64,000 nucleotides of DNA from Camelus dromedarius. Taxonomy: Eukaryota. The notes below the pieces were generated by a model. It did no database searches, was not told the DNA's origin, and saw only the letters and a program-made list of their open reading frames with translations. The position numbers and the translations under genes were made by a program. The stretch is taken from contig NC_087462.1 in NCBI RefSeq assembly GCF_036321535.1, positions 10,974,001-11,038,000 on the forward strand, read 5' to 3'. Of this stretch, positions 1-64,000 are shown in pieces; position 1 is the stretch's first letter; the number at the start of each line of letters is the position of its first letter.

Positions 1-1760
1 GGCTCAGGGCCAGACCTCGCCCGCCCCTTGCTGTTCTGAGTCTCTGCTCAGGGGTGGGGGAAGCTCCAGAGGGTGTAGGGGAGAGGCCTGGCCTCCTGCC
101 CTGTCCCCAGTGAGACCAGCCTCCTGCTGAGCTATGGCTGCAAATGCAGCCTCTCCCTCCCCTGTCCTGCCCACCCCGCCTTTGCTGTCTTCACCATTAC
201 TTCCCAGATGACATGATTCTGTCCCCAGAGCCTCCCACTGGGGAACAGCCTTCTCCCAAGAGTGTTATCCCTATCCCAGACTCAACCTAGGATTAGGTCT
301 TCCCCTCTGTTCCCCCACACGCCCCCCACCCTGGTTTGTAATGTTCCCAGGAGGGTCACGCCTCCTCCAGTCAACAGGGTTTGAGGAATCGCAATAGGTT
401 TAGGTCTGAGCCCCAAGCTAGGGGCATCTGCCTGGGTTGCCTGCTCTGGGCCCAGAACTTCCTGTCTGCACCCCACGGGCTGCACTAATGGAGGCCAGGG
501 CTTGGGCCCTGACCCTCTGCCCTTAGGCACAGTGGCTCCTGAGGGAGGCTCATGGCACCTGGCATATCCCTGGCTCCCCACCTGAGCGGTTACTTGGCTG
601 GGACATGGGACGGTTTGAGGCCCAATGGCGTTGTCTGGCTTCCCGTGAATGGAATACACAGAGGCAGCTGGCAGCCTCGATTCTCCCAAAGTGACAGCCG
701 CTGAGACAGCGCCTGGCCTGGGGGCAGGAAGCTCGAAGAGTCAGAGTGCCCCAAGGAGCTGGTCTCACAGAGGAGCCCCCTGGGGCCTGCTGGGGACTCC
801 GAGACACCTGGTTCCTAATGATGTTTAGAGTTTGATTTTGGAGGGGTTTGTTTTTAAATTTGACTGGCCCTGGGTCTAGACACAATAAACCTTGATCAGG
901 TCAGTCTGGGTCCAGGACCAGGGCTACCAGAGGGTCCATTTTCACAGTTGGCTTAGCAGCTATGATGTGTGAAAGGGTCCGAGACGGTGTGTTTGTAGCC
1001 ACACACGAATTTCCAATTGTGATTTTCATTTCCTCCCTTCATTCTGCCCCATTTCTGTTTTTCATGCCTTAGTCCTGTGGGCGTGAGGACCGCTCTTTCT
1101 GTGCTGCCTGCACTTTTCCACCAGCCAGCCCCATCTTTGTTCCCAGGGGCCTGGGCAGCCTGTGATGGCTGTCCTGTGGGGTGAGCGTTCAACCACCTCC
1201 TCCCAGCCTTGCCCAGTGCTCAGGGGAGGCAGAGGTGCCCTTCACAGAGAGATGGGATGGGGACTCGAGGGCATCCAGGCGAGAGCAGCAGTGATGGAGT
1301 CCACCCCAGGCGGGTGAGACCAAATGGATGGTTAAGCAGCGCCCCCTGTTGAACTGCAGGCTGGGCCGGAGCAGGGAGGGTCCCTCAGGATGACTGGCCC
1401 TGGCGTGCCTCCCCTAGGTGGCTCCCAGCCAAATGGGCCAGTGTAGCGCTGCCCCTCCCCCCAGCCCTGCACACAGCCGGGCAGGGGGCCCCCCAGTAGT
1501 CACACTGCTCTCCATTGGTTGCCTGTCCTGATTTGCAGTTACATTTTGATGCCATGAAGACACTTTGTTTATATATAATGTTTATATATTTTAAAGATTT
1601 GTGCCAAGAGAGTATATTTAATAAAAATTAAAATGACTTTTTCTCCTGCCCATGTCTCTTCTGCTCTTACCCTCACCCTCCCCAAACCAAAAACAGGTTT
1701 GAAGTTATTTTGGCAGATTTTTGAACAGAGGCTTCAATAAACCTTTTTTTTTTTTTAATG
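1..1760 (+). other. Probable 3' UTR/terminal exon of SLC25A42 (no coding sequence in window)
   Basis: No splice-compatible ORF. AATAAA at 884-889, 1620-1625 and 1736-1741, the last followed by a T/GT-rich tract. Identity is inferred only from mammalian synteny (SLC25A42 lies tail-to-tail with TMEM161A). Confidence 0.55.
1736..1741 (+). terminator. Polyadenylation signal (upstream gene, probably SLC25A42)
   Basis: AATAAA followed by poly-T and a GT-rich downstream element (ccttttttttttttttaatgtaactgttgtatgg). Confidence 0.6.
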
Positions 1761-2679
1761 TAACTGTTGTATGGATTGTTAAACCAGTTTATGATTTGCT
1801 ACAAAGTGCAAACTGCACAGTTTACTATGAAAAGTAGGTCTGCCTCCCAGTTCCCTTCACAGGGGCTGTTACCAGTTTCTCCTGTCTCCTGGAGAGATCC
1901 TGCGTACACACACTTGTCGCTTTGGATGTCATTCTGGATGGGCTGTGTCCTGCTTCAGTGAGCCCTGCCCAGAAGTCCTATGATTTCTCTCTTCTGAGCC
2001 CCTTGTCGGTGACCTGCTGGGGGCTCTGCTCCACAACTGGCTGAGGCTTCGGGCCTCAGTGTCACGTCCTACCCCAGGGTGGCTGGCCTGGATGAGGCCA
2101 CCAGAGAGCTCCCAGGGGCCACTGAGACTCGGTTCCTCTACAGCCCATTGTCCAGGACCACTTACAGGGGTCACCCAGCCAGAGGCGGACAATGGGAACC
2201 TCCCTGTGCTCGCGGGCAGGCAGGGCAGCCAGGTGAGCACTAGTGTCTGCGTGTGCGCATGCGTTTGGGGGGCTGTGTGTGTGTGCGCTCGCATGGTGGT
2301 ACGGGGTGCTGGGTGGCTCCACTGAGCTTCCCCCTTGCTGCTCTGCTCTGGTGCTTTCATCCAGTTTATTTCTTGCACATTGGTCCCTGACGTGTACAGG
2401 TCTCACTGTTTAGTGACAGTTTAGTGTTTTCCTGGAGGATGGCCTGTGATGAGATCCACCAATCCCTGATTGACAGGCAGCTCGGTTGTTAGTAAGTTGT
2501 TGCCATGACAACATGGTAGTGGCTCCTGGGGGCTGCTGAGCTCGCCCCCAACATCCACCCCGATTTCTGGTCAGCCCCACTTCTTGCACCAGCTCCTGAG
2601 CCTGGGGGGGGGGGTCAACACCTCCCCATTTCCCACCACCACTGTGGCATACCCTAATATGCAGAGGTGGGCACTTGAC

Positions 2680-3020
2680 CCCAGCTGGGCCTGTGACAAT
2701 AAAGATGTTTGCTAGCCTCTTCCAAGGAGAGCTATGGGATGCAAACATCCTCTCCCACTGGTCCCAGGGGAAGAAACCCCAACTCCAGGTGGTTGTTGGC
2801 ACTATCTTGTGGCTGCAAAGTAAGAACAAATCCCAGCACGAAGCTGCTCTACTGCAGAAAGTAGAGCAGAGATGAGCAGAGAAATTGGATTCTTGGTGAC
2901 ATTGTCAGGGCTGCTGGATTCAGCTTTACCTGAAGCTGAGCTGCCTCTCAACTTCCAGCAACATGTCACTTTATCCTCTATTTAAAACAGGGTTGAGTTT
3001 CCTGGCACTTTCAATAAATT
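2680..3020 (+). mobile_element. Old MLT1-type LTR fragment
   Basis: gagcagagatgagcagaga...ggattcagctttacctgaagc motifs typical of MLT1J/K. Confidence 0.5.
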
Positions 3021-3811
3021 TCCTTGTATGTGAAAATTTGGCATTTAGTTCATAAGCTAGTGTGCCTGTGGGGTAAGCTTCTAGGAACAAAATTGCTCAG
3101 TAAAGATCAAGGATATATTAATAGTGTAGCTTATGTTGCCAGTGCCAGTCCCAGCATTTATAGTTCCCACCAACTGCTCTTCCCTGGAAGCCACTTTGAC
3201 TCAGCCTGGGGGCTTCCCCACAGGAGCTAATGACTGTAGACAGCTGGAGGGTACGTGGTGCAGCCCCTTGCCACTGGGGTGGAACGACTCTCAGGCCGTG
3301 TGCTATGCTTGTGCCCCTCAGGTCTCCAGCAGGACCCAGTCTAGATTGCCTAGAGTCACCTGCTCATTGACGCCCCCTGCAGGGCTCCTTCCCTCCCTGT
3401 CTCACATCCTCACCCTCATCGCTGCTTCCTGGAGTCACCTCTCAGGTGAGCCAAGGGCCCTGAATCCTCAAGATAGGGTCATCTTTGGGGGGAATCTATC
3501 CAAAGAGAAATAGAAATGCCAGATACTCCTGCAAGGAGATGGTATCCATTTATATCACATGCCTTCGCTGTCCGAGTTTCCTGTGGCCACCGTGACAAAG
3601 TACCTGGGTGGCTTAAAACAACAGAAATGTATTTTTTCACAGTCCTGGAAGGCAGAGGTCTAAAATCTTCCTTCTGAGGCCACAAGGGAAGGATGTGTTC
3701 TAGGTCTGTCCTTGACTTCTAGCTAGAAGTCTGTCTTCTCTGTGTCTTCTCCTTGTCTTTCTTCTGTGCAGGTTCATGTCCAAATTTCCTCTTATAAAAG
3801 AAAATTTTAGT

Positions 3812-3965
3812 GGGGAGTTATAGCTCTGTGGTAGAGTGTGTACTTAGCATGCCTAGGTTCCTGGGTTCAATTCCACAGTACCTGCACTAAATTAATAAGT
3901 ACACAAACAAATCTAATTTCCTCCCCCTCCAAAAAAAAGATAAATAAAATAAATTTAAATTAAAA
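3812..3965 (+). mobile_element. Camelid tRNA-derived SINE (Vic-1-like)
   Basis: GGGGAGTTATAGCTCTGTGGTAGAG...GGTTCAATTCC head with A/B boxes, followed by an A-rich tail. Confidence 0.85.
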
Positions 3966-3973
3966 AAATTTTA

Positions 3974-4098
3974 TAGTAACCTATAATGAAAGAGAATATG
4001 AAAACGAATATATGTATGTATATGTATGACTGAAACATTATGCTGTACACCAGAAATTGATACAACATTGTAAACTGACTAGACTTCAATAAAAAAAG
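3974..4098 (+). mobile_element. L1 extreme 3' end fragment
   Basis: gtaacctataatgaaagagaatatg...gctgtacaccagaaattg...cttcaataaaaaaa, same motif as other L1 tails in this window. Confidence 0.8.
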
Positions 4099-4105
4099 AA
4101 TGTCA

Positions 4106-4330
4106 GGGGGAGTTTATAGCTCAGTGTAGAGCACCTGCTTAGCATGCAAGAGGTCCTGGGTTCAATCCTTAGTACCTCCATTAAAAAAATAACAACAACA
4201 ACAACAACAACAATAATAATAATAAAATAATAAATAAATCTAATTACCTCCTACCCAAAAAAGAATGCCCTCCCACAAAATAGTGGAAACCAGAAAAGAA
4301 GTTTGCATTAAAAACAAAAACAAAAAAATG
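4106..4330 (+). mobile_element. Camelid SINE with (AAC)n/(AAT)n tail
   Basis: ggggagtttatagctcagtgtagagcacctgcttagcatgcaagaggtcctgggttcaatcc...acctccattaaaaaa. Confidence 0.85.
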
Positions 4331-4735
4331 TTTTTTTCCTCTTCTAAGGACACCAGTCTTATTATAGGATCAGGGCCCAACCTAACGCCCTCATTTTAAC
4401 TTAATCGCATCTATAAAGACCCTACCTCCAAATAGTCACATTCTGAGGTCCTGGAGGTTTCGGACTTCAACACAGGAATTTGGGGGAGAACGCAATTCAG
4501 CCCATAAGCACCCATGGCTGGTCACCAGTCTTTTTGGTCTGCCATAATCTGACAGGGAAAAAATGGCATCTCATGACTTTACAGTGCTTTTTTACTTGTT
4601 TCTCCCCTGAGTCCATCTGGGAGATCTGTCCTCATAAGCGGCACTCAATCTTTTGTGTTCCTACCACCTACATAGTTTCTCCCAGGTGACCTACTCATTC
4701 CCAGGTCAGCTTTTTGCCCTCAGATGTAATGCAGT

Positions 4736-4890
4736 GAGGGTTGGGGTATAGCTCAGTGGTAGAGCGTGTGCTTGGCGTGCGCAAGGTCCTGGATTCAATC
4801 CCCAGTGCCTCCAGTAAGGGAAAAAAAATACAAAAATAAGTAAAACCCAAGAAAGTAAGAAAGAAAGAAAGAGAGAAAGGGAAAAAGGGA
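4736..4890 (+). mobile_element. Camelid SINE
   Basis: ggggtatagctcagtggtagagcgtgtgcttggcgtgcgcaaggtcctggattcaatccccagtgcctcca plus A-rich tail. Confidence 0.85.
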
Positions 4891-5451
4891 GGAGGGGAGG
4901 AAGGGAGAACTCAGTGCCTGCCGCCTTTGCACGATTCACCCATGGGCAGGAATCTCCCCAGGATGCGTCCCTAAGGAACCCGCTGGCCATGGGGTCACCA
5001 TTTCCAAATGCTGCCAAAACACACCCCAGCGAGACTGTGCAGCGCAGGCACTGACCAGCCACATGCAGAAGTCATGGGTGTGCGCCGCGCCATGTGGCGT
5101 CTCCTTGCTGCTTTGCGTTGCATCCTTCCATGATCTCTTGTAAGGCTGGGTGTCACTCCGTGATTGCTGGCCATTTATTCTTTCTTCCCCCTTCTCTTAG
5201 TCGTTCTGTCTGTTGCAGCCCCAAATACCAGGCCTGGTAGGAGAGGCAAGAAATGTCCTCAAAGAATATGAACAGGAATTTTGTGAGTGTGTTGTGTTGC
5301 GCCCTAGAGGACAGGAACTGGTGTGATATGGTGGGCCTTGTGCCCCTCTGGGAAGGGGCAAATCAGGGTTCCCAGACTTGAGTCTACCCTGAGAGACTTT
5401 CTCCACGATGGGCAATGCAGGTGGGTGATGCTACTCAGGCTCTTGCTGCAA

Positions 5452-5572
5452 AAAAAATTTTTTTTTTTGCAGAAAAATTTTAATATGAAGGGAGGCAGGT
5501 GGGAATCCTGGAGGGCAGCTGAACTCGTGCATGCTAAGCACGTGCCCTGCCACTTGAGGTATACCCTCCCCC
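5452..5572 (-). mobile_element. Degenerate camelid SINE
   Basis: Reverse-complement SINE head (gcatgctaagcacg...tataccctcccc) preceded by poly-T. Confidence 0.7.
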
Positions 5573-5823
5573 CAACAAAAGGATCTTGCCCACCCCCTTT
5601 CATCTTCCATATTTCCCTCTGATGGTGGCTGCACCTTATTTTTCTCATTCTTACATTCTTTTTTAAATTATGAAATGAGTCTATAAAGAGCCTATGTGGT
5701 TTAAAGCACGGCAGTGAGAGCCTGGGACCCATCACCGGTGATCCCTGCCTTGGCCATCCCATGTGTGCCCCTCCCCCATCGTGCCTACTATGCTGGTGTC
5801 AGTCACCCTCTTGCTTTTTTTCG

Positions 5824-5908
5824 TTTTTTTAATTGGAGGTACTGGGAGTTGAACCCAGGACCTCATGCATGCTAAGCATGCACTCTACCACTTAGCTATA
5901 CCCTCCAC
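5824..5908 (-). mobile_element. Camelid SINE
   Basis: ttttaattggaggtactgggagttgaacccaggacctcatgcatgctaagcatgcactctaccacttagctataccctcc. Confidence 0.85.
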
Positions 5909-5914
5909 CTTGCT

Positions 5915-6600
5915 TTGTTTTTAAATTGTAGTATAGTTGGTTTTCAATGCTTCAGGTGTACAGCAAAGTGATTCAGTTATACATGTTATCTAGATAGAGG
6001 TATATTCTTTTTCAGATTCTTTTCCATTCTAGGTTATTACAAGATATTGAATATAGTTCCTTGTGCTCTACAGTAGGTCATTGTTGTTTACCTATTTTAT
6101 ATATAGTGGTGTGTATCTGTTAATCCCAAATTCCTAATTTATCCCTTCCCCTCCTTTCCCCTTTGGTAACTATAAGTTTGTTTTCTATGTCTGTGAGTCT
6201 GTTGCTGTTTTGTGAATAAGTTCATTTGTATCATTTTTTTAGATTCCACATATAAGTGATATCATGTGGTATTTGCCTTTCTCTGTCTGACTGACTTCAC
6301 TTANNNNNNNNNNNNNNNNNNNNNNNNNNNNNNNNNNNNNNNNNNNNNNNNNNNNNNNNNNNNNNNNNNNNNNNNNNNNNNNNNNNNNNNNNNNNNNNNN
6401 NNNNNNNNNNNNNNNNNNNNNNNNNNNNNNNNNNNNNNNNNNNNNNNNNNNNNNNNNNNNNNNNNNNNNNNNNNNNNNNNNNNNNNNNNNNNNNNCTTTT
6501 CGAATTAGAGTTTTCGTCTTTTCTGGATACATACACCGGAGTGGGATTGCTGGATCATATGGTAACTCTATTTTTAGTTTTGTAAGGAATCCTCTTGCTT
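5915..6600 (-). mobile_element. L1 3' end (contains assembly gap 6304-6495)
   Basis: Reverse complement of the L1 3' UTR seen at 27733-28602 (gtgtacagcaaagtgattcag...ggattgctggatcatatggtaactctatttttag). Confidence 0.9.
6304..6495. other. Assembly gap
   Basis: Run of N. Confidence 1.
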
Positions 6601-7630
6601 TTCTTTATGGTGTTTCTACCTTCCTATGTGCCCCTAAATTACATGGTGTTGAGCTCAGAGAGCGGAGAACATGCACAGCCCTGGCTAAGCAAGCGAAGGG
6701 CCAGGTGGCCTGAGGCACCACTGCAGGAGGGGCTGTGCCCTGTGGGGTCAGCACTGTCAGAAAGTCCCTGGTGACTCCTGAGGTGCTGGGGAGATAGAGC
6801 AAGGAGACAACACACCATCATCTCTGGTTCCTGAGCCACTAGATGTCACTGTTGTGTCCTTGTTGGGAGCTGGTCTTCATTCTGAAACTTCCCAGAGGTG
6901 TGCCTTGGGATGGGGCTTTTGTCACCCAGCCTCAGGCACCTGGAAACTTCTGGTCCCAGGAATTCCCTTATTTGGCATCCCTGGACCAGGCGGTCAGTTG
7001 TGGCCCTCTCCCCCTTAATTCCTTACTTCCAGAATGTTCTGCAGCCTCTGTACTTGTACTAGGGTTTTGGACTGGATGCAGCCTGATTCATGAATCATTG
7101 AATAAGCCAGTAAGACCTTTAAAATTTACTCAGTTGAATTTTGTTAAACATGTACAGGAGGCTACACACATGTGCACACACACCAGTTTCCCACAGCTGC
7201 AGGAAAATGCTGGAGTCAGTAATGACCCCTTATCCTCCCTCCCCTGGGTCACCATGGCCTCAACAGTGTGCCCATTTGCTGTGTGTGACCTTGATATGAA
7301 AGCAGTCCCCCTTGACCTGTGGCAGAGAGTGGCAGCCACGGTGGCCCCCTGCCCAGCACCATGGGCTCAACGCCTCCCTCTCCCCTCATTTCTCTTAGTT
7401 CTTGCCATTGGTACATTTCATCTCTTCTCCTTTCCTTCTCTCACTTCTTTCTCCCAGGCCTTTGCTTAGGGTCACCCTATGCTCTCCCTCCATTGTTCCC
7501 TTCACTCAGCACTGAAGCCCCCGATGACCTCCCATGGCCCCCACCCATTCTGCACCCTTGTGGCGGGACAGCATGCAGGAAGCTGCCTCCCATACCACTT
7601 GGATCCAGTTTGTAAAAAGCGGCTTGCTCC

Positions 7631-7636
7631 TTTATT
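7631..7636 (-). terminator. TMEM161A: TMEM161A polyA signal
   Basis: tttatt on + (AATAAA on -), about 300 nt after the stop codon. Confidence 0.75.
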
Positions 7637-7935
7637 TGTTCGGAAGAGTCTCCTACCCCCACCCCCCATTCCTGCACTGCAGTCTAACGGGCACGTGCAA
7701 TCTAGGAACGATGGCTGGCCCTGGGACCTCTGCGGCTGGGCCTGGGGAGTCAGTTTCTCGAGGCAGAAGCTCGGTGTCCAAGGAGGGCCACGGCTCAGGC
7801 ACTGTGGTGAAGGAGACGGGCCAGCCGGTGCAGCAGAGACTCCCAGGACCGCCTTGCACCTGGGGACACTGAGGGGTGGCCTGCTCCCGCTGGTCCAGGA
7901 CCAGACCTTGGGGCCGCAGGAGTGTCTGCAGGTAG

Positions 7936-18204
<10,269 letters not shown>

Positions 18205-18480
18205 GTTGCTGGAGGGAGCGCTGTGCCCGGACCCAGGGGCATGGAGCGAGGAGCACCTCGCGGAACTAGACCAATCAGAACCCGACTTTGGTCTGACAAG
18301 CAGCCGGTCCAACCAATCATCAGGATTGGACCCGGGGCAAATCACGAGGCACAAGGAGCTGCTCACGTTGCATGCCGGAAGTTGTAGTTCGAAGACTCTT
18401 GACGAGCTCAGTCCGCGGTTGAGGCGGGACCGTCTCTGGGACTCCTGTGTGGCCACTGTCTCTGAGATTGTCTCCTCTCC
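18205..18480 (-). promoter_or_regulatory. TMEM161A: TMEM161A CpG-rich promoter/5' UTR
   Basis: CpG-rich. CCAAT boxes near 18271, 18313 and 18325. ZNF143/SBS-like ACTACAACTTCCGGCATGC (18370-18388, - strand) overlapping an ETS CCGGAAGT core. Confidence 0.8.
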
Positions 18481-19739
18481 TGCGCCTATTTCGCAGGTCT
18501 GCGGTGAACACACTAATTCATCCACTCACTGTCTCCCGCTGGAGAGGTCTGAGCGTGGAACTCCCCTGATAAATAACTTTCGGTGGCTCCTACTGACTAG
18601 ACTTTCAGTTGCTCAGACTGAATTCAGACCCCTTTGCCTAATTTCAGTCTGTCTCCAACACTGTTGTACGCAGTATAGTACAGCTAGCCACCGACCATGG
18701 TTTCTAATATCTCCAGGCCTCTGTAACGCCATCTTACATCTTGGAATGCCCCCTTTCCCCCTCCTTCTCTCTCTCTCTCTCTTTCTTTTTCACCTGGCAA
18801 AAGTCTTATTCATCTCTATCAGCCAGAACTCTGGTTGCAAGACCCCCCCCCCAAAAAAAAGTCCAACTCAAATAGGCACCAGCAGTAAAGGGAAATTTTT
18901 GGCTCATGTAACAGGAAACTGTAAAATCAGTATCAGCTTCAGGCATGGCTGGATCAAGGACAAAAATGTCAACCTCAGGAATCTGATGTTTTCTGTCTTA
19001 AGGCTTAGAGGAAAGGGCTTCAAACCTAAGTTTTGCCAGCTATGTTTCTATGGATAATTACGTTTGCTTGATTGTGGACGTATCATGTGGATGCGACTAA
19101 AAGTCTGAGAGTCTTTATGGGGCCTGTGAGTGGATCCTGTATAGTTGACTGCCTTGTCTCTGTGGATGTTTTTTTCTTTGTTTATGAGCACATGTAGATG
19201 TCTGTTTGCAAGGGATTCACTATTTGTTGACTTTGGTCCTGTGGATTCAGTGTGTCCACTTGAGAGACCGTGGGTCATGAAGGCAGTGAGGATCACTGAG
19301 ATTTCCCAGGACCTACGCGGCAGTCATGAGATGCCCCTCAGGGCGGTAGCATCCAGATAGGATCCAGGAAAACTGGGATTTGTCAGAGAAGAGGGACCAA
19401 GAAAAGGCGGGGGGGGGGGGGGCGTTTGCTGCAGGCCCACTGCATGCCAGGATGGGGGTGCTAATCAAAGTGCTCCCTTCAGCATATCAGGATGCTAGGA
19501 CAATTTTCACCATTAAATTGATAAAGATACTGAGGCTCTGAGTGGGCCAGATCTCTCCTTCACACCCAGACTTCTACCCTGGGCATAGGATTATGAGTAC
19601 AGGTGTCACAGCACCCGGGCCACAGGCAGCTCACACACATCCTGGCCCCAGGAGCTCGGCAACTTCCCTCTGCAGCCTCCTTACTGCAAAGAAGGCATCT
19701 CCGTCCTCCAGGTGCTTATCCCCAAACTCTGAAGTTGAC

Positions 19740-20200
19740 CTTGAATTCTCTCTCTCATTCCATAACTAATCTGTCAGCCCCTCCTGATGGCTCCATCTTC
19801 CAAGTATAACCGTTGTCTCATCCAACCTCACTCCCTTCACAGCCTCTACCCAGTTCAGCCTCCATCATCTCTTACCTGCAGTCCTCTTCTCCCTGGTCTT
19901 CTGTGGCTTCCATCCCCTCTTCCCCACCCCACCTCCCACAGTCTGTTTTCCCCTGAACAGCTTGAGGGCAACTGTTAACACTTAAGCCAGACCATGTCCC
20001 TCCTCTGCTCCCACCATCCATGGCTCCCACCTCATACAGAGCAAATGCCAAAGTCTCCTCCTGGTCCATGTACTCCATCTTTCATTGTTTGCTCAACATC
20101 TCTGTTCTACATTGACTGTTCCTCACTCCCTGTTCTACGTTGCACGTGCTATGTTGTCTGTTCTCCACTGGCCATTCTTCACTGTCTAGTCTCCCTTGGG
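19740..20200 (-). mobile_element. L2 LINE relic
   Basis: Pyrimidine-rich L2-like text (ctctctcattcc...aatctgtcagc...aaatgccaaagtctcc). Confidence 0.55.
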
Positions 20201-23200
20201 TGAATTCACATTCTCTGTCCTACACTGGGTATCCCATTTTCCCTGACCCTCATTGGACACTCTATGTCTGTCTACGCTAATGTCCCACATTCTCTGACTA
20301 CACTGAGGTCCACACTCTGATTTCTCATTGGCTGTTTCACCATCTCTATTTATGGTGCCTAAAAAATGCATCTCTCAGATCTCTGACTTCCATCATCATG
20401 TTTGCACCCAGTCCATGCTTCCCATGGTGCTTTCAAACAGTGTCCAAGAGCTCCCGGGACAGAGTACCGCCTCTGATGGTTACGTTGGCCCTGGCCAACA
20501 TCACCAGGGTGTCCTTAGAAAGACTGGTGGTAGAACACTTCCACAAAGCCTCCTTCTTCCTCTTCCACAGAGGCAGCAGGGCAGAGCTAGAGTCTACACC
20601 TAGAGGCATTTCCTGAACCCGGTAGCATGCCCACTGTCCCTAATGGCCCAGGACACCCCAAGCTGTCCACGTATAACAACACACACCACATGTGATACAG
20701 CCCTTTTTGGTGTCTCCAGGCTCATAGAGAGACTTAAAACATGGGGTGAACTCCCTGGAATCCAAGAGAGATTTTATTTATTTATATTATTTCCACTTTA
20801 TTTTCAAATTTTCAGTGGGGAATTCAGAATCCAAAGCACTCTATTGGGTGCCACCTAGTGGCAAATGCTGGAAGTGCAGCCTCCCAGGGATGAAGATGCA
20901 GAACCACACCCAATGGCCCTGGGGCCCACCCCAGCCTTTGAAAGCAACCCACGTTTTTATGAACTCCACTCTGGGCACTTAGCCTGTGGGCACTGACTTC
21001 AGGGACTGACCCACCTTCTTACCCATCGTTGGAGTGAGATTCAGAGGCTGAAAAGGGGCCCACTCTGGTCATGCCTCTGTTTTCCCCAGAAGACCAGCTG
21101 GCTTGGCTTCTCTCTTCCTCTTAAGCCCCTCCCTGGTCCTGTGTCTGGTTGTATGGGGAGCTGTGACTGCAACACTGTGGAAGGCCACCAGGTGGGCAGT
21201 TTATCCACCCCATGTGGATGGCCAGGGTCCTTGAGACCTGAGGAAGGGGATCCCCAGAAAGGTAACTGAGATGGAGAAATTTGCACCTGCATGGTGACCA
21301 TGGTGCATGTGGTGATGGTGCTGCTGTGGCAGGGGCTGCGTGCTTGGCTGGATCCCCAGAGTCCACTGTCATGGGTTGGGGTGGAGATAGTGGCTCACCC
21401 CTCCTCTGAGGGTAGGCAGGGACAGAAGAGAGCAGGTGGGGATGATTTAGGACCTGAATCTGAATTGGGTGAGAGAATATTCCAGCCTAACTCAGACACT
21501 CCACAGATTTCACCCCACACCCTCTGCATTCTCTGCTGCCTTCCCTGTGCAAGAGGGGTAGCAAGATGCCAATGACACCTTCTCCCCTTCACCCCACATC
21601 CCAGCCATCTGCGGGTCTGGTGCCTCTCCCTCCAAACACACCATGGGGTGTCCCTCCATCACCCCTCAGCCTCCTGCCTCTTTTTCCTCTGGACCTCAGT
21701 TCCACCCCACTGCCATAGAAGTCCCAGGGAGGGTGGCTTTTACAAACTTTCATCATGCCATGTCCCTCCCCTGAAAACTGGAGCTCCAGAACCCCAACTT
21801 CACTGGGGATGAAAGTGTCGAAGACTGGGAAGCTCAGAGGACAAACCCCAGCCTGGGTCTGGCATGTGAATGGTGCTATGTATATGGCCACTCAAGCAAA
21901 TGCTCTCACTTCACCAAAAAGTCCTATCACTTTACACATGTTCCCTTCTCTCCTTGCCCCTCTAGGGAGTCCATCCAAATTCCTGGCTAGGGAGGGGGAG
22001 TACAGGAGAAAGGGAGGTGACTGATTTTGAAGCCTCTTATGCACATGTTTGCCTCTGTATCCACATCTAGGTCTGTGTGCCCTAAGGGTAAAATCCAAGG
22101 CATTGGAAAAAATCCAATTCCTTGCAAAAAGCCTTGGAAAAAGCCCCTCTGAGGAGCGCTGGGGTGACAATAGGGGACAAGTCTTGAAATTATTGGTCAA
22201 GCTGACTTATTCACCCCAAGCCAAACTGGACCAATCAGCTTTGGATCTTGGTAGAATGATGGGGAGAAGGGAGGGGACACACAAACCTTAGAAACACTGA
22301 TACTAACACCGTATTTTTTTTTTTCACATTCCTGTCCAAATCAGTGATCTCCACTAAGCAAACCCTTTGAGAATTGTCAGAGCTGTTTCTCAGTGTGGGG
22401 CAGTGCAGAGGGCTTCCTGGAGGAGGGAACATGGAGCTGGGCCTTGGAGGGTAGGAAGCAGTCTAAAAAGGAGGCCAGTTGGGAGTTGTGGGAGGTGGCC
22501 CAGGAGGAAGGACCAGCACAGCCCTAGCTTGGAACAGTAAGTATTTCTAGGGGCCTCAGGGCAGAGGACAGAGTGGGTGGGGGCAGCCAAGGAGTTCCAG
22601 AAGGTCAGGGGTCAGATCCAAGCGCTATAAAGATTCCACTGAGACCTGGGAGGTAGCTGGAGGGGAGGAACAGATGGAGCAACATTTGGCACCTGGACCC
22701 CCAAGTCTGCCCTCACACAGGACAGGCCAAAGTGGAGGGAGTTTGCATCACGTGGAAGTGGGTGGATAAATGTCTGGGTCTCTCTTCCCTCCAGTGGAAT
22801 GAAATTGTTAGGTCCAGAGATCAAGGGATCTGCCCATTTTAAGGATGAACAGTGTAGTGGCTGTTCCTTCACGCATACTGCTCAACTGTTTTTCCCTTGT
22901 TCACGTTTCTTAACTGCTTCTTGCTACAAGCAATTGTGACCTAGCCTGGGGCTTCCCCCGAGTCCTCCACTGGACACCTCCAGGAGTCGGAGGGTAAATA
23001 GTCCAGCTTCTTGCCCCTGTGGTGGAACCACTCTAGGTGCACACTCTCAGTGGTCCCCTAGGGCCCCCAGCGGGCTGAGCACCCACTGTCCACGGTGTCA
23101 CCTGCTTGGTGTCACCTGCTCCTTGGGCTCCCTGCAGGGTTCCTCCCCTTAAGTCCCGGCCCCCACACCCCTACCAGCACTCCCAAGTCTTCTCAGGGTC

Positions 23201-23327
23201 AGATTCTGGAGGAGGTACCCCAAACCAAAAAAAGGCAAGATTGAGGCTCCTGGGGAAGAGATGAGAAGACCCAGGCAGGAGCGTGGCTCTGAGCCCCGAC
23301 AGTTTCATCCACGGACGCCACGTGTGT

Positions 23328-23333
23328 TTTATT
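23328..23333 (-). terminator. MEF2B: MEF2B polyA signal
   Basis: AATAAA on the - strand about 190 nt after the stop codon. Confidence 0.8.
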
Positions 23334-23525
23334 GATGGATACACACACAGGAAGGGGGAAGGAGCCCAGAATTGCGAATCTGAACCCAGCCTTCCCCTCT
23401 TACAACCACGGAGAGGGTCGCAACTGTTGGGTCTTCTCCAAGGACACAGGGAGAGAGGTTGAGACCCCACATGCCCTCGCTCCGCCTGGCCTGGGGGGCA
23501 GGATCGGTGCCACCCCCCGGGCCTA

Positions 23526-27384
<3,859 letters not shown>

Positions 27385-27732
27385 TGTCCCTGGCTGGGTG
27401 GAGTGACCTTGGTCTAGAGGTTGGGGAGAAGGAGGAGAGAAGAGTGGGGAGGTGGAGAGTGGGGACAGGCACACCAGCCTACCTTCTGGCTGCCCCTGCC
27501 CAGTGCTGAGAGGGAGATGAAGGGGTCCCCACCCTTGACCAGCCCAGGATGCAGTAGATGCTCATTGAACACCTTTGGCCCAGGCCTTATAAGGAGAAGG
27601 CTGACCAAAGGGAAAAGATTGAGAGGTGCAGATGCTCTCACCTGAGGCTCTAAAGCGAGACAAGCTGGTAATTGTGGGGCCCCCTAGGGCTTCCCTATTT
27701 GTGCAGTGGTGATAACAGTGTTGTGCATTGCC

Positions 27733-28481
27733 AACAATGAATGCTAGAGAGGGTGTGGAGAAAAGGTAACCTTCTTACACTGCTGGTGGGAATGTAAATT
27801 GGTGCAGCCACTATGGAAAACAGTATGGAGATTCCTTTAAAAACTAAAAATAGAGTTACTGTATGAAGTTATCGTATGATCTTACAATCCCACTCCTGGG
27901 CACATATCCAGATAAAACTCTAATTTGAAAAGATACGTGCACCCCAGTGTTCATAGCAGCACTATTTACATCAGCCAAGACATGGAAACAACCTAAATGA
28001 CTATCGACAGATGACAGGATAAAGACGATATGATATATATATATACATACATATACATACACACACACATACATATACATACACACACACAATGGAATAC
28101 CACTCAGCCATTAAAAATGAATTAATGCCATTTGCAACAACATGGAATGCACCTTGAGATTATCATTCTCAGCGAAGTCAGTTAGACAGAGACAGACAAA
28201 TATCATGTGATATCACTTATATGTGGAATATAAAAAAAATGATACAAGTGAACTTATTTACAAAACAAAGACAGACTCACAGACGTAGATAAAAAACTTA
28301 TGGTTACCAAAGGGGAAAGGGAGGGGAAGGGATAAATTAGGAGTGAGATTAGCAGATACAAACTACTATATATAAAATAGATAAACAAGGTCCAAGTGTA
28401 GAGCACAGAGAACTATATTCAATAGCTTGTAATAACCTATAATGAAAAAGAATATGAAAAAGGATATATATATATATATAT

Positions 28482-28531
<50 letters not shown>

Positions 28532-28602
28532 CTGAATCACTTTGCTGTACACCAGAAACTAACACAACATTGTAAATCAACTATACTTCAATTTAAAAAC
28601 AT
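27733..28602 (+). mobile_element. 5'-truncated L1 with 16-bp TSD and internal (TA)n, in MEF2B intron 1
   Basis: L1 ORF2 end/3' UTR (gctggtgggaatgtaaattggtgcagccactatggaaaacagtatggag...); flanks agtgttgtgcattgcc (27717-27732) and agtgttgtgcactgcc (28603-28618). Confidence 0.92.
28464..28529. repeat. (TA)n microsatellite within L1
   Basis: About 30 TA units with one gg interruption. Confidence 0.95.
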
Positions 28603-29029
28603 AGTGTTGTGCACTGCCCAATGCTCTTGGCGGGTAAAACGAGCTAACCCACATAGGGCATCCAGGTCTGCCCAGAACACAGCAGGTGCCACTTATGCGC
28701 TGCTGTTACGAACATAGACAACAGCCTAAAAGCCCTTCACAGGCCGGGCTGGAGGCTGAGCTAATGCCGGCACCCAGCGGTGCTCAGTGATCCTGAGACA
28801 CTGAAAGTGAGCCTGGTCCACACACCGAACACCTTTTAACTTGTGCAATCCCACAATAGCCCTCCAATGAACAAGGCTGAGGGCTGTGGTTACCAGAAAA
28901 CACACGTTAAAAATATATAAAACATATATTTAAAAAATTGCATTGAGAGTGGAAAAAAGACTCGAAGGAAATGCTCATGCTGGGAGTCACCGCTGGGTGG
29001 AAATTTACGGGTGAGTTTTTTCCCCGTTT

Positions 29030-29300
29030 TTAAAAATTGAGATGCCAGTCACATAACATTCACCATTTTAAAGTGTGTGATTGAGTGGCATTTAGAGCAT
29101 TCACGACATTGTGCAGCCATCACCTCTGCCTAGTTCTGGAAACTTTCATCCTCCCAAAAGTAACCCCCAGACCCAGGAGCAGTCACTCCCCATCTCTCTC
29201 CTTCAGCCCCTGGCAACCATAATCTGCTTTCTGTCTCTGTGGGATTTGCCTATTCTCGATGCTTCTTGTAAATGGAATCATATAATGTGTGGCCTTTTTG
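29030..29300 (-). mobile_element. Old L1M 3' end fragment
   Basis: cacataacattcaccattttaaagtgtg...gtgcagccatcacc...gtaaatggaatcatataatgtgtggcc. Confidence 0.75.
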
Positions 29301-32300
29301 TCTTTTTTCTTTCTTTCTGATAATTGAAATTTTCTAACTTTTCTCCCTCAGTGATTATAGATTTCTTTTTTAAAAATTTGGAGGGGAGAACATAACAGAA
29401 ACCCCAACCCCTGCCCCACTTTCCAGCAGGAGGAGGGGGAATGCCTTGGAAAGACTTTAGGCTTGGAGCCTTCAGACTGGGGGGCTTTGGGCCCAGGGCA
29501 ACTGGGGAGAAACCCTGGACCCTCCTCATGGGGATCTCGAATCTCCCTGGCGGGGGCCCCATGGGTAAAAATGAACAGCTCAGTGAGGACAGCATATCCC
29601 CAAGACAGGGTCCAGGCCTTTCCCCATGGCCCCCATGCAGGGCTCCTCGGAACCAAGGAATCATATTGCCAGTCCTGCAGCACCCACCTCGCCATACAGA
29701 TGGCCACCTCGTGGCCCCCAGGACCTGAGACCCACCTCTGCCAACTCTACGACCACACTCCACCTCTCAGCCCTCCCCTGTCACAGGTGACTGGGATCAC
29801 GCCACAGGCTTGCCCAGGGTGAAGTGGGTCTGAACTCAGGTCCCAGCCAGCCTCTGACCAGATGGACAGTCCTCAGCAAGGGAAGCCTCTCCCTTGGCCT
29901 CACTTTGCTGTTCTGTGAATGGGGTGGGCATGAAATGCCCAGTACCCAGAACAAGGCCTGGGGATGAGTTCTTGGGAAGCGTAGGGAAATGCAGGCCTGG
30001 CTGGAAGTAGCCATGCCTGCTTCCCAGACCCCAGCCCATCATTTGCAGCCCGCTATGTGACCGCAGGCACACCCTCCACCTTCTCGGGCTGGATCTCTGA
30101 GCGGTCACGATGAGGCAGCGCCCAGGCTGATGGAAGCCCCCACCTTAGCCCCACAGCTCCAGCTTGACTTGCTAAATTTAACCTCTGGGGCTAATTTTAA
30201 TCCCCGGCCGGAATCAGGCTAGTTCCCACGGCTGGGATGCATTAGCCCCTCCCCGACGGGTCCCTGGGGACAGGAGGAGGGCACTGGCCCGGAGGTCTCC
30301 ATGCCAAGATGACTCCGGAAATGCCCCCCACGCCTGGGGTCCCATGGGAACATGGGACTAGGACATGAGTCTCTGGGCCTGGAAGATCCAACCCTTGCCC
30401 CTTCTCCATCTGTCCCCATATCAGAAAAGGACATCCTGGCCAGGGCAGGGTTCACATAATGGGGGAGCACCAAGAGCTAGAAGGTCAGAGGAGGGTCTCT
30501 CTGAACTGAGACCCAAGAGTCAAGACAGGAAGTAAGTTCCAGGCAGAAGGAACGGCAGGTACAAAGGCCCTGAGGAGGGAGGGGACTCATCAACAAGGCT
30601 GGAGTGAGGAGGATGGGGAGAGGATGCTGATGCAGGGACAATCTGGGTCCTCTGAGCTGCTGGGAGAGCTGTGGGTTTTGGTCTAAGAGCAATGGAGAGC
30701 CATGAAGGGTGGGGTTTGGGTAAGAAGGGATGGGGTTTGATTCATCATTGTAAAACTTGGCCATGGCCATGGCTGCCACGGGGAGCAAGACTGCTGGAGG
30801 CAGGGATAGAGATAACAGGAGACTGGAGGGAGGCCAAGGCTGTGTCCGTCTGGGCAGAGTTGGGGGTGAGGCCCCTCTGTACTTGGCCTGCACCATGCAC
30901 CTTAAGTCACTGTTCTCCAGGGCTCCTTGGGTCCTCCAGCAGCTACCAGAGCCTCTGCCACCCCTGGAGCCAGGCCTGAAAGGCGCAGATGGGCTCATGC
31001 AGGGGTTTGACTCTTCTGACCCTTGGTGACCTTGGAATTCCCAATCCTCACCCAGGAACCAAAGTCATTCCCAGCGCTGGCCTTTGAGGGATTTACCCAC
31101 CACACGGTTCTGATCATGCCCCTCCTGTTCACAACTCTTCATGGCTCCTCACTGTCCTCAGGAAAAAAAGGAAGTCTCAGCCCCCAACCTGGCATTCGGG
31201 GTCGTGCCCCAATCAGCCCTTGCCTACCTTTCTTTACCTTTAACAAAATGTCTCTGCCTAAAAAGTCCCTTTGCCTCTTCTGTACCTGGCCAACTCCTAT
31301 TCACACTTCAAAGCCCAGCTCAAAAAATCAATTCTTCCAGGAAGCCTCCTCTGCCCTCACTCTGGACTCCCACAGCCCCTGTCCTGCCCTTCCAGCTCTG
31401 ACCCTGCGGGCCTGGGGGTGCTGTATATCCAGCTCTCCCTCTCCCCCAGACTGGAAGTCCCTCAGGACCAGACACAGGGGTGACAGGGAAGACCTGGTAA
31501 ATGGAGCAGGTCAAGAGGGACACGTCTGAACTCCCCCCAGCTTCCCTCAACAACTTCCTCTCAGACTCCCCCAGCTGACTCCTTACCCAGAAATACACGC
31601 GCATGCAAATCCAGCCACGCAGCGTTGCCCTGCCTCAGGCCCAGGTGTAAAGGGTCAGCCAAGGAATGCGGAGGCGGAAGGCCCAGGGTGTGCATATATA
31701 TTTGTACTCACATGCAAATCCCCACCCTGAGCCGCAGACAGACCTGGCGGCCCGTTCTCCAGATGTTGGCGTGATCGGAACTGCTGGGGGGAGGTGGCAG
31801 TGCGTGCTAAATGTGCAGGGCACGAGGGAGAGGCTGGGGTTGGGGGAGGCTGAGGTTGGGGGAGGCTTCTTCTGTGCACATATTTCCCCTACCCCCACCA
31901 ATGTCCAGGTAGAAAGCAGAGAGCTTGTGGCATTGGCTCAGCAGAGAGGCAGAGAGATGGACCCAATGATCTGGGAACAGAGCAGGGAAGAACAGTCAGG
32001 AGAAATCCAAGAGGGCATCTCCAAAGAGGAAGCACATAGTTGGGCCTCAGTGGAAAGACTTGACAGGGGTCTGAGCAGATGGGGCCAAGAGTCCAGTATC
32101 TCCTCACCCCTTTCTTTGCACCTCCTACTTAGCATTTATCAAGCATCAACCACGTACCAAACATTGCGAGAAACTCACCTGAAAAGACATAGAAAGCTTA
32201 AATAGACCAATGACCATAGAAAATTAGAAAAGTGATTCGAGACCTACTATTAAAAGGGCAACATTCTTTGAATGGCCTCAGACCTTTGAAAACAATGGGA

Positions 32301-32689
32301 ACTGCCTAAGTCATGATCTCTCTGAAGAGGTGACATTTGAACCGAGACTTGAAGCACAAGAGGGACATAGCCAAGCAAAGGAAGAGTCAGTCTGAGGACT
32401 ATCTGAGGAAAGAGTGTTCCTGGCAGGGGGAATTGCATGGGTAAAGGCCCAGAGTGATCATCAGTTTGGCATCTTGAAAAAAGCAAAGATGTCTGTGTGG
32501 CTGGATAGCGTGAGCAAGGGGGAGACGGAAGGGGGATGGTGGTGGAGACAGTTGTGGGGTTTGGACCATGTAGGTCGTCGTGGGCCACAGTGAAGAGTGT
32601 GGGCTTTTTCTGAGGGCAAGAGGGATCCATGGAGAGTTTGGGGGCAGGGGAGGGTCAGAATGGGATTTAACAGTTTGCAAATCCCCTTG

Positions 32690-33330
32690 TACTTTCACGC
32701 ATTGCTGGTGGGAGGGGAAACAGGTAGAGCCCCTCTGGAAAACTCTCCAGCATCTACTAAAGCGGAACACACATCTGCCCTCTGACCCAGCAACCCTCCC
32801 CTCAGTATTCACCTAAATGGGTCCATGTTTTACCAAAGGACACAGACAAGAATGTTCTCAGCAGCTTCGTTTGTCATAGCCCTGAACTGGAAATGACCCA
32901 AATGCTCTCCATTCAAGAATTGGTAAATACTTTCTGGTAGGTTCCATGGCAGACGGACTATATACAGCACAGGAAAAGGATGCATTCCAGCTCCACGCAA
33001 CTACACAGGTGAATCTCCCAGACCTTGTGCCGATTCAACAACATTGGGCTTCATAAAGGGGACACAACATGTGATTCCATCTGTGTGAAGTTCCAGAACA
33101 GACAAAGCTCACGTACAGTGACTATCAGCACAGTGGCCCCGACAAGCAGACACTATAACAGCACAGCGGGAGTCTCAGGGCTGGGGTGTTCCGGTCCCTG
33201 ATCCAGGGCCTGGGTACACAAGTGTATTTAGCTTGTGCAAACTTTTTAGCCCTACTCCAATCATCTTTGCATTTTTCTCTGAGATTTATCTCAACCAAAA
33301 GATTTTTTTTAAAAACTCCCCTCTGTTCCT
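32690..33330 (+). mobile_element. Old L1M fragment
   Basis: cattgctggtggga...ctggaaaac...atgacccaaatg...tgattccatc degenerate L1 3' region. Confidence 0.65.
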
Positions 33331-34929
33331 GGCTGCCGTGAGGAGCAGCGCCTGTCTGGGCAGGAGTGAGGTGACAGGGAGAGGCTGGGGCAGGTGTCCT
33401 GGTGGGAGATGTGGGGCCTGAACTGGGATGGGGGCCGCAGGCAGGCTGAAACAGATGGACTGTTTGGTGACGAAGGGGACAGGACATGCTAGTGGCATAT
33501 GCCTGGGGTTTGGAAGGTGCTTGGGGTTTTAGACCTGAGCACTGTTCAGGGGAAAAGTGGGGGGATGAAGGAAGATTTCTTGAATGCCTGGAGCATTATA
33601 AACTCTCTTAGGTGATACCTGTGGTCAGTAAATTCATCAACAAACACCCCTGGGGTTCTTCAGGCCATGACTGTCTCCTCTCTCTAAGATGCCTTTCTTG
33701 GAATTGGAGGTGGGGGGCTGGAAGGAATCCCACCCTCTCCTTGACCCTTCACTGCTGGCCTCTCTCCATGGAAGGACTCCATTTTCTTGCCTGTAAATGG
33801 AAGTGAGAATTCTCCCACCAGCTGGGGAGGAGGGGGCAGTGGAGGGGGTTCTATGGACCTTGTCTTCTGGCCTCCCATTAGCCAGAAGGAAGAGGGGCCT
33901 TGGAACTGGGGATGCTGAGTCAACATGCCATGTTGCAAGACCCCGGTGACAGTCACTGCGACATGCTGGACGACAGCAAACCCCCATTTCCTCCTCTATA
34001 AAATGGGTCACAGCATCCTGATCTCAAAGGTTTTGCCATGAGGCTGTGAGAGAAAAGACCAGGAACAGTCAAGTTCCTCTTCTAGGCTCCCAGTGGGGCT
34101 TTAATGGAGGGCCAAGTGGCAGAGTCACGCTGCCAGACCCTTGAGCCCAGAGGCCTCAGCTTGGTGGGGGACCCAGGCCGGGAAAGGAGAGGGGGAAAGG
34201 AGAAGTGAGAGGCAGGTGGGTGGTGGGGGGGAGGTGAGGGCCTGCGGGACGCGGCGAAGCGGGGAGGGGGCGCTGCTCCTGGGCGCTGCAGCAAATCAGG
34301 CCTGAGGCCCCGCCTCACGCAACCCAGGCGGTGGTTTCATCACCTGCTCCCCAAGTACCTCATTACAGGCGACAGGAAGAGCCCCTTGGAAAGTCGGGAC
34401 CCCCCCTCCCCTCTCTTGAGGGCTCAAGCAGCTCCGACCCCAGCTGCTGGCGACCCTCCCCCACCCCAGCCGGGGCCCCTGAGCCGCCTCTTCCCCTGGG
34501 GGCCTAGGGAGATGGTGGCCCAGGTGGGGGGGCACTGTAGGTGACCTAGGGGCTGGCTCAGCCCACAGCAGCCCCTCACCTGCCCTAGGGAGAGGGCGGG
34601 CTCTGGCAGTGACTCCTGTGTGGCCAAATTTCTCCAGGCCTGTTTCTTACCCCAGAATATGAGGAGTGGGGGGCACATCCCTGAGCTGGGGAGTGCTCTA
34701 CAGTAGGTGCTCTGGAAGTGGCATATCTCTCCTTCCCTATGCGGGTGGCTTTTGTAATCACTGGGCCCTGACCTGTCCCAGAAGGTCTTGGGGTCACTTC
34801 TCCCCAGCCCTGAGTGCCCAGCTCAGAGGGCCCCCTGCAGATCCAGGAAGGGTGCTGGGGCAGGGGGGCCAGGGAGAAGCCCTTTCCTCATATGTACAGT
34901 TGGGGGTGAGTTTGGGAGATTCTGCTCAC

Positions 34930-35300
34930 AGGGAGATCCTCAAACACATGCATCACCCCAAACACACATGGATCCCTGCATACATGAGTCCCCAAAACAC
35001 ATGTAGTGCATGATACATGTAGACCCCTCCCAGACTCACACGGCTCTCCAAACACACATATCCCAAAACACACTCAGGTCCCCCTGCACACGCGGATGCC
35101 CAATTACCTGCAGACCCCCCGAGACACACACAGAGCCCCCAACACGCCAATCCCCCAAATGCCCACAGACCTCCCAACACATGCAGATGCCCCCAAACAG
35201 ACCAGCTCCCCCACAACATGCAAACCCCCTAGACACAAGCAGATCTCCCCAAATCTGTGCTGGTCCTCCCATTACATGCAGGCCCCCAGACACAGGTAGG
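34930..35300. repeat. Degenerate CA-rich minisatellite in MEF2B intron 1
   Basis: Recurring ccccaaacacacat/gcagaccccc units. Confidence 0.6.
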
Positions 35301-38300
35301 GCCTCCCTCCCCTGCAGTGGTTTTGCCCATCCTCTGGCTTCCTGAGGCAGGATGGGAGCACCCCCTGGGGGAGAGATGTGGGCTGGGGGGTGGGGGTCCT
35401 GAGGGTGAGGTGCCAGGGTGATGATCTCAGGGACCCCCATATATGGACCGTGCATGGGGACCACAGGCTACGTTGGTACAGGTGGCAGGGGATCATGGGG
35501 ATCTGTGGGGTATTTCTGGAGACCGTGGGGGTCTGCGGGTGGGGTGTGTTACCCTCATGTGGCTCTGAATCCTAAAAACCCAGAATGTTCCAGCTGGAGA
35601 AGGTCCTTGGGGGGTCCCTTTGTGCATAGGTCTCTCTGGCATCCATGGGGAAACTGAGGCCCAGTGGGGGACCTTCAGACCTTCCTCCACAGACCCCTCC
35701 TTGGAGGGACCTGCCATGTGTGGCCATGTGCTGAGAGGTACGTGGGCCTGGCTGTGACTGTGGGTCTGGCTAGACCAGTATTCATATACTGGCTCCACTC
35801 TACACTCAGTGCCTGACACATTCCGAGTCTCAGTCTCCCTACTTGTACCATGGCCCCCTGGGGCTCCTCAGGCATCCATTCACCCGCCCCTCCTCTTTAG
35901 GGAGGCTTCATCTACTGGCAAATTTCCAGCTCACCTTCTGCCCCTTTCCAGACACCTGAAACACCCCCCAGACAGACCTGCCGCTTTCCCATCGCCAGGC
36001 CTTTGCCTGTGCTGCGCCCTCTCCCTGAAACACCCTTCTCAGACTCACCCAGGTCTGAGAAGCTGCTACACATCCTTCGAGGCTGGGCAAAAATCTCTCT
36101 CCCCAGAGGTGCGTATTTCCCCAGATCAGACTTCTCTCTCCCTGTGGCACTTAGTTCTACCAGATATTTTCTGTGCTTCTATGCTACTTTCTTTGATGAT
36201 CATGTCGCCCTACTAGGATGTCGGCTCTATGAGGCCAGGGATGGAGGCTTCCCTACACCCGGCACACAGTAGGCTGGCAACCACCTTTCCTTGAATGAAT
36301 GAGCAAACAACTGCTTAACAAACGGAAGAAACATTGGCAACTGGTTTAGTTTTCCTTTTAACACTTCATGGCTCACAAAACAAATATGAGGCCCTGTCTG
36401 GTCACCAGTTTGAGACCCCTGCTCTCAACAGTCAAAAGCACACCAGCCAACTGGATGGTGCTCACACTTCTCTCAGGCCAAGGGGCTGACCCTGTGAAGG
36501 TTCCAGCGCCCATCTCAGAAGGAAACTGTCATAAGGACATGCAGTACCCGGCTGCCCTCCCTGTCCACTGCCAACAGAGGCTCACCGCCCCATCCCACCT
36601 CCCATACGGCCTGGGACCCCTACCCCTGGGGCTGGGGGAGACTCCCCAATCTGCCATCTCACACAGATCAGAGCCCTGGGCCACCCAAGACCCTCAGTGA
36701 TGTCCCCTAAGCTGCAGTGGCAGCTGCAGGAACAGCCCAAAGTTTATCTCTCTTTGTTCCAGAGAAAGATCTCCCTGTAGGGCCCCAGAAATTCATCCCC
36801 AGAGGTCCAGGCCTCCCTGCTTGGGAAATTAGCACATCTGTCAGCACTGGGCAGAAAGGACTCGGCCCATAGCCCAGCAGACCCAAGACATGGCCAGTGG
36901 GGAACCTAAGATGGGGCCTTTGGGGCATCCCTGGTCCCCACTTTCTTCTCCCAGAAATGTCTGGGAGCTTAGCAAGGTGCCAGGGATACAAGGACAGGGA
37001 GTGGAGAGATCCAGCCTGGACTTCCCCATTGCCCAGTCTGGTTGGGGAGACAGACACATAACTGTGTCAGGGACAGAGGCCTCTGATGAAGAAATTCAAT
37101 AGGGGGAGGCAGTGGGGAGGGGTGGCAGGGAGGGAGCTGCTTTGGACAAAGAGGCCAGAAGGGGCTTTCTGAAAAGGGAACCTCAAGGATGAAAGGAGAC
37201 CAGCCACAAAGGGATGTGGGTGAGAGATTGCCTGGTGGAAGGTATGGCAGATGCAAAGTCTCTGAGGTGGAAACATGCTCAGTGGGTTCCAGGTATGGGG
37301 GTGGCTGGTATGGCTGGGTATGGATGGGTGAGCAGGGGGCATCTGGAGACAGAAGAGGGCAGGGAGACCACAAGGGGCCTAAGAGATCAGGTAAGAGAGT
37401 GGGCTATAGAGCAGTGGGGAGCCATGGAGGGTGTATGAGCAGGGGAGGGAGGGCTGTGGCATGATTCAGGGTTTTCAGAAGACCCTGTGGCTGCTGTGGG
37501 GAGAAGTCCTATGGGAGCAGGAGGCCAGGACGGCATCCAGCGGGAGATGGCAGAGTCTTTGGTTGTGGAAACTGAATAGAGGCAGACCTGTGCCCACAGC
37601 AGTGACTCGTTATGACAACCTGCTTGGATTGTTCCCTTCCAAGGACTCTACTTCAACCTCCAGTGAACGTGAACCTGGAGGAGATCAGGACAGAGAAGCT
37701 GAAAGGCCTGAGACTGCTTGGCCCCATGGGGAGCGGGCGGTGAGGGTGGGCCTGGATGGGGCTCAGAGGCACGTCCACTCGATCATAGTTCAGATGGCAC
37801 CTCTTGTTGTTGAGTGCCTACTGTCTGCCCGGGCCCACGCTCCACCTCATTTACACACAGGACCAGCCTGACTCAGATAGCCCAGTGAAGCGGAGACAGC
37901 TGACCCGGTTCTACTACACAGGAGGAAGCGGGCTTCTCCCCAGAGCCACTCGGCAGGACCCCAGATCCTCACTCAAGCGTGGGCGTGTACCCCAGGGTTG
38001 TCCGGCTGCACCCCTAACTCACCCTCCCCGCTGCCCAGTCTAGAAAGTAGGCCTGGGCATCAATGGGGTCCAAGACACTCATTCTTGGGTCACCTGGGGG
38101 CAACAGGCCGCCTCACAAGCCCCTAAGATGCAGGCCTAGGGAAGCCCTTGTGGGGGCTGAGAAATGGGACCCAACCTCTGTGTACACCCCATGCGGATTC
38201 ATGGGCCAGGGCTGGGGTGACCTCTCTGACCCCAAATGGGATCCCAGGCATATGATAAATCCTCTCCGACAAATGACATCTGTCTCCATGTGCATATGTG

Positions 38301-39539
38301 CCTCGAATCTTCCGGAAGGTCAGACCCCCAACATGTCTACACTCATTGCATCTAAGTTGAGGTGACAAATTATTTTCATTCCCTTTCTCCTCTAATTTGC
38401 ATTCTCCAGATGTCTTCCTGGTTGGGTAATGATTTAATGAAATAAATCATTAGTTGGAGATGGGAAGTAAGATTGGGCTCTACTTGCTTTCAGGTCACAG
38501 GAGCAGCCAGAGAGCTCAGAAAGGGGCAGGGATCTGTCTGAGGGGAGAGAGGAAGTTGGGGCTCCTCATTCCTGGCTTTTGTTCTCTTAGGAACTGAGGG
38601 GCAGCCGTGTCTCCACCTGGCCTCAGTTTTCCCTCCTGCCAAGTGGCAGCTTCAGACCAGATAACCAGTTTCCAGCTCTTGCAGGTGAGACCCCAGGACC
38701 CTAAATGTCCCCAAATTCCATTCCCTGGAGGCCAAGATTCACTCCTTGACTCAGACAGGTGGTGGAAGGCAGGTATGGGGACAGGAGGGAGCGAGGCTGA
38801 CTTCTCCCAAAGCCCCTTTGACCTTTGGAATCAAACCCCACACATTTGTCCTTTCAAGTCTAAATACCTTTTTGAACCCCATTTTCTTCACCCCAAGAGC
38901 CTGAGAGTTCTCATCCCTGGATGCCAAATCCAGAGGTCCTGACCATCCCCAGTGAGGATTCTCAGCAAAGCCAGGCATGAGGCCTCAGCTATTCCTGACT
39001 TCCTGGGTATGAAGCTTGGGGACAGGGAATAGCCAGGGACCCCAGTTGGTGACATCTGCTGCCCTGGACTCTGAGAGGCAGAGGGTGGAGACCATGACCA
39101 TGAAAGTTAAGCAGCCACCAGCTTGTCATGTGCTGACTCTCAGAGGGCTATGACTATTGTTCCCATACCCATGTCCCAGATGGGGACACTGAGTCATGGG
39201 GAGGGGGTGGCCCAGGCAGCTGTGGTCTCCCACTCAGGGCTCCGTGCCCACTGCCCTGCCCCCAGCTACACAGGTACCCTGAGTGCCCAGCTGAGGCCCC
39301 ACATTTGCTGTATGAAGTGCAGGCCCCATGGGTGGGTGAAGGTCATGGTGGTCACAGGCACATGTGGATGTCATGCCACATGCAGGCCTGGGGCCTTGAC
39401 ACACGAGGGCATACCCACAGCAGGAAGGCATGCGGTTGTGCACAGGGGCCTCTAGGATGTGCAAAGAAGTGTGCCCCAGGAAATGGAGACACTGGAGCTT
39501 ACTGACATGCAGCTCACAGACGCATACCAGGGGCTCATG

Positions 39540-39790
39540 GCAACACAACTTTATACACACAACTCCCGAACTGACATGAAAACCCTCAGACACATTCCCC
39601 TTGGACACACAAGCCCTCAGACATGATACATTCTCCTTCAGACATAACTCCTGGACATGAAACTCCTTGGACACTCATCCTTTGGTACACACAACCTCTC
39701 AGAAACACAACCCTTGGACACACACCCTTTGGACACACACCCTTTGGACACACAACCCCTGGGACACACAGCCTCTCAAATTCCCAATTC
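39540..39790. repeat. Degenerate ~16-nt tandem repeat (cacacaccc(t)ttgga)
   Basis: acaacccttggacacacacccttttggacacacaccctttggacacacaacccctgggacacac. Confidence 0.75.
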
Positions 39791-39915
39791 TAGGACGCAC
39801 ACTACTTAGACAACTCTCCGATGCATAGCAAGACATTCGGACCTTCAAACTCAACCCAGCCCACAGAAGCTATTCAAAGGACACGGCACAGGCCTCGGCC
39901 CGACGCGACACGCAC

Positions 39916-40000
39916 CTGCTCCACCTGGACCCTCGGACGCTCGCGCACCGACCCGGCGGCAGCGGCACAGAGCTCCGAGCACCCCGGCGGCCACAGGTGC
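39916..40000 (-). other. MEF2B: MEF2B non-coding exon 1 (5' end approximate)
   Basis: GC/CpG-rich, no ATG, ends GGAGCAG|gtgcgt at 39916. Can splice to the exon 2 acceptor (tag|ACCAAGG at 27413). Confidence 0.7.
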
Positions 40001-40160
40001 CTTCAGAGTGGGAGGCCCCGCCCCCAGGAGCTGATTGGCCGGGGCGGTGGTTTGCATGGAGGGCGTGTCTACAGGCGGTGATGGGCGGGAACTTGGGCGT
40101 GGCCCGGCATCGCGAGTTCTGGGGCCCGGTACTTAGACGCGGGAAGACGCAGAGGTTAGG
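40000..40160 (-). promoter_or_regulatory. MEF2B: MEF2B CpG-rich promoter
   Basis: GC box (ggccccgccccc, about 40015-40025), CCAAT box (ctgattggc, about 40032-40040), GGGGCGG, octamer-like GTTTGCAT (about 40051-40058), E2F-like GGCGGGAA (about 40084). Confidence 0.7.
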
Positions 40161-43100
40161 GGAGGAGAGTACAGTGAGGGAAGAGGACCCGGGAGAGGGC
40201 TGGATCAGACGTGCCAGGCTTCCTACCCTGTCACTGGTCACTCCTGACCTTACTGCTGACCCTGACCCTAATTCGGACCCTGACTCTAACCACTGCTAGC
40301 TCCTGGACTTACTCCAACCTGACTTACTCCAACCTGAATGAACTATATCTCCGACCCCGGACCCTGAGGCCCCAGGGACCGAGGGCTTCTCGAAGCCATC
40401 CCTAACCCTTGCTCTTTCAAATAGAAGGACTGCAGAAAGGGGCTCTGGGGTCGCTGTGTGGACTATTCCAGCTGTGCCTCCTGCAGCTGGGCCAGAGGGG
40501 GTCAGGGAGGGCTGCCCCCAAACAGGGGGCATTTGTACTGGGCCTTGAAGCATGAGTAGGAGTTTGCTACTGGTTGAAGGGTTTTCTAAGAGGGAACAGG
40601 ACTTGCAAAGATGCAGAGAAAGACTGCAGAATAGTCTTTGGTGGAGGAGGATGAGGGAGATGAAGCCAGAGTAGTGAGTGGAAGCAGACTGAGCTGGGCA
40701 TCCACGGAGAGGCTTGGAGATGAAGCCATGAGGTGGGATGGGGAAGTCCATTTGGGGCAGATGAAAAGGGGAGAGCAGGTGGGTTGCAGTGGCTGCCTGA
40801 TGTCCACCTTCTCAGAAGACAACAGGAGATGGCTGGGCCTCTGGACTTGGTGGGGAGCATGTGGAGATATCAGTTTGTAGGGGACACTGGGGAAGGAAAC
40901 CGAGACCTTAAGAAGATTTTGCCTCTCCCCACACCTCAGTTCCCCCACTGTGACATGGGCACTGTGGACCTCTAGCCTGGGCATGGATTTCTCTTTGGAT
41001 ATAAAAACTAGAGTTTGCACTGTGTCATAAAAAGGTGGGATTAGGGGTCTGTCTTGCCTCCCCCACCCCACCCTTGCTGTCCCTCAGTGCCCAACACCAG
41101 ACACTCAAGTGTCCCAAGGCCACACCAGGGCCCAGGCCAGGTTGGGGGCTTCTGCCTGGGCTCCAAGGCACAGAACAAGGCTTGGGGATATTGAGGTGGC
41201 TGGGGAGGCCCCAGGCCCCTCGAGGGCTGCTCTGTTTACCCAAGGCCGCCCGCCTGCCTCTGATGCAATAGGCAGGCTCTGGTTACGTGAGGGCGGCAGC
41301 TGGAGCAGCTCTGGGAGCAGCCCTGGGAGCGGCCTGAGCTGAGCCGGCTGGGGCTGCCCACTATGGGCCACACCTCTTGCCTCCCATCACTGGGGCTCCT
41401 TCCCGTGTTCTTGCCCCTGCCATGTTGCCTCCTTCCACCACTCATGTTCCCAAACTCCCTTCCCATTTCTATCATTCTATCAATTCCATTTCTATCATTC
41501 ACACTATGATTCCTATAACATCCCCTCCTTTTTGCCTTTGCCCCTCTTCCTGTACTGTATTCTCCATCACTGGCTATGTTACCCCATGTGGACCTCCATC
41601 CCCCACTGGGGCAATCAAGAGGTTCAACCTCAGTCTTCTCAGATGAGGGGATACCCTTAGTTGCTGGAATAAGAGGTTGGAGTGTTGAAAGGGAGATTTA
41701 AGGGGAGAAGGGAATGGAAAAGGCCATAGAGGGAGATCTGGGAAGGGGGCCTGGAAGATAAGGAAGGTAGGGGCAGGTGGAGGCAGGGGTGAGGAGGTGA
41801 GGAGATACAAAAGCTGCTCCCTCCCAAGTCTCCCTCCTCCAAATCCTCTCCAAGAATGTCAGCAGGGGAAGGCTTTGAATGACCCTTCAAGGTAAGGATA
41901 GTGTGGTCCACCAGGTAGGGCTTCAGGGCTCCAGAACCCTGGGTCCCCATCCCAGCTCCGACTCCCACTTGCTGTGCAACCTCTGGCCAGTCACTTCACC
42001 CCTCTGAGCCTGTTTGCTCAGAGGGCAGGATCCTCTGAGAGTGCAGAGCAGGCCTGAAATAAAAACCAGGATTTGGATCTAAGGGGCTAAGAACAAAAAG
42101 CCAAAACTCTTCAATTAAAAAAAAAAAAAACGGCCAAAACTCAAGTCTGATTCCCATTCTGACCACCGTGGACCAACCAGGGGCAAGTCGCAGCCCTCTT
42201 GGGCCTCCTTTTACTCCATCCACAGATGTGAAGGAGCCCAGGTGGGGCATCCAACACGTTACCCAGGGATCCTTTCCAGGCGGCCCCCACCCTCATGGGT
42301 GCTAGACTCCCTGCTTGAGTGCTCTGTGCCACGGGGAGCTACCTGCCTCTCTCCTGGCCATCTACCTATTTCTGGGAGTTTTAGTGAGCAGGATCTGGGA
42401 ATGCCCACTCCCTCCACTCTGGGGAGGTAAGGCTGCCAGCGCATGGGAGCTGGTGCGAGGTCTTGCTGGGTAACCTGGCCTCGCGGAGCCTTGGTTCACT
42501 TTCTGAAGCAAGGACGTATGAGGTGAAAAAGGGCAGAGGGTTACGATCCACCCTCCAGTATCAGCCAAGACTGAGGACAACGACCGCTTGGAGGCAGAGT
42601 GCTGGGCCAAGGCTTTGCCTCTTGCGTCCCCTGGCGGCCAGCAGGGGCAGGACACTCGCCAGGCACGAAGGGCAAGGCGGCATAAATGAAACGCAAATTA
42701 ACCATTACCTCTGTAAGCCCTAGGACTTGGGGTGGTGGAGAATTTGACAACCTAGAGTCCTCCACAGACCTCTTTGAGAGGACATATTAGGCGTGGGCTG
42801 AAGTCGCGTTCAGGGCTGTGCGTGACAGGGAGCCCTAGGAAAGTCTAGGATACCTCATGACTGCCCCCCACTAGGCTCACAGCACCTGACCTGTCCAGGG
42901 CTGCCCCTGGGTAGTTACCTCACTGAGCTGCCCCTATGTCCCTTGGGTCTGTGCCCTGGGGCCATGGTTGGCCTGTCTGGCTCATCAGGACATCCGCTGG
43001 AGAGGCAGGACCCAGCTCAGAGAGGGTGGCCAGTGTTTGCTGGATAAATGGCTGCATGGTAGAAGGACAGATGGACAATGAGAGATGCCTTCGGAGAGGG

Positions 43101-44684
43101 TAAAGAGAGGGAGTGACTCTATGGGGGTCACACACCAGTCAGGGCCTAAAATAGGGTGAACCTGAGGCTCCTCCCTCCTCCTAAATTGAGCTGGGGCAGT
43201 GGGAAGGCAGGATGGTGGCAGGCTCCTAGTACACCTTAGAAGAAAGGGCTGGTCCTGTTGCCTGGTGGTTGGAGGTGGTTATTTCTCAATACCTCCTGTG
43301 TCCCTGAACCCCCTGCCAGGCCCTCAGTCCCTCCACAGCCCTGACACCCCCTAGATACACCTCTTGGTGTCTTTGCCACCCTTCTCTCCAGATCACTTCA
43401 CAGTGCCAAGCTGGGGGAGATCCTCCCAGAGCAGTGGGCCTGGGACCCATCCTGGCTATACCCTCAACGACTCCATTCTGACCTTCCCGATACATTTTGC
43501 AGGGCACTGTATTGGCACACAGCTGGCCCTGGACGTGTACAAACCATGGGCCATGATCTCCCAGGCTTGGAATTCCCAGGGATCAGTGCAGGCTTTTCTG
43601 AACTCAGCAGAAACAGACTCAAAACAATTCTGGCAAAGAAATTTTAGAGACTCGTGAAACTGAAGAATTGGAATTTGCTAGTATCAGGTACAGCTGGATC
43701 CAGGGCCCCATGCAGTGTTCTCAGGCTGCCCCTTCTATCTGCCCAGCTCAACAACCACAGAAGGAAGATGGTACTTTTTGCACTTTTCCAGCAAAATTCC
43801 CAGGGGAAACCTCTCATTGGATCACATGCCCATCTCAAACCAATCACTGTGACCTGGGAGATGGGGGATTCTGATTAGCCAGGCCACCCCTGGAGCTAGG
43901 GTGGCTTCTCCATATGACCTGAGCTTGTGGTGGGCATTTCTGCTTGAGGTAGAATGCAGTCCAGGCAGGCAGGTACACAAATGTCTGCCTCAGCCTGTAA
44001 AGAAGGTCCAGTCCAGGGTTCCTTGTCCAGGTGGAAAAAGGTAGGACCAGAGAGGGTCAGCACAAGGCCCCATATCACACAGCATGTCAGAGGCAGAGCT
44101 GGGGCCAAACTAGGCTGGGGTCTGCTCTCTCTAGTTGTGTGACCTCACACAAATCATGCCATCTCTCAGAGCCTCTCTTTTCCCATCTGTATTTGGGGTG
44201 ACATTTGCCTTACAGGGCTGTCTGAGGATGAAAGATGGCCTTGGTGAAGTCCCCAGCACAGCCCTGGGCACATGGCAGGTGTGTGATCAGGATTGTCATG
44301 GTGGCAGTTATTGGTCCAAGGGGCCATGGCCATGGCCGTGTCCATCAATGGGCAGGCAGGTAAGAATCCAGGGGCAGCAAAGCCTTGTCTCAGGACATTC
44401 ACGGCTGGCCTGGAGGCCCCAGGCAGGAGCAGAAGGAACACGCTGGCCACACTTGCTTGGTCTTCAGTCCCCTCCAAGTCCCACAAGGCTGTGTCCGAAG
44501 GCCCAGCTCTGGAGGAGCTGGGGGGCAGGAGATGGGTCAAGGCAAGGTCTGAGAGACTCCCCAGGGTGGCAGGGTAGCCCTGATGAGGTGGTAGCTGAGG
44601 CAGGGTCCTGGGTGGGGTCAGAGGAAGAGGTGAAGCACTGGGGGTTAGAGGGTCTGGGTGTGAATCCTGGCATTTCTGGTCATG

Positions 44685-44745
44685 GGCAGTGACCCTGCTT
44701 TGCCTTTCTGAGCCTCAGTTTCCTCTTCTGTAAAATGGGGCTGTG
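44685..44745. mobile_element. MIR fragment
   Basis: tctgagcctcagtttcctcttctgtaaaatgggg. Confidence 0.7.
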
Positions 44746-45639
44746 TGTGCAGCCCTGGGCCTGGAGAGGTAGGGGAAACCAGGGAAGGCCAAGACTTGAC
44801 CCTGTGAAGGTCACCTACAACCCCAGGGGCAACAGGTTGGGGGAAAGTCGGGGTGGAGGCTCTGAGAGAGGAGAGTGGGGCCGCAGTTCTGCAGAGCAAC
44901 AGAGCAGGGTCTGTAGGGACAAAGGTGGGATAGGAGCCCCAGAGCATTTTGTTCTGATGGGGCACAGCAGTGGAGGGACAGCAGATGATCCAGCATGTTT
45001 CTAGCTGGCCTGGAGGCTCCAGGCAGGAGCAGGAGGAACACACTGGGTGTGGAAGGTGTGGGAGGGCAGCAGGGCAGCATCCTTGAGGCTCGAGGGTGAG
45101 AGGGACCAGGGCACAAGGTATAGAATAGGGAGATGGTGGGGTCTGGGCCCAGGGCTGGTGGGCAATGGGGTGGGTTTTCTGACCCCCTTGGCAGCCCCTC
45201 TTGCTCCAGGCCCTCCCAGATGTTCCCCAGGCGATCCCACAGCCTGTGGGATTCCTCGCCACCCCTCTTCCCAGAGCTAGGCCCTGCATACAGCAGGGGC
45301 CCAGTAAGACTCTCTGACTGCACACCCATGAATTCTGCTGCCTCTTGGCTCTTGGAACTGCTGTTCTAGGTGCTGTGGGGCCCTGTGCTCACCCATGCTT
45401 CCCCTGACCCTCTGAGAGGGCCTCCACAGCACAGAGAACCATCACAGCAAATGGGCAGGGGGCTCCGAAAGCTACACAAGTCAGGGGCTCAGTAAGTCCC
45501 CTGAGCACCTCCAATCTGCCCATGTTTGCCCGCATGAGCACAGAATAACAAGACACCAGGCTGTTCTTGGCGCCATGCTCTCCTCATATGGTCAACTACA
45601 CCTCCCAGTCCTGAAGCCCTCCTGCAGTCCTCGCCCATC

Positions 45640-46035
45640 TGGTCCTGGTTCTGGCCACGTGACTGGCCGTGACCAATGGGACGTCTGTAACCGTGAAGCA
45701 AGGGGAGGCTGGATGAACATGTGTACAACTGGGTGCCCAACCCCCAGGAGAAGCCTGGGCTGGCCTGCTGGAGAGGCCATGTGGAGAATTAGACCTGTTC
45801 CCTGACCTCTGCAGCAGACCGCACCAGTCAAGGGCCAGATGTGAGGCTACCTCTGCCTATCTGGCCCCATCAAGCTCTGACAAGAGCCACAAGTGGCCCC
45901 CAGTTGAGCCCAACAAAACTGCCTGGCTGAGTCCAGCCCAAATGGCAGAACTGTTAGCAGGCAAGTGATTGGCATCATAAGCCACAAAGTTTTGGGATAG
46001 TTTGTCATGCAACAGTAGCTGACTGCTCTAACACA
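45640..46035 (+). mobile_element. MLT1-type LTR fragment
   Basis: cccagttgagccca...aagccacaaagttttgggatagtttgtcatgcaacagtagctgactg, a typical MLT1 3' end. Confidence 0.6.
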
Positions 46036-46598
46036 CATCACTGTATGCGGCAGCACCCTCTCTGCCACCTAATGAACCACTTTGACAGAAAGGAAAAGCA
46101 GAGACCAGAGTGGGGAGGGACTCGCTCAGGGTCACACGGCAGGTCAGTAGTGGAGCGAGGATTCCAGAGAGGGGTGGATACCTGCTGTGCTGGGCTCTGC
46201 CTGAGACAATGCGTGTGGGTAAAGCAAGCAGCTAGCATGTGGCCAGGCTGGGGAAATGTGGGCTCACCTCCCTGTCCTGGGGACAGGGGTCCTTTGGAAT
46301 GGGACAGGGCCTATGGCCTGGATAAGGGGCAGGAAGATGGCAGAGAGAGCACAAGGGAGATGGGCTGACCAAAGGACTGAGCAGCAGAGGGCACAAGGTC
46401 CCCTTCCCCTCCAGCCTCCCACTAATAAAACCATCTTACAAGCTTAGGGAGAAAGCCCAAGTGGTTAGTCGAGCAGGTCCCTTCTTGGATGTCAAGAGGG
46501 TGGGTTAGTTTAGAGCACGGAGCACAGAAAGGCTTACAGCCCCGCTTGGCACTGACCTGGGTCAGAGGGGCCAAAGCACCTCCAAGTCTCTTCTGGGA

Positions 46599-49500
46599 TC
46601 AGGCCGAGGAGGGCGGGGGCAGTTCCTCAGGGCTGGAACAAAACATGTGCAGTGTCCATGAGACTGAGGTCAGAGGCCCCGAGGCCTGCTCGGCTAGCCT
46701 GGACTGCACATTGGGGTTGTGCTCCAGTCCCCCAAGACCCCTGGCCTGAGCCTTCAGGGCAGCCTCTGTAAAAATGGGACCAGCCACCCACTTTCAGAGG
46801 TCATGGCTGGTACTCACGTAGGACTGGGGGCTTCAAACTCCCAGGACTTGCAAAGAGAGGTCTTAGCAGGTAAACAGCTACTACTCAGGCTGCCACTAGT
46901 GTCTTTCAGAAGCACGTATTTTCACAACAGCAGGCACAAGGAGGGCTTTTTGGAAGCACTTGGGAAACTGAGTTGAAAGTAAAGGCTATGGTTTTCGAGG
47001 ACCTACTGTGTGTAGGGGTGTGCTGTGCAAAGCGCTTTACATAGTGAACTCCAGTCCTAATGGCTGTCACCAGCCTGGGGCCGAGCAGCCAGAGCCAGTT
47101 GGTTATTTGGTGCAAATGATCCCAGGTGAACCCCTCTTCATGCCACCCTCATGTGCAGGTCACCACACATCCATTCTTACACATTCACAAGGCTTTTTTG
47201 TTTTTGATGATTCTTGTGTCTTGGTTATCACCAATAGCAACACAGAGGGTTTTTTTTTCTTTCTAAATGCCTGGTCGGGGACAGGCATGCCAGAACCCGA
47301 AACTGCAGGGCCAGACACATCTCAAGGCTTACAGCATGTGCATGTATGCACAAATGCATGTTTATTAAGTTACAATGAAAACAAGACCAAAAAGATCTAC
47401 TTCTCCAAAATCTCTCTCCCCAGTCGCAAGAATTATAAATACTTTTCATTTCTAGACCATCTGGTCATCGGCTCAAAGCCTCTTTCAGCTCTGGGCAGCC
47501 TCCTTGCTGCCTTCAAGGCCCCGCCCAACTCCCTTACCTCGCCTCCCCCTTGTGCACCCACTCCAGCCACACCCAGCTCACCAGGCCTAGGGCTTCTGCC
47601 CCTGCCACCACAGTGCCTGGAACACCGACCCTGGGTCACCTCTGCCCACATGTCATTCAAGCCTCTGCTCACACCTCTGTCACTTCCTCAGAGAGACCCC
47701 CGCAGCCCTCTTCCTTTACGCACGTCTGAAATGTTGTCTGTTCCGTGTTTACCTGGTTGCTGTGCGTCTCCCTGTGAGACCATGGGCACACCTGTCTTGG
47801 TCGCTGCCATGTCCCCGGCACCCAGCCCAGGGCCAGGCACCCGGCAGAGCTCAGGAGCTGGGTGCTGAGAGACTGAACTCTCCTGCTACAGACGCCAAAG
47901 GGCGAGAGGAAGTCACGAGACACCGTGAGGCGAAGAAAGGGAGTTGTCTAAGGAGCGAGCAGTGGCAGTTCCTGGCTGAGCAGCGGAGGTCCTGACAGCA
48001 AGGAGGCTGAGAGCAGCAGGGGAGGGTGGTCCCGGGAGCTACCTGTGGCCCTGGGCTGTGGCGTTCATGTGGTCTCGGATGTTGATGGCCTGTTTGAGGA
48101 GACCCTCCACGCTGCGGAAGTAGACGCTGCTGTCGACAAGGTTCTTCACAGCACTGAAATGGGAGGATGGACTCAGTTGGCGCCATGCTGCTTCACCCCA
48201 GAGCCAGAGCTCCATGGACGCCCGCACCGGTGTGTATCAAGCACCTGGGGAGTCCATGGGCTTCCCTCAACGCTCATCGTGGGCCAAAAGTTTAGTTTCC
48301 CTATGTGACAGAGCACTCAATGGCAACACGCAACTTCCACGCTGAGGCTGCTAGACCATCTAAAGCTTTGAAGGAGCCGTAAACGTACAAAGACGACCTA
48401 AAAAAATCTTACTTTCCTCAGGTCACCTATTCCTGCCCCTGAAGGAAGCCTGTCAACTCAACTGTGAAAAGCTCTAAGAGGTGAGTTTAGACTCATCACC
48501 ATTTGAGAGGCGCTACCACAAAGCTGTGCTAAGCTCTGGTGTTGGTACCACACTGATGAATGTCTAATGAAAATGCTCCAGTTGTGGGGAAGAAGGGATA
48601 AACTGGGAGTATGGGACTGGCAGACACAAACTACTATGTACAGAATTGAGAAACAAGGTTCTACTATGCAGCACAGGAAGCTATAGTCAATGGGCTGTAG
48701 TAACCTGTAATGAAAAAGAATATGCAAAAGTATATATATATAACTGAATCACTAGGCTGTACACCAGAAACTAATGTAATATTGTAAATCAACTATACTT
48801 CAATTTAAAAAAAAATTTTTAAAAATGAAAAAAGAAAAAAAAAAAGAAAAGAAAAGAAAAGAAGGAAAGTGCCCCTCTTAACAGCACTACAGGAAAATAT
48901 TCACCAAGCCACTCTGGCCTTGCTAACGTCAGAAAGCTGCCTGTGCAATGATACCTGCAGTAAAAATAAAAGGGTGGTTTTAAAGTCCTTCTATTAAAGA
49001 CAAAGAAATCACTCCCATTTATTACCAGTCAGGGACCTGCTTGAAAATGGCCATGAGATCAAAGAGGGGGGAGCTCGGTTGTCACCTGCTCTGTTGACAA
49101 ACTCATCTGACACCAGCAAACAGGGTCAGCTTTTCTAGTGTCTGTTCACCTTGATAAAAAGCTGTCTAACTTATGTTACCATTGAATAGTAACAGATTCA
49201 TTATTACAGCTCACTATTGAATAGTTCACCCCTACCAATATGCCATTTTAACATCTTTCAGATTATTTTTTAAATTTTAATTTTTTTTTTAAATGGAAGT
49301 ACTGGGGATTGAGCCCAGAACGTTGGTCATGCTAAGTGTGAGCTCTACCACTAAGCTACAACCTCCCTTCACATCTTTCAGTTCTACACCAACCATTAAA
49401 GCATTTCAAACAACTAAAAGGGTGCTTTCATGTCTGTAGAGGAAATACAGTCTTTCAGCATTAGAGAAATTTACATCTCACTAAAGAGAAGTGCTGCGAG

Positions 49501-52500
49501 GACACTGGCCCTCTGCCTGGCCCAGGGCAGTCCAGTGGAACAAATGATGGACAAATCCTTTATCCACTGAAGTTGCTCTAAGCACCTGAAAGGGGGCTAG
49601 TGAGACTGAGGAGCTGAATCTTTCATTTTATTTCATTTTTATGCATTACAATTTAAGTGTGAACAGCCACCTGGGGCCAGGGCTCTTGTACCGGACAATG
49701 AGGCTAGACGAACTGGGACGAAGTACAGACTTCGATCTGTTCTTCCTTGAACGTGGGCCTTTCTGATGAGCCCTTGGCTTTCTGGGAGCTGCCAGAGAAA
49801 CTCCCCTTTCTTTTCTCTCTTTCTTGAGCTATAAGGTAGGTGTCTGCGACCACCACCCTCAGGAAGATGTCATCTGTCTGGGTCACCTTCCCATCCCAGT
49901 GGAGAGGCCAAGGCTGCTGATGGTAGAACTCAGCTCAGTGCCCCCAGAAGCAGGACTTCCTGTCAAGGGACCTTCGACCACACAACAAACAGGCAAGCAA
50001 ACCCCACAGCACCACACACAAGAACTGCTAGGGAGTGTCCAGTCTCCACCAAAACAATCCACAGCCTGTACCGGGGCCAACAACACTTCTAAGTAAAGTC
50101 ACCAAACTCCCAAAGCAAACAGAATGAGCCAGAGCATGAAATACAATCATGGGGAACCAACAGAATCACAGGAGGCGAAGCCGGCAAAGCTGCTCTGATG
50201 GAGAGAAATACCAACTACTGCTTTTTATTCTCAGGCACAACTTTCACTTGGGGTTAAGAAAAAATATCTGAATATCTAGAGAAAGTTAAATCAGCAAAAA
50301 TAANNNNNNNNNNNNNNNNNNNNNNNNNNNNNNNNNNNNNNNNNNNNNNNNNNNNNNNNNNNNNNNNNNNNNNNNNNNNNNNNNNNNNNNNNNNNNNNNN
50401 NNNNNNNNNNNNNNNNNNNNNNNNNNNNNNNNNNNNNNNNNNNNNNNNNNNNNNNNNNNNNNNNNNNNNNNNNNNNNNNNNNNNNNNNNNNNNNNNNNNN
50501 NNNNNNNNNNNNNNNNNNNNNNNNNNNNNNNNNGATTCCACTTATGTGAGGTGCCTAGAATTATCAGATTCTTAGACAGAAAGCAGAATGGAGGGTGCCA
50601 NNNNNNNNNNNNNNNNNNNNNNNNNNNNNNNNNNNNNNNNNNNNNNNNNNNNNNNNNNNNNNNNNNNNNNNNNNNNNNNNNNNNNNNNNNNNNNNNNNNN
50701 NNNNNNNNNNNNNNNNNNNNNNNNNNNNNNNNNNNNNNNNNNNNNNNNNNNNNNNNNNNNNNNNNNTTTATGCTATGTGCATCTTACCAAAACACAAGAA
50801 ATTGGAAAGAAATAAAAATTTAAAAATAAACAGTCATATTCGGGTTTTGGCCCGACCAGCTGCCATCCACGCCCCTGGCCAGTCTGTGGTCTTCACTGTC
50901 AGTGGGAAACGCTGGCCCCTCGAGGCACCGGCTTCCTGCCCAGGTGGCATCTCCCGGAATCCTTATCACCTCCCCCTCCTATGACAGATGGGGAAGGACT
51001 GAGTGCCAGAAAGAAGCCTGCCCCAGGCACATGGGGGTCAAACGGTGAGAAGCTCAAGTCTGGGCTGGAACCTGCCCTGTGGCCAAGTGAGTCCAGATCC
51101 ATATGCCTCTACTCAGATGGGTTCGGCAGGGGAGGCTGACAGGGCAGTGGGCTGAGATGCCCCTGCAGGCGCAGGAGGTGACCCCAGGGCATAACAGGGC
51201 AACCCTGGCAGTGGGGAGGCTGTGGGGCTCACCTGCAGGCATACTCCACTGTGTAGATGGCTCCCTGGCTCTGCTCCTCCCACCGCTGCATGTCAGCCTG
51301 TTGGGGTGAGGGGGCTGTTAGCAGGGGTGGCTGCTACTTCCATCCTCCCAGCTCTCTGGGAGGGCACATCTGATCACCAGTCACCATGGCTATAGAGACC
51401 GGTCCCCTCCAGCCCCTGATCTTTCCTCCTCAAACTCCCATCCCTTACCAGTCTGGGCTTTCCAGGAACACATGGCAACTATGCCTCAGGGCCTTCACAC
51501 AGGCTATTTCCTTTTCCTGGCACATCCTCCCCTTGGGTCCTCATATGGCTGCCTCCTCCTCACCACACAGGTCACAACTGATGCAGACCCTGCTGTTCTC
51601 TTCTTCCAAATCTGCCCCAGCTCTTTCCACCCAGCTCCAACCTGGGTCAGTGACCATGTTCCCTGACACTGGTGTCCCAGCCTTGACTGCTAAACCAACA
51701 GCCCCTGCTCCACACAGCAGGCCCCAGGCCACAAGGTGCAGACCTTGGGAGACATTGGGAGTAGGGCTCACCTTATGCTGGGCCAGCTCAGGCAGAGAGC
51801 GTCGCACGTGCTCCTGCAGCCGGTACAGGGCCACGGATGGCTCGTTGGCCAGGACATAGACGCTCTCAGTGAATTTGTCTGTGACTGGGTCCAGGATCGA
51901 CAGTTGGCAAAATGGGGGGTGGGGGGTGGGGGAGAAAAAGAGGGACAAGGAGACAAAACATCAGACTCCTGATTGCTCATGAGTCCAGCTAGAGTAGAGA
52001 AGAGTCCAGTGTCCCTCCCAGCAGCTGGGTCACCTGTGGCCCAGGTGATGCGTTGTGGGAGTTGGTCACAGCAGGGCCTCAGTCTTGAGGACATCAACCT
52101 GTCCAGTGAACTCATGATCTTTCCCTTCCCAAACCCACTTGTAGTGGACACTGCTGCCACCCACTTGTATCCATTCACATTCCCTTTACCCCAGTGACAA
52201 AATTCCAAGATTCTTCTTCAGAGGATGCCCACTGGCTACTGGACCCAAAAGTGACAGAAAGTTGACACCCATGGATGGCTCTCAGCCATGACTAACCACC
52301 GAGGGGTATGAAAACCCATGTCCCGTCCTGTGTGCTGGAACATCTCAGAGGCACAACTCATACCTGTGAGCACCCCTGAGGGAACAGGCTGAGGCCTCCC
52401 TCTGTGCGATTTACCTGAGGTCATTCCTTGCTTAGCCTCTTCCCTGGCCCTGTTTTGTCTCCCCTTCTCCTCTGTGGGGTTCTCTTGGTAAGTTAATCGC

Positions 52501-54632
52501 ACACAAATCCTCATCCCAGGGTCTGCTTCAACAAACAGCAGCTAGCTGGTTGTCCCCGCCCATCCTACCCCACCAATAAGCAGATCCTGCTGTCTGAGTC
52601 ACAAAACAAAGCCCCAAACTCACTCATTCTTACCACTGCTCTGACCCCACTGATCTAGGTGTAGCCTGTCCCACTGAGATGGCAAACTCAGCTCCTCCCT
52701 GGTCTCCCTGCTTCCCCACCTGTCAACAATCCAATCCTCACGAAACAGATGGAATGAGCTCCTAATAAACATATTAGATATGTCTCTCCTCTGCTTGAAA
52801 CACTCCCATGACTCCCAGCAGCCTGAGAATTAAATCTGCCTTCCTTAACATGGCCCAGAAGGCCCTATATGTCTTGCCTGCTGTTGCCCACCTCTGCCCC
52901 AGGCACAATGACCTCCTGCTTGTTCCTTACACTCTCAGCAGTGTCCAAGAACTTTCTGAGATGATGGGAAGGTTCTATAATCTTTACTGTCCAATATGGT
53001 AGCCATATATGGCTACTGAGCACTTGAAATGTGCTCACTGGGTCACTGACGTGACTCAGAATCCGAATTTTAAATTCTACCTAATTTAAATTAACATAAA
53101 TATGCATAAGCACAGTGACCAGTAGCCAGTGTATTGTGGCACAGTTCTGAACACTCTGCCACCTCAGGACCTTTATACCTGTTGTTCCCACCACTGACAT
53201 TGCCCCCACCAACCCCTCGTTTCTCCTCACCCCTCATGTCTCAGCTCAAATGTCACCTCCTGGGTAAAGTCTTCCCTAATTACCAAGCTTAATCAATCAG
53301 ATGTCCCTTCAACTTCATTCTCAACCTCAGCACTTTGTTCATTTCCCTTATACTTAAATTCTCATTCTTTGTTAGGTTACATGTTTACCTAAAACTTCAT
53401 TTGTGAGGGCAGGGGCTTTGCTGAGCCTCAGTTTCCTCATCTGTAAATATGGAATGATAACTGTACCCACCTCAAGGTCTGCTACAGAGATGGACCCACA
53501 CTACTGCCCAGGGCATTGTGGTTGGTGAGGGAAAGAACCCACATGTGTCTGGGAGTCAAGAGAGGCTGTGCATGAGTCTGCCCAGTTTAGATGTGTCCAG
53601 TGTACCACTGTGCCCTGAGTTGGGCAGAGCCCAGCCTGTCACCTCCAAACTCTGTCCTCTTACTCTCTTAGGCCTCCTCATTTTGAAAGTGAGTGTAGTA
53701 CTAATAGCTTACATTTCACAGTGTCATTATGGAGAATGTGGAGTTAAATGTACTTGTGACTTTTTTTGGAAATAATAATAATAGCTATTATTATGATTGT
53801 TGTTGTTGTTGTTATTATATTATTATTAAGGAATCCACTTCTATGATTGTCATGAAGCCCAAGCTGGGTTAACAGTGACAAGCTCTGGAGGTAACTATAA
53901 CCCACTCTGGACGTTCTGGTTATAACCACTGTCTCCTCTATCTCAACTGAAAACCCATACACATGAAGCCTCAATCTCGAACTTCTCTTCCTGGAAGATG
54001 CCAAAGCCAACTATGTGAGAGGTTTTATCAGTGGAGAAGACGACTATGTCTTCCCAGAAGACAAATCCTCTACTTTGCTTTATGAGGCAGATAGCAACCC
54101 CAAACCACCAACAGGTTGGGACCTGCGCAGGCCTCAATTAAATGTACTTGTGACTTCTAAATAATTAACTAGTAAAAACGTATATAATACAGTAACAAAA
54201 ACATTTATACTTTAAAAATAGCTTGTGGCATTTTGTAACTTGTAACTCGGTCATATTGGATAAGTCAACGTAAACACACAAATGCGTAAATACAAGGGAA
54301 ACCAAACACATAGCAATTGCCACACCCCAAACGTTTTTCCAATGCTTTACAAATATCAGGTAACTGAATTCTCACAATTTTGTGGGGAGAAGGAGGGAGA
54401 CTATTATACTCCCCATTCTACAGATGACAAAATCGAGGCACAGAGATTTTCTAAAGGTTTCAAAACTAGTCAGCGGCCGAGTCAGGATTCCGCAGCAGCT
54501 CAACCACTGCCCCCTGAACGCTCTCCCTCCGTGCCTTGGCTCCTTCCTGCCCCGAGTCAGGTCGCCCTTCCGCCCCGCTCGGCACCCCGCACCACCTTTT
54601 TTCCCCTTGAGCTGCATCTCAGGTTCCTCCAT
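46599..54632 (-). CDS. BORCS8: BLOC-1 related complex subunit 8 (MEF2BNB), 119 aa. Coding exons: 54596-54632, 51772-51884, 51233-51297, 48043-48153, 46599-46632
   Basis: 360 nt joined frame MEEPEMQLKGKKVTDKFTESVYVLANEPSVALYRLQEHVRRSLPELAQHKADMQRWEEQSQGAIYTVEYACSAVKNLVDSSVYFRSVEGLLKQAINIRDHMNATAQGHSPEELPPPSSA*; GT-AG junctions. Confidence 0.97.
48585..48865 (+). mobile_element. L1 3' end with poly-A/(GAAAA)n tail
   Basis: gggataaactgggagtatggg...gctgtacaccagaaactaatgtaatattgtaaatcaactatacttcaatttaaaaaaa. Confidence 0.85.
49265..49368 (-). mobile_element. Camelid SINE
   Basis: tttttaaatggaagtactggggattgagcccag...ctctaccactaagctacaacctccc. Confidence 0.8.
50304..50533. other. Assembly gap
   Basis: Run of N. 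Confidence 1.
50601..50766. other. Assembly gap
   Basis: Run of N. Confidence 1.
52939..53143 (+). mobile_element. MER3 (hAT-Charlie) non-autonomous DNA transposon
   Basis: cagtgtccaagaactttctgagatgatgg...ctgtccaatatggtagcca...gagcacttgaaatgtg matches the MER3 consensus as I recall it. Confidence 0.8.
53420..53500. mobile_element. MIR fragment
   Basis: ctgagcctcagtttcctcatctgtaaatatggaatgataactgtacccacctc. Confidence 0.7.
53763..54137 (-). mobile_element. Unidentified retroposed insertion with perfect 19-bp TSD
   Basis: ttaaatgtacttgtgactt at 53744-53762 and 54138-54156; A/(AAT)n/(AAC)n tail on the - strand. Confidence 0.8.
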
Positions 54633-55500
54633 CGCGGCCACGGCCTTGTTCCGACGACCAGGACCGGAAGTCAGGAGGTGGGGACAACTGCCTAAATCTT
54701 CCCTGCGAAACTGGATTCCGCACCTCTCCAGTTCCTGTGCTAATTGGCCCGCCTTCCCAGATCCTTCGTCTACCCAGACAGAAGAGGGTCCGTGAGTGAG
54801 AGACTGGGGAAAGAGGCACTTGGGAAGTGGGTAAAGAGAGGACAGCGACCCCTTGAAGTTCCAGGAGGGACACTCAGGAGGGGGACGGGAAAGGGCGCCC
54901 TCTCTTAACGAACACCTTTTTCGGGGGCAGACGAATTGGGGGAACACTCCACATATTGCCCACTTTAGGCCGTATAAACTCCCTTCTTGTACCCCTCCAG
55001 CTGCCATCAAATCCCTGCACATGCTCCTGAGCCTCCAGGATCGCAGAGGGCACATTGTTATGGACAGGGGCGGCAGTGGTGTCGCCCCTTTAAGTCCCAG
55101 ACGCCCCACCTAATTCCCTCCCGCCATCCTACTGGAGAAAGCCCGACCCGTGTTTCCGAAGGTGGAGCCGAGTGGCTCTGCCTGAAAAAAAATCTGTGGG
55201 CCGAATTGGAGGTAAGGGAGGACAAGCGCAGTGAACTCTAGTGAGCTCTCTGAGGCCCCGCCCATCCCCCCGAACCTACTGGGCTCCCGCCGGAGCCACT
55301 AGGACAAGAACGCGCAGGCGCAATTGCATTTCTATTGCCCCCAGCGGAAGCCACGCCCCTCCCCCGAGCCTTAAAGGGCCAGAAGCAGCACCTACTGCTC
55401 CGGCCCTTCCGCACTTTTGTGGGGCTGGGTGCGCAGGCGCAGTGGGGGAACTCTGGAGTGGGGGTAGCGGTCGCGTATCAAGTTGCTCTCTGTCCGGGCA
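54480..55500. promoter_or_regulatory. Bidirectional CpG-rich promoter of BORCS8 (-) and RFXANK (+)
   Basis: BORCS8 ATG at 54632 and RFXANK exon 1 donor at 54791 are about 160 nt apart. ETS/GABP CCGGAAGT at 54664-54671; two NRF1 motifs (55311-55322, 55430-55441). Confidence 0.85.
54680..54791 (+). other. RFXANK: RFXANK non-coding exon 1 (start approximate)
   Basis: Donor GGGTCC|gtgagt at 54791/54792; no ATG. Confidence 0.6.
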
Positions 55501-55501
55501 G

Positions 55502-55641
55502 AAGAAGCCAGGGTGCAGAGGGTCCAGGCTCCATTTTGCTCCCCCCTACATCAGTTGGAATAGAAAAGTTTGTGAATTGGGCCCCCAAGTTTGGGGGGAC
55601 CCGGGATTGCGGCGTGGGGTGACAAAGGAGGCTCGTTAGAG
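55502..55641 (+). other. RFXANK: RFXANK non-coding exon 2
   Basis: Acceptor ctctctgtccgggcag|, donor TTAGAG|gtgagt; no ATG. Confidence 0.6.
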
Positions 55642-56031
55642 GTGAGTGGACCTCCTCGATCGGTTTGGGAGGGGCGGATGGGATGCAACCAATCACATCT
55701 TTGTTGAGCCCTCACTCATTAACAGGGATTTCGACCCTCTCCCAAAAAAAACCCCACACCGAACATTTACTAAGTTCTGTCCGTGTATCAGGCCTCCTGC
55801 AGACATGATGTTTACAGACATGATTTTTTAGGCCTTATTTCTCTATCTTATTAATGAAGAAACTGAGGCTGAGAGAAATTGTCATGTGCCCGAGTTTTCA
55901 CAGCTATAAAAGTGGAAGGATTCAACCCAGATGGCTGACCACAGAGCCAAGGCTTTTAAAGCAGTACATATTGTATATGTTCTGATGGTGCTCTGGGGAG
56001 GAGTGGGTCTGAGAAGCAGTTGGACTCTGTT

Positions 56032-56150
56032 GGGTTTTTTTTGGGGGGGGGTGATTAGGTTAATTAACTTTTTAATGGAGGTACTGGGGATTGAACCCAG
56101 GACCTTGTGCATGCTAGGCATACACTCTACCACCAATCTATGTCCTTCCC
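56032..56150 (-). mobile_element. Camelid SINE
   Basis: gtgattaggttaatt...ttaatggaggtactggggattgaacccaggaccttgtgcatgctaggcatacactctacc. Confidence 0.85.
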
Positions 56151-56294
56151 AGTTGGACTCTGGTTTTAATTTGCTTCTGAGTCCAAATTTACCCACACTC
56201 ACTGTGCAAGGCCAAAGTATGCAGTCAGTGCCTAATTAACGAGCTGATAATTATTGCTATCTCACCCTGTTTGGCCCTTACACCAGCTTCCCCC

Positions 56295-60232
<3,938 letters not shown>

Positions 60233-60360
60233 ACACCGTCTGCCGGGTACTCAGACACTCAGGGAACAAAATGGTCAGCCCAGAGCTGGGGGAACCCAGA
60301 CCTGGCTTCAGAGGCAGCTCCTGGACAGACGGTGGGAGAGGACCCTTTCTGAGAGGAAAC

Positions 60361-60366
60361 AATAAA
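60361..60366 (+). terminator. RFXANK: RFXANK polyA signal
   Basis: AATAAA about 130 nt after TGA. Confidence 0.8.
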
Positions 60367-60437
60367 CCTTCTGTGCAGAACTTGAAGAGCTTTGCTGTGC
60401 TTCCCGGAGGGCTTCCTGGAGGAAGCAGCCACAGGCC

Positions 60438-61586
60438 TCACACCTTTTTTTCTCCTAGTACTCGCAGGTGGTAGATGACTACTCGGCCGAAGAAATCAGT
60501 GGTGTTCTCAAATGTCACTTTCAGCCGGTCCACCTCAGCAGCTGGCACAGGGAAGGTGTAAGCAGAGCAGTCAAGGGAAACAGGTGCCTCACTATTTCCC
60601 ACCTACCAGCCCCAGCTCAGATACCCCAACATGCTGGGCAACCTGGCACGCTATGGGCCACTCTGAAGCTCTCACTCAGAACAGATTATTATGAGCCCAT
60701 TCTACAGATGAAGCAGTGGAGACCTAAAGGCATCTCGCTCCAGGTCACACACCAGGTCCCACAGCTTTCAGAGGCACAGACCACCCCACCCAGAGGCTGG
60801 AGCAGGATATCTGAAGCGAGTTGTTGTCCGCAGGGTAAAAGTCCACAATCTTTCCAAAGGCCTCACTCCCCTGGGAACCTGCAGGGTAGAAAGGAGCAGA
60901 CTGTGAGGTCGGTGTGCCCCCTCCAATCCCCCACCTTCTAGGACCTTCTGGTACCTTCCAGGCGGCCCTGGTGACAGGAGAAGCCCCCTTGGAACTGGAT
61001 CTGCAGCTGGGAGACACAGATGCGCTGGGGAAACTCCAGTATCACCCACTGGGAGGGGCCCTGGAAGCAGATTGAAACAGAGGCCCATGGTCACTCTGGG
61101 CTCAGAGCCCTGCTATGCACGTCTCTCATTCACACAGTCTGTGGTGGGTGAGGGGGTACACAGGTTCCTTCCCTGGCCAATCTGACTGCCCATCTGGGGT
61201 GCCCTGAAATTCTAGGACCCTTGATTCTAACTCACACTTGGGGTGGAGGGTCCGGAGAGAAGGTGCCTCACCTGGTCTGAGTTCCAGCATGTCTCCTCGT
61301 CCTGGTCGAACAGGTGCTTCTTTCCAAACTGCCTAGTGTTACGATTCAGCACCGAACTCACCCTGGAAGCAATCAGAATCAGGGCGTGGAGAGGTGTTGA
61401 GCCCAGCGGCGAGGACCCACCTGCTATCCGGCCCACCCCTTCCTCACCACCGGTTCCCCCATTTCTGTCCACCCGGGTCTAACCGCAGGCCAAGAGCCTC
61501 GCCCACCATTGGCCGCCTCCGTTCACCTAACCCCACCTGGGCTCTCACCTGCTTACTGTCTCTGGACAAACCAAAGAGTGGGTCAT
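60438..61586 (-). CDS. NR2C2AP: Nuclear receptor 2C2-associated protein (TRA16), 140 aa. Exons: 61549-61586, 61272-61362, 60955-61060, 60811-60878, 60438-60557
   Basis: 423 nt joined frame MTHSLVCPETVSRVSSVLNRNTRQFGKKHLFDQDEETCWNSDQGPSQWVILEFPQ...DFYPADNNSLQ|TFPVPAAEVDRLKVTFENTTDFFGRVVIYHLRVLGEKKV*. The last junction works only as an AT-AC intron. Confidence 0.96.
60558..60810 (-). other. NR2C2AP: U12-type AT-AC intron 4 of NR2C2AP (253 nt)
   Basis: Begins ATATCCTGCT and ends TTTCCCTTGACTGCTCTGCTTAC|; removal restores the frame SLQ|TFP. Confidence 0.93.
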
Positions 61587-61589
61587 CTC

Positions 61590-62060
61590 GGCGCCACAAG
61601 GCCTCGCAGGATTCAGGGCTTCGCTCAGCCCCGATTTGAATCTCGGCGCCAAAGCAGCCGCAGGGGCGCGATCTCATTCACGTCTCAGAGTCTGCACGTC
61701 CTCACCTGTAACACGGCACAAGGACCGTCACTGCCCCGTCACTTCACTCCTAAATGTCGCCGTTATCACCCCCTTGCCGGACAGATTAGGAGTTTCGGGG
61801 AAACTGTCAATGACTGAAGTCCAGAACTTTCACAGTGGGTCCAAGGAGGGGAAACAGGTTTCCTGAGGGGACAACTGCTCCCTCTCCGAGCCTCAGTTTC
61901 GCTGCTAACAGCTCGGGGAACCAAAACCCAGACCCGGAACCGCGTCAACACTGCGCAGGCGCAGTGTTACTCAGGTTCGCCCAGCCCGCGCTCCCGGGGC
62001 GCGGTTTATTTTGAGCCCCGCCCCCTCAGCGCCCACCTCTTAAAGGGCCCTTGTCCAGTG
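61590..62060 (-). promoter_or_regulatory. NR2C2AP: NR2C2AP CpG-rich promoter/5' UTR
   Basis: CpG-rich; NRF1 motif TGCGCAGGCGCA at 61952-61963; GC box ccccgcccc near 62016. Confidence 0.75.
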
Positions 62061-63284
62061 ATTGCGTGTCCCTCGGAGTTGGAGGAAGAAGGCTGGCACC
62101 TAAAGCAAATGTGTTACGACTGTGTACGGGGCGCTGTCCTTTGGTGCCCGCGGGTATAGAGCACTAGTTTTGGAGTCCGAGAGATTTCTTATAATGATGT
62201 CTTCCTACCGGCAAAATGAAGTCGGCCGGATTCATTCCTTAACTGCAACTGGAGCCTGGGAACCCCTGCACCTCACTGCCTCCCAGAGGCCGAAGGAAGA
62301 GTTGAGGAAGAAGCCAAGATGTTGCGAGTACTGGGAGTCTTTATCAGCCTCATGTGTCCCCAAATCCGTCTTCTCAGTTAATGCTGCCAGGGACAGGCGT
62401 CTTGGAGGAGGGGGAATGCGAGGTGGATTTTGAAGGATGAACAGGAGTTTACCAAACCGGATTACACAAAGCCTCAGATACATGGCTAAAGATTTGTTTC
62501 ACTGATTCATTAAACAACTGCCACTCCCTTACTGCCCAGTCCTGTCCTGGGTGATGCTGGAGAATGAGAGAGGCCTCAGCTCCAGCCCCATACCTGAGGA
62601 TCTCCCAATGTGGGTAAGCTAGACATATACACTCTCGGCCCTATGGGGCCAGGGCTGAGCCAGGGGGGAGAGAGAGAGCTGGGATAGCAGGGGCTATACT
62701 TGGAGAGAGGGTTTCCTGGGAGAGGCGATATTAGGCCTGCACTTTAATGGATGGGCAGAAATTCACCAGGGTGAGGAAAATGGGGAGAGAGGCGTAGGCA
62801 GGGAGAACAGCATAAGCAAAGGCCTGGTTGGATGAAAGACCATGAATTTGAATAAAATATGTGGAGCCAGATCCTGCTAGGCCTAAAGCAGTCACGGAAG
62901 GTGTTTGAGAAAGGGCGGTTCACCATCCAGTCTGCATGAATGGAGGGCTCTGAAACAGAGCAGCCACTGGCAGGAGGTTGCAGTTCCTGGCTTTAACGGA
63001 ATGGTCTGGGATCCAACCCCTTTTTTCAAGGGCTAGGGGAATGGTCCTCCTGGCATCCTACTAGTGTCTGGCCAAGTCCACACCAGGAGTGGGGGCTGGC
63101 TGGGAAACTGGGACACCAGCGGAAGGGCCACACCATCAGCCCCTGCCTGCCAGGACTTCTTGCATTCAGTCATGGCCTGGTGCCATTCAGACCTCGTTCT
63201 GCTCGTCTCAGGGCCGGGGCTGGGGGTGTCAAAAAAACACCTCCCTACCTACCCCTGGAGGAATTTAGGAAGAGCGTGGACTCC

Positions 63285-63480
63285 AGAGGGCTTAGATCTG
63301 GTTCAAATCCTGGTTGGGTCACTCACTCATGAGCTGTGTGATCTTGGACAAGTATGTTGAGCTCTCTGAACCTCAGTTTCCTCATCTGTGAAATGGAGGG
63401 GATTCTATTTACAGGACTGCTGGAGAATTCAGTGGGCGCTTCAGGCTGACACATAACAACAGTGGCTGACCTTTGTTGAG
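63285..63480. mobile_element. MIR SINE
   Basis: ggttcaaatcctgg...gctgtgtgatcttggacaagt...ctctctgaacctcagtttcctcatctgtgaaatgg. Confidence 0.8.
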
Positions 63481-64000
63481 AGCCTACTCTGTGTTTAAGT
63501 TGAAGCCACGTTTTGTCTTCATCCATTAAAAACCTGACTCATTAAACCTGCTGTGCTGGTCCCAGTCACCACATTTTACAGCTGAGGATATGTATAGCCG
63601 CTTGGTCAAGGTTCCCAGGGACGATATGCATGGCCCCAGGGCCCTTCTTGCCACTCCTGGTCTTGGCATGGAGCCACCTCACCCATTGGGATGAAGCCAG
63701 CCTCATACCCTCTTCCCACCTCCCCACCCCACCGGCGCCTGGGCATGAAAGAGCCTCCTGTTTCTCCAAGGAATTAGCAGCTCTAAGCTCCCAGCAGGGC
63801 AGCCAAAAGTGGTCCATTCATCAGAGTGAGAGGAGACTAGGCACTCCCTCCCCCCTCACCCCAGGGGACGGGGTAGAGAGAGCTCTAGAAGAGCAGGAGC
63901 TGCAACTCTGGTTTAGTGAGGGAAACTGAGGCACAGAGAAGACATTTGGCTGAGGTCACCCAGGGGAACCGGGATTCAAGCCCTAGTCTGACTCTGTAGT

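What the first reader, a model, noticed from the sequence alone, without database searches (positions are those of the whole stretch)
31587..31725. Ig-promoter-like octamer/TATA module with a splice donor inside MEF2B intron 1: candidate B-cell-specific alternative promoter
Seen: on the MEF2B (-) strand the order is perfect octamer ATTTGCAT (31712-31719), TATATAT (31694-31700), about 90 nt of CpG-containing sequence, a second perfect octamer (31603-31610), then a strong donor CTGG|gtaagg at 31587/31586. I recognised no repeat in the module. Known: an octamer upstream of TATA is the OCT1/OCT2-OCA-B architecture of immunoglobulin V promoters, and MEF2B is a germinal-centre B-cell factor that works with OCT2/OCA-B. 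Inference: an internal promoter yields a short non-coding exon (about 31587-31670) spliced to exon 2 (27413), separate from the CpG promoter near 40000.
Basis: partly seen in the sequence, partly recalled or inferred. Interest (0 to 1): 0.7.

Follow-up and report, generated by a model that had tools for sequence, protein, structure and literature searches.

The report
Conserved double-octamer regulatory element in MEF2B

Summary
On the MEF2B (-) strand, ATTTGCAT sits at 31719-31712 and 31610-31603, TATATAT at 31700-31694, and CTGG|GTAAGG at 31587/31586. The window is camel (Camelus).

The pair is not chance. In eight other mammals (hippo, warthog, oryx, fox, mangabey, mouse lemur, grass rat, platypus) the sense strand carries the same two perfect octamers, 106-120 bp apart and 3.7-5.5 kb upstream of the ATG exon. 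They lie in a ~275-bp conserved core (31810-31535). The core also keeps two E-boxes (one CACCTG between the octamers) and ETS/PU.1-like sites.

The specific promoter and exon model is not supported:
- TATATAT is confined to camel, hippo, warthog and oryx.
- The 31587 donor reads GC in primates and is absent in platypus.
- Cetacean gene models place an exon upstream, ending at 31744 or at 31712 (CAT|GTGAGT, straight after octamer 1).

Best reading: an OCT2/OCA-B-responsive B-cell enhancer with possible promoter or exon activity. It is probably the published "+20 kb Mef2b intronic enhancer". Verdict: partly supported. It is a new member of a known kind.

The parts
31535..31810 (-). Core of the conserved non-coding element (about 275 bp)
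   Evidence: In 40-nt windows, 60-88% of columns are invariant in 7 placentals, against 0-40% in the flanks (alignment A2). The grass rat aligns only over 31800-31531.
31712..31719 (-). Octamer 1, ATTTGCAT
   Evidence: Invariant in 9 mammals including platypus.
31603..31610 (-). Octamer 2, ATTTGCAT
   Evidence: Invariant in 9 mammals. Spacing to octamer 1 is 106-109 bp in placentals and 120 bp in platypus.
31694..31700 (-). TATATAT (A/T-rich stretch downstream of octamer 1)
   Evidence: Present in camel, hippo, warthog and oryx. Fox and primates read ATATACAT, grass rat ATAGGTCT, platypus TATATAAA. Not conserved as a TATA box.
31642..31647 (-). E-box CACCTG between the octamers (E2A / ZEB-type)
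   Evidence: CACCTGGG is invariant in 8 placentals and reads CATCTGGG in platypus.
31760..31765 (-). E-box CATCTG upstream of octamer 1
   Evidence: AACATCTGGAG is identical in all 8 placentals.
31776..31780 (-). ETS-like core TTCCG (GGAA on the + strand)
   Evidence: CAGCAGTTCCGATCAC is kept in 7 placentals, and TTCCGATCAC also in grass rat.
31553..31560 (-). ETS/PU.1-like GAGGAAGT
   Evidence: The AGGAAG core is kept in all 8 placentals, within GAGAGGAAGT in all but mouse lemur (GGGAGGAAGT). Absent in platypus. The motif assignment is from my own knowledge.
31586..31597 (-). Unassigned conserved block TGTATTTCTGGG after octamer 2
   Evidence: TATTTCTGG is invariant in all 9 species, although the GT that follows is not.
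31581..31589 (-).
   Evidence: PWM score 7.6 in camel, fox and grass rat, and 5.0 in hippo, warthog and oryx. It is GC in both primates and there is no donor in platypus.
31706..31714 (-). Donor B, CAT|GTGAGT, exon end 31712 (the last base of octamer 1)
   Evidence: Strongest of the three donors (9.1), kept in Laurasiatheria and mouse lemur. Used in the Megaptera and Kogia gene models, which read ...GWGFA|[11 protein letters not shown].
31738..31746 (-). Donor A, CAG|GTCTGT, exon end 31744
   Evidence: The GT is kept in all 8 placentals, but the site is weak. Used in the Monodon, Orcinus and Megaptera models, which read ...GPP|[11 protein letters not shown].
31712..31833 (-). Putative alternative 5' exon, by homology to the cetacean BORCS8-MEF2B models. 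The 5' edge is approximate (acceptor ccccag| at 31835-31834).
   Evidence: tblastn of P0022, P0023, P0027, P0028 and P0074 onto camel 31817-31707. The camel in-frame translation matches the whale peptide. There is no ATG in this stretch (read).
27331..27413 (-). MEF2B exon 2 (first coding exon, ATG at 27387)
39916..40057 (-). MEF2B exon 1 in the CpG island (at least this part), donor GCAG|GTGCGT
   Evidence: The N-terminus of P0068 (Camelus bactrianus) maps 100% to 40057-39917 and then joins exon 2. CpG island at 39651-40250. Sequence.

Best explanation
The module is the centre of an ancient cis-regulatory element, about 275 bp long (window 31810-31535, - strand), in the 5' intron of camel MEF2B, about 4.3 kb upstream of the ATG exon.

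Its two canonical octamers are most likely bound by OCT1/OCT2, which recruit OCA-B in B cells. E-proteins, or the repressor ZEB2, would bind the CACCTG E-box between the octamers. ETS/PU.1-type factors would bind on either side. Together these would switch MEF2B on in activated and germinal-centre B cells.

The element acts mainly as an enhancer for the CpG-island promoter near 40000. It may also have promoter-like activity, because an alternative 5' exon overlaps its upstream half. It is probably the orthologue of the published '+20 kb Mef2b intronic enhancer'.

Shown here: the sequence, its conservation, its motif content and the exon in cetacean gene models. Inferred: which factors bind, B-cell specificity, and enhancer versus promoter.
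For: Conservation:
- Both octamers are invariant in 9 mammals, with conserved orientation, spacing (106-120 bp) and position 3.7-5.5 kb upstream of the MGRKKI exon.
- They are the only sense-strand octamers in 7 of the 8 other loci. Warthog has one further copy at L001:5883, far upstream of the pair.
- In platypus the pair survives although BLAST finds no similarity there.
- There is a sharp conservation peak at 31810-31535.
- Two E-boxes and the ETS-like sites are conserved.
- Local CpG o/e is 0.55, against 0.20 for the intron.

Literature:
- MEF2B expression falls without OCA-B, and ChIP-seq calls it a direct OCA-B target with several binding sites (PMC13043367).
- E2A binds conserved E-boxes at Mef2b/MEF2B (PMC4925024; PMC4886367).
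- ZEB2 binds a conserved, B-cell-accessible intronic region about 20 kb from the Mef2b exon-1 TSS, marked by H3K4me1, H3K4me3 and H3K27ac (PMC7616037 and its preprint).

A ZEB-type CACCTG is conserved in the module.
Against:
- Identity with the '+20 kb' enhancer is not proven. The intron holds five blocks conserved between camel and grass rat, and three of them carry a conserved ZEB-type E-box. The distance argument rests on mouse coordinates recalled from memory.
- Motif assignments other than the octamer are consensus matches from my own knowledge, not tests.
- Part of the conservation could instead serve the overlapping exon.
Confidence: 0.62

Rival explanations
1. It is an alternative, B-cell-used promoter with its own first exon, which is the general idea of the first reader. 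Transcription would start inside the conserved element and the short non-coding exon would splice to exon 2 at 27413. The exon would end at one of three candidate donors (31744, 31712 or 31587), and the choice may differ between lineages.
For: - Cetacean gene models show that an exon ending at 31744 or 31712 is spliced to exon 2.
- That exon has no ATG in camel, so it would make a clean 5' UTR.
- The published intronic region carries H3K4me3.
- Donor B is strong and kept in Laurasiatheria. Donor C is the only good donor in grass rat.
- An Inr-like CA lies about 31-33 nt downstream of the TATATAT stretch (read; the consensus is from memory).
Against: - In the cetacean models the exon is internal, preceded by exons mapping to 33453-33072 and by BORCS8 exons. 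It is not a first exon.
- No single donor is conserved across mammals.
- The TATA is not conserved.
- The camel model P0068 joins exon 1 directly to exon 2.
- RNA runs that hold 31300-32000 hold 93% of it, flanks included. That looks like unspliced RNA or DNA.
- No paper describing such a promoter was found.
Confidence: 0.28
2. One reading: octamer 1 and TATATAT drive a TSS near 31670, giving an 84-nt exon that ends at 31587.
For: All the pieces are present in camel in the right order. Donor C scores 7.6. The octamer-TATA distance resembles known octamer/TATA promoters (my own knowledge).
Against: - TATATAT is limited to camel, hippo, warthog and oryx.
- Donor C is GC in primates and absent in platypus, yet the sequence around it is invariant. 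The constraint is therefore not on splicing.
- An out-of-frame uATG inside octamer 2 opens a uORF across the MEF2B start codon.
- Donors of this quality are common: 42 GT sites scoring 6 or more lie in the same intron.
Confidence: 0.06
3. The conservation reflects only a conserved 5'-UTR or cassette exon of BORCS8-MEF2B read-through transcripts. The octamers would be incidental.
For: Cetacean models contain the exon. Both reading frames through it are open in camel.
Against: - Conservation continues about 175 bp beyond donor B into the intron and is strongest there (31620-31541).
- The splice sites themselves are lost in grass rat and platypus, while the octamers are kept.
- The exon-coded peptide is found only in cetacean models.
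Confidence: 0.04

Closest known systems
'+20 kb Mef2b intronic enhancer' bound by ZEB2 (Dai et al., Science 2024, PMC7616037)
   Same: An intronic conserved region of Mef2b/MEF2B upstream of the coding exons, with a conserved ZEB-type E-box. It is reported as B-cell-specifically accessible and marked by H3K4me1, H3K4me3 and H3K27ac. The module lies 5.5 kb upstream of the ATG exon in a murid. By my recollection of the mouse coordinates, that is about +20 kb from the upstream TSS.
   Different: The paper's sequence figure is not held as text, so identity is inferred. Two neighbouring conserved blocks also carry a conserved ZEB-type motif. The parts of the paper I read do not mention octamers.
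[quoted passage not shown] 2020, as summarised in PMC13043367)
   Same: Canonical ATGCAAAT-type octamers in a B-cell gene's distal regulatory DNA. The expected mechanism is the same: OCT1/2 recruits OCA-B, which recruits Mediator.
   Different: Here the target would be MEF2B itself, which would close a feedback loop. Binding was not tested. The element is small, with two octamers at a fixed spacing.
Immunoglobulin V-gene promoters (octamer upstream of TATA)
   Same: A perfect octamer in the sense orientation a short distance upstream of an A/T-rich stretch in camel.
   Different: The A/T stretch is not a conserved TATA box. A second octamer lies downstream. There is no TSS evidence. The element sits inside an intron among other conserved blocks.

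Membership tests
Ig-type octamer/TATA promoter | Canonical octamer in sense orientation upstream of the start site | tested here: met
   ATTTGCAT at 31719-31712, invariant in 9 species.
Ig-type octamer/TATA promoter | Functional TATA box about 30 nt upstream of the TSS, retained in orthologues | tested here: not met
   TATATAT occurs only in camel, hippo, warthog and oryx. Fox and primates read ATATACAT and grass rat ATAGGTCT.
Ig-type octamer/TATA promoter | Mapped transcription start site downstream of the TATA | not testable with these tools
Contig-type RNA runs hold the whole 701-bp stretch.
Alternative first exon of MEF2B | Splice donor retained in orthologues and joined to exon 2 | tested here: inconclusive
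   Donor C is lost in primates and platypus, and donor B is lost in grass rat and platypus. The GT of donor A is kept in placentals, but the site is weak. Joining to exon 2 is seen only in cetacean models, where the exon is internal.
OCT2/OCA-B-dependent B-cell enhancer | Octamer of the ATGCAAAT type that permits OCA-B docking (the A at position 5; my own knowledge) | tested here: met
   Both sites are perfect ATGCAAAT on the + strand.
OCT2/OCA-B-dependent B-cell enhancer | Purifying selection on the sites, with co-occurring B-cell factor motifs | tested here: met
   The octamers are invariant from platypus to primates. E-boxes and ETS-like sites are conserved in placentals.
OCT2/OCA-B-dependent B-cell enhancer | OCT2/OCA-B occupancy and B-cell-specific open chromatin | not testable with these tools
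   Literature only, at the level of the locus. No coordinates could be matched.
Interspersed repeat / LTR-derived promoter | Other copies in the genome | tested here: not met
   No other copy in the 64-kb window. Single orthologous copy in 8 other mammals. No repeat library was available.

The most novel reading that the evidence does not exclude
The double-octamer element is an autoregulatory switch older than the monotreme-therian split. OCT2/OCA-B activate MEF2B through it. MEF2B then joins OCT2/OCA-B as the third partner of the complex, giving a positive feedback loop. E2A and ZEB2 would compete for the single E-box between the two octamers to set the choice between germinal-centre and age-associated B-cell fate. 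The element would also fire as a B-cell-specific alternative promoter with its own 5' exon.
Probability: 0.22. Interest if true: 0.65.

Novelty: new member of a known kind. Interest (0 to 1): 0.5.

Why it matters
MEF2B is a key germinal-centre factor and a lymphoma gene. It is known to depend on OCA-B, E-proteins and ZEB2, but the DNA sites through which these factors act have not been spelled out in the papers I could read.

A 275-bp element with two invariant octamers flanking one invariant E-box gives a precise, conserved target. It can be tested by mutation in human or mouse B cells, and it suggests a simple wiring for those three published inputs.

For the scan itself, the result shows that this kind of motif-based call can be checked quickly by cross-species comparison.

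Tried and rejected
No junction or TSS evidence exists.
- The look-up of sequencing runs: the RNA holders listed carry half or more of each stretch (20 rows at 0.51-1.00 of 26600-27413, four at 0.93 of 31300-32000). That looks like unspliced RNA or DNA.
- Rfam on 27500-64000 gave no match.
- Self-BLAST found no repeat.
- A Markov simulation of octamer pairs timed out and was replaced by an analytic estimate.
- The look-up of encoding contigs returned no DNA for Rhynchocyon, Monodelphis and Orycteropus, and no record for the squirrel isoform. Afrotheria, marsupials and sauropsids are therefore untested.
- The squirrel N-terminus MGEGFAGSFT, which might come from this element, could not be placed.
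- A protein search with the whale exon peptide found only cetacean models.
- Paper searches for an alternative or internal MEF2B promoter found nothing relevant. Hodson 2016 and Chu 2020 are not held.
- Rejected: chance occurrence, repeat origin, and an NF-kB reading of GGGGATTTGC (its flank is not conserved).

Full report
**What is there**

On the - strand (the MEF2B sense strand), one search shows the following:
- ATTTGCAT at 31719-31712.
- TATATAT at 31700-31694.
- A second ATTTGCAT at 31610-31603.
- CTGG|GTAAGG with the exon ending at 31587.

The gene is MEF2B. The exon encoding [18 protein letters not shown] starts at 27413 behind an AG at 27415-27414, with the ATG at 27387.

Translations of exons 4-6 are 100% identical to the Camelus dromedarius and C. 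bactrianus MEF2B proteins, so the window is camel.

A CpG island at 39651-40250 carries exon 1. The N-terminus of a C. bactrianus model (P0068) maps at 100% to 40057-39917 and then continues directly into exon 2 (sequence).

**Is it more than chance?**

Taken alone, no. The window holds 3 octamers against 1.74 expected, and 25 of 100 shuffles reach 3. Two on one strand within 120 bp is expected 0.003 times per window. That is not convincing in a scan of hundreds of windows. Strong donors are also common: 42 GT sites in the same intron score 6 or more on a simple donor matrix (the matrix values are from memory).

The test that settles the question is conservation. I searched with the last coding exon (collected). 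I then searched with a warthog orthologue restricted to its C-terminal part, which gave MEF2B proteins of many mammals. I fetched the genomic loci of eight of them.

In every locus the sense strand carries two perfect octamers:

| Species | Spacing between octamers (bp) | Distance of the first octamer upstream of the ATG exon (bp) |
|---|---|---|
| camel | 109 | 4332 |
| hippo | 109 | 3683 |
| warthog | 109 | 4295 |
| oryx | 108 | 3972 |
| fox | 109 | 3714 |
| sooty mangabey | 108 | 5540 |
| mouse lemur | 107 | 4737 |
| grass rat | 106 | 5487 |
| platypus | 120 | 4153 |

In seven of the eight other loci these are the only sense-strand octamers in 22-69 kb. Warthog has one further copy at L001:5883, far upstream of the pair.

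In platypus BLAST finds no similarity at this place. The pair, the E-box between them and the block TATTTCTGG after the second octamer are still there.

**Extent and content of the element**

An alignment of seven placentals over 1.3 kb shows a sharp peak. In camel 31810-31535, 60-88% of columns are invariant in 40-nt windows, against 0-40% on either side. The grass rat aligns only over 31800-31531.

Conserved pieces, in sense order:
- TTCCG, ETS-like, at 31780-31776.
- The E-box CATCTG at 31765-31760.
- GGTCTGTCTGCGGC at 31744-31731.
- Octamer 1.
- An A/T-rich stretch.
- The E-box CACCTG at 31647-31642 (CATCTG in platypus).
- Octamer 2.
- TGTATTTCTGGG at 31597-31586, unassigned.
- GAGGAAGT, PU.1/ETS-like, at 31560-31553.

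Apart from the octamer, these names are consensus matches from my own knowledge, not tests.

CpG o/e is 0.55 in the module against 0.20 for the intron. The module has no second copy in the window and no Rfam match.

**What is not conserved**

TATATAT is kept only in camel, hippo, warthog and oryx. Fox and the two primates have ATATACAT, and grass rat has ATAGGTCT.

The constraint at 31597-31586 is therefore not a splicing constraint.

If the proposed exon (31670-31587) were joined to exon 2, the ATG inside octamer 2 would open an out-of-frame uORF running across the MEF2B start codon.

**An exon does overlap the element, but elsewhere**

N-terminal extensions of cetacean BORCS8-MEF2B read-through models map onto camel 31817-31707:
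- Monodon, Orcinus and one Megaptera isoform end the exon at the equivalent of 31744 (CAG|GTCTGT) and read ...GPP|[11 protein letters not shown].
- Another Megaptera isoform and Kogia end it at 31712 and read ...GWGFA|[11 protein letters not shown]. The donor there is CAT|GTGAGT, immediately after octamer 1.

The camel sequence read in the same frame gives a closely similar peptide.

In these models the exon is internal, preceded by exons that map to 33453-33072 and by BORCS8 exons. A search with the exon peptide found only cetacean models.

Donor B is the strongest of the three in camel (9.1). It is kept in Laurasiatheria and mouse lemur but lost in grass rat and platypus. No single donor is conserved in all mammals, while the octamers are.

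**RNA evidence**

None could be obtained. 

Four RNA runs hold 93% of the 701-bp stretch around the module, flanks included. Twenty of the runs listed for the exon 2-3 stretch hold 51-100% of it, intron included. Both results look like unspliced RNA or contaminating DNA.

**Literature**

- A 2026 review states that MEF2B falls without OCA-B and is a direct OCA-B target by ChIP-seq, with several sites in promoters and enhancers. [quoted passage not shown]
- Two 2016 papers show E2A peaks at Mef2b/MEF2B with E-boxes conserved between human and mouse (PMC4925024; PMC4886367).
- Dai et al. 2024 map ZEB2 to a conserved region about 20 kb downstream of the Mef2b exon-1 TSS. It has B-cell-specific accessibility, H3K4me1, H3K4me3 and H3K27ac, and a conserved ZEB2 motif.

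The module carries such a motif (CACCTG). In a murid it lies 5.5 kb upstream of the ATG exon. By my recollection of the mouse gene's coordinates, that is close to +20 kb.

This identity is not proven. The intron holds five blocks conserved between camel and grass rat. Two others (about 7 and 3.2 kb upstream of the ATG) also keep a ZEB-type motif.

I found no paper describing an internal MEF2B promoter.

**Conclusion**

The element is real, functional and at least as old as the split between monotremes and other mammals.

The best-supported mechanism is an OCT1/2 plus OCA-B driven enhancer, with E-protein/ZEB2 and ETS inputs, that controls MEF2B in B cells. I put my confidence at about 0.6.

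An alternative promoter or first exon inside the element remains possible, at about 0.3.

It is a new, well-defined member of a known kind, not a new kind. The region is probably already visible in published human and mouse B-cell data sets.

Noticed in passing
window 30151-30321 (- strand): The tandem MEF2-site pair of earlier finding s1-183004 lies in another conserved block. Camel 30321-30162 aligns to the grass rat locus and 30217-30151 to platypus at 83% identity. Both camel and grass rat keep two MEF2-consensus sites.
   Followed up: partly
window 36678-36916, 34312-34446, 30479-30570: Three further blocks in the same intron are conserved between camel and grass rat. The blocks at 34346 and 30561 carry a ZEB-type E-box kept in both species. 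The intron looks like a cluster of regulatory elements.
   Followed up: partly
window 33072-33453 (- strand): Two stretches match exons of the cetacean BORCS8-MEF2B read-through models. They may be further alternative 5' exons.
   Followed up: no
window 51739-51885, 48004-48159, 46540-46635 (- strand): BORCS8 coding exons, matched by the N-termini of read-through proteins from several mammals. The CpG island at 61351-62300 is the likely BORCS8 promoter.
   Followed up: no
window 31277-31324 and 26900-27060 (- strand): An old interspersed repeat of MIR-like appearance lies just downstream of the conserved core. A related copy in intron 2 gives cross-matches in other species' loci. It was not classified, because no repeat library was available.
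   Followed up: no
window 28470-28530 and 28039-28045 (- strand): A (TA)n microsatellite accounts for most TATA-like matches in the intron.
   Followed up: no
window 23529-23752 (- strand): The last coding exon of MEF2B is open in two frames. These correspond to the two known C-terminal isoforms (...GWPR, and a proline- and serine-rich alternative).
   Followed up: no
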